Source: Syntrophales bacterium
GTDB lineage: Bacteria; Desulfobacterota; Syntrophia; Syntrophales; UBA6807
Assembly: GCA_040767195.1 (NCBI GenBank)
Contig: JAXGPA010000007.1
Coordinates: 32,001-96,000 of the forward strand
Direction of reading: 5' to 3'
Length of the DNA stretch: 64,000 nt
In this document: in pieces, positions 1 to 64,000 of the stretch
How the letters are laid out: every line of letters starts with the position of its first letter
Position numbering within the stretch: the stretch's first letter is position 1
The notes under the pieces: generated by a model
Database searches by the model: none
Seen by the model: only the letters and a program-made list of their open reading frames with translations
What the model was told of the DNA's origin: nothing
Position numbers and translations under genes: made by a program

Positions 1-1656
<1,656 letters not shown>

Positions 1657-1664
<8 letters not shown>

Positions 1665-2319
1665 TCCGGAAGGCGTCCGCCTGCATTCCGATCCAGCGGG
1701 TCCATCCATGGAGGCCTTCCCCCGTTTTGCAGGAAACCGGAAAAATCTCCAGTTTCGGGTTCAAGGTGAGGGCGTCTTTCCGGGCCTTCTCCATGTCGAA
1801 ATCCACGTAGGGGAGGAGGTCCGTCTTGTTGATGATCATGGCCGACGACTCCTGGAACATGAGAGGGTACTTGGCGGGCTTGTCCGAGCCCTCGGGCGTG
1901 CTGAGAACCATGACCTTGGCGTTTTCGCCGATGCGGAACTCGGCGGGACAGACCAGGTTTCCGACGTTTTCGCAGATGAGGAGGTCCGTTTCGTCGAGGT
2001 CCAGGGCGGGGAGGGCTTCCCGGATCATGTTGCCGTCGATGTGACAGGCGCCGCCCGTGTTGATCTGGACGACGGGAATGCCGTGGCGGGCCACCCGGTC
2101 GGCGTCGAAGGTGTCCTGGATGTCCCCCTCGATGACGGCGATGCGGAACCGGTCCCTGAGGGCCTCGATGGTCCGCTCCACCAGGGTGGTCTTGCCCGCC
2201 CCGGGCGAACTCATGAGGTTGAAAACGTAGATGTTCTTTTCGTCGAAAAGCTTCCGGTTTTCCCGGGCGATCCGGTCGTTGACGTCGAGAATGTTCTTGA
2301 CGACCTGTATGGTTTTCAA
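1657..2319 (-). CDS. hypB: Hydrogenase nickel incorporation GTPase HypB
   Basis: SSPGAGKT P-loop, CHID, ENVGNLVCPAEF, DKPAKYP, NKTD motifs. Confidence 0.97.
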
Positions 2320-3446
2320 GGTGAAACCTCCCGTGAGTCTGTATTTCTGTTTTCAAGATCGTATCTGTAAAAAGCCGCGCAGGTTCCCTCCGAGGACACC
2401 ATGCAGGGTCCCAGGGGACTGCTGGGGGTGCAGCGGGTCCGGAAATGGGGGCACCGCGACGGCTCCATCACACCCCGGAGAACGGCGCCGCAGGAACAGC
2501 CCTTGATTTCCGCCGACGGCATGTCGGGAAAGGAGAAGCGCCGGGCGGCATCCCAGGCACTGTAAGGTTCCCCGATGAAAAGGCCGCTGTCGGCCATGTC
2601 GCCGAGGCCCCGCCACCGGGAAGGCCCGGCCCGGAACACCTTTTCCAGGACGGCCAGGGCCCGGGGGTTTCCCCCGGGGTTCACGGCACGGGTATACTGG
2701 ATCTCCACCCGCCTTACCCCCTTTTCGATCTGCCGGAGAACCATGAGGAGGCCCTCCAGGATATCCACGGGCTCGAATCCCGTGATGACGGCGCAGGCCC
2801 CCGCTTTTTCCGGGAGAAACCCGTAGGGGCCGCTTCCGATGATGGTGCTCACGTGGCCGGGACAGAGGAAGCCGTCGAGATTCAGGGACCGGTCCTCCAC
2901 GAGGGCCTTCATGGCCGGCGGGATGACCTTGTGGGTCGAAAGGACGGTCAGGTTCTCCAGGTTCCGGTCCCGGGCCCGGATGAGGAGGGACGCCGTCGCC
3001 GGGGCCGTCGTCTCGAAGCCGATGGCCATGAAAACCACCTGCCTCTCCGGGTGTCCTTCCGCCAGGGCGAGAACATCCAGGGGGGAAAGGACAACGCGGA
3101 CATCCGCCCCGTCCGCCCGGAGTTTCTGAAGGGTCCGGCCCCCGGTGCCCGGCACCCGGAGCATGTCTCCGAAGGTGGCGAAGAGAACCCCGGTCCGTCC
3201 CGCCAGGTGGAGGGCCCTGTCCACGTCCTCCATGGCGGTGACGCACACAGGGCACCCGGGACCGGAGATGAGGCGGATTTCACGGGGCAGAAGTCTCCGG
3301 AGGCCGTAACGGCCGATGGCCATGGTGTGGGTTCCGCAGACCTCCATGACGGACACGGGCCTTCCGATTCTCCCGCAGGTCTTTTCGATGCCTTCCAGGA
3401 GCCCCAGGACGAGGTCCGGGTCCCGGTACGGGTCAATAAATTTCAT
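2316..3446 (-). CDS. hypD: Hydrogenase maturation protein HypD
   Basis: EVCGTHT, GPGCPVC, GFETT, PGHVS, GPCMVSSEGTC motifs; start set at MKFIDPY. Confidence 0.97.
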   Translation of the reverse strand: MKFIDPYRDPDLVLGLLEGIEKTCGRIGRPVSVMEVCGTHTMAIGRYGLRRLLPREIRLISGPGCPVCVTAMEDVDRALHLAGRTGVLFATFGDMLRVPGTGGRTLQKLRADGADVRVVLSPLDVLALAEGHPERQVVFMAIGFETTAPATASLLIRARDRNLENLTVLSTHKVIPPAMKALVEDRSLNLDGFLCPGHVSTIIGSGPYGFLPEKAGACAVITGFEPVDILEGLLMVLRQIEKGVRRVEIQYTRAVNPGGNPRALAVLEKVFRAGPSRWRGLGDMADSGLFIGEPYSAWDAARRFSFPDMPSAEIKGCSCGAVLRGVMEPSRCPHFRTRCTPSSPLGPCMVSSEGTCAAFYRYDLENRNTDSREVSP

Positions 3447-3660
3447 TTTTGATGAGTTCCCTGAGAAAGTCGAGTTTCTCCAGGGCGACGGACTCGTCCA
3501 TCCTGTGAATGGCGTAACCGGCATGACAGAGGACATAGTCGCCAACGGCGACGTCTTCGTCCACGAGGTCGAGACAGGCCTCCCGCCGGACGCCGTTGAC
3601 CTCGATGACGGCGAAATTGTCCTCCACCGTCAGAATTTTTCCGGGAAACCCGATACACAT
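3433..3660 (-). CDS. hypC: Hydrogenase chaperone HypC/HybG
   Basis: MCIGFPG N-terminus, VGDYVLCHAGYA. Confidence 0.95.
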   Translation of the reverse strand: MCIGFPGKILTVEDNFAVIEVNGVRREACLDLVDEDVAVGDYVLCHAGYAIHRMDESVALEKLDFLRELIKNEIY

Positions 3661-3670
3661 GGCTTTGCTC

Positions 3671-4012
3671 CTAGTCAACGTCCATTTCCAGAAACCGAAG
3701 CTCTTCTTTTCCCCCCGTCACGAGGACATCCCCGCCACACCGGGGGCAGTTCGCGGAGAAAAAGTCCACGGGACTGTCCTCGCCGCAGTCGAGGCAGGAG
3801 AGGACGATGGGGAGCATGTCGAATTCCAGGGCCGCCCCCTCGGCCACCGTTCCCCGGGCGGCGACCTCGAAGGCGAAGCGAAGGGCCGCCGGTTCGATGC
3901 CGCCGAGGCGGCCGAAGGAGAGGCGGACCGTGCTCACCTTCTGGAAGTTCCCGCCGTCCCGGTATTCTTCGATGATGTCCAGCAGGGACTGGACCAGGGA
4001 AAGTTCATGCAT
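3671..4012 (-). CDS. hypA: Hydrogenase nickel metallochaperone HypA
   Basis: MHELSL start, CLDC and CPRC zinc site. Confidence 0.95.
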   Translation of the reverse strand: MHELSLVQSLLDIIEEYRDGGNFQKVSTVRLSFGRLGGIEPAALRFAFEVAARGTVAEGAALEFDMLPIVLSCLDCGEDSPVDFFSANCPRCGGDVLVTGGKEELRFLEMDVD

Positions 4013-4496
4013 GGCGCCTTTTCTCCATGAGGATTCCCCGTGCCTCCAGTTCATCCAGGAGGAGCCTCTCCAGGAGGGGAAACTTCTCCGCCATGAGGGG
4101 GGTCATTTCGAGATCCAGGGTCCCCCAGGCCTTCGGGACGACGCACAGGAAGGAGACTTCCGGGGCCTCGCCCATGAGGTCGGCCTGGCACAGGACATGG
4201 GCGAACTCGACCTCGTGGGCCGAGGTGGGCGGCGGCATGTACAGGTTCATTTCCTCCCGGCCGAAGCGATAAACGGAACCCGGTTCGTCGTCCACCTTGA
4301 TGGCGTCGATGACGATGGCTTTCTCGCACTCCGTGAGCAAGGGCAGGAGGCCGTAGCCGAGGGTGCCGCCGTCGACGATCTCCGCCTCCGGGGGAAGACG
4401 GTGCCGTTTTTCGAACCACCGGACGAAATGCACGCCGAACCCCTCGTCTCCGAGAAGAATGTTTCCCAACCCCAGGACGACCAGCTTTTTCTTCAA
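4005..4496 (-). CDS. hydD: Hydrogenase maturation endopeptidase (HyaD/HybD/HydD family)
   Basis: GLGNILLGDEGFG, DGGT, SAHE motifs; lies downstream of the large-subunit gene. Confidence 0.93.
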   Translation of the reverse strand: MKKKLVVLGLGNILLGDEGFGVHFVRWFEKRHRLPPEAEIVDGGTLGYGLLPLLTECEKAIVIDAIKVDDEPGSVYRFGREEMNLYMPPPTSAHEVEFAHVLCQADLMGEAPEVSFLCVVPKAWGTLDLEMTPLMAEKFPLLERLLLDELEARGILMEKRRHA

Positions 4497-4604
4497 AAAA
4501 GACCTTCCTTCGACAAAGAGGGGGGACGCCTGGTCCCCCCCCTCCTCAATTCAGTCAATCGATTCAGCGGCCCCGGTCGATGAATCGATCCTTTCAATAG
4601 CGGG

Positions 4605-5273
4605 TCAATCGTGGGCTTTTCGGAAAAGCCGCCCGCTGATCATGGAGGAAATGGTTCCCTCTTTGAATATCACATCATACCAGAAAGCCATGTAAACGTG
4701 AACCACGATGAAGAGAATGAAAAACCAGGTGAGGATGTGGTGGATCCACCGGACCATGGCCAGGCCCCCCATCAGGTTCTCCGCGGGTTTCAGGAGGAAG
4801 TAGACGACGGCGGTCAGCCCGGCGTCATATCCCGCGCCCATGAGGATGAGCCCCGTGAGGCAGATGACAAAAATCATGAAAATAAGACCGCCGTAAGCCA
4901 GCGACTGGAGCGGTCCATAAAGGTGGGTGTGCTCCGGCGGCTCTTTCGAGATGTGAAGATAGAACTTGAGCTGCTTCCAGAAATTCCGGAAGTTCGTCCA
5001 GGCGAAAAAGTCTTTCCAGTCGGCGCGGAAGCTGGAGAAGAAGGCGAGGTAGACCCGCCACAGGAAGAGGAAAACGAGAAACACGCCGAAGAGGATGTGG
5101 ACGAACCGCATGTCTCCCATGAAGAACTTCTCCGTCGTCTCTCCCGATGACAGGGTGAACGGGTCGGCGATGTAGAAGCCCGTCACGATCAGGACGATGA
5201 TGGAAATCAGCATGGCCCAGTGGTTGAGCCGGATAGGGACCGACCATTCCTGCTTTGGGGTGATCTTTTCCAC
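4605..5273 (-). CDS. hydC: Ni/Fe-hydrogenase b-type cytochrome subunit
   Basis: IRLNHW, FVH, WIHH, VVHVYMA heme His motifs; four TM helices; GTG start after AAGGAGG. Confidence 0.93.
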   Translation of the reverse strand: MEKITPKQEWSVPIRLNHWAMLISIIVLIVTGFYIADPFTLSSGETTEKFFMGDMRFVHILFGVFLVFLFLWRVYLAFFSSFRADWKDFFAWTNFRNFWKQLKFYLHISKEPPEHTHLYGPLQSLAYGGLIFMIFVICLTGLILMGAGYDAGLTAVVYFLLKPAENLMGGLAMVRWIHHILTWFFILFIVVHVYMAFWYDVIFKEGTISSMISGRLFRKAHD

Positions 5274-5287
5274 GGTGTCCTCCTTCC

Positions 5288-6961
5288 TCAGGCCACTTTG
5301 AACTTTCGGACCTCGCTCGTCCGGGGGTCGATGATGTGGACGGCGCAGGCCATGCAGGGGTCGAAGGAGTGGATGGTCCTCAGGATTTCCAGGGGCTGGT
5401 CGGCGTCGGCCAGCTTCGTCCCGATGAGGGACTCCTCGTAGGGGCCCCGCTTGCCTTCCATTCCCCTGGGGGAGCAGTTCCACGTGGAGGGCACGACGGC
5501 CTGGTAATTGGAGACGACCCGGTTGTCGATCCTGATCCAGTGCCCCAGGGCGCCCCGGGGAACCTCGTTCAGGCCCCGGCCCTGGCCTTTCTTCGGCGGT
5601 TCGCACCGTGTCCAGGTCCGGGTGTCGCCGGCCTTGATGTTGGCGACCAGCTCGTTCACCCAGTTGGCGATTTCGTCACCCACGAGCTTCGTTTCCAGGG
5701 CCCGGGCGGCCGTCCGGCCGAGGGTGGAGAAGAGGACCGTCACGGGCACGTCCGCCGCCTTGAGGGTGGAATCGACGAGATGCCTGATTTTTTCATTCCC
5801 CTGGGCGTAGCCCACGATGAACCGGGCGAGCGGGCCCACCTCGTAGGGCTCCCCGTCGTACCGGGGGGCCTTGCACCAGGTGTACTTGCCGTCTCCGTTC
5901 ACGTGGCCGTCGGCGGTGAAGCCCGTGTATTCCGGGTCGGTCTTCCCGTCGTAGGGGTGGAGATTGTCCTCGCCCTCGTACCAGGCGTGGGTCACGTCCT
6001 CGGTGATCTTCGTCTCGTCCAGGGGCAGGGGGTTGGCGATGTCCCGGTTTTTCACGACCCCCTTGGGGAGGAGCGTGGCATTCCAGTCGTCGTCCAGGGG
6101 GAACCCGCCGTAGCACAGGTAGTTGGGGACACCGGCGCCGATTCCCGCCGCCCCCTCGTCCTTGTAGTACGTGGCGGCGATCATCACGTCGGGCAGGAGG
6201 GCCGTTTCGGTGAAATGGTTCACCTCTTTCAGCCGGAAGAGATAGTCGGCGATCCGGCTGGCGTCGAGGGCGTCCATGACCGAGGTGATCCCGCCGACGA
6301 CGAGGCTCTGGGGGTGGGGGTTCTTCCCGCCGAAGATGGCCTGCATCTGGGCCCCCACCTTGGAGATCTTCAGGGCGTCCAGGTAGTGGGACGTGATGAC
6401 CAGGTTCGCCTCCGGGGGGAGCTTGAAGGAGGGGTTGCCCCAGTAAGCATTGGCGAAGGGGCCCAGCCGGCCGGACGCGACGAACCGTTTCAGACGGTCC
6501 TGGACGGCCCGGTAATGGCCCTCGGAGCAGTTGTAGGGATTGGGGGAGTAGGCCATGGCCAGGTCCACCGCCTTTTTCGGGTCCGCCGAAAGGGCGCTCA
6601 CGATGTCCACCCAGTCGAGGCCGTGGAGGTGGTAGAAATGCATGATGTGGTCCGTCAGGTACTGGGAGCCTTTCATGAGGTTCCGGACGAGCCGGGCGTT
6701 TTTCGGCGGACGGACCCTGAAGGCGTCCTCGCAGGCGAGGATGCTCGTTTCGTAGTGGGAATAGGTGCACACGCCGCAGAACCGCTGGACCATGAGGCCC
6801 ACGTCCCGGGGGTCGCGATTTTTCACGATCGTTTCGATGCCCCGCCAGAGGGTGATGCTGCTCCAGGCGTCCTTGATGACGTTATTGTCGTCGAGTTCGA
6901 CTTCGATTCTGAGATGTCCTTCGATCCGGGTGATGGGATCGATAATCATTCTGTTGCCCAT
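5288..6961 (-). CDS. hydB: [NiFe]-hydrogenase large subunit, group 1
   Basis: DPITRIEGH, L1 QRFCGVC, L2 SFDPCMACAVH plus cleavable C-terminal extension; Cys, not Sec. Confidence 0.97.
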   Translation of the reverse strand: MGNRMIIDPITRIEGHLRIEVELDDNNVIKDAWSSITLWRGIETIVKNRDPRDVGLMVQRFCGVCTYSHYETSILACEDAFRVRPPKNARLVRNLMKGSQYLTDHIMHFYHLHGLDWVDIVSALSADPKKAVDLAMAYSPNPYNCSEGHYRAVQDRLKRFVASGRLGPFANAYWGNPSFKLPPEANLVITSHYLDALKISKVGAQMQAIFGGKNPHPQSLVVGGITSVMDALDASRIADYLFRLKEVNHFTETALLPDVMIAATYYKDEGAAGIGAGVPNYLCYGGFPLDDDWNATLLPKGVVKNRDIANPLPLDETKITEDVTHAWYEGEDNLHPYDGKTDPEYTGFTADGHVNGDGKYTWCKAPRYDGEPYEVGPLARFIVGYAQGNEKIRHLVDSTLKAADVPVTVLFSTLGRTAARALETKLVGDEIANWVNELVANIKAGDTRTWTRCEPPKKGQGRGLNEVPRGALGHWIRIDNRVVSNYQAVVPSTWNCSPRGMEGKRGPYEESLIGTKLADADQPLEILRTIHSFDPCMACAVHIIDPRTSEVRKFKVA

Positions 6962-7005
6962 GCTGTTCCTCCTGGGAATTCATTTGCGCTTTCCGCTTCG
7001 TCGGT

Positions 7006-8196
7006 TTATTTCGATTCCTTTTCCCGCTCCTCGCGGTGACGGATGGCCGTCAGGCCGGCGTGGGCGGCGATACCGGCGACGGTAAGGCCCGTCAGGGCGA
7101 TGCCGATGCTGTCCACGGTGCTTTCACCACCGCCGACGGTCTTGTCGGCGATGGGCTTTTCCAGGGGAGCCATGGTGTCCCAGAACCCCGGTTCGGTGCA
7201 GCCCATGCAGCCGTGCCCGGCCATGATGGGCCACGAAACGGCGTCATTGAAGCGGACCTTGCCGCAGTTGGCGTAGGTGTAAGGCCCCTTGCACCCCACC
7301 TTGTACAGGCACCAGCCTTTTTTGGCCGCCTCGTCGCCCCACTCTTCGACATATTCGCCGGCGTCGAAGTGAGGCCGTCTCTCGCAGTAGTCGTGAATCC
7401 GCTTCCCGTAGGCCCAGACCGGCCGTCCCAGGGAGTCCAGGGCGGGCATGGCGCCGAACATGAGGAAATGAAGGACCGTTCCCACGAAGTTGATGGGGTT
7501 GGGCGGGCAGCCGGCGATGTTGACCGTCTGGATGCCCAGGGCGCCGCTGATACTCGAAGCATCCGTGGGGTTCGGCTTCGCCGCCTGGACGTTGCCGAAG
7601 GCGGAGCAGCTGCCGATGCAGATGACGGCCCCTGCCTTGGACGTCACTTCCTTGGCCACCTGGATCCCTGTTTTCCCCTTGGCGCCGAGGGTCAGATATT
7701 TTCCGTGAAGGCCTATGGGCAGGGCGCCCTCGATGACGCAGACGAATTTCCCGGCGAAATCGTGGAGGGCCTTCTCCAGGTTTTCCTCCGCCTGGTGGCC
7801 TGCGGCGGCCATGAGGGTCTCGTGGTATTCCAGGGATATGGTGTCAAGGAGAATGTCGTCCACGCCGGGATAGGAGGACCGGAGAAGGGCCTCGCTGCAA
7901 CCGGTGCACTCGGCGAAATGAAGCCAGACCACGGGCAGGCGGCTGAAGCTTTCGGCGGCCCTGGCCACCATGGGCCGGAACATGGGCGGAAGCATGAGGG
8001 CCCCCGTCATCATGGTGGTCCACTTGAGAAAACTCCTCCGGCTGATGCCTCTTTCCCTGAGGAGGGTCTGGAAGTCCACGACAGGTTCCGGCAGGGCCCG
8101 GTCCATCTCCTCCAGGTGGCCCTTGCACTGGGCCAGGAGTTCCCGGTACTGCCGTTCCACGGTCTTCTGGTAATCGGCCTTTTTCGAAATACCCAT
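7006..8196 (-). CDS. hydA: [NiFe]-hydrogenase small subunit, Tat-exported, membrane anchored
   Basis: SRRSFLK Tat motif, ECTGCSE, GSCS, GCPP, HDYC, GWCLYKVGCKGP, GCMGC, C-terminal TM with His. Confidence 0.97.
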   Translation of the reverse strand: MGISKKADYQKTVERQYRELLAQCKGHLEEMDRALPEPVVDFQTLLRERGISRRSFLKWTTMMTGALMLPPMFRPMVARAAESFSRLPVVWLHFAECTGCSEALLRSSYPGVDDILLDTISLEYHETLMAAAGHQAEENLEKALHDFAGKFVCVIEGALPIGLHGKYLTLGAKGKTGIQVAKEVTSKAGAVICIGSCSAFGNVQAAKPNPTDASSISGALGIQTVNIAGCPPNPINFVGTVLHFLMFGAMPALDSLGRPVWAYGKRIHDYCERRPHFDAGEYVEEWGDEAAKKGWCLYKVGCKGPYTYANCGKVRFNDAVSWPIMAGHGCMGCTEPGFWDTMAPLEKPIADKTVGGGESTVDSIGIALTGLTVAGIAAHAGLTAIRHREEREKESK

Positions 8197-8336
8197 AATA
8201 CCTCCCTCTCTGCGGCTGTCCTTGCCTCGTTGCCCTCCGGGAAGGAAAAGGGCTCATCGGGGTATCTTTCCCTTAATCTTTCCGGGGGATAAACATATAT
8301 TATGCTCCAAAAAACATAACTCTGAATCAAGGGCGT

Positions 8337-8365
8337 TTAATAATGAAAAAAAGGCACCCTGTCAA
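8337..8365 (-). promoter_or_regulatory. Putative sigma70 promoter of hydrogenase operon
   Basis: TTGACA-N17-TATTAA on the minus strand in an AT-rich intergenic region. Confidence 0.5.
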
Positions 8366-8453
8366 GTTCTTATTACGCCCCCCCCCGGACCTGTCGTCAC
8401 CAGGGGTTTTTTTCCGAAAACCCGTGTCTGTCCTTCCTGTCGAAAGGGATGCA

Positions 8454-8468
8454 GCAAAAGCTGTGCCT
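8454..8468 (-). promoter_or_regulatory. Putative sigma54 (-24/-12) promoter facing hydrogenase operon
   Basis: AGGCAC-AGCTT-TTGC on the minus strand, GG-N10-GC spacing. Confidence 0.4.
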
Positions 8469-8688
8469 GGTGTTATCATCTTGATATCACGCGAAATAAT
8501 GAGAGTCAGCGGGATCCCCTGTCCCCCCGGTTGCCGTTTTCTGTTGGCGGTCCGTTGGCACCCCGTTCTTCCCGGCGAACCCGCCCATGGGGAAAATAAA
8601 AAAACAGCTGGACGGAAACAAAAAAAATCGCTATAAAATCTAGATAGTTCTTGCGTGGTCACAGGAAAGGCAAAAAACGTCCGGTGAG

Positions 8689-9294
8689 ATGATCATGACC
8701 CCGATTCGAGTCCTTGCCATCGCCCTCCTTGCAGCGGTCCTGTTCGCGGTTCCCCCGCCGGCCTCCGGGGATATCTACATGTACGTCGACAAGGAGGGGG
8801 TGACCCATTTCACCAACACACCGGCCTCCGGGAAGTATCGCCTCTTCATCCGCGAGAAGCCGTCTAATCACGCGTCGCTGTTCACAGGCAGGGGGAGGGG
8901 GGCCGCCCACAACAGCCGGTACGATTCGCACATCCGGGAGGCGGCGGAAAGGCACGGCGTGGATTTCCCCCTTTTGAAGGCGATCATCAAGGTGGAGTCC
9001 GATTTCGATTCCCGGGCCGTTTCGGACAAGGGGGCCGTCGGCCTCATGCAGATCATGCCGGAGAATTTCGGTCATCTGAATCTCAGGAATCCCTACGACC
9101 CGGCAGAGAACATCATGGCGGGGACCCTCTTTTTCCGCAGGCTTCTCGACCGGTTCGGAGAATTGAAACTCGCCTTGGCGGCCTATAATTCAGGCCCGGA
9201 CCGCGTGGAGCGGTACCGATGCGTACCACCCATCCCGGAAACGGAGGCGTATGTCCGAAAAGTCATGAAATACTACACGTATTTCAAGAATTGA
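8689..9294 (+). CDS. Lytic transglycosylase (SLT domain, N-terminal DUF4124-like)
   Basis: Signal peptide, IKVES, GAVGLMQIMP, ALAAYNSG, ETEAYV motifs. Confidence 0.92.
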   Translation: MIMTPIRVLAIALLAAVLFAVPPPASGDIYMYVDKEGVTHFTNTPASGKYRLFIREKPSNHASLFTGRGRGAAHNSRYDSHIREAAERHGVDFPLLKAIIKVESDFDSRAVSDKGAVGLMQIMPENFGHLNLRNPYDPAENIMAGTLFFRRLLDRFGELKLALAAYNSGPDRVERYRCVPPIPETEAYVRKVMKYYTYFKN

Positions 9295-9315
9295 CGGAAC
9301 AGGGCCTCCCGGAGA

Positions 9316-9341
9316 AAAACCGCCCCTTCCGGGGCGGTTTT
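9316..9341 (+). terminator. Intrinsic terminator
   Basis: AAAACCGCCCC-TTCC-GGGGCGGTTTT. Confidence 0.6.
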
Positions 9342-9412
9342 CGGAAACGGTTCACAGGTTTCGCTTTCACCCCTCCTGAACATTTATTATCGCGTCCACC
9401 CGGGAGTCGATC

Positions 9413-10201
9413 ATGAGAAAAGAAAAAGCCATGCTCAAATGCGGGGTGGCAGCCGCCCTTCTCGTCCTGCCGGCTCTTTTTCTGTGCGCGGCCGTCGTCC
9501 GGGCGGACGGGGAGAGCGCCTCGGAAATCGTTCATCGGGCGTTCAATTACATGCGCGGGAAAACCTCCGTCGCCACGGTGGAAATGACCATCCACCGCCC
9601 CGACTGGGAACGGTCCATGACCATCCGGGGCTGGACCCGGGGCGAGAAAGACAGTATCTTCTGGATTACCGAACCGCCCAAGGACCGGGGAAACGGCACC
9701 CTGAAAAAAGGAACGGAAATGTGGATGTACAACCCGAAGATCAACCGGGTCATCAAGGTCCCCCCCTCCATGATGAGCCAGTCCTGGATGGGGTCCGATT
9801 TCTCCAACAACGACCTGGCCCGGGCGGACAGCATCATCCGGGACTATGATCATTTCCTGGAGGAGACCCGGGTGGAAGAGGGGATGAAGGTCTATGCCAT
9901 ACGGTCCGTTCCCAGGCCGGGGGCCCCCGTCGTGTGGGGGATGGAACGGCTTCTCATCCGGGAGGACGGCATTTTCCTGAAAGAAATCTTCTACGACCAG
10001 GACGGGGAACCGGTCAAGATCCTGACAACGGACCGGATCGAACCCATGGGGGAAAGACTTTTCCCCGTTCTGTGGACCATGGCCCGGGCGGACAGGAAGG
10101 ACGAATACACGGTGGTGCGGTATGACCGCATCCGTTTCGACGTCGACATTCCCGAAGGTTTTTTTACCCTTTCGAACCTCCGGACCCCCCGGGGAGAGTG
10201 A
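9413..10201 (+). CDS. Outer-membrane lipoprotein-sorting (LolA-like) protein
   Basis: Signal peptide; MWMYNPKINRVIK, SWMGSDFSNNDL, FTLSNL motifs typical of LolA-like proteins. Confidence 0.85.
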   Translation: MRKEKAMLKCGVAAALLVLPALFLCAAVVRADGESASEIVHRAFNYMRGKTSVATVEMTIHRPDWERSMTIRGWTRGEKDSIFWITEPPKDRGNGTLKKGTEMWMYNPKINRVIKVPPSMMSQSWMGSDFSNNDLARADSIIRDYDHFLEETRVEEGMKVYAIRSVPRPGAPVVWGMERLLIREDGIFLKEIFYDQDGEPVKILTTDRIEPMGERLFPVLWTMARADRKDEYTVVRYDRIRFDVDIPEGFFTLSNLRTPRGE

Positions 10202-10204
10202 CCC

Positions 10205-11434
10205 GTGACCCTTCGCATTGCCTGGCGGAATCTCTGGCGGAACCCCCGCCGTTCCATTCTCACCATGACGGCCATCGCCTTCGCTTCCACCCTGCTCATT
10301 TTCATGCTTTCCTGGCAGTTCGGTTCCTACGAAACCATGATCAACGCTTCTGTGAAGATCCAGACCGGTCATCTCCAGGTCCAGGCTCCGGAGTACAACG
10401 AAGACAAGGACATGCGCCGGGTGGTGGAAAAGCCGGAAGAGATCGGGAAAAGGATTTCCACGCTGCCGGGGGTGGCGGCCCTGGCCTTCCGGGCCAACGG
10501 GTTCGTCCTCGCTTCCTCCCGGGACCGCACATACGGGGCTTTCGTCGTCGGTATCGAGCCGGAAAGGGAGGCGGCCCTCTCGACACTGAAAGGCATCATC
10601 CGCCAGGGGAGCTACCTGGCCGGGGAAGACGACGGTCAGGCCCTTCTGGGAGAACTCCTGGCGGCAAATCTCCAGGTGGGCCCGGGGGACGAACTGACGG
10701 TCATCGGCCAGGGCCGGGACGGCTCGGTGGCCGCCACGGTCCTCGTCGTCAAGGGCCTTTACCGTTCCGGCCAGGACGAATTCGACCGCTCCGCCATCCA
10801 CATCCCCCTTTCAACCTTCCAGGAGGTCTTTTCCATGCGGGGAAGCGTTCACGAGGTGGTCATCCTGGCCAACGCCCTCTCCCGGGTTCCGGAGGTCAAG
10901 AAAAAAGCGAGAGAGGTGCTCCGCGAGACGGGGCGCGACAACCTTGTTGTTCTCGACTGGCGGGAGCTCCTGCCGGGGCTTGTCCAGGCCATCCAGATGG
11001 ACCTGGTGAGCGGCTTCATTTTTTATGTCATTCTTGTCGTCGTCGTCGCTTTTTCCATCCTCAATACCTTTCTCATGGCCATCCTGGAGAGAACCCGGGA
11101 GTTCGGCGTGCTCCTGGCCATCGGCATGAAGCCGAAACGCCTCGTGAGGCTCGTGCTGGCCGAGTCGGCCGTTCTCACCTTCTTCGGAATCGCCGCGGGG
11201 ATCCTTTTCGGGGTTCTCCTGACGGGCTATTTCCAGGAGCACGGGATCTTCATCCCCGGTTCCACGGAAATTCTCCGCCAGTTCGGACTCCCGGAGCGGA
11301 TTTATCCCCGGCTTTCCGGACTTTCCGTGACCCTCGGTCCGGTTCTTGTTTTTCTCATCACCCTTTTGACGGCCCTTTATCCCGCCGGCCGGGTCAAGCG
11401 TCTTCGGGCCGTAGACGCCATGGCGGCGCCTTGA
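10205..11434 (+). CDS. ABC transporter permease, FtsX/LolE/MacB-like
   Basis: IAWRNLWRNPRRS, ERTREFGVLLAIGM, large periplasmic loop plus 4 TM. Confidence 0.9.
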   Translation: MTLRIAWRNLWRNPRRSILTMTAIAFASTLLIFMLSWQFGSYETMINASVKIQTGHLQVQAPEYNEDKDMRRVVEKPEEIGKRISTLPGVAALAFRANGFVLASSRDRTYGAFVVGIEPEREAALSTLKGIIRQGSYLAGEDDGQALLGELLAANLQVGPGDELTVIGQGRDGSVAATVLVVKGLYRSGQDEFDRSAIHIPLSTFQEVFSMRGSVHEVVILANALSRVPEVKKKAREVLRETGRDNLVVLDWRELLPGLVQAIQMDLVSGFIFYVILVVVVAFSILNTFLMAILERTREFGVLLAIGMKPKRLVRLVLAESAVLTFFGIAAGILFGVLLTGYFQEHGIFIPGSTEILRQFGLPERIYPRLSGLSVTLGPVLVFLITLLTALYPAGRVKRLRAVDAMAAP

Positions 11435-11447
11435 CAGGAGACGGGGA

Positions 11448-12671
11448 ATGATTCTGGAATTCGCCTGGCGTAATATCTGGAGAAACAGGAGACGGACGGC
11501 CATTATCCTCACCGCCGTCGTCATCGGGGTGTGGAGCATGATTTTTCTGGGGGCCCTCATGCGGGGCATCGCGGACCAGATGGTGCGAAACGGCATCGCC
11601 ACCCTGACGGGACACATCCAGGTTCACCAGAAGGGATTCCAAGCGGATCCTTCCATCGAAAACCGGATCCGCGAGCCCGGGGAGATACGCCATGTTCTCG
11701 AGGAAACGCTGCCGGCAAAAAGCCTGTGGACCGCCCGCGTGCGGGTTCCCGCCGTGGCGGCCAACGCCCGCCACTCGGCGGGGGTCACCCTGGTGGGCAT
11801 CGATCCCCCCGTAGAAAAAGACCTCTCTTTCATCGGACAGGCCGTCCGGTCCGGCCGCTATCTCGAAAAGGAAGACCCCCGGGGGATTCTTGTCGGGGAG
11901 GCCTTTCTCCACCAGTTCGAGACGAGAATCGGTCACCGCCTCGTTCTCATGTCCCAGGACACGGCGGGGGAAATCGCCTCCCGGTCCTTTACCATTGTGG
12001 GAATATTCCAGGGGGAAATGGAGTCGACGGAGAAGGCCTATGCCTTCGTGACCCGGGAGGCGGCGCGGGAGATGCTCAAAATGGATGGTGCCGTCTCGGA
12101 GTTCGCCATCCTTCTCCCGGAAGAGAAGGACGCCGGACCGTTGGCGGCGAGAATCCAAAACAGCCTGCCCCCGGATTCGTACGAGGTCCTCACGTGGCGG
12201 GACATGCTCCCCCTGGTGAGTGCCGTTCTCGCCCTCTATGATCAGTTCATCTTCCTGTGGTATGTCGTCGTTTTCATCGCCATGGGCTTCGGCCTCGTCA
12301 ACACCGTTCTCATGGCGGTCTATGAAAGGATGCGGGAATTCGGCCTCCTCAAGGCCCTGGGCATGAGACCCCTCAGGATCGTCGGGGATGTTCTCCTGGA
12401 GGCTTTCTTTATCCTTGTCATCGGGGTCCTGGCGGGCAATGTCCTGGGCATCCTGTCCGTCCTGGCCCTGAAGACCCGGGGTATCGACCTTTCCGCCGTG
12501 TCGGCCGGTTCCGAATTCGCCGGCCTGGGCCGGGTGATCTATCCGACCCTGGAATTGAGGGACATTCTTCTCGCCAACGGAGTGGTCCTCATCCTCGGCC
12601 TCGTCGTCAGCCTTTATCCCGCTCTCCGCGCGGCCCGGTTCACCCCTGTCGAGGCCCTGGCCAGAACCTGA
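11448..12671 (+). CDS. ABC transporter permease, FtsX/LolE/MacB-like (paralog)
   Basis: FAWRNIWRNRRRT, ERMREFGLLKALGM, YPALRAARFTPVEAL. Confidence 0.9.
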   Translation: MILEFAWRNIWRNRRRTAIILTAVVIGVWSMIFLGALMRGIADQMVRNGIATLTGHIQVHQKGFQADPSIENRIREPGEIRHVLEETLPAKSLWTARVRVPAVAANARHSAGVTLVGIDPPVEKDLSFIGQAVRSGRYLEKEDPRGILVGEAFLHQFETRIGHRLVLMSQDTAGEIASRSFTIVGIFQGEMESTEKAYAFVTREAAREMLKMDGAVSEFAILLPEEKDAGPLAARIQNSLPPDSYEVLTWRDMLPLVSAVLALYDQFIFLWYVVVFIAMGFGLVNTVLMAVYERMREFGLLKALGMRPLRIVGDVLLEAFFILVIGVLAGNVLGILSVLALKTRGIDLSAVSAGSEFAGLGRVIYPTLELRDILLANGVVLILGLVVSLYPALRAARFTPVEALART

Positions 12672-12693
12672 TTGAGGAGGAAAAGAATAATCC

Positions 12694-13380
12694 ATGAACA
12701 TGGTTGAATGCCGGGATGTAAAAAAAATCTACCGCCAGGGGAAAATGGAGGTGCAGGCCCTGCGGGGCGTCACCCTGTCCATCGAAAAGGGCGCGTTCAT
12801 GGCCCTGGCGGGGCCGTCGGGTTCCGGGAAAACCACCCTGCTCAACATCATCGGGGGCCTTGACACCGCCGATTCGGGAACTGTCGTCGTGGACGGTGAC
12901 ACCCTCGCCGAGATGGACCAGGGGGACCTTGCCGACATGCGCCTCCGAAAAGTCGGGTTCGTGTTCCAGTCCTACAACCTCATCCCCGTTCTTTCCGCCC
13001 GGGAGAACGTGGAATTCATCATGCTCCTCCAGGGCGTTTCTCCCCGTGAGCGGCGGGAAAGGGCCCTGTCCATTCTCGAAGAGGTGGGGCTTGCCGGCCT
13101 TCACGACCGCCGGCCGGCGGAGCTTTCGGGGGGACAGCAGCAACGGGTGGCCGTCGCCCGGGCCATCGTTTCCGGGCCTTCCATCGTCCTGGCCGACGAA
13201 CCCACGGCCAACCTGGACTCCCAGACGGGTTCGGACCTCCTCGACATGATGAAAAAAATGAACGAGGAAAAGAAGGTGACTTTCATTTTTTCCACCCACG
13301 ACCGGATGGTCATGGACTATGCCCGGCGCCTCGTGCTGATCCGGGACGGACAGGTGGACGGGGACCACCCTCGGGAATGA
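12694..13380 (+). CDS. ABC transporter ATP-binding protein, LolD-like
   Basis: [28 protein letters not shown]. Confidence 0.93.
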
Positions 13381-14762
13381 CGCTTCGTCTCTTTCACCGT
13401 TCCATGACCGTCTTCAGGGGACCGGGAGCGCCGTGGGCGCTGATTCTTCTGATCCTTCTGACCCCGTTCGTTTTCCCCGCCGGGCTTCCCGGGGGCGGCC
13501 GCGCCGGGGCGTCACAGGAGGAGGCGGGGGCCGGCTGGTCCCCGCCCGGGCGCTGGGGCGGGCACCTGAAACTCAAAGGGACATGGTCCCAGTCCCCCAC
13601 GGGCTCCCTCTATGATTTCCTGGGAGGCGGGTCGCTCCTGGACGGCGAGGGGAGCTTCCGCCTGAAAAACGACCTGGTGCCGGGAGAAGGGCTTCGCCTT
13701 GAAACCCACTACGAAATCGTCCTCCTTGGTGGCGACCGGTGGCGTAAAATAGCGGATCTCAAAAAAAGGTACCCTTTCCTGCCGGACCTGAAGGAATGGG
13801 GGATAGGGGGGACCGTCGAGGACGACAGGCGCCTGTTCGATTTCACGTCGACCCTGGAAGATCGGGACGACTACGGGCTTTACCACCGGCTGGACCGTTT
13901 CGTCCTGACCCTCTCCCGTCCCTGGGGGACTTTCCGGGCGGGACGGCAGGCGGTGACCTGGGGAAACGGGTTTCTCTTCAACCCCCTCGATCTCGTCAAT
14001 CCCTTCGCGCCTTCCGACATCGAACGGGAATACAAGATCGGCGATGACCTCGTGTCCTTCCAGCATCGTTTCGAAGGAGGCGGGGAAGGGTGGATCATCG
14101 TCGTTCCCCGGAGAAACCCCGGGACGGGAAGCCTTCTCTGGGAGCAATCCGCCCTGGCGGGGAAAATACACGTTGCCCTGGGAACGACGGAGATCGACGT
14201 CCTTCTGGCTAAAAACGGCGAGGACCGGGTTATCGGGATGGGAAGCTCCGGGTACCTGGGGCAGGCCGCCTGGCGGCTCGACGGCACCTGGACGGTCCCG
14301 GAGGGAGAGGACCCCGGCGGGGGGTACCTGTCCGTCGTCGCCAACATGGACTATTCCTGGGTATTCCTGGACCGGAACTTTTACGGCTTTCTCGAGGCCT
14401 TCTGGAATGGCCTGGGAACGGACGAATACGACGAGGTCCTGGAGGACAGCCGTGTCCGGGAGCGGCTGGCCCGGGGCGATCTTTTCACCCTCGGGAAGAC
14501 TTACCTGGCCGGTCATGTCCAGGTAGAACTCCACCCTCTCTGGAATTTTTACCTGACGGCCATCAACAACGTGGAAGATCCCTCGGGTCTCCTTCAGCCA
14601 CGGCTCGTCTGGGACGCCTCCTCTTCCCTTCGATTCACATTGGGGGGCACCCTTCCCTGGGGAGGGACGGGATCGGAATACGGCGGGTTCCCCATCCTGA
14701 ACGGTCTTTTGACCTACGGCCCGGAGGCCCAGGTGTTTCTCTGGGGGGCCTATTATTTCTGA
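13377..14762 (+). CDS. Putative outer-membrane beta-barrel protein
   Basis: Signal-like N-terminus, GRQAVTWGNG motif, amphipathic beta pattern, C-terminal AYYF. Confidence 0.7.
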   Translation: MTLRLFHRSMTVFRGPGAPWALILLILLTPFVFPAGLPGGGRAGASQEEAGAGWSPPGRWGGHLKLKGTWSQSPTGSLYDFLGGGSLLDGEGSFRLKNDLVPGEGLRLETHYEIVLLGGDRWRKIADLKKRYPFLPDLKEWGIGGTVEDDRRLFDFTSTLEDRDDYGLYHRLDRFVLTLSRPWGTFRAGRQAVTWGNGFLFNPLDLVNPFAPSDIEREYKIGDDLVSFQHRFEGGGEGWIIVVPRRNPGTGSLLWEQSALAGKIHVALGTTEIDVLLAKNGEDRVIGMGSSGYLGQAAWRLDGTWTVPEGEDPGGGYLSVVANMDYSWVFLDRNFYGFLEAFWNGLGTDEYDEVLEDSRVRERLARGDLFTLGKTYLAGHVQVELHPLWNFYLTAINNVEDPSGLLQPRLVWDASSSLRFTLGGTLPWGGTGSEYGGFPILNGLLTYGPEAQVFLWGAYYF

Positions 14763-14819
14763 AACAGCTTGTTCGATTTCTTCGAGAAAAGACGGGTTTC
14801 GGGGAAGGGCGCGGTCGGG

Positions 14820-14860
14820 TCACAAAAAAAAGCGGCCCTTCCGGGCCGCTTTTTTTGTGA
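14820..14860. terminator. Bidirectional intrinsic terminator
   Basis: TCAC-A8-GCGGCCC-TTCC-GGGCCGC-T7-GTGA between convergent genes. Confidence 0.85.
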
Positions 14861-14890
14861 AAAACAGACTCTTCGGAGATAACCCGACCC

Positions 14891-16045
14891 TCAGCGTATC
14901 AGCGTGTCAATGAAACAGGTGCTGCCGCCGCCAGTGCCCCCGCTCCCCGCTTCGGCCCGCTTGATGGCGACGCCGAGGTCCATGGCGCCCTGCGTGTCGG
15001 ATCCCACGAAACTGATGAATGTTTTACCCACATCCATCTTGCCGGTGGGGATAGTTCCCGTTCCGCCGTCTCCGGCTTCGATGGTTGCCGTCACAAGGCC
15101 GTTTGCGCTTATGCCGGCCTGGCCCCCCGTGACGTCGACGGTCGCGCCGTCCGGGGCCGTGTATTTGCCTCCCGTCACGTTCCCGGCGTCGTCAACGGTG
15201 AAATTGCCATACAGCCAGTAACTGCCCGTTGCCGGGTTCGTTTCAAAGAGGTAGACATACCAGGTTCCTTCCAGGTCTTTGGTCGAGAAGCTTCCGCCAG
15301 CCTTGATGGCGACGGCAAGATCCTGGGAGTTCTGGGTGTCGATTCCGACCATGCTGATGACTGTTTTACCGGCGTCCATCTTGCCGTAGGGAAAATTGCC
15401 CGTGAGCCCTCCCTGGGCTACGACCGTTCCCGCCAGCAGGCCGTCAGCGTCCATGCTGACCTGGCCTCCCGTGACGTTGATGGTCGTGCCGTCGGCGGCC
15501 GTATAGCTTCCCCCGCTGAGGTTTCCTTCATCGTCGACAATTAAAGTGGCGTGTACCCAGTATGTTCCCGCTGCCGGGTTCGTCTCCATGAGGTAGGCGT
15601 ACCAGGTTCCTTCAATATCATCTGTCGAAAAAGATCCCCCGCCTTTGATGGCGATACCAAGGCCCATGGAATTCTGTGTGTCCGCACCCACGAAGCTGAT
15701 GACCGTTTTGCCGGCGTCCATCTTGCCGGAGGGAAAGGTTGTCGTCCCCGCGCCCTGCGATTCAATGGTCCCTGTCAAAAGACCGTCCCCGTCCAGGCTG
15801 GCCTGTCCTCCCGTGACGTTTACGGTCGTACCGTCGGCGGTCTTATACGTCCCACCGGTGATGTCGCCGTCATCATCGACGGTGAAATTGCCGTAGACCC
15901 AGAATGTTCCCGCCATGGGGTTTGTCTCCATGAAGTAGGCGTACCAGGTTCCTTCCAGGTCGCTTGTTTCGAATCCCTGTCCGAAACAGGGGGTCGTGAT
16001 AATGGTCAGGCAGAAAACAATACTGAAAAAAAGAAATCTTTTCAT
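14891..16045 (-). CDS. Secreted protein with three ~114-aa beta-rich repeats and a Gly-rich CFI-box-like C-terminus
   Basis: Signal peptide; 3x (D[LI]EGTWYxY..ETNP..G..W....GKMD.GKT.IS.VG.DTQ); ends GSGGTGGGSTCFIDTLIR. Confidence 0.85.
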   Translation of the reverse strand: MKRFLFFSIVFCLTIITTPCFGQGFETSDLEGTWYAYFMETNPMAGTFWVYGNFTVDDDGDITGGTYKTADGTTVNVTGGQASLDGDGLLTGTIESQGAGTTTFPSGKMDAGKTVISFVGADTQNSMGLGIAIKGGGSFSTDDIEGTWYAYLMETNPAAGTYWVHATLIVDDEGNLSGGSYTAADGTTINVTGGQVSMDADGLLAGTVVAQGGLTGNFPYGKMDAGKTVISMVGIDTQNSQDLAVAIKAGGSFSTKDLEGTWYVYLFETNPATGSYWLYGNFTVDDAGNVTGGKYTAPDGATVDVTGGQAGISANGLVTATIEAGDGGTGTIPTGKMDVGKTFISFVGSDTQGAMDLGVAIKRAEAGSGGTGGGSTCFIDTLIR

Positions 16046-16539
16046 GGCAGTTCCTCCTTTCTGTCCGATTATATGGGGTTAAAGGAAAACTGAAAGCCAA
16101 CGCGTTTATTTCAGGCTGTTTACAAAGGGTTTAAAAGGTTTTTTTCCGGTTTCGGGTGTTCTTTGTCCTGTCTTTCACACCCGGATGGTTTGACTGAAAC
16201 TGGATTGAAAAATAGGCTAACTTTTTGAATTAAAGGAACATTTTGAAAATTATAATGGACTTTACCAAAACTTTCAATGAAAAAGTCAATATTTATTCTT
16301 GGCTCGTAAAATCCCGTGTTTGTTACAGGTGAACTGTCCTTTTTGGGATGGACGTCTATGGATGTGACCGATGGGGTGCCGATTTCAGGGGTGAGGAATA
16401 GGATATTAAAGAAGTGTGTGAACCGTCATGATGATTATGGAGCATCACTTTTTCCGGACATGCTTTCTGGTCGCCCGGTTTTATCGCCGGTAACGGTTCG
16501 GCAGGGGCTTCCTCACGACAGATCGCGTGCAGGCCTCTT

Positions 16540-17496
16540 TCAGATGTCGTGCCGTTCCTGGAGAGAGGCCGGGACGCTTTCGTGATCGCCCTGAACCGTG
16601 GGCCCTGGCGGGACCGACGACAGAAGCGCCACGATGTCCTTTCCGAAACGCTTGAGCTGCCGGGAGGAGAGGATCCCCGTCCGGCCCAGGGCATGAAGGT
16701 CCGCCGGGAAATGACGGCAGAGGGCCATGAGGGCCTCGTCGGAGAGAATGAGAAACCGGGCCGTGTTTGTCTCCCGGGCCTTTTCGAAGCGCCAGAGGTA
16801 AAGGCGCTTCAGCCGCGCCTTTTCCCGGTCGTCAAGGTCGTCGAATCCCTCGAGTCTTCGGAACCCCCCGGGGTTGTAGCTTTTTTCCCGCCAGCGGATG
16901 CTTTCCAGGGACTGGAATGTTTCGCCGGCCTGCTCGAGAAGGCCCTGGTCTTCCAGTTCATTTTTCAGTCGCTCGTGGAGGTCGAAAAGAAGAAAGGCGT
17001 CGCGGGCGGCGTAGAGAAGCTGGTCTTCCGCGAGAGGGCGGGCTTCCCACTTGGACCGCTGCATCCTCTTGGACTTGGGGACGGTGAGGCCGAGATAAAC
17101 CTCGAGGAGATGGGCCAGGGAGAGAAAGGGGCAGCCCAGAACGGAAGCCGCCCGGTGGGTGTCGAAGATGTTCCGGAAGACGAACCCGAAATCCCGGTGA
17201 AAGAGACGGATGTCATTGTCCCCGGCGTGGAGGATTTTCAGGATGGCCGGGTCCCGGAACAGCTTCCCCAGAAAGCGGAGGTCGAGACCGGACAAGGGAT
17301 CGAAAAGATAGACGGTTTTTCCGTCGCAGACCTGGATGAGGCAGAGTTTCTCCCGAAAGTAACGCAGGGAATCGTATTCCGTGTCCACCGCGAGGGCCGT
17401 AGCGGCGGCAAGGGCCTCCCGTGACGCCTCGACCAGGTCTTCACTGTCGACCCAGAGCCAGGAGACGGGAGGCGACGCGCCGTTTCCGCTCGTCAT
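16540..17496 (-). CDS. rnd: Ribonuclease D family 3'-5' exonuclease with HRDC domain
   Basis: AVDTE, CLIQV, HAGDND, FDT, YAARDA and C-terminal HRDC-like region. Confidence 0.88.
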   Translation of the reverse strand: MTSGNGASPPVSWLWVDSEDLVEASREALAAATALAVDTEYDSLRYFREKLCLIQVCDGKTVYLFDPLSGLDLRFLGKLFRDPAILKILHAGDNDIRLFHRDFGFVFRNIFDTHRAASVLGCPFLSLAHLLEVYLGLTVPKSKRMQRSKWEARPLAEDQLLYAARDAFLLFDLHERLKNELEDQGLLEQAGETFQSLESIRWREKSYNPGGFRRLEGFDDLDDREKARLKRLYLWRFEKARETNTARFLILSDEALMALCRHFPADLHALGRTGILSSRQLKRFGKDIVALLSSVPPGPTVQGDHESVPASLQERHDI

Positions 17497-17514
17497 GTTT
17501 TGACACCTTCCTGT

Positions 17515-18927
17515 TTATTCCTCCGCCTCCCGGAAAGACCAGCGCTTTTGCGCCCGGCGGGAAACGGCGAATCGATACCCCCAGCTTCCCGCGAAGAGGA
17601 GAACGGCCGAAAGCGGAAAAGTCAGAAGAAGGAGATCTCCGTGGTTTCCCAGTTTCAGGAAAAGACTCGCTCCGCCGCCGCCGATGAGGGCCGTCATAAC
17701 ACCAACATGATTAAATTTCAACCGGTCGGCGTAGAACCCCAGGATGACGGGGACGATGAGCCCGCCGGAATAGACGGTGTACCCTAAAAGGAGAGAGGCG
17801 ATGACCCCTTTCATTTTCAGGGCGATGAGAAGAGAGAGGATCCCGACGGCGACGACGACGATCCGGGACACCCGGAGAACGGACTTCTCCTTCACGGGAA
17901 GGCCGAAGAGCGGTTGGAGGACGTCCACCGTGAGGATGGTTCCCGTGGTGAGCAGACACGTGTCGGCGGAAGACATGACCGCCGCGAGGAGCGCCGCCAG
18001 GACGATTCCGTTGAGCCCCTGGGGGAGCGTGTGGAGCACCAGGGCTGGAAAGGCGCTCTCCGGGGGGATCTCCGGGAGAAGGATCCGCGCCGTCATCCCG
18101 ATCAGGGTGAGGAGGAACGCCGCCGGAACGAGGAACAGGGCCGCGGTGACGAGGGCCCTCCTGGCCACCCCGGGGCTCCTGGAAGAGAGGATCCGGGAAT
18201 AGATGTCCGGGCCGACGAGATAGGCGGCACCGACGAAGAGGAGAAAGGTGAGAAGATCCGTGGAGCTGAAGGCCGATGACGTGGGAAAATCAAGGAAGCC
18301 TGCGGGAAGGGCGGTGGTCATTTTTCCCCATCCGCCGGCGGCGGCGGACCCGAGGAAAAAGGTCAGGAGAATCCCGGCGAAAATGATGAGGGATTGAACG
18401 ACATCGGTCCGGAGAATGGAGTACTGCCCCCCAAGAACGGTGTAAAGGATAAACACCGCCGCGGCGAGAACCATGAATGCCTCCAGGTGTCCCGGCCAGA
18501 GGGCGGCGAGGATTTTGCCGGCGGCGATGATCTGGCCGGCGATGATTCCGAACCAGGCCGTGGCGATGACCAGGGAGGCGACGACCCGGGTCGATTTGCC
18601 GCCGTACTGTTTTTCCAGGATTCCGGGGAGGGTGTAGACGGCATATTCCCGAACCTTCCGGGCCATCCAGAAAGCGAGGAGCAAAAGGCCCGCCGAACCG
18701 ACCAGGAGCCACCAGGCCCCCACGAGACCCTTCTGGTAGCCCAGGCCGGCGAGCCCGATGGTGCTCGATCCCCCGAGGATCGTGGCGAGAAGGGACCCCG
18801 TGATGAGGAAGCCGCTTCCGGCCCGGTCGGCGACGAAAAAGCTGTCCGGTCCCTTTATTTTTCGGGCGCTGTATGCGCCCACGAGAAGCATGGCGATGAA
18901 AAAAACGGTGACGATGAGGCCGTTCAT
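17515..18927 (-). CDS. Sodium:solute symporter family protein (candidate biotin transporter)
   Basis: FFVADR, GGSSTIG, YTVLGG, AAVMSSADT motifs; about 13 TM; ATG 18927 overlaps the birA stop, GGAGG upstream. Confidence 0.88.
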   Translation of the reverse strand: MNGLIVTVFFIAMLLVGAYSARKIKGPDSFFVADRAGSGFLITGSLLATILGGSSTIGLAGLGYQKGLVGAWWLLVGSAGLLLLAFWMARKVREYAVYTLPGILEKQYGGKSTRVVASLVIATAWFGIIAGQIIAAGKILAALWPGHLEAFMVLAAAVFILYTVLGGQYSILRTDVVQSLIIFAGILLTFFLGSAAAGGWGKMTTALPAGFLDFPTSSAFSSTDLLTFLLFVGAAYLVGPDIYSRILSSRSPGVARRALVTAALFLVPAAFLLTLIGMTARILLPEIPPESAFPALVLHTLPQGLNGIVLAALLAAVMSSADTCLLTTGTILTVDVLQPLFGLPVKEKSVLRVSRIVVVAVGILSLLIALKMKGVIASLLLGYTVYSGGLIVPVILGFYADRLKFNHVGVMTALIGGGGASLFLKLGNHGDLLLLTFPLSAVLLFAGSWGYRFAVSRRAQKRWSFREAEE

Positions 18928-19928
18928 GGGCATTCCTCCGCCGGTTCCGATGATATGAGGTCCCCCGAATACACCTGCCGGGTGTCTCCCGTGTGTTCCT
19001 GTCGTATAAGGAGGATTCCCGCGTCGTCCAGGCCCAGGGCGACGCCCGTGACCGGAGACCCGGCTCCCGCCACGGTCACCCGCCGGCCGAAGAGGCCCGA
19101 CAACGCCATCCAGCGGTCTCTCACGGCGGAAAACCCGCCCGAGTTCACCTTCCGGTAATAGCCGTCGAAGAGACGGAGGAAGGAACGGATGACGGGAATC
19201 CGCGGGAAGACCTGTCCCGTCGACAGGAGAAGAGAGGTGGCCCGCCCGCGAAGCTCCCCGGGAAAGTCTTCCTCCGTTGCGGACACGTTGATTCCCAGCC
19301 CGACGACGACGAAGTCGACCATGTCCAGCTCGGCGTGGCTTTCCAGAAGGATGCCGCCGATTTTGCGATTCCCGATAATGAGGTCGTTGGGCCACTTGAT
19401 GGACACGGGGACACGGGACACCCCTTCCAGGGCCTCGGCGGCGGCGACGGCGGTGAGAACGGCGAGCCGGGGGAGCTCGCCGGGACTCAAGGGGGGTCTC
19501 AGGACGAGGGAGAGATAGATGCCCTTTCCATGGGGGGAAACCCATGCCCGGCCTTTCCGGCCTCTTCCCGCGGCCTGGCTTTCCGCGAGAACCAGGGTCC
19601 CTTCGGGGCACCCCTTGAAGGCCAGGTCCCGCGCGACCTGGCTGGTGGAAGGCGTCTCCCGGGGAAGGATGATCTGCGCCCCCTCGAAGAGCGTCCCTTC
19701 CAGGTCCCTGGATATTTCCCGGGCGAGAAGGAAATCGGGAAGGGCGGTCAGGAGGTACCCTTTCCGGGGGGCGGTGAGGACCTGGAAGCCTTCCTTTTTC
19801 AGCCGGGTCATGTGTTTCCAGACGGCGGAACGGCTGACCGACAGCCGCTGGCTGATCCGCTCCCCGGAAACCCACATCCCCTGGTTTTCCTTGAGAATGG
19901 CGATCAGGTCTTCCCGGATGGAATCCAA
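18924..19928 (-). CDS. birA: Bifunctional biotin-protein ligase / repressor (class II, N-terminal HTH)
   Basis: SGERIS...SRSAVWK HTH, GRGRKGRAW, KWPND, KIGGIL. Confidence 0.96.
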   Translation of the reverse strand: MDSIREDLIAILKENQGMWVSGERISQRLSVSRSAVWKHMTRLKKEGFQVLTAPRKGYLLTALPDFLLAREISRDLEGTLFEGAQIILPRETPSTSQVARDLAFKGCPEGTLVLAESQAAGRGRKGRAWVSPHGKGIYLSLVLRPPLSPGELPRLAVLTAVAAAEALEGVSRVPVSIKWPNDLIIGNRKIGGILLESHAELDMVDFVVVGLGINVSATEEDFPGELRGRATSLLLSTGQVFPRIPVIRSFLRLFDGYYRKVNSGGFSAVRDRWMALSGLFGRRVTVAGAGSPVTGVALGLDDAGILLIRQEHTGDTRQVYSGDLISSEPAEECP

Positions 19929-19978
19929 AAGTTTCTCCTGGCACGAAATGGCGGCTACATATCACCGGGGCCATCATA

Positions 19979-20008
19979 TGTCAACCTTGCATATTTTAAA
20001 GGTTGACA
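19979..20008. promoter_or_regulatory. BirA operator
   Basis: Palindrome TGTCAACC-N14-GGTTGACA about 50 nt upstream of birA, matching the known BirA-site architecture. Confidence 0.85.
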
Positions 20009-20080
20009 AGACTTGATTCGGATTTCCGGCCTCTTTGCCGATTGGCCGGGCGACGGCCCGGCGCGCGACGGCGGGGTTTT

Positions 20081-21235
20081 TCAGGACGGCTGTCCCCGGC
20101 GGGGGACAAGATAGCGGGGGACACGGGGAAGAAGCCACAGGAGAAAATCCCGGTAGGGGGCGGGATATTGGGGTATGAGGAAAAAACGGCGGAAGAGCTC
20201 GTCGTGGGCGGCGAAGGCCCGGAAGAAAGGCCCGGGGAAAGCGTAGAACAGTTTCGCCGTCATCCGGGAATAGAAGAAGGGGCGGTCGAATTCCAGGCGG
20301 CACCGATTCTCGTAGCGAACGAGGGGGCCTTCCCCGTCACCGGAAAGGACGGCGTCCGCCGCGGCCTGTCCCGCCAGCCTGCCCGAATGAAGCGCATAGG
20401 CGATCCCTTCCCCGGAAAAGGGGTCGACGAAGCCGGCGGCATCCCCCGCCAGGAGAACCCGGGAACGGCGGAGGATTCTCCGGAAACCGCCCGCCGGGAT
20501 CACGTGCCCCCGGGCGGGGGCGTCGGGAGGGAACCCGCACCGGTTGAGAAAAGACCTGAATATGGACCGGGCGCGGGCGGGATGTCTCGTGAAGGTTCCG
20601 ATGCCAACGGAAAAGGTGTCCCCCTGGGGGAATACCCACCCGTATCCGCCGTAAAGAGCGTCGAAGTATATTTCGGGGAGGGTTTTCGAGTGCCCTTCGG
20701 GGGATCGGTCCCGTTCCACGGGGATTTCCGAAACCAGGGAGACGCCGTATCGGCCGCTCCTGTCCCGTTCCCGGACCTGGCGTGTCAAGGGGCCCTGGCT
20801 GCCCTCGGCGATGATGAGGTATTTCCCGTCCCGGACGCCCCGGCTCGTGAAAAGACGGATTCCGTCGGGCCGCTCTTCGTATCGCAGGGCCCGCTCACCC
20901 TCGTGGAGAGCGATTCCCGCATCCACGGCCCGGCGGACCAGGTAATGGTCGAAAGCCGCCCGGGAGATCATCGTGGCGATCCGCGTCCCCGCCTGGCCTT
21001 CCAGGCAGTAGTCTCCAAAACGGAACCGGATGCCTGAAACTTCCTTCTTTTTCAACCCGTCCGGCAGCGGCTCTTCAATGTATCGGAGGGCTTTTTCCGA
21101 GAGGCCGCCGCCGCAGGGCTTGGGGCGGGGAAACGTCTCTTTATCGATGAGGAGAACGGACAGGCCCTTTTTGCCGCCCTCCCGGGCCGCCGTGCTTCCC
21201 GCCGGCCCCGCTCCCGCGATGAGAATGTCGTGCAC
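20081..21235 (-). CDS. Geranylgeranyl reductase family FAD-dependent oxidoreductase
   Basis: GAGPAG, PRPKPCGGG, GYGWVFP, GDAAGFVDPFSGEGI; start placed at GTG 21235 (uncertain). Confidence 0.88.
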   Translation of the reverse strand: MHDILIAGAGPAGSTAAREGGKKGLSVLLIDKETFPRPKPCGGGLSEKALRYIEEPLPDGLKKKEVSGIRFRFGDYCLEGQAGTRIATMISRAAFDHYLVRRAVDAGIALHEGERALRYEERPDGIRLFTSRGVRDGKYLIIAEGSQGPLTRQVRERDRSGRYGVSLVSEIPVERDRSPEGHSKTLPEIYFDALYGGYGWVFPQGDTFSVGIGTFTRHPARARSIFRSFLNRCGFPPDAPARGHVIPAGGFRRILRRSRVLLAGDAAGFVDPFSGEGIAYALHSGRLAGQAAADAVLSGDGEGPLVRYENRCRLEFDRPFFYSRMTAKLFYAFPGPFFRAFAAHDELFRRFFLIPQYPAPYRDFLLWLLPRVPRYLVPRRGQPS

Positions 21236-21546
21236 CTTTTTCGGTCTCCTTTTCGCCCCGAAGGAACCGGTCCGCCGGCTCTTTTCCGTTCCTTTATTTT
21301 CCCGCGGCCATTGCCATGGGCCTACGAGATGACTATATTGTCCCCGTGCCCGGCATGCCGGAAGGCAAAAACCGGGCGATTCACTGTCACGGACCGGGGC
21401 ATACACACCCATAATACAGGAAGGCCCGTCTTTCAATCCCCTCCTGTAAAAATGATGCGGCGCCGGGTCGGAAAAGGAAGACTTCCCCTTTTGAAAGAGA
21501 ACGGAAACTCTCGAAAAATAAAGCCCCGCCGCCGGGACGTGTCGCA

Positions 21547-22284
21547 ATGATTCTCCTTTACGTGTGCATCGTGGCGTTTCTCGCCGGTTTTATCCAGGGG
21601 TTTTCCGGGTTCGGGTCGGTCCTCCTGTCTCTTCCCCTTCTGGCTCTTTTTCTCGACATGCGGGAAGTGGTTCCCCTGGTCTCCCTTTATGCCCTTTTCC
21701 TCACGGCGGTCCTCTTCATCCAGCTTCGATCCTTCATTCACTGGAGAACGGTGGGCGTTCTCGTGGCGGGCGCCCTGCCCGGCGTCCCCGCGGGGGTCTA
21801 TCTTCTTAAATACGTCCCTTCCTTTGTTATCGAAACCCTGGCGGGGGTCACCCTGGTTCTTTTCTCCCTGGCCCAACTTTTTCTGAAGATTGCGAAAGCC
21901 CCTGACGGCCTTCCCTGGACGCTGGTCTTCGGGTTTCTCGGGGGGTGTTTCGGCGGGGCCATCGGCGCGTCCGGGCCCCCGGTGATTCTTTACACGGCCC
22001 TTCAGCCCTGGGACAAGAACACCATCAAGGCCACCCTGCAGGGATTTTTTCTTTTTGCGGGTCTCCTGGTCGTTATCGCGCAGGCGTATTCGGGCTTCAT
22101 GACCTGGCCGGTCCTCCGTTTTTTCGGACTCGGGTTTCCCTTTCTCATGGCGGGCACTTTCGCCGGCTCTTTTTTCTACGGATCGCTTCGTACGGAGGGT
22201 TACCAGAGAGTGCTTTTCGTTCTTCTCTGCCTTCTCGGGGTTTTCATGGTTTTAAAAGGCGTGTTCATCGATGTGGCCCCCTGA
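21547..22284 (+). CDS. Sulfite exporter TauE/SafE family membrane protein
   Basis: GFSGFG, GASGPP motifs; about 8 TM. Confidence 0.85.
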   Translation: MILLYVCIVAFLAGFIQGFSGFGSVLLSLPLLALFLDMREVVPLVSLYALFLTAVLFIQLRSFIHWRTVGVLVAGALPGVPAGVYLLKYVPSFVIETLAGVTLVLFSLAQLFLKIAKAPDGLPWTLVFGFLGGCFGGAIGASGPPVILYTALQPWDKNTIKATLQGFFLFAGLLVVIAQAYSGFMTWPVLRFFGLGFPFLMAGTFAGSFFYGSLRTEGYQRVLFVLLCLLGVFMVLKGVFIDVAP

Positions 22285-22521
22285 GGTGAGGATTTTCTCG
22301 CAAGGAAGCGGCATTCCGCTTCGCGTCCACCACCATGTCCGCGGCGGAGCGCCGGGAACGCTTCCTTCGGCCTGTTTCGGGCGTCATGGCCCGGGACCCT
22401 TCGAGGGCGGCCGCCGAGAGAACTTTTTTCGGGGACTTCGGGAGTCGATGGTGTTTCTTATTACTTTGAACGTGCTTTTATCCGGAAATCGCCGTGATTT
22501 CCTTTTTCGGGAAGGGTTGCC

Positions 22522-23469
22522 GTGACCGGGGAAAACAGCCGGGGTCTTCTTCAATCGGGTATCCGCCAGGGCCTTTACAAGGGGTGGTTGAGCTTTCTCT
22601 GGATCGCGAAGATCATACTGCCCATTTCCTTTTTTACGGCGGTCCTGTCGTGGAGCGGTTTTATCGATGCCGTGGGGTTTCTCGTCCATCCCGTCATGAC
22701 GTTTTTCGGACTTCCGGCGGTGGCCGCGGTTCCCCTCGTCATCGGCATGCTGACGGGCATTTACGGCGGCATCGCCGCCATGGCCGTCCTGCCCATGACG
22801 GTGAACCAGATGACCCTGGTGGCCCTTTTCCTTCTCATCGCCCACAACCTCGTTCAGGAGTGCGCCATCCAGGGAAGTTCCGGCGTCCACCCCCTGAAAG
22901 CCGCCATTTTCCGGATCGTGACGGCCCTCGTGACGGTTTTCACCGTTTCCTTTTTTCTCGACCTTTCCGGCGGGATTCACGATGGCGCTGGCGGAGCCTC
23001 CGCTGTTCCGGCCCCGGTCTTCACCGCCATGGTGAGAGACTGGGCCATGGCCTCTCTCCTCCTCATGGCCCGGATATTCGTCATTGTCATGATCGTCCTT
23101 GGCTTTCTCGAGATCGCCAAGGTTTTCGGGTGGATCCGGTATATCGCCCGGTTTCTGAACCCCTTCCTGCGGGTCATGGGCCTGAGCGACCGGGTGGGCC
23201 TTCTGTGGCTCACCGCCGTCGTTTTCGGGCTTGCCTACGGCGGGGCGGTGATCGTGGAGGAGGCGAAAAGCGGAAACCTTTCCGACGTGGAACTGGAGGA
23301 ACTCCATCTATCCATCGGCATTAACCATGCCATGATAGAAGACCCCGCCCTTTTCCTTCCCCTGGGCATCCACCCCTTCTGGCTCTGGGTGCCCCGCTTC
23401 GTCGTTGCCGTCCTGGCCGTCCGGCTTCTCACGTTCTGGTATGCCTTCCGGGGCCGCGAGAAGGGTTGA
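22522..23469 (+). CDS. Nucleoside-recognition (Gate) domain membrane protein
   Basis: Two Gate-like halves, HNLVQE, GLAYGG, HAMIED motifs. Confidence 0.75.
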   Translation: MTGENSRGLLQSGIRQGLYKGWLSFLWIAKIILPISFFTAVLSWSGFIDAVGFLVHPVMTFFGLPAVAAVPLVIGMLTGIYGGIAAMAVLPMTVNQMTLVALFLLIAHNLVQECAIQGSSGVHPLKAAIFRIVTALVTVFTVSFFLDLSGGIHDGAGGASAVPAPVFTAMVRDWAMASLLLMARIFVIVMIVLGFLEIAKVFGWIRYIARFLNPFLRVMGLSDRVGLLWLTAVVFGLAYGGAVIVEEAKSGNLSDVELEELHLSIGINHAMIEDPALFLPLGIHPFWLWVPRFVVAVLAVRLLTFWYAFRGREKG

Positions 23470-23637
23470 AAACATTTTTTTGTTGCCCGCTCCCCCTGTT
23501 TTCGATATATTTTCAGTGCCCGTATGTTGACAAATCATTGTGAAATATATTAAGGAAGGTCCGGTTCGAGGAGCCGGGAAAAGCCGGGGCGGGACCATCT
23601 CTCCAAGACCATTGAATAACTCGAGCGAGGAGGCACA

Positions 23638-24345
23638 ATGGCGATAGAAAAGCAGATAGAGGAACAGGTGCTGAAATGGCAGAAATCGACGGACCGGAGA
23701 AAGAAGAAGAACGAACCGCCCGGACCGGTGATCACCATTTCGAGGGAACCGGGCAGCGGCGGCGAAGCGCTCGCTAAAATGATCGCCGAAGAGCTGAAAA
23801 TCGATTATTTTGACCGGAAAATCGTTCAGGAGGTGGCCAGAAGCGCCCGGATGAGCGAAAAGGTGGTGGCCTCCCTCGACGAGAAGGAGCGGGGCCTTCT
23901 GGACAACTGGATCCAGTTTCTCAGAACCAGCCGTTATTTCTGGCCCGACGAATTCGTCCATCACCTGACCAAGGTGCTGAACACGGTGTGCCAGCACGGG
24001 AACGCCCTGATCGTTGGGCGAGCCGCCAACATGGTCCTGCCGCCGGAAGAAACCCTGAGAATCCGGTTCGTGGCCCCCCTGGAATACCGGGTGGAGTCGT
24101 ACGCCAAGGAAAGCGGCCTGTCCAAGGAGGAGGCGCAAAAGAAAATCGCCCAGGAGGAGTCGGACCGGAAGTCCTTCGTCCAGAAATATTTCCACGTGGA
24201 TATCGACGACACCAGCTATTACGATCTCGTTATCAACACCCGTTACTACAAGCCCGAACAGATTCTCGAGGCCGTGAAAGCCCTTCTGAAATTCAAGAAG
24301 ATGCCGGCACGGCGCCGCTTCGATCCGAAACCGGAAGAAGCTTGA
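23638..24345 (+). CDS. Cytidylate kinase-like family protein
   Basis: ITISREPGSGG, IVGR, YDLVINT. Confidence 0.85.
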   Translation: MAIEKQIEEQVLKWQKSTDRRKKKNEPPGPVITISREPGSGGEALAKMIAEELKIDYFDRKIVQEVARSARMSEKVVASLDEKERGLLDNWIQFLRTSRYFWPDEFVHHLTKVLNTVCQHGNALIVGRAANMVLPPEETLRIRFVAPLEYRVESYAKESGLSKEEAQKKIAQEESDRKSFVQKYFHVDIDDTSYYDLVINTRYYKPEQILEAVKALLKFKKMPARRRFDPKPEEA

Positions 24346-24382
24346 GGGAAGCCCCTCGACCCTTGACGGAATAGACGTTCAG

Positions 24383-24414
24383 AAATAAGCGGGTTCAGCC
24401 CGCTTATTTTTTTT
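24383..24414 (+). terminator. Intrinsic terminator
   Basis: AAATAAGCGGG-loop-CCCGCTTATTTTTTTT. Confidence 0.8.
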
Positions 24415-24482
24415 CACCCGCCGGTTCCCTGCCGGAAGCTCGGGAGCCCACGGAGACTGCTGTAAAAGAAAGGTGAAAGACC

Positions 24483-26588
24483 ATGGAAGAGAAGGAGAAG
24501 AAGGACGAAATCACGTGGGTGCGGACCCACTGCGCGCGAATGGACCACGGCGGCTGCGCCCTCCTGGTGGGTGTGGACCGAAAGGAAAACCGGATCGTCC
24601 AGGTGAAGGGCGATCCCGAAGGGTTTCTGAACAAGGGATACGTGTGCCCCAAGGGGATTATCTCCCCGGACAGGCTGAACCACCCGGACCGCCTCAAAAC
24701 CCCCCTGAAGCGGGTCGGGGAAAGAGGCGGCGGGAAGTGGACCCCCCTTTCCTGGGATGACGCTCTGGCGGAAACAGCCGATGCCTTCAACAGGATCCGG
24801 GATGCCCACGGCGCCCGGGCCGTCGCCTTCGGCGTGGGCATGCCCAAGGGGCTCGAGCACTTCGTCCTCATCCGGCTGGCCAACCTCTTCGGGTCCCCCA
24901 ACGTGGTGGCTTCCCAGGATGTCTGTCACGCCCCCCGGGAAATCACGGGAATCCACACCTGCGGCTTTTATCCCGTGGCCGATTTCCATCACCCGAGCCG
25001 ACTCGCCGTCCTGTGGGGAAGCAACATCACGTCCACCAACGAGGAGGGAGAGATCTGCAGCCTATTCCTGAAACAGCTGAAAGAAGGCATGGATCTCATC
25101 GTCGTGGACCCCCGGGAGACGGACCTGGCGAAAAAAGCGACACACTGGCTTCCCCTGAGGCCGGGAACGGACCACGCCCTGGCCCTCGCCTTTTTGAACG
25201 TGATCATCGAGGAAGGTCTCTACGACCGGGACTTCGTGGAAAAGTGGACCCACGGGTTCGAAGACCTGGCGGCCCATGTCCGGCAGTACACGCCGGAGAA
25301 GATGGCCGGTGTCACCTGGGTTCCCGCGGAACGGATCCGGGAGGCCGCCCGCCTTTACGGCCGGACCAGGCCGGCGGTCATCCAGTGGGGGAATCCCATA
25401 GAGCACAACATCCACACCTTCGACATCACCCGGGCCCTCATCTGCCTCATGGCGATCACCGGGAACCTGGCCGTGCCGGGAGGGAACGTGGAGGCCGTGG
25501 ATCCCAGGATCATGGGTCTCGGGGAGTTCGTCCGGGCCGATCTCATTCCCGAGAAGAGGAAGGAGATGCTGAGCGCCCACCACAGGGTCATTCCCCGGCT
25601 CATGACCATCGCCCCCGCTTTTTTCCGGAAGGCCGTGCTGGAGGATGTTCCCTACCCGGTCCGGGGGTTCTACGCCATGTGCTCCAACGCCCTCATGTCC
25701 TACGCCGACAGCCCCATGACCTATGAGGCCTTCAAAAAGCTGGACTTCATGGCCGTGGCGGACCTGTTCATGACCCCAACGGCGGCCATGGCGGACATCG
25801 TTTTTCCCGTGGCGAGCCAGTTCGAGTTCGACGACATCGGCCATTACGGCATCGGTCACGGGTATGTCCTGGCCCGGCCCAAGGTGGTCGATCCGCCCGA
25901 GGGGTGCTGGCCGGACATGAAAATCATGAACGAACTGGGGAAACGGATGTCCCCCCCGGAACTCTGGCACGACGATTACCGGGAGTTTCTCTCCGACCTT
26001 CTGAAGCCGAGCGGCCTCACCTACGCCGAGTTCGCGGAAAAGGGCTACCTGAAAGGGCCGGAACGGTTTCGGGCTTACGAGGCGAAGGGTTTCCGGACGC
26101 CCACGGGAAAGGTGGAGCTCCGTCTTTCCGTGGCGGAGAAATTCCGGCTCAAGCCCCTGCCCGAGTTCTCCGGCCTTCCGGAGAAAGAGGACCCCGAGTA
26201 CCCCCTTGTCCTCACGAGCTGCAAGAGCCGGTACTATCTCCACTCTTCCTACCGCTGGCTCGACAGGCTTCGGAAACTCCGACCCCAGCCGAAGGTGGAG
26301 ATCCACCCTGAAACGGCGGCGGCCCACGGGATCGCTGACGGGGACGGGGTGGTCATCGAAACGCGGCAAGGTTCGGTGATCCAGTACGCCGAGCTCACCG
26401 ACGCCCTGGACAGGCGGACCGTCAATGCCTCCCATGGCTGGTGGTTTCCCGAAGATTCCCCGGAATCCCAGTACGGGTGGCGTAAATCGAACTTCAACAT
26501 GCTCACGTCCGTGTCTCCCCTGGGGAGGGAATACGGGACGCCGAACATGAAGGCCCTGGGGTGCCGGATCCGGAAGGCGCTTCCGTAG
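24483..26588 (+). CDS. Molybdopterin (Mo/W-bisPGD) oxidoreductase, acetylene-hydratase-like clade
   Basis: CPKG, RLKTPLKR, DPRET, PGTD, ADIVFP, HSSY, EIHPETA motifs; no Tat signal; probable Cys metal ligand in QDVCH. Confidence 0.88.
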   Translation: MEEKEKKDEITWVRTHCARMDHGGCALLVGVDRKENRIVQVKGDPEGFLNKGYVCPKGIISPDRLNHPDRLKTPLKRVGERGGGKWTPLSWDDALAETADAFNRIRDAHGARAVAFGVGMPKGLEHFVLIRLANLFGSPNVVASQDVCHAPREITGIHTCGFYPVADFHHPSRLAVLWGSNITSTNEEGEICSLFLKQLKEGMDLIVVDPRETDLAKKATHWLPLRPGTDHALALAFLNVIIEEGLYDRDFVEKWTHGFEDLAAHVRQYTPEKMAGVTWVPAERIREAARLYGRTRPAVIQWGNPIEHNIHTFDITRALICLMAITGNLAVPGGNVEAVDPRIMGLGEFVRADLIPEKRKEMLSAHHRVIPRLMTIAPAFFRKAVLEDVPYPVRGFYAMCSNALMSYADSPMTYEAFKKLDFMAVADLFMTPTAAMADIVFPVASQFEFDDIGHYGIGHGYVLARPKVVDPPEGCWPDMKIMNELGKRMSPPELWHDDYREFLSDLLKPSGLTYAEFAEKGYLKGPERFRAYEAKGFRTPTGKVELRLSVAEKFRLKPLPEFSGLPEKEDPEYPLVLTSCKSRYYLHSSYRWLDRLRKLRPQPKVEIHPETAAAHGIADGDGVVIETRQGSVIQYAELTDALDRRTVNASHGWWFPEDSPESQYGWRKSNFNMLTSVSPLGREYGTPNMKALGCRIRKALP

Positions 26589-26602
26589 GGAAAAGAGAAC
26601 GA

Positions 26603-27373
26603 TCAGAAAAGGCGAACCGGCCTGTTCTTTAGGGCCGCCAGGAGGTCGTGGCGGGTCATGTCCGGCTCGATGGGGGTGATGGAAACGTATCCCTTTTTCA
26701 GGACCGAGAGATCCGTGTCTTCTTCTTCGTCTTCCGGCTGGAGCGTTTCCCCCACGAGCCAGTAGTAGACGTTGTTCCGGGGGTCCAGCCGCCTCTCGTA
26801 GGTTTCCACGAGGCGGGCCTGTCCCTGGCGGGTGAACCGGGCCCCTCTTATTTTCTCCGAAGGCAGGTCCGGGACGTTGACGTTCAGGGCGATGCCGGTG
26901 AGAAGGGAACGGTTCTCCAGGATGTAGTCGGCCACTGCGGCGGCCGTTCGGGCCGCCGCGGCATAGTCGGCCTCATGGCTTCGCGAGTCCAGGGACACGG
27001 CCATGGCGGGCACACCGAGGATGGATCCCTCGGTGGCGGCGGAGACGGTCCCCGAATAGAGAACGTTGATTCCCACGTTGGCCCCCAGGTTGATGCCCGA
27101 CACGACGAGATCGACAGGGCCGCCGGCGATTTCCCTGAGCCCGATCTTGACGCTGTCCGCCGGGGTCCCGGCCACGGCATATCCGTAAAAAACCCCGTTT
27201 TTTCGGGCCTCCCGTATCATGAGGGGCCGGGAAAGGGTGATGGCGTGCCCGGCGGCGCTCCGCTCCATTTCGGGCGCCACGATGAGGCACTCCCCTTTTT
27301 CGGAGAAAGCCTCCTGAAGGGTGAAGAGTCCCCGGGCATGAATGCCGTCGTCGTTGGTGAGAAGGAAACGCAC
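26603..27373 (-). CDS. surE: 5'/3'-nucleotidase SurE
   Basis: LLTNDDG, GTPAD, SGINLGAN, YSGTV. Confidence 0.96.
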   Translation of the reverse strand: MRFLLTNDDGIHARGLFTLQEAFSEKGECLIVAPEMERSAAGHAITLSRPLMIREARKNGVFYGYAVAGTPADSVKIGLREIAGGPVDLVVSGINLGANVGINVLYSGTVSAATEGSILGVPAMAVSLDSRSHEADYAAAARTAAAVADYILENRSLLTGIALNVNVPDLPSEKIRGARFTRQGQARLVETYERRLDPRNNVYYWLVGETLQPEDEEEDTDLSVLKKGYVSITPIEPDMTRHDLLAALKNRPVRLF

Positions 27374-27374
27374 G

Positions 27375-29288
27375 TCAGTCCACCTCGATGATCCTGTCGC
27401 CCCGGATCGACAGGACGAAGAGCTTTTTCAAGGCCTCTCCCCCTTCATCGAAGCCGGTCGGGCCCGTGACGCCGGGGTAGTTTTTCAGCTGCAGAAGGGC
27501 GTCCCGCAGGTCTTCCCGGATTCGGATTCTATCGTCTTCCAGGAGCGTGAGCAGGATTTTCATGGTGTCAAAGGCGAGGGCCTCGATTTCCGCGGGGTTT
27601 CTTCCATAGGCGAAGTAAAAGCGGTCCACGAAATCCCGAACGGCGCGGGAAAGGCTGTCCAGGAAAAAAACGTCGACGAAGACCGCTTCCTGGAGATACG
27701 TCGTTTCGCCCTGGAGGAGGTCCGGGGTGTTCCAGAGATTCGAACCCAGGAGCTGGACCGTCGTGATGTCGTGGAAAGCGAGCTGGGGCGCGATGAGCCG
27801 GGCTTTCAGGGCCGTGTCGGGAATGAAGAGGGCGTCGAAATCGACGACAGGAGAGGGCTTTTCTTCTTCCGGCCCGTCTTTCTTTTCGGGGAGTCCGGCG
27901 AGGGCCCGGATCTCCCGGCTGAAGTCGGTCGCGTTCGGCTCGTAGGACTCAACGCCCCGGACCTCACCGCCGTACCATTCCACCTCGTTCCAGAAGGCCT
28001 CCATCATCTCGGTCCCGTAGGGGTCATCGGGGTAGAGAATGGCGAAACGCTTCATGCCCATGTTCATGAAGGCGAAGTGAACCAGGGTTTTCATGATCAT
28101 GGGAGGGGTCAGAAAGTTCCGGAAGACGAAATCGCCCGTTTCCGTAATCGCCTCTTTCTGGGTCAGCGTGACGAGCGGAACCTGAAGCGCCTGGGCCGTC
28201 CGGGCCGCCTCTTCCGCCGCGTCGCCGGCCATGGTCCCGATGATTCCCATGACCCGGTCTTCCATGACAAGCTTCTCCACGGCCTTTTTTCCACCCGAAG
28301 GCTCACCGGCCGAGTCTTCGATGAAGAGTTCCATGGGCGGGACCGCCGCGTCCGAGGCCTGGTTTTCCAGGTCCAGCGCGAGCAGGGCCGCGTCCAGCGC
28401 CTTTTGTCCGAAAGCGGCGAACTTGCCGGAGAGCGGGAGGATCAGGCCGACGGCCCGCCGATTCACCTGGGCCATCTTCTCGAGGCGGTTCAGTATGTCC
28501 TGTCCCTCACCGGCCAGGGGATGCCCAGGGTGGCCGTCCAGGAAGCGCCCCACATAGGACCGGGCGGCGTCGGCGTCTCCCCTGTCATAGGACAGCCGGG
28601 CCAGGGCCACGAGGACATACCCGGAGGGATAGCGTCTTTTTTGCTTTTCAAGGAGCGCCTTCAGTTCGTTCTCATCAAGGCCGTGGCGCACGATCCCCTC
28701 TGTTTTCCCCCGCAGGGCGCTTTCCACGGCCTCGCCCGGTCTCTCTTCCAGGGCGAGGAGATAATACGTCACGGCCCCGGAGGCGTTTCCGGCGGCAAGC
28801 AGGTTGTCTCCCATGAGGGCAAGGGTTTTTGCTTTCAGGGCCGGAGAGAGCGGCTCCCGCAGAAGCTCCCGGGACAGAAGCTCGGACCTCGACGGGTCGC
28901 CTTCCCGTAAGGCGAGGAGAGCGAGGAGATACCGTGTCTCGTGGTAAAGCGGGTCTCCCTGGTACGGCGGGCCGAGGGCCTCCAGTTCCCGGCGGGCCCC
29001 GGCAAGATCCCCTTTCTCCAGGAGAATTTCACCCAGGCGAAGCCGGGCCAGGGCACCGGGCGTTCCCCCGGGGTGGCTTTTCACAAGCGTTTCGTAAAGG
29101 GGAAGGGCGGCTTCCAGATCCCCCGAGCGATAGGCTGTTTCGGCCTCGTGGAAGAGGGGCTGCAACGCCAGGGGAATCCGGTCAAGGGAGGGGATCGGTT
29201 CCTCCACCCGGGGGGCTGTTTTCACCGCGCAGGCGCAAAGGGAAAGGCCGAGAAAAAACAGGAAAAAAAGCCGGAACACGTTTTTCAT
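27375..29288 (-). CDS. Lipoprotein with TPR repeats and a periplasmic-binding-protein domain (LpoA/LppC-like PBP activator)
   Basis: Lipobox LCAC, TPR-like helices, GLILPLSG, YPDDPYG, FDALFIPD. Confidence 0.8.
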   Translation of the reverse strand: MKNVFRLFFLFFLGLSLCACAVKTAPRVEEPIPSLDRIPLALQPLFHEAETAYRSGDLEAALPLYETLVKSHPGGTPGALARLRLGEILLEKGDLAGARRELEALGPPYQGDPLYHETRYLLALLALREGDPSRSELLSRELLREPLSPALKAKTLALMGDNLLAAGNASGAVTYYLLALEERPGEAVESALRGKTEGIVRHGLDENELKALLEKQKRRYPSGYVLVALARLSYDRGDADAARSYVGRFLDGHPGHPLAGEGQDILNRLEKMAQVNRRAVGLILPLSGKFAAFGQKALDAALLALDLENQASDAAVPPMELFIEDSAGEPSGGKKAVEKLVMEDRVMGIIGTMAGDAAEEAARTAQALQVPLVTLTQKEAITETGDFVFRNFLTPPMIMKTLVHFAFMNMGMKRFAILYPDDPYGTEMMEAFWNEVEWYGGEVRGVESYEPNATDFSREIRALAGLPEKKDGPEEEKPSPVVDFDALFIPDTALKARLIAPQLAFHDITTVQLLGSNLWNTPDLLQGETTYLQEAVFVDVFFLDSLSRAVRDFVDRFYFAYGRNPAEIEALAFDTMKILLTLLEDDRIRIREDLRDALLQLKNYPGVTGPTGFDEGGEALKKLFVLSIRGDRIIEVD

Positions 29289-29307
29289 GAATTTACCCGC
29301 GGGACGC

Positions 29308-29907
29308 TTATCGTTCAATGGACTCGATGTACCGGGTCAGTTCCTCCGCCAGGGCGGGGGAATCGACGGCGATGGACATTTCACGGTTGTATTTCAGGGC
29401 CGACTGGGTGAAGTTGTGGCTTCCCACGAATACGCGGCGTCTGTCGATGACGGCGACTTTCGTGTGGGTCGTCCGGCCCGGTGAATCAAAAACGGTGGCG
29501 ATTCCGGCCTTTCGCAGGCGCTTTGCCGTTTTCTCGTTCGATCGGTTCACCGAGGACCGGGGATTGTCGTCCCTTTCGAGAAGGACCGTGACCCGGACCC
29601 CCCGCCGGGACGCCCTTTCAAGACGGTCCAGGATCCCGTCGGGGCGGTTTCCCTTGTGCCCGTTGGTCTTGAAAAGGAAAACGGCGATGAGGATCTCTTT
29701 TTGGGCCCCGTCGATGGCGTCCGAAAGGGCGGTGAAAAACGCGCCGTCCTGGAGAAGCCGGACGGAAGCCGCCGGCTCTTCCGCTCCCATTGCCGGGTAA
29801 CAGGTGCCAAGGACAGTGATGGCGAAGAAAAGGGGCAAAATGAAACGGGAGAGTCCTGGAAAAAATGGTCGTGCCGTGTCTTTTTCCTCCTTTTGCAAGC
29901 CCGTCAC
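29308..29907 (-). CDS. Phospholipase D family protein with a single HKD motif (Nuc-like)
   Basis: HTKVAVID...GSHNFT...NRE; signal-like N-terminus. Confidence 0.85.
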   Translation of the reverse strand: MTGLQKEEKDTARPFFPGLSRFILPLFFAITVLGTCYPAMGAEEPAASVRLLQDGAFFTALSDAIDGAQKEILIAVFLFKTNGHKGNRPDGILDRLERASRRGVRVTVLLERDDNPRSSVNRSNEKTAKRLRKAGIATVFDSPGRTTHTKVAVIDRRRVFVGSHNFTQSALKYNREMSIAVDSPALAEELTRYIESIER

Positions 29908-30024
29908 TCCAATTCGTTCCGGGTCACCGGAAAGCGGGCAGGGGGGTCGGGACCCTTCCGATTGAACCCGTCAAGGTCGAACCCTGACACATTTATAAAA
30001 CATTTGTATTTCCAAGTCGACATG

Positions 30025-30057
30025 AAAATGCCCGGGACGGCCACCCGCCCCGGGCAT
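30025..30057 (-). terminator. dnaK terminator
   Basis: ATGCCCGGGGCGG-loop-CCGTCCCGGGCATTTT on the minus strand. Confidence 0.65.
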
Positions 30058-30081
30058 GATCGAACCCCGTGATAAAAGACT

Positions 30082-32004
30082 TTACTTCACTTCCTCGAAA
30101 TCGGCGTCCACCACGTCGTCGTCCCCTTTGCCCGCCGCCCCGGGCTGCGGGCCTTCAGGCCCCGCTCCCGGACCGGCCCCGGGACCGCCCTGCTGGGCCG
30201 ACGCCTTGGCGTACATGGCCTCGGCAAGCTTGTGGGTCGCCTGGGTCAGTTCTTCCTGGGCCTTGCGGATGGCTTCCGCGTCGTCTCCGTTCAATGTTTC
30301 CTTGACCTTCTTCACGGCGTCCTCGATCCGGGAACGTTCCCCGGCGTCGATCTTGTCGCCGAATTCCTTCAGGTTCTTCTCAACGGTGTAAACGAGGGCG
30401 TCCGCCTGGTTTCTCGCCTCGATGAGATCTTTTTTCTTCGTGTCCTCGTCGGCATGGGCCTCGGCGTCCTTCACGAGACGCTGGATTTCCTCATCCGTCA
30501 GGCCGCTCGACGACGTGATCCGGATGCTCTGCTCCTTCCCCGTGCCCAGGTCCTTGGCGGAAACGTGGACGATACCGTTGGCGTCGATGTCGAAAGTCAC
30601 CTCGACCTGGGGAACGCCCCGGGGGGCCGGCGGAATGCCGACGAGCTCGAAGCGGCCGAGGGTCTTGTTGTCCGGCGCCATGGGACGCTCTCCCTGGAGA
30701 ACGTGGATGCTCACCGCCGGCTGGTTGTCCGCGGCGGTGGAGAAGATCTGGCTTTTGCGCGTGGGGATGGTCGTGTTCTTCTCGATGAGTTTCGTCATGA
30801 CGCCGCCCAGGGTCTCGATGCCCAGGGACAGGGGGGTCACGTCGAGAAGGAGGACGTCCTTCACGTCGCCCGTCAGGACGCCGCCCTGGATCGCGGCGCC
30901 CACGGCCACCACCTCATCGGGATTGACCCCCTTGTGGGGGTCCTTGCCGAAGATTTCCTTGACCTTCTGCTGAACCTTGGGCATCCGGGTCATGCCGCCT
31001 ACCAGGATCACCTCGTCGATGTCCCGGGCCGAGAGGCCCGCGTCTTTCAGGGCCGTCCGGCAGGGTCCTTCCACCTTGGCGATGAGGTCCTCCACGAGCA
31101 TCTCGAGCTTGGCCCGGGAAAGCCTCATGGTGAGGTGCTTGGGACCGGAGGCGTCGGCGGTGATGAAGGGCAGGTTGATGTCCGTCTCCATGGACGTGGA
31201 CAGTTCCATCTTGGCTTTTTCCGCCGCTTCCTTGATGCGCTGCAGGGCCATGCGGTCTTTTCGAAGATCGATGCCCTGGTCCTTCCGGAATTCGTCGGCG
31301 ACGTAGTCCATGAGCTTCTGGTCGAAGTCCTCACCACCCAGGTGGGTGTCCCCGTTGGTCGATTTGACCTCGAAAACGCCGTCTCCCAGTTCGAGGATGG
31401 AGATGTCGAAGGTTCCGCCGCCCAGGTCGAAGACGGCTATTTTCTCGTCTTTTTTCTTGTCGAGACCGTAGGCCAGCGCCGCCGCCGTCGGTTCGTTGAT
31501 GATCCGCTTGACGTTGAGTCCCGCGATTTTTCCGGCGTCCTTCGTGGCCTGGCGCTGGGAGTCGTTGAAGTAGGCCGGCACGGTGATGACGGCGTCGTCG
31601 ATTTTCTCTCCCAGGTAATCTTCGGCGGTCTGTTTCATCTTCGTCAGGACCATGGCCGAGATCTCCGTGGGACTGTAATTCTTCCCGCGGATGCTCACCT
31701 GAGCGTCGCCGTTCGAGGCTTCGGTGATCTTGTAGGGGGCGATCCCCTTGTCGTACTGGGCTTCCCTGGAGCTGAACTTGCGGCCGATGAGCCTCTTGAT
31801 GGCGTAGACGGTGTTTTCCGCGTTGGTCACCGCCTGTCTTTTGGCCGCCTGGCCGACAATGCGGTCGCCGCTCTCGGGGAAGGCCACCATGGACGGCGTG
31901 GTCCGGCTTCCTTCCTGGTTCGTTATGACGACGGGGTCCCCCCCCTCCATGACGGCAACGCAGGAGTTGGTCGTTCCCAGGTCGATTCCGATAATTTTAC
32001 CCAT
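30082..32004 (-). CDS. dnaK: Molecular chaperone DnaK
   Basis: [33 protein letters not shown]. Confidence 0.99.
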
Positions 32005-32057
32005 GGAATAAATCCTCCTTTATCTTGACTATTTCAATTAATTCTTTAAAGCGTCGT

Positions 32058-32675
32058 TCACGGGGCGCCCTTCGAGACGGACACCTTGGAAGGCCTCAAA
32101 AGGCGTCCGTTGAGGAGATACCCTTTTTCCAGTTCATCGACGACCCGTCCGCCTTCTCCTTCCGGCGTTTTCACCTCGTAGAGGGCTTCGTGAAAATTGG
32201 GGTCGAACGGTTCACCCTTCGCCTCGATGGGCTTCACCCCGTGATTTTCCAGGGCCTGAAGAAACTGTTTCTCCACGAGGCGGATGCCCTCGATGAAAGA
32301 GGGGAGATCTTCCGATGTCCCGGCATGCTCCAGGGCCCTTCCGATGCTATCCAGAACGGGAAGAAGGGCCTTGATGAGATTTTCGTTTCCGTACTGGAGA
32401 AGATCGGTCTTCTCCCGGGCCATTCTTTTCCTGTAATTTTCAAACTCCGCATAGGTGCGAAGGTATTTGTCGTAATGTTCCGCCGCTTCCTGTCTCAATT
32501 TTTCCACGTCATCCGGGGATGGTTCCACCGAGGCCTCGTGGACGGGTTCCTCCATGTCCGACTCTTCCGCGGTGTTCGGTTCCTTTTCCCGCAGTTCTTC
32601 CTGCTCCTCCCGATGCTTCATCCTTTCGGCTGTTCCTTTCCTTTGTTTCCGGTCCTGCCGCTTTTTCCGTTTCAT
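32058..32675 (-). CDS. grpE: Nucleotide exchange factor GrpE
   Basis: AEFENYRKR, FDPNFHEA, GYLLNGRLLRP; true start may be slightly downstream (MKHREE). Confidence 0.95.
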   Translation of the reverse strand: MKRKKRQDRKQRKGTAERMKHREEQEELREKEPNTAEESDMEEPVHEASVEPSPDDVEKLRQEAAEHYDKYLRTYAEFENYRKRMAREKTDLLQYGNENLIKALLPVLDSIGRALEHAGTSEDLPSFIEGIRLVEKQFLQALENHGVKPIEAKGEPFDPNFHEALYEVKTPEGEGGRVVDELEKGYLLNGRLLRPSKVSVSKGAP

Positions 32676-33256
32676 CCCAACTCAGGTTTCTGAAAAAGCC
32701 GGTAGTCCACCAGCTGGCAGATGACGTGGCCCGTGGTGATGTGCACTTCCTGGATCCTGGGAACGCTTTTCGATGGAACGGACAGGACATGATCGGCCAC
32801 CTTTCCAGCCTCTCCCCCGTCCTTGCCCGTGAAAGCGACGGTGACCAGGTTCATCTTTCGGGCCGTTTCGAGACCCCTGACGACATTGGGGGAGGACCCG
32901 CTCGTCGTGAGTCCCCAGGCGATGTCGTGCTCCCGTCCCAGGGCCCGGATCTGTTTCGCGAAAATGTCCGCGAAATCGTAGTCGTTTCCGATGCTCGTCA
33001 GAACGGAGCTGTCCGCGGCCAGGGAAAGGGCGGGAAGCGGGGGGCGTTCGATCATGAAACGGTTGACAAACTCCGCCGCGATGTGCTGGGCGTCGGCCGC
33101 GCTGCCGCCGTTTCCGAACAGGAGAATCTTGCGCCCTTCCTTGAGGGCCCTGATGACCGCCTCGGCGACGCGGACGATTTTCCCGCAGTTCTCCGAAACG
33201 AACAGCTCCTTGACGTGCGTGCTTTCGCGGAAAGCGCCGAGAACGATCTCTTCCAT
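32672..33256 (-). CDS. gmhA: Phosphoheptose isomerase
   Basis: GNGGSAADAQH, TSGSS, RIQEVH. Confidence 0.95.
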   Translation of the reverse strand: MEEIVLGAFRESTHVKELFVSENCGKIVRVAEAVIRALKEGRKILLFGNGGSAADAQHIAAEFVNRFMIERPPLPALSLAADSSVLTSIGNDYDFADIFAKQIRALGREHDIAWGLTTSGSSPNVVRGLETARKMNLVTVAFTGKDGGEAGKVADHVLSVPSKSVPRIQEVHITTGHVICQLVDYRLFQKPELG

Positions 33257-33322
33257 CTCCGCCTGAAAAATTCCTCCTCCTGTAAAGGGTCAGGGAAAAC
33301 AAACGATTCTTTAATGTTGACC

Positions 33323-33353
33323 ATAATATAAGAATCGCCTTGGGCGGTGTCAA
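33323..33353 (-). promoter_or_regulatory. Putative sigma70 promoter of gmhA-grpE-dnaK
   Basis: TTGACA-N17-TATATAAT on the minus strand. Confidence 0.55.
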
Positions 33354-33453
33354 GGAAGGGGGGGTAAAAAAATAGCGTCTGCAAAGGGGCGGGCGAACGA
33401 TGCACGGCCCTTTGCAGGCGCCCCGCCGGTGCCGCTTTCAGGGGAACGGTCCG

Positions 33454-34296
33454 TTACCGGCCTGCCCCGGTCCCGGGAAGCGTCCTTTCTGGAAGAAACG
33501 CCGTTTTACTGAAAAGAAAAGGGACTCTTTCGTGGATTTCCAGGCCCTCCAGGAACGGTCCCGGCGATTCCTTCCTGCCGATGACGAGATACCCCCCGGG
33601 GCGAATGGTCTGCAGGACCGTCCGAACGGCGGCCCCGATTTTTTCGGTTCGTCCGTAAGTGAGAAGACTGTTTCTCAGGAAGACGAGATGGTGCGGACCC
33701 GCCGGCGGGGGGTCACGGAGAAGGTCGTGGACCCGCCACGCGATACCCCCTTTCAGGCTTTCGTCGACGGTGGTCGTCATTCCGTCCCCAGTCGGATGAA
33801 AGAAGGAACGGCGCCATCGTTCGGGGATCGTCCGGATAACCCGTTCCGGAAAGCGTCCCTGGACAGCCTTTTCGAGGAGGGAGGGGTCGACATCTGTGGC
33901 AAGAATCGCCACGGCCGGGAAATCCCCGAATCGTCTTTTCAGGATCGTTCCGATGATGGCGATACTGTAAGCCTCCTGCCCCATGGCGCATCCAGCGGAC
34001 CAGACCCGGAGGGGTTCCCCGGAGCCCCTGAATTTTGGGAGGACCTCGTCTTCCAGGGTTTCCCAGAGATCCCAATCCCGGAAAAACCGGCTGACGGAAA
34101 CGGAAAGAAGCCTCTCAGCCTCCCTGGCCCGGCAGGGGTCTCCCGCCAGAAGATGGAGATACCCGCCCACGGAGGAACAGCCCAGGTCGGACATGTGCCG
34201 GGCGACCCGCCGCTTCACCCCTTTGCGCACCCGGCGGTACCCCCGCCAGGAGAGATGAAAGAAGTCGAGAACGGCCTTGAAATCCTCGTCCCGCAT
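33454..34296 (-). CDS. CheR-family protein-glutamate O-methyltransferase (orphan)
   Basis: SRFFRD, RVWSAGCAMGQEAYS, ATDVD, FLRN, PGGYLVIG. Confidence 0.85.
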   Translation of the reverse strand: MRDEDFKAVLDFFHLSWRGYRRVRKGVKRRVARHMSDLGCSSVGGYLHLLAGDPCRAREAERLLSVSVSRFFRDWDLWETLEDEVLPKFRGSGEPLRVWSAGCAMGQEAYSIAIIGTILKRRFGDFPAVAILATDVDPSLLEKAVQGRFPERVIRTIPERWRRSFFHPTGDGMTTTVDESLKGGIAWRVHDLLRDPPPAGPHHLVFLRNSLLTYGRTEKIGAAVRTVLQTIRPGGYLVIGRKESPGPFLEGLEIHERVPFLFSKTAFLPERTLPGTGAGR

Positions 34297-34416
34297 TTGT
34301 CATGACCCCGATATGCCCGGTTCTTTCAGCGGCCCGCCACGCCCCGGGGACGGGGGTGCCTGCAGGGGGTTCAGCCTGCTCTCAAGGCCCTGTTCCGCCG
34401 GGAATATCTTTACGGT

Positions 34417-34938
34417 TCAGGATACCCACCGGCTTCCGGAGAAGAAGAACTGGGCGATGAGGCCGGCGAGAGGGGGAAAGAAAAAGGTGCAGGCCAGCCG
34501 GACGAGGGTGAACTTCCATCCCAGGATGCCCACCTCCATGGGCAGCCGGGCGACGGCCCAGAGGGACCAGGCCGTGAGAAAGGCGACCATGGTGCCCACG
34601 CCGGCGCCCGCCTTGAGAAGCCCTGCCGCGATGGGGAGGTTGATGTAGGGTCCTCCCGGTGAAAGTCCACCGGCGACGGCACCGATGAGAATGCCCCGGA
34701 CACCCGACTCGGCGCCCACCCACCGGGCAAGCTGTTCTCCCGGCATGAGGGTCTGGACCATCCCCGCGACGATGAAGGCGAAAACGAGCAGGGGGAGGAT
34801 CTCCAGGGTCAGCTTCAGGGAGAATCGAAGCCCCGCCAGGTGTTCACCCGCGCCGCGGGTGTATCCGATCCACAGAAGGACGAGGGCGAGAACCCCCATG
34901 ACGATGGTGGGCCCGAGCATCTGACTGTTCCTCCTCAT
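34417..34938 (-). CDS. Predicted permease (half-size DUF318/ArsP-like)
   Basis: Hydrophobic, GGPY motif, GAGVG, PMEVGILG. Confidence 0.7.
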   Translation of the reverse strand: MRRNSQMLGPTIVMGVLALVLLWIGYTRGAGEHLAGLRFSLKLTLEILPLLVFAFIVAGMVQTLMPGEQLARWVGAESGVRGILIGAVAGGLSPGGPYINLPIAAGLLKAGAGVGTMVAFLTAWSLWAVARLPMEVGILGWKFTLVRLACTFFFPPLAGLIAQFFFSGSRWVS

Positions 34939-34956
34939 GATTTTTCACTCCAGGAG

Positions 34957-35122
34957 TGATGAACTCGTAAAAACTCGAAAAATGTTCCGTTACAGACGGC
35001 TTTGTAAAAAGATCCAGAGGCAAGGCGCCCAAGTCCCGAGGAATGAGACGTACTTATTGGTACGTCGCAATGACGAGGGATGAAGGGCAACGCAGCATAT
35101 GGATCTTTTTACGAAGTCGTCA
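34957..35122. repeat. Palindromic intergenic (REP/MITE-like) element
   Basis: 22-nt terminal inverted repeats (34995-35016 vs 35100-35121, 20/22 matching), internal GACGTAC/GTACGTC hairpin, extra related end at 34957. Confidence 0.75.
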
Positions 35123-35924
35123 GGAGCGACTTCCAGACCGTCCCTTCGAGAAAGCTCCCCGGGACGTGCTCTTCCATTTCCAGGAACATCCGGTAAGGGA
35201 CGGTGAACGTCAGCTTGTCCTTTCCCAGGAGCCTCCCCGTGTATTTCCTGGCGGAAATGTCCGTCATTCCCACCACGGCCCGGGGATTCGGGGAGCGGGC
35301 TTCGCGGTAGGGAATGATCCCCATGGTCTGGCATCCCGCGGCATAGGGAATGATGACGTTGTCCATGTCTTCCCGGCCGTAGTTGGCCAGGATGGTCAGG
35401 GCGGAAAGCTGGTCCGGGTTGACGAAAAAAACGATGACGACGGGCTCTTCCCCCGGGTCCGTTTCCGCGATCGGTTTCAGGACGACAAAGGAGGCGGGGA
35501 TGTCCGTCATGGGAAGTTTCTCGATGAAGGACCGGACCAGCTCCGGTGACCGGATGTACCGTTCCCCGTGAAGAAAGTCATCGATGAATTCTTTCCGGGT
35601 ATAGGGACCGAGGGCTTCGGCTATTTTTTCACCTTCCCCGCAGCCCGCGTTCCCCGTGGAAAGGAAACGGCAGAAACCCTCGAGCCCTCCTGGGAAATCG
35701 AGATACCGGTTCCCGAACCCCAGCCCGACCCCGCCGCCGAAGCAGCCGAAGGTTTCCCGGGAGAAACAGGCGGTCCGGCCTTTTGCCGCCGCCGCCGCCA
35801 TGGCCATGACGCATCCCCATTTCCCCGGTGCGAACTGAAGGGCGTTTTCCGGCCTCTCGTCCTTCCACAGGAGGGCAAGAGGCGAAAAATCCAGGCGAAG
35901 ACGTCCGGCGATCCTGCTTTCCAT
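35109..35924 (-). CDS. DUF169 family protein
   Basis: KWGCVM, GCFGG, NPDQLSAL, AAGCQ, DISARK motifs. Confidence 0.82.
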   Translation of the reverse strand: MESRIAGRLRLDFSPLALLWKDERPENALQFAPGKWGCVMAMAAAAAKGRTACFSRETFGCFGGGVGLGFGNRYLDFPGGLEGFCRFLSTGNAGCGEGEKIAEALGPYTRKEFIDDFLHGERYIRSPELVRSFIEKLPMTDIPASFVVLKPIAETDPGEEPVVIVFFVNPDQLSALTILANYGREDMDNVIIPYAAGCQTMGIIPYREARSPNPRAVVGMTDISARKYTGRLLGKDKLTFTVPYRMFLEMEEHVPGSFLEGTVWKSLLTTS

Positions 35925-36087
35925 GGTTGACCCCCTGCGATGCGTTTTCCCGATTCTACCCCGATGTCTCCCCCCGTTCAAGGGGTCGTTGAGAAGGGTC
36001 CGTTTTTCGGGCCGCCGGTTTTCTTCTTGACGGGAAAACAAAAGGGGTTTAGTTCATGGCCGTGAAAGAAAGAACCCGAGGAAGAAA

Positions 36088-38247
36088 ATGACTTCGTCCA
36101 ACCCGCTCAAAACCATCATGAGTCCCCGATCCATTGCCATTCTCGGGGCAAGCGGCAATATCGCCAACATGGGATCCATCCAGTGCGTCAATCTCATCGG
36201 GGGCGGCTATCCCGGGGAAATTCTACCCGTCCACCCCCGGGAAAAAACGGTCCTGGGCCGGAAGGCCTGGCCCTCCATCTCCGATCTGCCTTACCCGCCC
36301 GACCTGGCCGTTCTCGTCGTCCCGCCCCGGCTCGTCCCGGAGATGCTAACCGACTTCGGCCGCCTGGGAACCCGCCATGCCGTCATCATCAGCGGCGGGT
36401 TCAGGGAAACGGGAGAAGGGGGAAAAGACCTGGAGAAACGGATCACGGACATTGCCGGGGAATACGGCATGCGGTTCGTCGGCCCTAACTGCGTCGGGAT
36501 TCTCAACACGGAGCTGCCTCTCAACCTCACCGTTTTTCCCGCGCACGACCTGGACGGCAAGCTCGGCATGATTTCCCAGAGCGGAACCTACGTCACCCAG
36601 AACCTGGCCTGGCTCCACCGCCGGGGCATCGCCCTGAGCAAGGCGGTGAGCGTGGGGAACGAGGCGAACATCGACATCGTGGACTGCCTCGAGTTTCTCG
36701 GGGCCGACGAAAAGACGAGGGCCATCGGTCTTTACATCGAGGGAATCCGCCGGGCCTCCCGTTTTCTCGAGGTGGCCCGGGAGATCACGAAAACGAAGCC
36801 CGTCGTGGCCCAGTACGTGGGAGGGACGGAGGCGGGGGCCCGGTCGGGGTCGAGCCACACCGGGGCCATCGCCGGGCCGGACTTCGTTTACCAGGGTCTT
36901 TTCGACCAGGCGGGAATCATCGCCGTCGACTCGATCGAGGACGTTTTCCGGACGGGGTGGGCCCTGGCGTCCCAGCCCCCCCTGAAAGGGAAACGAATCG
37001 CCGTCCTGACCAATTCCGGCGGCCCCGGCACGGCGGCGTCGAACACCCTGAACAAGCTTGGTCTCGATGTTCCCGAGTTTTCCGAAAAAACGCAAAAAGC
37101 CATCGCGCCCTACATTCCCGGTCAGGCCAGCGCCCGGAACCCCGTCGATCTGACCTTTCACCTGGACATGTCCACCCTGGCCGAGACACTGCCCGGAATT
37201 GTTTTCGAGGAAGAGGACATCGACGGGGTCATCATCCACGGGATCATGGACTCCGGTTTCCTCGACGAGCTGTTCCCGGTGATCCGCAAGGTTCTCGCCC
37301 TGGGGGAGAACGACGTCCTGCCCATGCCGGAAACAGACCTGGAGCCCCTGGCGGCCATGCCCGGCCGTTACGGCAAACCCCTTCTCGTCAACTCCTTTTT
37401 CGGTAAAGAGGACCGGTGTGTCCGGATCTTTCACGAAAAGGGCATTCCCGTCTTCGACGCCCCGGAAAAAGCCGCCCGGGCCATGGGGGCTTTCCATCGC
37501 CATTACCGGATCCGGAACCGGAACCTGGGCCTGCCTGTCCGTGGTGACGCTCCTCCCCCTCGGGAAGCCCGGGACATCCTGGGCGCCGCGGCCCCGGGTC
37601 CCCTGGACGAGTACCGGGCCAAGCGGGTCCTGGCGGCTTATGGCATCCCCGTCGTCGCCGAGTTCCTGGCGGAAACCCTGCCGGAGGCCCTGGAGGCCGC
37701 GGGAAGGATCGGGTATCCTGTCGTCCTGAAGGGGTGTTCGTCCCATGTCCTCCACAAGACGGAAAAAGGCCTGGTGCGACTGAACATTCGAACGGACGAC
37801 GAACTTGCCCGGGCGTTCGATGGCATCCGGGAAAGGGAACCGGGCATTGCCCTTCTCGTGTCGGAAATGATCCGGGGAGACCGGGAATTCCTGGCCGGCG
37901 TGACCGGCGCTCCCGGGTTTCCGCCGTGCGTTCTTTTCGGTCTCGGGGGCGTTTACGCGGAGGCCCTGAAGGACCACCAGGTCCGATTGGCCCCGCTTTG
38001 CCCGGGGGACGCTTTCGAGATGATGGCGTCCCTTCGCTCCCGTGATCTCCTCGGGGCCTGCCGGGGCATGGACCCCGTCGACCGGGAGTCCCTGGCGTCC
38101 ATCCTGGTGTCCCTGGGGCGACTGGCCCTGGACTTTCCCATCATCTCCGAAATGGACCTGAACCCGATCATCATCGCCGAGGGAAAACCCCGGGTGGCGG
38201 ATGCCCTTTTCATACTGGGACAGGCGGGCCCTTCGCGGTGGGCTTGA
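36088..38247 (+). CDS. ADP-forming acetate/acyl-CoA ligase (fused alpha-beta)
   Basis: GPNCVG, SQSG, SHTGA phospho-His, NPVDLT, HKTEKG ATP-grasp, DLNP. Confidence 0.92.
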   Translation: MTSSNPLKTIMSPRSIAILGASGNIANMGSIQCVNLIGGGYPGEILPVHPREKTVLGRKAWPSISDLPYPPDLAVLVVPPRLVPEMLTDFGRLGTRHAVIISGGFRETGEGGKDLEKRITDIAGEYGMRFVGPNCVGILNTELPLNLTVFPAHDLDGKLGMISQSGTYVTQNLAWLHRRGIALSKAVSVGNEANIDIVDCLEFLGADEKTRAIGLYIEGIRRASRFLEVAREITKTKPVVAQYVGGTEAGARSGSSHTGAIAGPDFVYQGLFDQAGIIAVDSIEDVFRTGWALASQPPLKGKRIAVLTNSGGPGTAASNTLNKLGLDVPEFSEKTQKAIAPYIPGQASARNPVDLTFHLDMSTLAETLPGIVFEEEDIDGVIIHGIMDSGFLDELFPVIRKVLALGENDVLPMPETDLEPLAAMPGRYGKPLLVNSFFGKEDRCVRIFHEKGIPVFDAPEKAARAMGAFHRHYRIRNRNLGLPVRGDAPPPREARDILGAAAPGPLDEYRAKRVLAAYGIPVVAEFLAETLPEALEAAGRIGYPVVLKGCSSHVLHKTEKGLVRLNIRTDDELARAFDGIREREPGIALLVSEMIRGDREFLAGVTGAPGFPPCVLFGLGGVYAEALKDHQVRLAPLCPGDAFEMMASLRSRDLLGACRGMDPVDRESLASILVSLGRLALDFPIISEMDLNPIIIAEGKPRVADALFILGQAGPSRWA

Positions 38248-38420
38248 AAAGGGCGAAAAGGAAGACCCCTCCGGCGGTGGGCCCGAAGCCCCGCGAAACC
38301 CGGTGGTGCGAGAGGCACGGCTACGTCATCGACATCGACGCCTGCCGGTCGAGGGCTCGAAAGAACCCGCGCTGCCGCCGCTGTTACAGCCGGTGGCGGC
38401 AGATCCCGCTACCCCTTTAG
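38238..38420 (+). CDS. Small Cys/His-rich hypothetical protein
   Basis: 60-aa ORF overlapping the ligase stop; WCERH, C, CRRC; ends WRQIPLPL. Confidence 0.5.
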   Translation: MGLKRAKRKTPPAVGPKPRETRWCERHGYVIDIDACRSRARKNPRCRRCYSRWRQIPLPL

Positions 38421-38442
38421 GGAAGGTCTCCTGTCGGAATTT

Positions 38443-40119
38443 TCATGGTTTCGTCATTCGGGACCCGATCCAGGAAACGGCCGCCACGAGGGTCGTGGAA
38501 ATGAGGATCATGATGATTCCCAGGGCGGAAAGCCTTCCCCACAGGCCGTCTTCGGCGAACCGGAGGATCTGTACGGCGAGAACCTCCGTCCCCGGCCGGG
38601 AGAGAACGACGGACAGGCTCAGTTCCCGGACGAACATGGTGGCCATGAGGATCCAGCCCGAAACGATGCCGGGGATCAGAAGGGGGATGACAATCCGGCG
38701 CAGGGTGTAAAAGGTTCCGCCGCCGCACACCCGGGAAGACTCCTCCAGGTGGCTGTGGATCTGGATGAAGGCACTGGTCATCGGCCGGATGCCATAGGGG
38801 AGGTACGTGGCGATGTACCCGATGAGAAGGGCCCAGATCGTTGCGTAAAGGGGTGTCTGGACGAAAAACCACATGAACCCCACGCCGATGACGATCCCGG
38901 GAAAGGAGAAGGAGAGGAAGCTCAAGGTTTCGAGGATACCCGAGGCGGCCGTCCGGACCTTGACGATGGTGTAGGAAACGAAGACGGACAGGATCACCCC
39001 CAGGGTCGCGCCGGCGACGCCGAGAAAAAGGCTGTTTTTCAGCGAGAGAAGGGAAAGGGGGTCTTTCAGGACGGCTGTCCAGTGTCTCAGGCTCATCATG
39101 GCGAAGGCCTTCGCCCCGGGAACCATCACGTAGGGGACGAGGGAGGTGTAGAGAAGAACGAGGACGGGCAGAATGATGAGCAGAAAGGAGAGAGAGGCGA
39201 CGAAGCCGAAGAGGGGGTAACGGGCTTTTTTCAGGTTGATGACGGCGGGACGGAACCCCCGGCTTGAAATGGTGACGAATTTCTCACCCTCGGCGGTGAA
39301 GTGCCGGTAAACGTAGACGAGGACGATGGAGGTGGCGAGGGCGCTCATGCCCACCGCCGCCGCGAGGCCGTAGTCGGCGGCAAACCCCGTGGCGATGATG
39401 CGGTAGATGTGGGTGGCCAGGACATAGATCCGACCGGGCATGCCGATGATCGAGGGGACGGCGAAAGAGGCGAGGCTCCGGACGATGACCAGGGTCAGGG
39501 CCGCCAGGATGGCGGGGCGGAGAATCGGAAGGGTGACCCGGGCCAGGGTCCTGACATTCGAGGCCCCGCAGACGCGGGAGGACTCCTCCAGGGAGACGTC
39601 GAAGGCCGCCATGGCGGGAGCGATGACCAGGTAGGCGATGGGCAGGTCGAGAAGCCCTTCCACCAGGATCATGCCCGACAGGGTGTAGATGTTCAGAAGA
39701 GATTTTTCCAGACCGAAAATCCCGTTCAGAAACAGGTTGATCAGGCCGTTTGTCGGGTTCAGGAGCAGAACCCAGCTCACGGCGAAGAGGATGTGGGGGA
39801 TCATCATGGGGGTGATGGAGATGATCCGGAAAAGGAATTTGAAGGGGATGTCGGTCCGCGTGTTCAGATAGGACAGAAGAAGGGCGAGGACGGTGGCGAC
39901 GACGGCGGAGCCCAGGGTGAAAAGGGCCGTGTTGACCAGGATGTCGGCGAAAGCGGGGTCCGTGTAGGCCTGGACGTACTTTTCCGCGGTGAAGACGCCG
40001 AAGGCCCCGAGCCCCCTGGAAAAGCTCCCGAAGAGTAGCATGACGACGGGACAGACGGTGAGAAACCCGACGACAGTGATGAGGAAGGGTGTCATTGCCG
40101 CTTTCCTCGGTCCCACCAC
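38443..40119 (-). CDS. Fe3+-type ABC transporter permease (FbpB-like, duplicated)
   Basis: Two LEESSRVCG EAA loops, about 12 TM. Confidence 0.9.
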   Translation of the reverse strand: MVGPRKAAMTPFLITVVGFLTVCPVVMLLFGSFSRGLGAFGVFTAEKYVQAYTDPAFADILVNTALFTLGSAVVATVLALLLSYLNTRTDIPFKFLFRIISITPMMIPHILFAVSWVLLLNPTNGLINLFLNGIFGLEKSLLNIYTLSGMILVEGLLDLPIAYLVIAPAMAAFDVSLEESSRVCGASNVRTLARVTLPILRPAILAALTLVIVRSLASFAVPSIIGMPGRIYVLATHIYRIIATGFAADYGLAAAVGMSALATSIVLVYVYRHFTAEGEKFVTISSRGFRPAVINLKKARYPLFGFVASLSFLLIILPVLVLLYTSLVPYVMVPGAKAFAMMSLRHWTAVLKDPLSLLSLKNSLFLGVAGATLGVILSVFVSYTIVKVRTAASGILETLSFLSFSFPGIVIGVGFMWFFVQTPLYATIWALLIGYIATYLPYGIRPMTSAFIQIHSHLEESSRVCGGGTFYTLRRIVIPLLIPGIVSGWILMATMFVRELSLSVVLSRPGTEVLAVQILRFAEDGLWGRLSALGIIMILISTTLVAAVSWIGSRMTKP

Positions 40120-40136
40120 GTTTCCTTCCTTTTCGA

Positions 40137-41225
40137 CTATGCGGACAGTACCGAACAGTGGCCCGGTTCGAATTGTATCGTCACGGGGTCGCCCTCCCGG
40201 AGGCCCGCGGTGGGGTCGAGGCGGGCGACGAAAAGAACGTTCCCGACCCGGATTTCCCCTTCACAGGCCTCTCCGATGAAAAGAAGGGATTCCAGCCGTC
40301 CCCTGTAGAGGTTAACGCCATCGGGGGTCTCCGGCGCCTTCAAATCGATGAATTCAGGCCGGATGCAGACGGACACGGGGTTTCCCGCCCTGATGCCCTC
40401 TCTGGTCCGGCAGACGACGGTTCCGATGGCCGTGTCGACAAGGGTCCGGGGTCCTTCAAGGGCGGCGACGGTGCCCTCGATCAGGTTGGCCCGGCCGATG
40501 AAGTCGGCGACGAACCGCCGGCCGGATTTGAAATAAATATCCCTGGGTGTCCCGATTTCAATGATCCGGCCCTCTTTCATGACGGCGACCTGGTCGGACA
40601 GGGACAGGGCCTCGATCCGGTCGTGGGTCACATAAATGGCGGTGATCTTCAATTCCGTGAGAAAGCTCCGGAGTTCCTTCCGGGTTTCCTCCCGCAGCTT
40701 GGCGTCGAGGTTGCTCAAGGGTTCGTCGAAGAGGATGACGGCGGGTTCGGCGATGAGGGCCCGGGCCAGGGCCACCCGCTGCTGCTGCCCGCCGCTCAGT
40801 TTCGTCGCCGGCCGGGTTTCAAAGCCCCCCAGCTGGACGAACCGGAGAACTTTTTCCACCCGGGCCCGGATTTCATCCCGGGGCACCTTCCGGGTTTCCA
40901 GGGGGTAGGCCACATTGTCGAAGACGGTCATGTGGGGCCAGATGGCGTAAGTCTGGAACACCATCCCCAAACCCCGCTTTTCCGTCGGTACGAAGATGTT
41001 TTTCTCCCGGGACCAGACGATCTCGTCACCGATGGATATCTCCCCCCGGTCGGGCGTTTCGAGGCCCACGATGCACCGGAGAAGGGTCGTCTTGCCACAG
41101 CCGCTCGGCCCGAGAAGGGTGAAGATCCGGTTTGCCGGGATGTTGAGGTTCACATCCGCCAGGGCCGTGATCGTCCGGCCCTCGGTGTGAAAATCCTTGC
41201 TGACACCCCGGACTCGGATTTCCAC
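40137..41225 (-). CDS. ABC transporter ATP-binding protein (FbpC/PotA-like)
   Basis: [28 protein letters not shown]-like C-terminus; GTG start. Confidence 0.92.
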   Translation of the reverse strand: MEIRVRGVSKDFHTEGRTITALADVNLNIPANRIFTLLGPSGCGKTTLLRCIVGLETPDRGEISIGDEIVWSREKNIFVPTEKRGLGMVFQTYAIWPHMTVFDNVAYPLETRKVPRDEIRARVEKVLRFVQLGGFETRPATKLSGGQQQRVALARALIAEPAVILFDEPLSNLDAKLREETRKELRSFLTELKITAIYVTHDRIEALSLSDQVAVMKEGRIIEIGTPRDIYFKSGRRFVADFIGRANLIEGTVAALEGPRTLVDTAIGTVVCRTREGIRAGNPVSVCIRPEFIDLKAPETPDGVNLYRGRLESLLFIGEACEGEIRVGNVLFVARLDPTAGLREGDPVTIQFEPGHCSVLSA

Positions 41226-41226
41226 C

Positions 41227-42252
41227 TTACGGTCCCTGGAAAATTTTCCTGAACGTATCTCCCCACTGGCGGGTTTCGTCATCGGAAAGATCCCGGATGG
41301 GCAGGACTTTCGCCTGGTCGATGCCGTCAATGGGCGGGAAGACGCCGGGGGCAAGGACATATTCCCCCACCTGGTCCGCCAGAAGCTTCATGGCCTCGCC
41401 GGAGAGCCAGTAGTCCATGAAGAGACGGGCGGCGGCGGGATGGGGGGCGGACGCGGCCACGGCGATGCCCCGGGGCGTGCCCAGGAGCGGCTGTTCCACC
41501 CGGGCCCAGTCCAGGGGGGCGGGGGCCTTCGTGATGATGTACTTGGGCATGGAGACGGCGATCAGTTTTTCCCCGCTTTCCACGGGAGCCGGCGTGGGTC
41601 CGAATGAAGCGACGAACATGGGCCTGTTCGCGGCCAGCCCCCGGAGGAACCTCATCCATGAGGCCTCGGAGGCGAAGACGTGTTCCTTCAGGCCGATGAG
41701 CCAGGAGATGGTTGTTGCGTGGGTGGATGGATCGGCCATGACGATTTTTCCCCGCCACTTCGGGTTCGCCAGGTCCTCGTACCGTTTCGGAACATCGGCC
41801 GGCTTGACCAGTTCCCGATTGTAGATCAGGGCCACGTATTCGATACCGAAGGCCTGAATCCGGCTGTCCTGCCGGGTCCATTCGGGGTATCCGGCGGCGG
41901 CGGGGGAGGCGTAGGGCGCCAGGACACCCTTGTCCTTCAGGAATTCCAGGATGGGCATGGGCGCCTGAAGAACGTCCGCCATGAGTTTCCCCGCCTGGTG
42001 TTCCGTGAGGACCGTGGCGAGGAATTTGGAAGTGGAAATTCTCGTGTATTCACCCTTGACGCCGTATTTCCCCGTGAACGCCTCCATGATGGGCTCCACG
42101 GCGGTGATATTGGCATAAAAGGTGGCTTTCCCCTCTTTTTTCGCCTGCTCGAGGGAATTCCCTGCCGCCGGGGAGATGCCGAAGACCGGCGTAAGGGCCG
42201 GCAGGACGATCAAGAGGGTGAGACAAAAGGTCAGTGACACCCGCTTTTTCAT
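41227..42252 (-). CDS. ABC transporter periplasmic substrate-binding protein (Fe3+/AfuA-like family)
   Basis: Signal peptide, AKKEG, DLANPKWRGKI, APHPAAARLFMDY. Confidence 0.88.
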   Translation of the reverse strand: MKKRVSLTFCLTLLIVLPALTPVFGISPAAGNSLEQAKKEGKATFYANITAVEPIMEAFTGKYGVKGEYTRISTSKFLATVLTEHQAGKLMADVLQAPMPILEFLKDKGVLAPYASPAAAGYPEWTRQDSRIQAFGIEYVALIYNRELVKPADVPKRYEDLANPKWRGKIVMADPSTHATTISWLIGLKEHVFASEASWMRFLRGLAANRPMFVASFGPTPAPVESGEKLIAVSMPKYIITKAPAPLDWARVEQPLLGTPRGIAVAASAPHPAAARLFMDYWLSGEAMKLLADQVGEYVLAPGVFPPIDGIDQAKVLPIRDLSDDETRQWGDTFRKIFQGP

Positions 42253-42458
42253 GATGCGCCCTCCTTTCAGTAAGGTACTGAATGAAAAGTAACAGCTTGA
42301 TATCTCTCTGTCAAAAGAAATCGGAGAAAGGGTTTGCTTGACTTTATCCATCCGTTTCCATCATATTGCTCCATTATGCAGCGTGTCACGGACGAGAGGG
42401 CGATACCTGGAAGGGCGGGCCCTCATTTTCGTTTCAGCCGTGACGACGTCGTGAACCG

Positions 42459-42989
42459 ATGGACGACCTTCTCCTTCTGAAAGCCCTGGCCTTTGCCGCG
42501 GAAAAACACCGGGGCCACCGGCGAAAGGATGCCGAAGCCACCCCATACATCAACCACCTGGTGACGGTAGCCCTCCTTGTCGCCGAGGCCTGTCGAAAGG
42601 TGGACCGGGAGGTCGTCGCTGCCGCCCTGCTCCACGACACCCTGGAAGACACGGACACGTCCCCGGACGAACTGGAGGTGGTCTTCGGGCCCCGTGTGCG
42701 GGGCCTCGTCGAGGAAGTGACGGACGACAAGTCTCTCCCCAAGGACAGGCGCAAGAGGCTCCAGGTGACCCATGCCCCCTTGCTGTCGCGGGAGGCGTCG
42801 ATGGTGAAAATCGCCGACAAGATCTCGAACGTCCGGGATATCCTGGAACGGCCGCCGGCCCGGTGGCCCGAATCCCGGAGGCAGGCGTACCTCGCCTGGG
42901 CGGCGGAAGTCGTGGCCCGCTGCCCGAAAACGGGAACGGACCTGGAAAAACTTTTTTTTGAAACCCTGAAGAATAGATCCTTCCCGTGA
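42459..42989 (+). CDS. HD-domain (p)ppGpp hydrolase-like protein (Mesh1/small alarmone hydrolase)
   Basis: RK..PYINH, LLHDTLEDT, VTDD, KIADK. Confidence 0.85.
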   Translation: MDDLLLLKALAFAAEKHRGHRRKDAEATPYINHLVTVALLVAEACRKVDREVVAAALLHDTLEDTDTSPDELEVVFGPRVRGLVEEVTDDKSLPKDRRKRLQVTHAPLLSREASMVKIADKISNVRDILERPPARWPESRRQAYLAWAAEVVARCPKTGTDLEKLFFETLKNRSFP

Positions 42990-43216
42990 TCAGGAATGGT
43001 CACGCACGGTCATTTTTAACCAGAAGCGCAAACATAAAATAAGGGGACAGCTTTACGTTCTTTTATCAAAAATGTTTGATTCCCTTCAGCGGATGCGATA
43101 GAAAGACGGCGCTTACGGGAATGGAAGAGCTTGCTTTCCCGCCGCCCGTGGATGTAGCCGGCTGGAACGGAAATTGCTCAAGACGGTGTAACAATGAATC
43201 ATGGATGGAGGTTTCA

Positions 43217-43927
43217 ATGCGAAAAAAAGTAATGTTGCTGTGGATACTGGCGTTCATGATCCCGGTCTTCGCGTCGGCGGCGTTCGCTGAATGCGTGGAT
43301 GGGGACTGTGTCAACGGCAGGGGAAAATACGTGTACCCCGACGGGCGCGAGTACGAAGGAAGTTTCAAGGACGGCGTGCCCCACGGACGGGGCGCTTTCA
43401 CCTATCCCGACAAAAAAGAGAAACGGGGGGATAGGGTTCTCACCTATCTCACCGGCGGCCGTTACGAGGGGGAAATCAAAGACGGAAAGAAAGAAGGCCG
43501 GGGACGATTTTATTATACGAACGGCAGCGAATACAAAGGCCTCTTCAGAGAGGATAAGAGGGAGGGGGAAGGTACCCTGACGTTCAAGGACGGCTCGAAA
43601 TACGATGGGGAATTCAAAAACAACAAGATGGACGGAAAGGGTGTCATGACAAACGCCGACGGGAGCCGGTACGAAGGGGAATTCAAGGAAGGGAACCCCC
43701 ACGGGAAAGGCATCTTCACCTTTGCTGACGGCCGGAGATACGAAGGGGACTTGAGGGAGAACCGGATTACGGGAAAGGGAACCCTGCTCTTTCCCGATGG
43801 ACGGAAATATGTCGGTGAGTTCAAGGAAGAAACCATGAACGGGGAAGGAACCCTGTTCTATCCGGACGGACGTAAGCAGACCGGCCGTTTCGAGAACGGC
43901 GAATTCGTGTCGGAGAAGACGGAATAG
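43217..43927 (+). CDS. Secreted MORN-repeat protein
   Basis: Signal peptide, CVDGDC, about 8 YEGxFKxG..xGxG repeats of 23 aa. Confidence 0.9.
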   Translation: MRKKVMLLWILAFMIPVFASAAFAECVDGDCVNGRGKYVYPDGREYEGSFKDGVPHGRGAFTYPDKKEKRGDRVLTYLTGGRYEGEIKDGKKEGRGRFYYTNGSEYKGLFREDKREGEGTLTFKDGSKYDGEFKNNKMDGKGVMTNADGSRYEGEFKEGNPHGKGIFTFADGRRYEGDLRENRITGKGTLLFPDGRKYVGEFKEETMNGEGTLFYPDGRKQTGRFENGEFVSEKTE

Positions 43928-43985
43928 GACGCGCCATGAAGGCACCGGCTGCGGCCGACGTTCTCTTCTGAACGGACAGGATAGA

Positions 43986-45122
43986 ATGTATAAACACAGA
44001 CATATAGCGGTGATTCTTTCCCTGCTGATTACCGGCCTTCTTCTATTCCCGGCCGCCGGGGAGGGAAAGGCGGAGGGAGAGTTCAGTCTTCGCGTCTTTC
44101 ACACGGGCAACGTGGCGGGCAAGGTGTCGCCCTGTTCCACCTGAGGCGGCTCCACGTTGGGCGGTCTGGCCCGGCGCGTTTCCTATATTCTCGGAGAAAG
44201 ATCCCGGGATGGGGCCATTCTCGTCGTCGATTCGGGCAATCTTTTCCCGAAACGGAAAACGGAACGGGCCGGCGGCACCGAAACCGGGACCGCCGGTCTC
44301 CTGGCCAGGGCTTATGGCCGTATGGCCGTTGACGCCGTAAACGTGGGCCCGGCGGAAGCCGCCATGGGACGGGAGTTATTCAGCCGGCCGGAGATCAGTC
44401 GGCTGCCCTGGATTTCTTCAAACATCGTCAACGAACGGGGCGACCCCCTGTTTGATCCTTATATCATAAAGAATGTCGGTAACGTGCGTGTCGGTATCCT
44501 GGGGTTCACCAGCCTGGCGGACGATCCCGCGATCAAGAAGGGATTCGGGAGCGGCCATGCCGTTGCCGATCCCGTTACCGCCACCCGGAAGATCATCGGG
44601 GAGATTTCCGGAAAAACGGATGTGATTCTGGTCTTGTCCTGCCTGGCTCCCGAAGAGATTCGCCGGCTTGCGGCGGAAAATCGCGGGACCTGTTTCATCC
44701 TGGGCGGCGGGGAGGGGAGGACAACCGTCCACCCGCACCGGGAGTCGGAGACCCTGGTGCTCCGGTCCGGCAAAGACGGGATGTACGTGGGCCGCCTCAA
44801 CCTGTCCTGCACGGGTTCCATGACGGGGTTTCTGGATGCCGAAGAAGAAAGCCGTCTCCACCTGGAACTGCAGAACCTGGAACAGCGGATAGCCGCCCTC
44901 GTGAAAGCCCGGCAAAACAAGGACACCCCCGCCCTGGAGAAAATGATCGGCGACCTGTTATCGAGAAAATCAGCCCTGGAAGAAAAATTGACGGCCATCT
45001 GCGCCTGCGGGACGGAGACGGGAAAATTCACATGGGATCTTGTTCCCATGGAAAGCGACATCCCCGGGGATGAGACCGTTCTCGACTGGATCCGGGAGGC
45101 GGGCCTGGAGGGATCGTCGTGA
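43986..45122 (+). CDS. Exported UshA-like (5'-nucleotidase N-domain fold) selenoprotein, CxxU motif
   Basis: ATG 43986 plus signal peptide, in frame through TGA 44142-44144 (PCST-U-GGSTLGGLARR) with the downstream ORF 44157..45122; SECIS-like hairpin follows. Confidence 0.8.
44155..44176 (+). promoter_or_regulatory. Bacterial SECIS-like hairpin
   Basis: CGTTGGGC-GGTCTG-GCCCGGCG; the G-initiated loop begins 18 nt after the UGA. Confidence 0.7.
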
Positions 45123-45143
45123 CCGGAAGGATCCCCAGCTGAC

Positions 45144-45641
45144 ATGGGGAAGACGAAAAAAAACGCGTTTCAGGCGGCCCTGCTCATCCTCGGGAGCATC
45201 CTCGCGGCGACGGCCTTCAACGCCGTGAGCCCGTCAGGCCTTCCATGGCTGGGCGACTGGTCACCCGGGGCGGTCGCCGGGCTCTACCTGGAAGACCTGG
45301 ACGAGATCACCGCTGACAGGGTTCTTGTGCTGGAGCGGGAGGGTCTCCTTGTCTTTCTCGACCCCCAAGACCCCGTGTTTTACAGCGAGGATCCTCCGCC
45401 CGGTTCCATCAATGTCACGCCCCGGAACGTCCCGGCCATGATCGATGAAATCAGGGTTCTCGCCGGTGCGGGATTGAAGCTCGTCATCCTCTGCGACGGC
45501 GGCCGCTGTACCCGGGGAATGGAACTGGCCCGGGTTCTCGAGAGCCGTGGATTTCGTGATTTCAAAATTTTCAGGAACGGGGAGTCGAGAAGCTCGGAGA
45601 AGACGGACGGCGCGTCGGTCCCGGGAAAGGAGAACTCGTGA
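45144..45641 (+). CDS. Membrane-anchored rhodanese-like protein (degenerate)
   Basis: N-terminal TM, PGSINV, LCDGGRC loop. Confidence 0.65.
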   Translation: MGKTKKNAFQAALLILGSILAATAFNAVSPSGLPWLGDWSPGAVAGLYLEDLDEITADRVLVLEREGLLVFLDPQDPVFYSEDPPPGSINVTPRNVPAMIDEIRVLAGAGLKLVILCDGGRCTRGMELARVLESRGFRDFKIFRNGESRSSEKTDGASVPGKENS

Positions 45642-46102
45642 ACCGGGCGCGCCGGGTGAGAGAAAAATGGTTTGCGGCGGTTCTGCTTGTTTCACGGCTT
45701 TTTCTCGGAGGGGTCTTCCTCTTCTCCGGCGTGACGAAAATCCTCGAGCCCGGGGGGTTCGCCCTTTCCATCTATCATTATCAGCTCCTGCCCGATCTCC
45801 TCGTCAACCCGGCGGCCATCATACTGCCCTGGGTCGAGGTAATCTGCGGTATGGCCCTGATCCTGCGCTGGTGGGTCGGCGGCGCCTCTCTTGTCGTCAC
45901 GGGGCTTCTGCTCGTCTTTCTGATGGCCCTCGCCATCACCCTCGTCAGGGGCCTCGACATCTCCTGCGGCTGTTTTTCCTCGACAGGGGAAGGAAAAATA
46001 TCCTGGTGGTATCTCCTCCGGGACTTCTCCCTTTTCGCCATGGGAATCCTCATTCTTCTTTTTCACGACAGGGAAACCGGCGGGCCGCCGGCTGAAGCCT
46101 GA
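45638..46102 (+). CDS. MauE/DoxX family redox-associated membrane protein
   Basis: GGVFLFSG..K, PWVE, GLDISCGCF, LLRD. Confidence 0.88.
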   Translation: MNRARRVREKWFAAVLLVSRLFLGGVFLFSGVTKILEPGGFALSIYHYQLLPDLLVNPAAIILPWVEVICGMALILRWWVGGASLVVTGLLLVFLMALAITLVRGLDISCGCFSSTGEGKISWWYLLRDFSLFAMGILILLFHDRETGGPPAEA

Positions 46103-46195
46103 ATTCTTTCCTTTTTAAAAAGCCTTTGAATCCTGACTGTTAACATCTTTGGGCGGATGCCATGTCAGCGCCGGGAATTTTTTTTTTCAAACCGG

Positions 46196-46223
46196 TTGCG
46201 TTTCAATTCCTTTTATGTATACT
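46196..46223 (+). promoter_or_regulatory. Putative sigma70 promoter of the A/V-ATPase operon
   Basis: TTGCGT-N16-TATACT. Confidence 0.5.
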
Positions 46224-46585
46224 GTAACTGCCCCTTTTAGCATTCAGGATCTGAAGAGAGGGGCGCGCACCCAATCAGACAGAGGCCGCGTACAGGTTGT
46301 TTCTCATGCACACGGGGCGGGACGTCATTACCGGAAGCCCGTTTTAGGCAGCAAGCAAGCGAAACCCGCCCGGAAAGCCGTTTCAGGAAAGGCCATCTCG
46401 GAAAGGATGCGTTTCTTCCACGGGACCTGGAATTCGACCCTTGAAGTCGTCAGACCCACCGGGGGGAAAGGGTTCGGCGGTGCCTGTTTCTTTTTTGCGT
46501 CGACACGAAAATCCAAAAGAACAACGGATTCGGGGTTGTCTTCCCCGACAGTGCAGGACCGATTTCACGGAAAGGCCCGAATGAA

Positions 46586-48583
46586 ATGATGCCCATTTTT
46601 GTCAGTCTTCCCGAGGCCATGGTCAAGCTGAAAGTGGTGACGATCAAGGGGTCCTTTGAAAAGGCCCTTTCCACGCTCCAGGGCCTGGGTGTTCTTCACA
46701 TCGAGGAAGCCAAGGAACTGACCCCCGTCGAGAAGGAAGCCATCGAAGACCGGCGGGCCCAGGTCAGGAAGGCCCTGGCCTCTGTTCAGGACATCCTGTC
46801 CTTTCTGCCGGGGGAAAGAGAGGTCTTCATCGGGGATGTCCCTCCTACCGTCGATGAAGCGCTGCGAGGGGTGGAAAAACTTCAAAACGAGATTTCAAGG
46901 CGCCTGTCGGACATTCAGAAGACGGAGCAGGAAATTTCCAGGTCCGGAGACCTGGAACGCTACCTGGCCGTTCTCCCCGGCAGCGGGGGTATGTCCCTGC
47001 GGGACTTTCACTACGACGGGCCCTATCTTTTCACCGCCGTTTATGTCTTCACGGAAGAAGCCTCTCGGACCTTCCGGGAGAAGTCTTCCGCTTATATCAT
47101 CGATCTCGTGAGCGCTTCCGCGGGCAACGAGGCCGTCGTCTTTGTGGTGGCCAGGAAGGATGACAGAAAGGTCCTGGAAGACACCGCGTCGGCCCTGGGG
47201 GCCGCCGCGATCGCCGTGCCGGAAGGGGACCGGGCGCTTGCCGACTTTCTCGGAGAGGAAAGAAAGCGGCAGGAAGACAGGGAAGGCCGCCTGGCCCGCC
47301 TGCGAGCGGACCTCCAGGCGTGCATCCTGGAGAATCTGCCCGACCTGGCCCAGCACCGGGAAATTCTGGCGGCGGAATATGAGCGCCTTTCAGCCCTGGA
47401 CTGGGCCAGCGGAACCTCTTACGTGACCCTCATGGAGGGCTGGATTCCTAAAGGAGACGTGGAAAACGCGACAAGCCGCCTCCGGGAAGCCGTGCCTTAC
47501 AGTTTCGTCGATACGAGACCCCCGGAAAGGGGTGAAGAGCCGCCCACGCGGCTCCGGAACCCGAAGGGGGTCCGGCCTTTCGAAGTGGTCGTCAAGCTCT
47601 TCAGCATTCCCCGCTATGGCGAGTGGGACCCCACGCCGGTGGTGGCCTATTTCTTCGCGTTTTTCTTCGGTATCATGCTGAACGACATGGTCTACGCCGT
47701 GGGACTTCTTCTCCTGGCCCGTTTTTTCCTGGACAAGCTCGTCGACGACCCGACAAGCGAGGGAACCCGGCTTTTCCGCAATGTCCTGTACATCGGCGGG
47801 CTCGTTTCCCTGGTTTTCGGGATTCTATCGGGAACCTACCTGGGCGATTTTCTGAACCGCTACTTCGGCATCGAGCTGGACACCCTGGCCCTGTCCCGGG
47901 CTGTCCAGGCAAAGCTTTCCGACCCCATCTCGTTCATCGTCCTGGCACTCATCATCGGCCTGATCCACCTCAACCTGGCTCACATGTTCGGGTTCATCAA
48001 GGGAATCCGGGAAAAAAGCTGGGGCATCGTCCTCAACAAAATCGGCCTTTTCCTTCTCCAGATCTTCGGCATTCCCTACCTGTTCCACGGGATGCTTCAG
48101 ATCGACCTGATCCCCGTGAGCCCGGCCCTTTACGGGAGCTTCGCCTATCCCATGTACGGCGGCCTCATCCTGGTCATCGTCGGCAGCGTGGTCCAGATGG
48201 GCGCCCTGGGGGGTGTGTTCTGGCTCTTCGACGTGACGGGCATCCTGGGGGACGTCATGTCATACTCCCGTCTTGCCGGCGTGGGGTTGGCCACCTTCTA
48301 TCTCGCATCATCCTTCAACCTTCTCGCCGAGTGGGTTTCCCGGGGCGTGTCCTCGGCCGTCCCGGGGATTATCGGCGTCGCCATAGGATTCATCCTGGGG
48401 GTCGCTCTTCTTCTCATCTTTCACGTCTTCAATCTCCTTCTCAGCGTTCTGGCGGCGTTCATCCACTCCCTCAGGCTCTGTTTCGTCGAGTTTCTTCTTA
48501 AATTTTTCGAGGGAGGGGGCCGGGAATACGATCCCCTGCAACTGAAACATCGCAAGAGAGTCATCTTGGGTAAAAAATCTTAA
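46586..48583 (+). CDS. ntpI: A/V-type ATPase subunit I (a)
   Basis: EGWIP, PPTRLRNP, EWDPTP, SYSRLAG, HSLRLCFVEF. Confidence 0.95.
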   Translation: MMPIFVSLPEAMVKLKVVTIKGSFEKALSTLQGLGVLHIEEAKELTPVEKEAIEDRRAQVRKALASVQDILSFLPGEREVFIGDVPPTVDEALRGVEKLQNEISRRLSDIQKTEQEISRSGDLERYLAVLPGSGGMSLRDFHYDGPYLFTAVYVFTEEASRTFREKSSAYIIDLVSASAGNEAVVFVVARKDDRKVLEDTASALGAAAIAVPEGDRALADFLGEERKRQEDREGRLARLRADLQACILENLPDLAQHREILAAEYERLSALDWASGTSYVTLMEGWIPKGDVENATSRLREAVPYSFVDTRPPERGEEPPTRLRNPKGVRPFEVVVKLFSIPRYGEWDPTPVVAYFFAFFFGIMLNDMVYAVGLLLLARFFLDKLVDDPTSEGTRLFRNVLYIGGLVSLVFGILSGTYLGDFLNRYFGIELDTLALSRAVQAKLSDPISFIVLALIIGLIHLNLAHMFGFIKGIREKSWGIVLNKIGLFLLQIFGIPYLFHGMLQIDLIPVSPALYGSFAYPMYGGLILVIVGSVVQMGALGGVFWLFDVTGILGDVMSYSRLAGVGLATFYLASSFNLLAEWVSRGVSSAVPGIIGVAIGFILGVALLLIFHVFNLLLSVLAAFIHSLRLCFVEFLLKFFEGGGREYDPLQLKHRKRVILGKKS

Positions 48584-48596
48584 GGAGAGGTGAGAT

Positions 48597-49064
48597 ATGA
48601 CGACCATTCAAGCCCTGGCGACGTTTGGCGGTGCGCTGGCACTGGCGGGAGGACTGGCGGGTTCCGCCATGGGAATCGCGAATGCCGGTTCGGCGGGCAC
48701 GGCGACGCTTTCCGAGGACGCGGGACAGCTCCGGAACGTGATCGTCCTGGCGTCCCTGCCCATGACGCAGACCTTTTACGGCCTCATCATCCTGATCATC
48801 ATCCTGACCGTTTCCATGCCCAAGCTGCCGGAAGCGGGAGGGACAGGGATCGCCATGGTCGGAATCGGTCTCATGGCCGGGTTCGCCGAGTTTTTCTCTG
48901 CCATTTTCCAGGGGGCCGTCTGCGCTTCCGGTATCGCCCTCCTTCCGAAAACAAAGGGCAGGATCCTGACGGCATCGATGATGCTGGCCGTTTTCGTCGA
49001 GTTGATCGGCGTTCTCGGTCTCGTTTTCACGATCATGGCCCTCAGCATCCTCAGGCTCATGTGA
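48597..49064 (+). CDS. ntpK: A/V-type ATPase subunit K (four-helix proteolipid)
   Basis: GSAMG, LPMTQTFYG, AIFQG, VFVEL. Confidence 0.93.
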   Translation: MTTIQALATFGGALALAGGLAGSAMGIANAGSAGTATLSEDAGQLRNVIVLASLPMTQTFYGLIILIIILTVSMPKLPEAGGTGIAMVGIGLMAGFAEFFSAIFQGAVCASGIALLPKTKGRILTASMMLAVFVELIGVLGLVFTIMALSILRLM

Positions 49065-49077
49065 AAAGGGGAAGACC

Positions 49078-49674
49078 ATGGACACGAGCAAACTGAGAGA
49101 GGCCATTCTCGACAAGGCGCGGGAGGAAGCGGACCGGATTCTCGCCGATGCCGAGACGAAATCCCGCGAAATTGTGAAAAAGGCGGAGGACCAGTTCCGG
49201 GAAAGGGTCGAATCGGAAAAGAAAAAAATCCTGTCGGAAGCCCGGCGGGAATCGGCGAAAAGGGTGGCCCAGGCATCCCTGGAGGGGCGCCAGTCGATTC
49301 TCCGGGAAAAGGACAGGATTATCGGGGATATCCTCGACAAAGTCCGGGCGAGCCTCAAGGAGACATCCCTGGAAGAGGGAAACCTCCGCAAGCTGGTGCG
49401 GGAAACCATCGAGGCCTTTGAATCGGATGTGCCGGTCCGGCTTTACGGGGCCCCCCGGGACCTGCCGGCCCTCCAGGCCCTTGTCGCGGAGGACGGCGAC
49501 CTGGGGAAACGGGTCATCGACGTCCGCGAAAAGGAGGGGCTCGGCGGAATCCTGGCCGAGACGGAAGACGGCATGGTGAGTATCGACAACACCTTCGAAA
49601 CCCGGCTTTCCATGCTTCTGCCCGATATCATGCCCGAGATGGCAAAAAGACTTTTTGGAGAAGGGGACCATTGA
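49078..49674 (+). CDS. ntpE: A/V-type ATPase subunit E
   Basis: Coiled N-terminus, GGIL, IDNTFETRL; operon position. Confidence 0.9.
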   Translation: MDTSKLREAILDKAREEADRILADAETKSREIVKKAEDQFRERVESEKKKILSEARRESAKRVAQASLEGRQSILREKDRIIGDILDKVRASLKETSLEEGNLRKLVRETIEAFESDVPVRLYGAPRDLPALQALVAEDGDLGKRVIDVREKEGLGGILAETEDGMVSIDNTFETRLSMLLPDIMPEMAKRLFGEGDH

Positions 49675-50714
49675 ACCTGACCAGCACCCGCTACGCCTTT
49701 CTGTCAGCCTATGTGAAGGGGGAGGAGGCCCGGGGTGTCCAGGGAGAACACGTTTCGACGATCCTCCAGAGGGCCCGGACCGTCCAGGAAGCCCTGGAAA
49801 TCATCCGGGACACCGATGTGGGAGAGGCGCTCCGGGAAGAAACCTGGAAAACCTACCCCGAATTCGAAAGCCGCCTCTGGAATGCCCTGTCGGAAAACCT
49901 GGCCCGGGTCCGCCGCTTCGCCCTTCCCGAGGGCATGGGAACCATGATACGGGTTTTTCTCAACCGGTTCGATCTTTTGAACATCAAGCTCGCCCTTCGG
50001 GCCGTTCAGGAGGAAAAGTCCTTCGTTCCCGTGCCGCTTGGCTCACTCCACGACGAGGGACTTCTCGACGACCTGTCCCGGGTGAAAACCCTTCCCGATC
50101 TCGCCTCTTATCTGCCGGCGGCGGGCCTGGGTGAATACGGCGATATCCTGTGGGACGTCAAGGAACTGGATGAAAAAATTATCCTCGACCTGGAGCGGGT
50201 TCTCGACGGTTTTTACAACGAACGGTGGGTAAAAACCCTGGGGAGCCTGGACGAAGGGTCCCTTTTGGTCCGGGTACAGGGGATTTTTATCGATTATGCC
50301 AACCTCCGCGCGGTGTTCCGGCTCGTTACCGGGGGCCGGGGAGCCGTGTCGGAGAACATATTTCTCGAGGGCGGCCACCTTCTGGACATGGCCACTCTCA
50401 GGGAATTTCTCACCCTCAGTCCTGGCGAGATCGTCACGCGGCTTGGCAACACCGAATACGAGTATGCCGTGTCCGACCTGGCCCGGGGCCTGGAGAAGGG
50501 AAAGTCCGTCGGAACCATCGACCAGATCCTGGACCGCCACCTGTACCGGACCGTCCGGTACCTGCTGGCACCCCGGGCCCTGTCTCCCTGTACCCTTTTA
50601 TGGTATCTCCTCGTCAAGGAACTGGAAGCGAGGAACCTGAGAATGATTTTCAAGGTTCTTCATGATGGCGTCCCTGTCGGGGAAATTCGGGATTTCATGG
50701 TGATGGCCACATGA
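49671..50714 (+). CDS. ntpC: A/V-type ATPase subunit C (d)
   Basis: RFDLLNIKLALR, KELEARNLR; operon position. Confidence 0.88.
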   Translation: MNLTSTRYAFLSAYVKGEEARGVQGEHVSTILQRARTVQEALEIIRDTDVGEALREETWKTYPEFESRLWNALSENLARVRRFALPEGMGTMIRVFLNRFDLLNIKLALRAVQEEKSFVPVPLGSLHDEGLLDDLSRVKTLPDLASYLPAAGLGEYGDILWDVKELDEKIILDLERVLDGFYNERWVKTLGSLDEGSLLVRVQGIFIDYANLRAVFRLVTGGRGAVSENIFLEGGHLLDMATLREFLTLSPGEIVTRLGNTEYEYAVSDLARGLEKGKSVGTIDQILDRHLYRTVRYLLAPRALSPCTLLWYLLVKELEARNLRMIFKVLHDGVPVGEIRDFMVMAT

Positions 50715-50719
50715 GAGGA

Positions 50720-51067
50720 ATGGACGATTTTCAGATTGCCGTGATCGGAAACCGGGACGAGACCAACCTGTTGCGGCTCACCGGCGTCCGGAAATACGTG
50801 CTTTTCGATGAAGAGGACCGGGGCCTTCCGGAAAAGCTCCGGACAGCTCTCGACGATCTGGCCAAGGACCCTTCCGTGGGGCTTGTCCTGGTTCCCGATG
50901 CGTGGGTGGAACATGTTCGGGACAAGATGAAAAAGATCCGGTCGGAGAAACGGGCGAAGACGGTCATCATCGAATACCCCGCCCGATACCGGGAGGAAGA
51001 GCGGGATATCCGTCAATACTACAAGGCCCTGACGAGAAGCCTCATAGGCTTCAACGTGGAGATCTGA
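50720..51067 (+). CDS. ntpF: A/V-type ATPase subunit F
   Basis: IAVIG.RD...LRLTGV, IIEYP, LIGF. Confidence 0.88.
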   Translation: MDDFQIAVIGNRDETNLLRLTGVRKYVLFDEEDRGLPEKLRTALDDLAKDPSVGLVLVPDAWVEHVRDKMKKIRSEKRAKTVIIEYPARYREEERDIRQYYKALTRSLIGFNVEI

Positions 51068-51085
51068 CCCGGTGACGGGGGGAGT

Positions 51086-51125
51086 AAGGGCAGCGCAGCC
51101 TGCGGGTTTTTTCACGAAGTCGTCA
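51086..51125. repeat. Partial copy of the 34957-35122 repeat
   Basis: AAGGGCAGCGCAGC...TTTTCACGAAGTCGTCA matches AAGGGCAACGCAGC...TTTTTACGAAGTCGTCA. Confidence 0.65.
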
Positions 51126-51151
51126 AAATAACGGGAAGAGAGGCGCTTGCT

Positions 51152-52906
51152 ATGGGAAGGATTTGGAGAGTTTCAGGTCCCGTCGTTATTGCCGAGGATA
51201 TGCGGGGTTCCCAGGTCTACGAGGTGGTGGACGTGGGAGACGAGAGACTCACCGGGGAAATCATCGGCCTCGAGCAGGATAAGGCGGTCATCCAGGTATA
51301 CGAAGACACGGTGGGCCTCCGGGTAGGGGAACCGGTGGTGGGGACCGGCGAGATCCTCATGTGCGAACTGGGTCCCGGCATGGTGGGAAACATCTATGAC
51401 GGCGTACAGCGGTCCCTGGTCACCATGATCGAGGACATCGGGGATTTCCTGCACCGGGGAGTCCGCACGGACGCCCTGGACCGGAACAGGAAATGGGAAT
51501 TCGTACCCACCGTGAAGGCCGGAGACACCGTTCAGGAAGGGGACGTCATCGGGACCGTTCAGGAAACCGGTCTCATCGAGCACCGGATCATGGTACCCAT
51601 AGGGCTGGGCGGCAAGATTCTCGAGATCAGCGAGGGGAAATTCACCATCCTCGACACCGTCGCCGTCCTGGAAGAGAACGGCACGAAAACCCCCCTCACC
51701 CTTATGCAGCGCTGGCCCGTTCGGAAACCCCGGCTGTACAAGCGCCGCCTCGACCCGGTCAACCTCCTCGTCACGGGGACGCGGATCATCGACTATCTCT
51801 TTCCACTGGCCCTGGGCGGCAAGGCGGCCATCCCCGGCGGATTCGGTACCGGCAAAACGGTGAATCTCCAGCAGATGGCCCGCTGGTCCCAGACCCAGCT
51901 CAACATCTACGTGGGCTGCGGCGAGCGGGGAAACGAGATGGCCGACGTCCTCCACAGCTTCAAGAAACTCCGGGACCCGAACACGGACCGGCTTCTCCAG
52001 GAAAAAGAGATCTTCATCGCCAACACCTCCAACATGCCCGTGGTGGCCCGGGAGATCAGCATCTTCATCGGCATCACCATGGCGGAGTACTTCCGCGACA
52101 TGGGCTATGACATCCTTCTCGTGGCCGACTCCACGTCCCGCTGGGCCGAAGCCATGCGGGAGATCGGGGCCCGGCTCGAGGAAACGCCGGGCGAGGAAGG
52201 ATTCCCCACGTACCTGGGTTCCCGGCTCGCCACCTTCTACGAACGGTCGGGGAGGGTGGAGTGCCTCGGCCGGCCGGAACGGACCGGGTCGGCCACCGTC
52301 ATCGGCTCCGTGAGCCCGCCGGGGGCCGACTTCAGCGAACCGGTCACCCAGTCCACCCTGCGGATCGTCGACGCGCTCTATTCCCTTGACGTGGCCCTGG
52401 CCAACCGGCGCCACTTTCCTACCATCAACTGGCTTCAGAGCTACAGCCTTTACTCCGATTCGGTGGGCCTGTGGTGGAAGAAGGAAGTGGATCCCGAGTA
52501 TCACACCGTCCGGGACCGGGCCCTGGTGACGCTCCAGCGGGAGGCGGAACTGGAGGAAATCGTCCGCCTTGTCGGTCCCGAGGCCCTTCCCGAGGAAGAC
52601 CGGCTTCTCCTTCTCGTGGCCCGCATGATCCGGGAGGATTTTCTCATGCAGAGCGCTTACCATCCCGTAGACACATACACCCCCCCGGAGAGGTCCCACA
52701 AGATGCTCGCCACCATTATCCGGTTTGCCGACACGGCCCGGGAACTCTCCGAGCAGGGCATGATGGTCAATGAAATCCAGGGGCTCAAAATCGTCCCCCG
52801 GATTTCGAGAATGAAGGACGTTCCCCTGGAGGAACTGGACACCTACATCAAAGATCTCTGGTCGGACATGGAAAAGCTCGTGACGACCCGTGAAGGAGGG
52901 ATGTGA
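51152..52906 (+). CDS. ntpA: A/V-type ATPase catalytic subunit A
   Basis: PGGFGTGKT, GCGERGNEM, DSTSRWAEA, FYERSG. Confidence 0.97.
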   Translation: MGRIWRVSGPVVIAEDMRGSQVYEVVDVGDERLTGEIIGLEQDKAVIQVYEDTVGLRVGEPVVGTGEILMCELGPGMVGNIYDGVQRSLVTMIEDIGDFLHRGVRTDALDRNRKWEFVPTVKAGDTVQEGDVIGTVQETGLIEHRIMVPIGLGGKILEISEGKFTILDTVAVLEENGTKTPLTLMQRWPVRKPRLYKRRLDPVNLLVTGTRIIDYLFPLALGGKAAIPGGFGTGKTVNLQQMARWSQTQLNIYVGCGERGNEMADVLHSFKKLRDPNTDRLLQEKEIFIANTSNMPVVAREISIFIGITMAEYFRDMGYDILLVADSTSRWAEAMREIGARLEETPGEEGFPTYLGSRLATFYERSGRVECLGRPERTGSATVIGSVSPPGADFSEPVTQSTLRIVDALYSLDVALANRRHFPTINWLQSYSLYSDSVGLWWKKEVDPEYHTVRDRALVTLQREAELEEIVRLVGPEALPEEDRLLLLVARMIREDFLMQSAYHPVDTYTPPERSHKMLATIIRFADTARELSEQGMMVNEIQGLKIVPRISRMKDVPLEELDTYIKDLWSDMEKLVTTREGGM

Positions 52907-54309
52907 TGGAAGCACGGCAACTCTTCACCCGGGAGACAAAAGCCATCAGCACGGCCCGGCGCTCCCTTCTGGTCATCGAAAGCATTCCCGGTATCCGGTA
53001 CAACGAGATCGTGGAAGTACAGCTGGGAACCGGTGAAACCCGGGTCGGCCAGGTCATCGAGGTGGGGAAGATCACCACCGTCGTCCAGGTCTTCGGCGGG
53101 GTGAGCGAGGTGGACCTCCTGAACAGCCGGGTCGAGTACAAGGGGCAGACCCAGAGGCTCCCTGTTTCCCCGGACATCCTGGGCCGGATTTTCGACGGCA
53201 GCGGAAACCCCATAGACGGCGGCCCCCCTATCGTGGCGGACGCCTACCACGACATCAACGGCGTTCCGGCCAACCCGGCGTCCCGGTTGCCGCCGGCGGA
53301 ATTCATCGAAACGGGAATCTCCGTCATGGACGGCCTGAACGTCCTCGTCCGGGGCCAGAAGCTCCCCCTTTTCAGCGGGTCCGGGCTTCCCCACAACCGG
53401 ATCGCCGCGCAGATCGTCCGCCAGGCGGCCCTGAAGAGAAAAGCGGAGGAATTCGCCATCGTCTTCGCCGCCATCGGCGTGAGCTTCGACGACGCGGCCT
53501 ACTTCATCGCCAACCTGGAAGAAACGGGGGCCCTGAACCGGGCCATCGGGTTCATCAACACCGCCTCCTCCCCGGTCATCGAGCGCCTCTCCACGCCCCG
53601 GCTCGCGCTGACGGCGGCGGAATATCTCGCCTGGGAAAGGGACATGCACGTCCTCGTCGTTCTCACCGACATCACGAACTACTGCGATGCCCTTCGGGAG
53701 CTGGCGGCCATGCGGGGAGAGATCCCCAGCCGCCGGGGCTACCCCGGGTACATGTACACCGACCTCGCCACCATGTACGAGCGGGCGGGGCGGATCTCGG
53801 GCAAGGAGGGGTCGGTGACGATCCTTCCCATCCTCACCATGCCCGACGACGACATCACCCACCCGATCCCGGACCTGACGGGGTACATCACCGAGGGGCA
53901 GATCGTCCTCTCCCGGCCCCTCGAAAGGAAGCGGATCTACCCGCCCATCGACGTGTTCCTCTCACTGTCGAGGATGATGAAAGAGGGTATCGGCGAGGGG
54001 AACACCCGGGAAGACCACAACAACGTTTTCATGCAGTCCTATGCCATGTACGCCGAGGGCAATTACCTTCGGGAGATTTCCACGGTCATCGGGTCCGACG
54101 CCCTGAGCGACCGGGACCGGATTTATCTTTCCGCGTCGGACCGCTTCGAGCGGGAATTCATTTCCCAGGGTGAATTTGAGCGCCGGTCCGTCGAGGAAAC
54201 CCTGGAAATCGCCTGGAATATCTTTTCAATGGTACCCCAGGAAGATCTCAAGCTGATCCAGGAGAAGTTCATCCAGAAGTATCTGCCGAAGAAAGGAAAG
54301 ACGTCGTAA
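52903..54309 (+). CDS. ntpB: A/V-type ATPase subunit B
   Basis: GQKLPLFSG, RRGYPGYMYTD, HPIPDLTGYITEGQI. Confidence 0.97.
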   Translation: MMEARQLFTRETKAISTARRSLLVIESIPGIRYNEIVEVQLGTGETRVGQVIEVGKITTVVQVFGGVSEVDLLNSRVEYKGQTQRLPVSPDILGRIFDGSGNPIDGGPPIVADAYHDINGVPANPASRLPPAEFIETGISVMDGLNVLVRGQKLPLFSGSGLPHNRIAAQIVRQAALKRKAEEFAIVFAAIGVSFDDAAYFIANLEETGALNRAIGFINTASSPVIERLSTPRLALTAAEYLAWERDMHVLVVLTDITNYCDALRELAAMRGEIPSRRGYPGYMYTDLATMYERAGRISGKEGSVTILPILTMPDDDITHPIPDLTGYITEGQIVLSRPLERKRIYPPIDVFLSLSRMMKEGIGEGNTREDHNNVFMQSYAMYAEGNYLREISTVIGSDALSDRDRIYLSASDRFEREFISQGEFERRSVEETLEIAWNIFSMVPQEDLKLIQEKFIQKYLPKKGKTS

Positions 54310-54310
54310 G

Positions 54311-54961
54311 ATGGCAGCGAAGATCCAGGTCACGCGGCCCACCAAGATCGAGCTGGCCCGCCTCAAGCGGCGGTACCGGCTTGCGACGCGAATCCAGAAG
54401 ATCGTCAAGGACCGGCTTTCCATTCTTGTCATGGAGTTTCTCGAAACGGTCAAGGAATGCGCCATCGTGAAGGAGCGTCAGGCGTCGGAATTCAACGAGG
54501 CCTACCGGGCCCTTTCCATGACCAGCGGGTATCTCGGGTCGGAGGAACTGGAAAAGGACCTTTTCGCCGTGGAGATGCCCCTGAAAATGGTGGGAAAGAC
54601 CCGGAACGTGGCGGGAGTTCGCATTCCTCTCTTCGAGGTGGAGCGGGATGAAACCGTGGCCCTGAAAACCGCCGTCCGCCCCGGAATGACCGCCGTCGAG
54701 GAGGACACCATCACCGCGGCAAGGCGCTGCCTTGAATCGATCATCGAACTCGCGGAACTGGAGAATTCTCTCGAGCTGCTCGGGTCGGAAATCAACAAGG
54801 TGAAGCGGATCAACAACGCCCTGGAATACATCGTCATCCCGGGGCTGAATGCCACCATCCGCTACCTCAACATGAAATTCGAGGAGCGGGACCGGGAGGA
54901 AAACGCCCGGCTGAAGTACGTCAAGCTCCTCATCGAGAAGCGGGAAGCCTATGCCTATTGA
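54311..54961 (+). CDS. ntpD: A/V-type ATPase subunit D
   Basis: PTKIEL, KRINNALEYIVIP, EERDRE. Confidence 0.95.
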   Translation: MAAKIQVTRPTKIELARLKRRYRLATRIQKIVKDRLSILVMEFLETVKECAIVKERQASEFNEAYRALSMTSGYLGSEELEKDLFAVEMPLKMVGKTRNVAGVRIPLFEVERDETVALKTAVRPGMTAVEEDTITAARRCLESIIELAELENSLELLGSEINKVKRINNALEYIVIPGLNATIRYLNMKFEERDREENARLKYVKLLIEKREAYAY

Positions 54962-55385
54962 TGACGACCCGTCCACCCGGGACAGCGGGCTCGAGGGGGC
55001 CGTGGCGGAGGATTTCCGGATTCTCAACACCCAGGCCCCCCGGCGGAAGAAGTCCCTGGCGGCGCTGCTTCGGGAACCCCACCCGTCGGTGCCCTGCCAT
55101 GACGGGAACGACCATCACTTCCGGAAAGGCGAGCTCGAAAGGCTGGCCGCGATTCTCGGGGAGGAGGAGAGGGAGGAACTTCTTCTTCCCCTGCTCATCG
55201 AAATATCCGGGGAGGCCCGGGAACTGAAAGTTCGGACGAAAACGGGCGTGGAGGCCAAGGTTCTCGAATCCCTTCTCCGGATGCCCGTGGACCGCCGGAA
55301 AGGCGAGATATTCCTTTCCCGGAAGCAGCTCCCGGTGATACGGCGGCTTTTGAAGACATCGACGCAGTATATTTTTCTCGTATAA
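54951..55385 (+). CDS. DUF61/UPF0216-like protein
   Basis: LN...P..KSL..LL.E..P.V...DG..H.F...EL pattern, PLLIE, TQYIF. Confidence 0.7.
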   Translation: MPIDDDPSTRDSGLEGAVAEDFRILNTQAPRRKKSLAALLREPHPSVPCHDGNDHHFRKGELERLAAILGEEEREELLLPLLIEISGEARELKVRTKTGVEAKVLESLLRMPVDRRKGEIFLSRKQLPVIRRLLKTSTQYIFLV

Positions 55386-55409
55386 CCGATCCCGCAGGAG
55401 GTAGGATCC

Positions 55410-55730
55410 ATGGCGGAACCCATCCAGACGACCATAGGAAACATGGAAAAGGAAGCAGAAAAGATCCTCGGGGAGGCGAAGGAAAATGCCCGGAAACTCC
55501 TGGAGGAGGGGAGAGTCAAATCAAAGGACATCCTCTCGCAATCCGTTCCCATGGACGACATTGAAAAGGAAAAGAAGAGGATCCTGCAGGAGGCCGACGA
55601 AGAGGCGAAGATACGCCGGGACACCTCGGAGAAGCGGGTCGCCCAGGTCCGGGCCACGGCCCCGGACAAGCGGGAAGCGGAAGTCCGGAACCTCCTGGAC
55701 GCCCTCCAGCCTTCCAAGGCCGCCCGTTAA
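55410..55730 (+). CDS. Probable A/V-ATPase peripheral stalk subunit G/H
   Basis: Charged coiled coil (EKEAEKILGEAKENA) at the operon end. Confidence 0.65.
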   Translation: MAEPIQTTIGNMEKEAEKILGEAKENARKLLEEGRVKSKDILSQSVPMDDIEKEKKRILQEADEEAKIRRDTSEKRVAQVRATAPDKREAEVRNLLDALQPSKAAR

Positions 55731-56074
55731 AAAAAGAACGGAGTCAGGTTCCGGATGCCGGCGGCCCGTCGAAAAATCCGGATTCGGGGCCTGACTTTCC
55801 GCTGTTCCTGTCCGTTCCCTCACCCCTCACCCGCCCGACATCGGGCCCGTGTTCAAAATCCATAACATGTAATCCCGATGGTTCGACCTGAATGGGGTTG
55901 CCCGGGTCTGTTTCCAAGAGGTAAAAAACGTCTCGTTGACATTGTCCAGGAAATACTATATTACCTTTTGGCGATATCAACAGGCCGCTCTCCGCCTTTG
56001 CCCCGGTTTGCATGGATTCAGGGCACCTTTCGAGACGGCGAGACGGATCATTTTATTGAAAGGGAGACGGTTCC

Positions 56075-56536
56075 ATGGGTATAATGGGATTTAAGAGGAT
56101 CGCCACGATTTTTTTCGTTTCGGTCTGTTTATGGGCGGGAAACAGCCTCATCGCCGGGCAGGCCGGGGGAGCGGTGGAAGAGGGGGGTCCGGGTCACTAC
56201 GTCCAAGTTTACTATTTCCACGGCAAGGTGCGTTGTCACTCTTGCAACATGATCGAAAAACTGACTCTCGAAACGGTCCGGGCCTTCTTTCCTGAGGAGC
56301 TTGAGAAAGGTCGCCTGAAACTGTCCGTTGTCAATGTCAGTGACGGGGAAAACGAGCACTTTGTTCAAGATTACAGGCTTTACTCACAGTCTGTCATCTT
56401 GTCGGAAATGAAGGACGGAAAGCAGGTGAGTTGGAAGAACCTGATCCGGGTCTGGGAACTTCTTAACGATGAAAGTCAGTTCAAAGACTACGTCCGGGGA
56501 GAAGTAAGCACTTTCCTGGAGAAGACAAATGAATGA
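56075..56536 (+). CDS. ArsF-like exported thioredoxin-fold protein (nitroaromatic arsenical reductase subunit family)
   Basis: Signal peptide, VYYFHGKVRCHSC..IE, WKNL..VW. Confidence 0.78.
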   Translation: MGIMGFKRIATIFFVSVCLWAGNSLIAGQAGGAVEEGGPGHYVQVYYFHGKVRCHSCNMIEKLTLETVRAFFPEELEKGRLKLSVVNVSDGENEHFVQDYRLYSQSVILSEMKDGKQVSWKNLIRVWELLNDESQFKDYVRGEVSTFLEKTNE

Positions 56537-57224
56537 ATTTGTCATCGGTTTAGGTATGGCGGCCTGGTTCGGGATCCTGACCTCCATAAGCCCCTGTCCC
56601 CTGGCCTCGAATATCGCCGCCGTTTCCTATATCGGCGGGCAGCAACAAGGGCCCCGGCGGGTTCTTCTCGCCGGGGCGCTCTACACGGCGGGAAGGGCCC
56701 TGACGTACACCCTCCTGGGGGCGGTTCTGGTCTCCAGCACAGGGTATATTTCCCCGGTGGCTAATTTCCTGCAGACGTGGATGAATATCCTCCTCGGACC
56801 AATCCTTGTCATGGTGGGGCTTGTTCTTCTCGATGTCATTCATTTCGGGAGTTTCGGACTCCAGGGACGGTTCGGCGATAGAATCCACACCCGTATCGGT
56901 GAGACCGGCATCTGGGGTGCCGGCATCCTTGGAATCGTCTTTGCCCTTTCCTTCTGTCCCGTGTCGGCGGCTCTTTTCTTCGGGAGCCTTTTTTCGGTCG
57001 CCTTCCAGTATCAGTCTCCCATCGCCATGCCGGCCCTGTTCGGTATCGGAACGGCTTTGCCCGTGGTCGTTTTTGCCCTGGTGATCGGGTTCGCTTCCGG
57101 GGCCGTGAATCGCATCTTTCAGGGAGTCACCCGTTTCGAATGGTGGGCCCGGAAGATAACTGCCGTCGTTTTCATCGGGGCCGGCGGATACTACATGAGC
57201 CGCTACATTTTCGCGTGGATATAA
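56529..57224 (+). CDS. ArsG-like / DsbD-CcdA-type membrane protein
   Basis: SISPCPLASNIAA, ALSFCPVSAALFFGSL. Confidence 0.8.
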   Translation: MNEFVIGLGMAAWFGILTSISPCPLASNIAAVSYIGGQQQGPRRVLLAGALYTAGRALTYTLLGAVLVSSTGYISPVANFLQTWMNILLGPILVMVGLVLLDVIHFGSFGLQGRFGDRIHTRIGETGIWGAGILGIVFALSFCPVSAALFFGSLFSVAFQYQSPIAMPALFGIGTALPVVVFALVIGFASGAVNRIFQGVTRFEWWARKITAVVFIGAGGYYMSRYIFAWI

Positions 57225-57283
57225 TGAACGGAAACACTTTCGATGACAATCCTCCATAAATGGCCGGCGCAACCAGTCATATC

Positions 57284-57328
57284 TTGACAGGATGGCTCGG
57301 CGTTTATATATTCATAAATATGAATATA
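57284..57328 (+). promoter_or_regulatory. sigma70 promoter with an overlapping palindromic operator (ArsR/SmtB-type)
   Basis: TTGACA-N17-TATATT; inverted repeat TATATTCAT-AAAT-ATGAATATA over the -10/+1 region. Confidence 0.7.
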
Positions 57329-57452
57329 CTTAGCTCCTGCTCCCTTCGGTTTTTTTCCGGTCAACTTTCTACCGCGACAGACCGCTGATGAGGCTCCGGG
57401 GTATTTCGAAAAACCGGGACGCTTTTGGAAAGAGAAAAGGAGAAACGATCCC

Positions 57453-58514
57453 ATGATCGAAAAATTAATTGTTGCCGGTTTTCTTGCTTTGCAGGATTAC
57501 ATCGCCACCCATGTCCTCACGTGCCTGGTGCCGGCGTTCTTTCTTGCAGGGGCCATCGTCACGTTCGTCCGGAAAGAGGCGATCATCCGATATCTCGGGG
57601 AGGGGGCCAGCAAGATAAAATCCTTTTCCCTGGCCAGCGTTTCGAGCTTCATGATCGCAGCCTGCTCATGCACCGTGATTCCCGTGGCCAGCGGCCTCTT
57701 TTACGGCGGCGCCGGTGTCGGCGTGGCGTTCATCATCCTCTGGGTGGCCCCGGCCTCGAATATCCTGGCCCTCACCTACACGGGGACGATCCTGGGAAGC
57801 TCCATGGTCATCTCCAGGATCGTGGCGGCCCTTCTCATGGCCTTTATCATCGGGTTCGTCATGACGGCTTTTTTCGGAAAACGGGACGACAGCGACGAAG
57901 GCGTCCCTAAAGTTTTTCCAGGAGAAGAAGAGGAAAAAATAAGGCTCATCGGCCGCAACGAAGTCATCCTTCTCGTGCTGATCGTTCTGTCTCTTCTGAG
58001 CCCCAATTATTTTGTCCAGAAAGGGCCCTATCTTCAAAAAGTTCTCGTCTGGGGGGGCTTCACCCTTGCCACTGCCGTTTTTGCCATAAAGGTACTCACC
58101 CGGGAGCAGATTGTCGCCTGGCTCAGGGAAACGTGGTGGTTCGTCCGGATTATCCTGCCACTCCTTCTCGTGGGGGTTTTTATCGTCGGTATCATAGGCG
58201 TGCTGATTCCGGAAGAATGGATCCGGACCTGGCTCGGGGGAAATTCCCTGTCCGCCTCCTTCCTGGCTACCATGCTCGGGGCCGTGAGCTACTTTGCCAC
58301 CATGACCGAGGCGCCTTTCGTGGATACCCTCATGAATTTGGGCATGGGAAAAGGGCCGGCCCTGACGCTTCTTCTCACCGGGCCGGGCTGCAGCCTTCCC
58401 AACTGGATCGCCACCGCCCGGGTTTTCGGGCTGAAAAGAGCCGTCGTTTATGTCATCACCATCATCATCCTGGGAACCCTCATGGGGTGGTTTTTCGGAA
58501 ATTTCATTCTTTAG
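57453..58514 (+). CDS. DUF318/ArsP-type permease
   Basis: HVLTCLVPAFF, ACSCTVIP, YFATMTE, GPGCSLP. Confidence 0.85.
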   Translation: MIEKLIVAGFLALQDYIATHVLTCLVPAFFLAGAIVTFVRKEAIIRYLGEGASKIKSFSLASVSSFMIAACSCTVIPVASGLFYGGAGVGVAFIILWVAPASNILALTYTGTILGSSMVISRIVAALLMAFIIGFVMTAFFGKRDDSDEGVPKVFPGEEEEKIRLIGRNEVILLVLIVLSLLSPNYFVQKGPYLQKVLVWGGFTLATAVFAIKVLTREQIVAWLRETWWFVRIILPLLLVGVFIVGIIGVLIPEEWIRTWLGGNSLSASFLATMLGAVSYFATMTEAPFVDTLMNLGMGKGPALTLLLTGPGCSLPNWIATARVFGLKRAVVYVITIIILGTLMGWFFGNFIL

Positions 58515-58523
58515 GAGGTATTC

Positions 58524-58769
58524 ATGAAAATCCAGGTCGCCGGACCGGGCTGTGCCCGATGCACAACAGTGGAGAAAAACGTTATCGAAGCCGTTGCCGA
58601 ACTGGGGATCGACGCTGACGTCTCCAAGATCAAGGATGTGAGGGACTACGCCAAGCTGGGCGTTCTTTTCACACCCGCCGTGGTCATCGACGGCAAGGTC
58701 GCCGTGGCGGGCAAGGTGCCCACCGTGGAAGAGCTGAAGAAAATAATATCTTCCGCAAGTAATCAATAA
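58524..58769 (+). CDS. Small redox-active disulfide protein (MTH895/ArsE-like thioredoxin)
   Basis: GPGCARC, TPAVVIDG, GKVP. Confidence 0.88.
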   Translation: MKIQVAGPGCARCTTVEKNVIEAVAELGIDADVSKIKDVRDYAKLGVLFTPAVVIDGKVAVAGKVPTVEELKKIISSASNQ

Positions 58770-58800
58770 CACGACGCTTATTGTGATAGGGGGTTCTGTG

Positions 58801-59235
58801 GTGGACAAATCAGAGACTCGGGAAAAAAAGAAGATTATCTTCTCCTGTTCGGGAGCGGCCAACGTGGGGTTTCTGGCCCACCGGGCCGCTGTAGAGCTTG
58901 TCGAAGAAGGTTTCGCCCGGCCTTCTTGCCTTGCCGGTATCGGGGCCCACCTGAAAGGGTTCCTGAAGGCGGCGGCCGATTCGTCCAATATCGTCATCGA
59001 CGGATGTGCCGTGGCTTGCGGTAAGACGATCCTGGAACACGCGTCCATCCCAGTGGCTTTGCATCTCGTCATCACCGATCTTGGAATCGAAAAGAAGATG
59101 ACCTCGGACATTCCGGGGGAGGATGTGGACAGGGTGAAGGAACTCCTCCAGTCACGGTGGGCGGCCGCGGAGTCCGGGAAGCCGGGGCGGGACCCATTCG
59201 ATTCGGGAGAACCTCCCTGCGGGTGCTCGACATGA
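58801..59235 (+). CDS. DGC-domain putative zinc-binding protein
   Basis: CSGAANVG, CLAGIG, IDGC..AC. Confidence 0.85.
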   Translation: MDKSETREKKKIIFSCSGAANVGFLAHRAAVELVEEGFARPSCLAGIGAHLKGFLKAAADSSNIVIDGCAVACGKTILEHASIPVALHLVITDLGIEKKMTSDIPGEDVDRVKELLQSRWAAAESGKPGRDPFDSGEPPCGCST

Positions 59236-59265
59236 ATGATGCCGGTCAGGATGAACGGGTGAATC

Positions 59266-59781
59266 ATGGGTGAAAAAGACATCCTTCGGATCACCGTGGG
59301 CAACAACATGATCGGGATCGTCGGGCTCACGGGCGCCATGGATGAAATCGCCGCCGGCTATGCCTCTCGGTCCGACGAGGATGTCCGGGCGGCGCTGACG
59401 GCGCGATTGAGAAAGACGAACTACATACCCGGGCACATGGAGGAGGCTTACGGGAAGGCCTTCGTGCGGGAATTCAGGAAATATCTCGGGCAACCCTTTG
59501 AGAAGGAGCCCGACGGAGCGTTTTTGGAAGTGAAGATCCTCGGTCAGGGCTGCGCACGGTGCGACGGGCTTCGGCAGGCGGTCATCGACGCCGCTTCCCG
59601 GCTGAATCTCCCCGTGGACGTGGAACATGTCACGGATTCCCGGGAATGCCAGCGGTATGGTGTTTTCGGATTTCCAGCCCTGGTTGTCAACGGGACCGTC
59701 CGGAGCGTGGATGCCATACCATCGACGAAGGCGATTGAAAGATGGCTTTCCGATGACCCGGTGTCCCTTAAAGAGACATGA
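59266..59781 (+). CDS. Thioredoxin-family protein with N-terminal extension
   Basis: NYIP N-domain; GQGCARC, FPALVVNG. Confidence 0.8.
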   Translation: MGEKDILRITVGNNMIGIVGLTGAMDEIAAGYASRSDEDVRAALTARLRKTNYIPGHMEEAYGKAFVREFRKYLGQPFEKEPDGAFLEVKILGQGCARCDGLRQAVIDAASRLNLPVDVEHVTDSRECQRYGVFGFPALVVNGTVRSVDAIPSTKAIERWLSDDPVSLKET

Positions 59782-59817
59782 AAGCCTGACGGGCCGCAGG
59801 GATGGAACATCCCTGGC

Positions 59818-60171
59818 CTACCCCCCCTTTTTTTTCTTTATTTCCGTGCGGCAGACCCGGCAGGCGGCGCCGGTGGCGGCCTGAATCTCCGGTTCATCAG
59901 CCATCCAGTGACGAAGACAGCCCAGGAGGGTGGCCGCATAAGGGTTCTTCCCGCCGTTTGAAAGGGTGTAGTTCACCCAGAGCCCGTCCTTCCGGCTTTC
60001 CACGAGGCCGGCCTTTTCGAGGATCTTCAGGTGCTTTGAAACGGTCGGCTGGGCGATGGGGAGTACGGCCTGGATCTCGCAGACGCAAAGGGGCTTCGCC
60101 TGAAGCATCTTCAGGAGCTTGACCCGGTTCGGGTCGGAGAGGGCCTTCATGACCCGGATAAAGTCTTCCAT
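59818..60171 (-). CDS. arsR: ArsR/SmtB metalloregulator
   Basis: KALSDPNR, LCVCE alpha3 motif, QPTVSKHL, C-terminal CRVC. Confidence 0.9.
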   Translation of the reverse strand: MEDFIRVMKALSDPNRVKLLKMLQAKPLCVCEIQAVLPIAQPTVSKHLKILEKAGLVESRKDGLWVNYTLSNGGKNPYAATLLGCLRHWMADEPEIQAATGAACRVCRTEIKKKKGG

Positions 60172-60255
60172 CCTTCGCCCTTCTTCAGATTACGCCTGAT
60201 ATTAGGGTCCGCCGCCGGATTTGTCAAGACGGCGCCGGTCCAAAGAACCCCTTGA

Positions 60256-61662
<1,407 letters not shown>

Positions 61663-61663
61663 T

Positions 61664-62545
61664 TCAGGCCCGCTCCCCCGCCTTTCGGAGCAGGAGCTGC
61701 CAGTCCTCGTTCACCATGTCCTGGATGTGGTCCAGGTCCTCTTCCGTGAGGTGCTGGAACCGGCCCTGGAGGTGGAAGTATTCCTTCACGGGGAACTCCT
61801 TGGGCCGGTAGTTCAGGGTGTACCGGACGCCATCCTCCACCTCGTACAGGGGAAAGATGTTCGTCTGGACGGCCATCCGGGCGATCTTCACGGACATCTC
61901 CGAGGGAATCCGCCACCCCGTGGGACAGGTGGCGTAGATGTGGAGGAAGCGGGATCCCTTGATGTCCCTGGCCTTCTTCACCTTGCGGACCAGATCCTCG
62001 GGAAAGGCGATGTTCGCCGTGGCGGCGTAGGGGATTCGGTGCGCCACCAGCGCCTCGACGATGTTCTTCTTCCGCATTTTCTTCCATTCCCGTCCCGGTG
62101 TCGTGGTCGTCCACGCGCCGTAAGGGGTCGAGGAACTCCGCTGGACCCCCGTGTTCATGTAGGCCTCGTTGTCGTAGCAGACGTAGATGAAGTCTTCGTT
62201 CCGCTCCACGGCGCCGGAGAGGGCCTGGAAGCCGATGTCGAAGGTCCCGCCGTCCCCCGCCCAGGTGACCACCGTGGTTTCCGTGTCGCCCTTGAGGTCC
62301 AGGGCCGCCCGGACGCCCGTCGCCACGGCGCCGCCCGTCTCGAAGGCGCTGTGGATCACCGGGATCTTCAGGGTGGACTGGGGGTAGGGCCCGGCGATGA
62401 CGGACCAGCAGCAGGCGGGAAGGACCATGATCACCCGGTCGCCCAGGGCCTTCAGGAGAAACCGCATGGCCACGGCGGCGCCGCACCCCGGGCAGGCCAC
62501 GTGACCCGAATACATGAATTCCTGATCAAGAACATCAAGTTCCAT
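61664..62545 (-). CDS. porB: Pyruvate/2-oxoacid:ferredoxin oxidoreductase beta subunit
   Basis: ACPGCG, GDGG TPP motif, YDNEAYMNTG, CPTGW. Confidence 0.9.
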   Translation of the reverse strand: MELDVLDQEFMYSGHVACPGCGAAVAMRFLLKALGDRVIMVLPACCWSVIAGPYPQSTLKIPVIHSAFETGGAVATGVRAALDLKGDTETTVVTWAGDGGTFDIGFQALSGAVERNEDFIYVCYDNEAYMNTGVQRSSSTPYGAWTTTTPGREWKKMRKKNIVEALVAHRIPYAATANIAFPEDLVRKVKKARDIKGSRFLHIYATCPTGWRIPSEMSVKIARMAVQTNIFPLYEVEDGVRYTLNYRPKEFPVKEYFHLQGRFQHLTEEDLDHIQDMVNEDWQLLLRKAGERA

Positions 62546-63704
62546 GGGAGACCTCCTGGAGCCCCACCCAGAGGCTGTCCGCCTCGGGGAATTCCCGCTC
62601 TTTCGTTTTTTCGTATATCTCTTTCAGGGTGTCCGTCGTCACGTCCCGCCCGCCGATCCCGGCGATGAAGCCGAAAACGACGGGGCGGTTCCCTTCGTTG
62701 CACAGGGCCGCCCGGATCTCCTGGGCGAAGATGCCGCCCGCCCCGAAGGAGAAATTCCGGTCGATGACGGCGATCTTTTTCGCCCCCTTCAGGCGGCGGC
62801 GGATCTCCTCCGCCGGGAAGGGGCGGAAAAGCCGCAGCTTCAGAAGGCCCGCCTTCTCCCCTTCCTTCCTCAAGTCTTCCACGACCTGGCGGCAGGTGCT
62901 TGTCACCGTTCCCGTCGTCACGAAGACGATGTCGCTGTCCTCGCAGTGGAAAGCCTCCATCGTCCCGTACCGCCTTCCGAAGAGGCTTTCGTACGCGCCT
63001 TCGATTTCCGGGTAAAGGCGGAGGGCTTCCTCCATGGCCTGGGCTATGTTGTGGCGCATTTCCATGTACACGGCGGGCGTGACCAGGGGACCGAAAGCGC
63101 AGGGGTTTTCCGGGTCCGCCTGGAACCTGGGCGCGAAGGGGGGCAGAAACCGGTCGACCTCTTCCTGCTCCGGAACGTCCACCGGCTCGTAGGTGTGGGA
63201 GAGGAAGAAGGCGTCCAGGACGACCATGACGGGCAGGTTCACCGCCTCCCCGAGGCGGTAAGCCTGGATGACCGTGTCCAGGACTTCCTGGCCGCTTTCG
63301 CAGTAGAACTGGATCCATCCCGTGTCCCGCTGGGCGAGGCTGTCCGTCTGGTCGATCCAGATGTTCCATCCCGGGGCGAGGGCCCGGTTCACCTCGGCCA
63401 TGACGATGGGAAGCCTCGCCCCCGACGTCCAGTGGAGAACCTCGTGCATCAGGGCGAGCCCCTGGCCGGAGGTGGCCGTGAAGACCCGGGCGCCGGCGGT
63501 GGCCGACCCGATGAGGGAGGCCAGGGCGGAATGCTCGCTTTCAACCCGGAGAAACCGGGCGTTCATCCGGCCCTGGGCGCAGAGTTCGGACAGGGTCTCG
63601 ACGATGTGGGTCTGGGGGGTGATGGGGTAGGCGGAAATGACGCCGACCCGGGCCAACCGGACCGCTTCCGCCACGGCCTGGCTTCCTTCGAGGACGCGCT
63701 TCAT
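62535..63704 (-). CDS. porA: Pyruvate/2-oxoacid:ferredoxin oxidoreductase alpha subunit
   Basis: [27 protein letters not shown]; start MKRVLEGS. Confidence 0.9.
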
Positions 63705-64000
63705 GGTTTTTCCTCCTCCAGTGTCATGGCGTTCCGGGGACACTCGACGACGCAGAGCCCGCATCCCTTGCAGTAATCGTAATTGATGCGCCGGCCTTCC
63801 GCTCCGTCGCCGCGGATGACCGACATGTCGGGACAGAAGAAAAAGCAGTTGTCGCAATTGTTGCACAGCCCGCAGTTGAAACACCGATCCGCCTCCCGGA
63901 TGGCCATGTTGGCCGAGATCTTCAGATCGATTTCCTCAAATCCGCGGATCCTTTCGTCGGCGAGAAGGCGGGGCTGGGAGATTCTCGGGGCGAGCTGGAA
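63701..64000 (-). CDS. C-terminal part of an FAD/NAD(P) oxidoreductase (GltD-like) with a 2x[4Fe-4S] PorD-like tail; 5' end outside the window
   Basis: ERIRGFEEI...[17 protein letters not shown]...[17 protein letters not shown]; frame open to the window end. Confidence 0.75.

Follow-up and report, generated by a model that had tools for sequence, protein, structure and literature searches.

UshA-like selenoproteins were flagged in 2008 as abundant and without a recognised redox motif (PMC2398784). The known family carries a Cys-x-Sec (CxU) motif; it is tabulated as 'COG0737, UshA-like, CxU' in PMC2398784 and as 'UshA-like protein, CxU' in PMC9312934 and PMC13188914, and is captured by the curated model NF041198 (PCGU type). 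A second curated model, NF049981 (UshA-like (seleno)protein family 2), is entered with a CxxU motif in the table of PMC13188914. Our literature search, with most subscription journals and supplements outside its reach, found no functional study of UshA-like selenoproteins. Here we describe an uncatalogued side branch of these proteins that lies outside both curated models, starting from one gene in a 64,000-nucleotide stretch of a Syntrophales genome (hereafter the window; its genome is G000).

The gene begins with an ATG at 43986 and meets an in-frame TGA at codon 53, in the context P-C-S-T-U-G-G, beyond which the frame stays open until a stop codon at 45120-45122. The earlier note had read this arrangement as a hidden selenoprotein that standard callers would cut short, and the truncation was borne out: gene calling with table 11 returns 44157-45122 only, and the protein database entry for this gene (P0002) is this short form. 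The features of the gene are as follows.

43986..45122, + strand: UshA-like CxxU selenoprotein gene, 378 residues if TGA53 is Sec
44007..44048, + strand: hydrophobic core of the predicted signal peptide, residues 8-21 (hydropathy 2.75 over 11 residues)
44109..44720, + strand: degenerate metal and catalytic columns N42, A44, N85, P122, A123, C219, G242 and G244, from alignment to 2z1a and to the intact nucleotidases of relatives
44133..44144, + strand: C50-S-T-U53 motif (Sec codon 44142-44144)
44155..44176, + strand: bacterial SECIS hairpin, 8 pairs with a 6-nt G-led loop
44838..45002, + strand: two-helix hairpin insert, residues 285-339, from the predicted model; optional in the family

The TGA is a genuine feature of the genome. 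Contigs from runs X1 and X6, which belong to two different studies, span TGA53 with zero letter differences, and two metagenome contigs that are 99% identical to the gene also have the TGA; together these rule out an assembly error. The contig of run X4 spans the codon with two differences, one of them without an assigned place, and run X12 has no coverage there. A strain-specific nonsense mutation was likewise rejected. Contigs from RNA runs cover the gene, coverage that is not in itself a sign of expression; a promoter scan returned nothing for this gene, and Pfam gave zero matches on the read-through protein. The protein is likely to be exported by its predicted signal peptide, as had been proposed, and a signal-peptide-like hydrophobic stretch, judged by hydropathy only, occurs in 44 of 45 groups of relatives. 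We consider it very likely that this is a real selenoprotein gene truncated by gene callers.

Relatives were collected by scans with an alignment of close relatives, using search patterns that left out the Sec column itself. We took in 19 genome loci, the best 80 of 145 metagenome loci and the window's own locus; 93 of these could be anchored and seven could not. Near-duplicates occur among the 93, and clustering at 90% identity gives 49 groups. The 93 comprise 88 CxxU, three CxxC, one CxU and one xxU form, with homologues aligning across conserved flanks on both sides of the UGA, as a selenoprotein reading had predicted. The seven unanchored loci comprise three CxU forms, one CxC form, one ordinary nucleotidase and two CxxU forms with a variant anchor. 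By group, 48 of 49 have Cys in the first motif column, and all 49 have Sec or Cys in the Sec column; the family consensus around Sec reads P-C-P-T-U-G. Among database proteins, nine of the 12 close matches are cut at the UGA and the others are natural Cys forms; P0008-P0010 carry Cys at the Sec column. Profile searching of the protein database yielded just one more match, a distant one. The closest relatives with named records are Syntrophales, and 15 of the 201 genomes drawn from this class contain a match to the window's branch (E under 1e-45). Where G000 has CxxU, a genome of the same genus, G001, has a CxxC form at exactly the same position. A quick tree of 32 rows nests the CxxC forms and one xxU form within the CxxU branch, and both are therefore derived. 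In the part of PMC1794560 used here, Sec-to-Cys changes are described as rarer than the reverse.

Several further copies were noted during this survey. G000 has a second UshA-like gene (L064, C1:524493-525647, - strand) with an in-frame TGA of the xxU type, no upstream Cys and the same SECIS loop. An xxU-type paralogue lies directly upstream of the counterpart of the window's gene in relatives L079, L100 and L101, and is absent from that place in the window. L150 is a tandem pair of CxxU genes followed by rhodanese-like and MauE genes. Two copies look broken, L024 (in G019) and L094: one has a second TGA and a deletion, the other an early stop. Compared with L100 and L101, residues 81-200 of the window's protein (44226-44585) are 35-50% identical and the flanking blocks 62-95%, a patchiness which hints that the central part of the gene has recombined or changed rapidly.

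Downstream of the UGA, the stem-loop at 44155-44176 places its first loop G 18 nt after the UGA, has a loop starting with GG and folds at -15.2 kcal/mol. The rules for bacterial SECIS elements given in PMC13188914 are a loop of 3-9 nt, a stem of 4-16 bp, a G within the first two loop places, a distance of 16-37 nt from the UGA and an energy of at most -7.5 kcal/mol; the window's hairpin lies within every one of them, in agreement with the geometry first seen in the sequence. Against shuffled sequences it is near chance (z -1.8 for a 31-nt stretch, -0.14 for 59 nt), and although 53 of 61 real sequences pass a test for the presence of a hairpin, so do 53% of synonymous recodings (mean z -1.54). 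Such a test carries little weight, since the encoded peptide itself favours a hairpin, and we therefore relied on codon constraint and covariation. For the codon test we used 45 groups with one CxxU locus apiece, one group being left out. Stem and loop are formed by codons that read GGC in 44, GGT in 43 and GCC in 44 of these groups, against backgrounds of 0.30, 0.14 and 0.41, and one stem pair changes by two silent substitutions (G-C in 32 groups, T-A in eight, G-A in five and T-C in none); the groups are relatives, and hence non-independent. The identical six-base loop, at equal distance, recurs in two of the four UGA-bearing formate dehydrogenase genes of G000 and in L064. The Cys form L079 retains the hairpin codons, so Sec genes are not the only ones under this constraint; this would fit a recent loss of Sec in that gene. 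By codon constraint and compensatory synonymous change, the SECIS element is under selection.

Structure prediction (pLDDT 80.8, from a 15-row alignment) gave a metallophosphoesterase over residues 28-377 that aligns to E. coli UshA residues 27-358 only; the C-terminal nucleotidase substrate domain is absent, as noted from the sequence. In a fold search the model matched 1ush, 2z1a and 2wdc with Z 28.8-29.7 and rmsd 2.4-2.8 over 263-271 residues, SoxB (Z 28.8) tying with the nucleotidases (UshA, Z 29.7). The protein thus shares the N-terminal metallophosphoesterase fold of UshA and SoxB, but has no intact metal ligand, catalytic His or substrate domain. The nucleotidases of relatives keep HxNDxHG, GDM, GNHEFD, SHxG and GHSH, whereas every one of these is altered in the window's protein (N42-V-A, D82-S-G-N85, G121-P-A-E, S218-C219 at the SH column and G241-G-E-G), in keeping with the degenerate motifs that the earlier note had listed. 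An active nucleotidase was accordingly rejected: none of the DxH, GD, GNH, SH and GHxH motifs of active UshA is present. Other columns, GGxAR, VDSG and SxN, are invariant or nearly so across groups.

The same model argues against the note's description of a thioredoxin-like CxxU variant. The fold is a metallophosphoesterase, and the CxxU motif sits in a loop modelled as coil, away from a helix start; a thioredoxin fold was therefore rejected. No thioredoxin-fold chain stands among the 50 fold matches listed, which is not a test by itself. The placement of C50 and U53 relative to the old cleft is tentative, since it comes from a poorly predicted loop, with pLDDT under 50 at residues 51-53. The coiled-coil insert described earlier is present as a predicted two-helix hairpin and does not define the family: it occurs in 30 of 47 complete groups and is missing in 17.

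How does this protein compare with the curated families? Its N-domain matches positions 7-372 of the 519 in NF041198 with 168.9 bits, Sec lies in the same loop ahead of GGxxR, and members of that model over its cut-off lack the same metal ligands. It differs in carrying P-C-S-T-U (CxxU) rather than P-C-G-U (CxU), in scoring below the 275-bit cut-off (11 clade members score 158-233) and in stopping at residue 378, without the model's part 373-519 and its CxxCH domain; in the quick 32-row tree the window's branch is a separate clade (SH-aLRT 98). None of the 201 genomes of this class has an NF041198 match over cut-off. Three CxU proteins, L090, L093 and L095, carry four CxxCH motifs each and show the same ligand loss as the window's protein; L095 scores 468 bits on NF041198 and is the sole CxxCH-bearing group among the 49. 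Because L095, over cut-off, shows it too, the ligand loss belongs to the known NF041198 family. NF049981 shares the UshA-like fold and the CxxU motif and is covered over positions 1-252 of 262, but the window's protein scores 84.4 bits against a cut-off of 140, half its NF041198 score, in a comparison made by model score only; all 13 relatives scanned score 51-88 bits. The earlier note was thus right that UshA-like CxU selenoproteins are known, and the lost ligands and CxxU that it took as new are already found in NF041198 members and in the NF049981 listing, respectively. Motif order, with Sec second, also recalls the SelW-like and AhpD-like CxxU redox selenoproteins in the motif column of PMC2398784; this is a likeness of motif only, and their fold is unrelated.

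Two genes follow directly in the window.

45144..45641, + strand: membrane-anchored rhodanese-like protein with an invariant C-x4-C, 21 nt downstream of the selenoprotein gene
45638..46102, + strand: MauE/DoxX membrane protein with a conserved C-G-C, overlapping the rhodanese-like gene by 4 nt

The rhodanese-like protein scores 19 bits on Pfam Rhodanese, below cut-off, and its relative L172 scores 42.6 bits; the C-x4-C invariance comes from alignment A4. Further downstream, 46586-54961 holds what we take, from the gene calls, to be a V/A-type ATPase operon, and an HD-domain gene and an exported-looking MORN-repeat gene lie upstream (42459-43927). Of the 49 groups, nine had too little flank; downstream, 21 have a VKOR-thioredoxin-fold fusion with three Cys pairs, six have rhodanese-like plus MauE and five have a SurA_N protein; the two SurA_N neighbours seen at full length are thioredoxin fusions with CxxC. 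All three module types carry conserved Cys pairs; they are unrelated to one another and stand in different lineages. The rhodanese-MauE pair is found in both halves of the clade, downstream of CxxU, CxxC and xxU forms. Near the G001 paralogue there is a CcdA/DsbD-type gene, two genes upstream. In the 201 class genomes, a VKOR fusion match is present in 137; in 11 it is next to an UshA-like gene or one gene away, ten of these being one family. The rhodanese-like gene is present in 31 and adjacent in four. On these figures, the count of 21 largely reflects one inherited arrangement. An obligate complex with one partner was rejected, as the partner modules are in most cases seen without this gene.

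We propose that the protein is an exported selenoprotein in which an inactive nucleotidase scaffold carries Cys-x-x-Sec for a thiol/selenol redox relay in the envelope, and we give this reading roughly an even chance. SelB would read UGA53 as Sec, and the signal peptide would export the product. Sec53 would then attack a disulfide, persulfide or oxidised cysteine of a substrate, Cys50 would resolve the bond so formed, and the membrane thiol module encoded downstream would reset the C50/U53 pair: here the C-x4-C rhodanese-like protein with MauE, elsewhere a VKOR-DsbA-type or thioredoxin fusion. Such a module would take the place of the multiheme domain of NF041198 members. We favour a relay because the downstream modules are Cys-paired, relatives are fused to hemes and Sec is kept where the first Cys is lost; a redox role had also been suggested in the earlier note. 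The unbroken Sec or Cys of the Sec column, next to a first Cys that the nested xxU form has lost, points to Sec as the key residue. Counting against a relay, metal and arsenic transport genes are equally frequent upstream, and the partner modules are mostly found away from such selenoprotein genes.

Those upstream genes raise the possibility, which we consider unlikely, that CxxU is a periplasmic binding site for arsenite or a soft metal ion, which it hands on to efflux or detoxification. A CDF transporter gene stands upstream in 20 of the 49 groups, and about nine more groups, in several lineages, have ars-type or cobalt-type genes there (arsenate-reductase-like, Acr3, arsenite methyltransferase, ArsP-type permease and PDGLE). 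The CDF neighbour is, however, mostly confined to one lineage, no metal or arsenic gene flanks the window's copy, and the single-Sec xxU forms suit chelation poorly. Thioredoxin-type genes are frequent in ars clusters, which makes such company compatible with a redox reading too.

Another use for Sec53 would be as a new nucleophile over the old cleft, with the protein and its rhodanese-like neighbour transferring or cleaving sulfane sulfur much as SoxB-fold sulfur enzymes do. The SoxB tie in the fold search, the rhodanese-like gene in six groups and the conserved GGxAR, VDSG and SxN columns would suit this. SoxB requires a dimetal site, though, which the window's protein has lost; most members have no rhodanese neighbour, and the conserved columns may owe their constancy to structure or to the SECIS element. 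We regard this account as quite improbable. If the protein had only a binding or scaffold role, without catalysis, and its Cys-Sec bond just stapled a loop, this would explain the loss of all catalytic columns, and loop disulfides are frequent among exported proteins; this reading is a poor candidate nonetheless, given that Sec is retained in nearly all members despite the cost of a constrained SECIS and that xxU forms have no partner Cys.

Sec insertion itself calls for selA, selB, selC and selD, the genes that the earlier note had proposed to look for. In G000, selA and selB score over cut-off and four formate dehydrogenase genes with one TGA apiece are intact, but searches of the assembly with family models, tblastn, blastn and nhmmer detected neither selD nor tRNA-Sec (selC), and a loose tRNA scan gave noise only. 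A 39-nt degenerate copy of the tRNA-Sec 3' end follows an AT-rich stretch (G000:C1:720241-720279, + strand) and looks like an old integration scar. The assembly is rated 98.8% complete, yet yields no tRNA-Ser or tRNA-Asn at default settings. In G001, going by the translations, selC lies among what are presumably uvrA, mfd, nadA and moeA, and selD among presumable alr, ddl and thrC; the genes around both have zero orthologues in G000, with the absence of uvrA and alr confirmed by family searches. Because whole surrounding blocks are missing too, the absence of selC and selD, which initially resembled a refuting outcome named in the earlier note, is most likely an assembly gap. More widely, of 61 genomes searched 53 have selD above cut-off, and tRNA-Sec was found in 10 of 13. 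A 2787-base contig of run X1, with a depth of 34.3 against 29.5-34.1 at the window's gene, has moeA running into the start of selC; its moeA is ~84% like that of G001, and depth and 30 bases hint that it belongs with G000. That selC and selD are truly lost, TGA53 ends translation and the gene is a relic, as the failed searches and the 39-nt remnant might suggest, is thus highly improbable in view of the missing blocks, the other unassembled tRNAs, the intact selA, selB and formate dehydrogenase genes, the prevalence of selD and the moeA-selC contig.

The UGA-bearing formate dehydrogenase genes of G000 lie on C8 and C1. A rough UGA scan of this genome gave 23 candidate matches, most of them probably noise; at C1:179205 (+) and C6:98712 (+) are an MsrA-like and a glutaredoxin-like frame with UGA, which we label provisionally from their motifs. 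G001 has a second tRNA with a TCA anticodon (L181, C15:7918-8009), beside a SelB-like paralogue with 43% identity to its SelB.

The branch exposes an annotation gap, in that neither curated model captures it. It also offers natural controls in its Sec, Cys and single-Sec forms, including Sec and Cys forms at one genomic position within one genus, together with candidate partner proteins. More speculatively, and with a rather low probability, these selenoproteins may be the soluble component of an as yet undescribed envelope system of anaerobic syntrophs, in which the selenol would act on sulfane sulfur or arsenic-thiol adducts and the electron link would be interchangeable: fused hemes in the PCGU type, and a VKOR-DsbA fusion, a thioredoxin fusion or rhodanese plus MauE in the window's branch.
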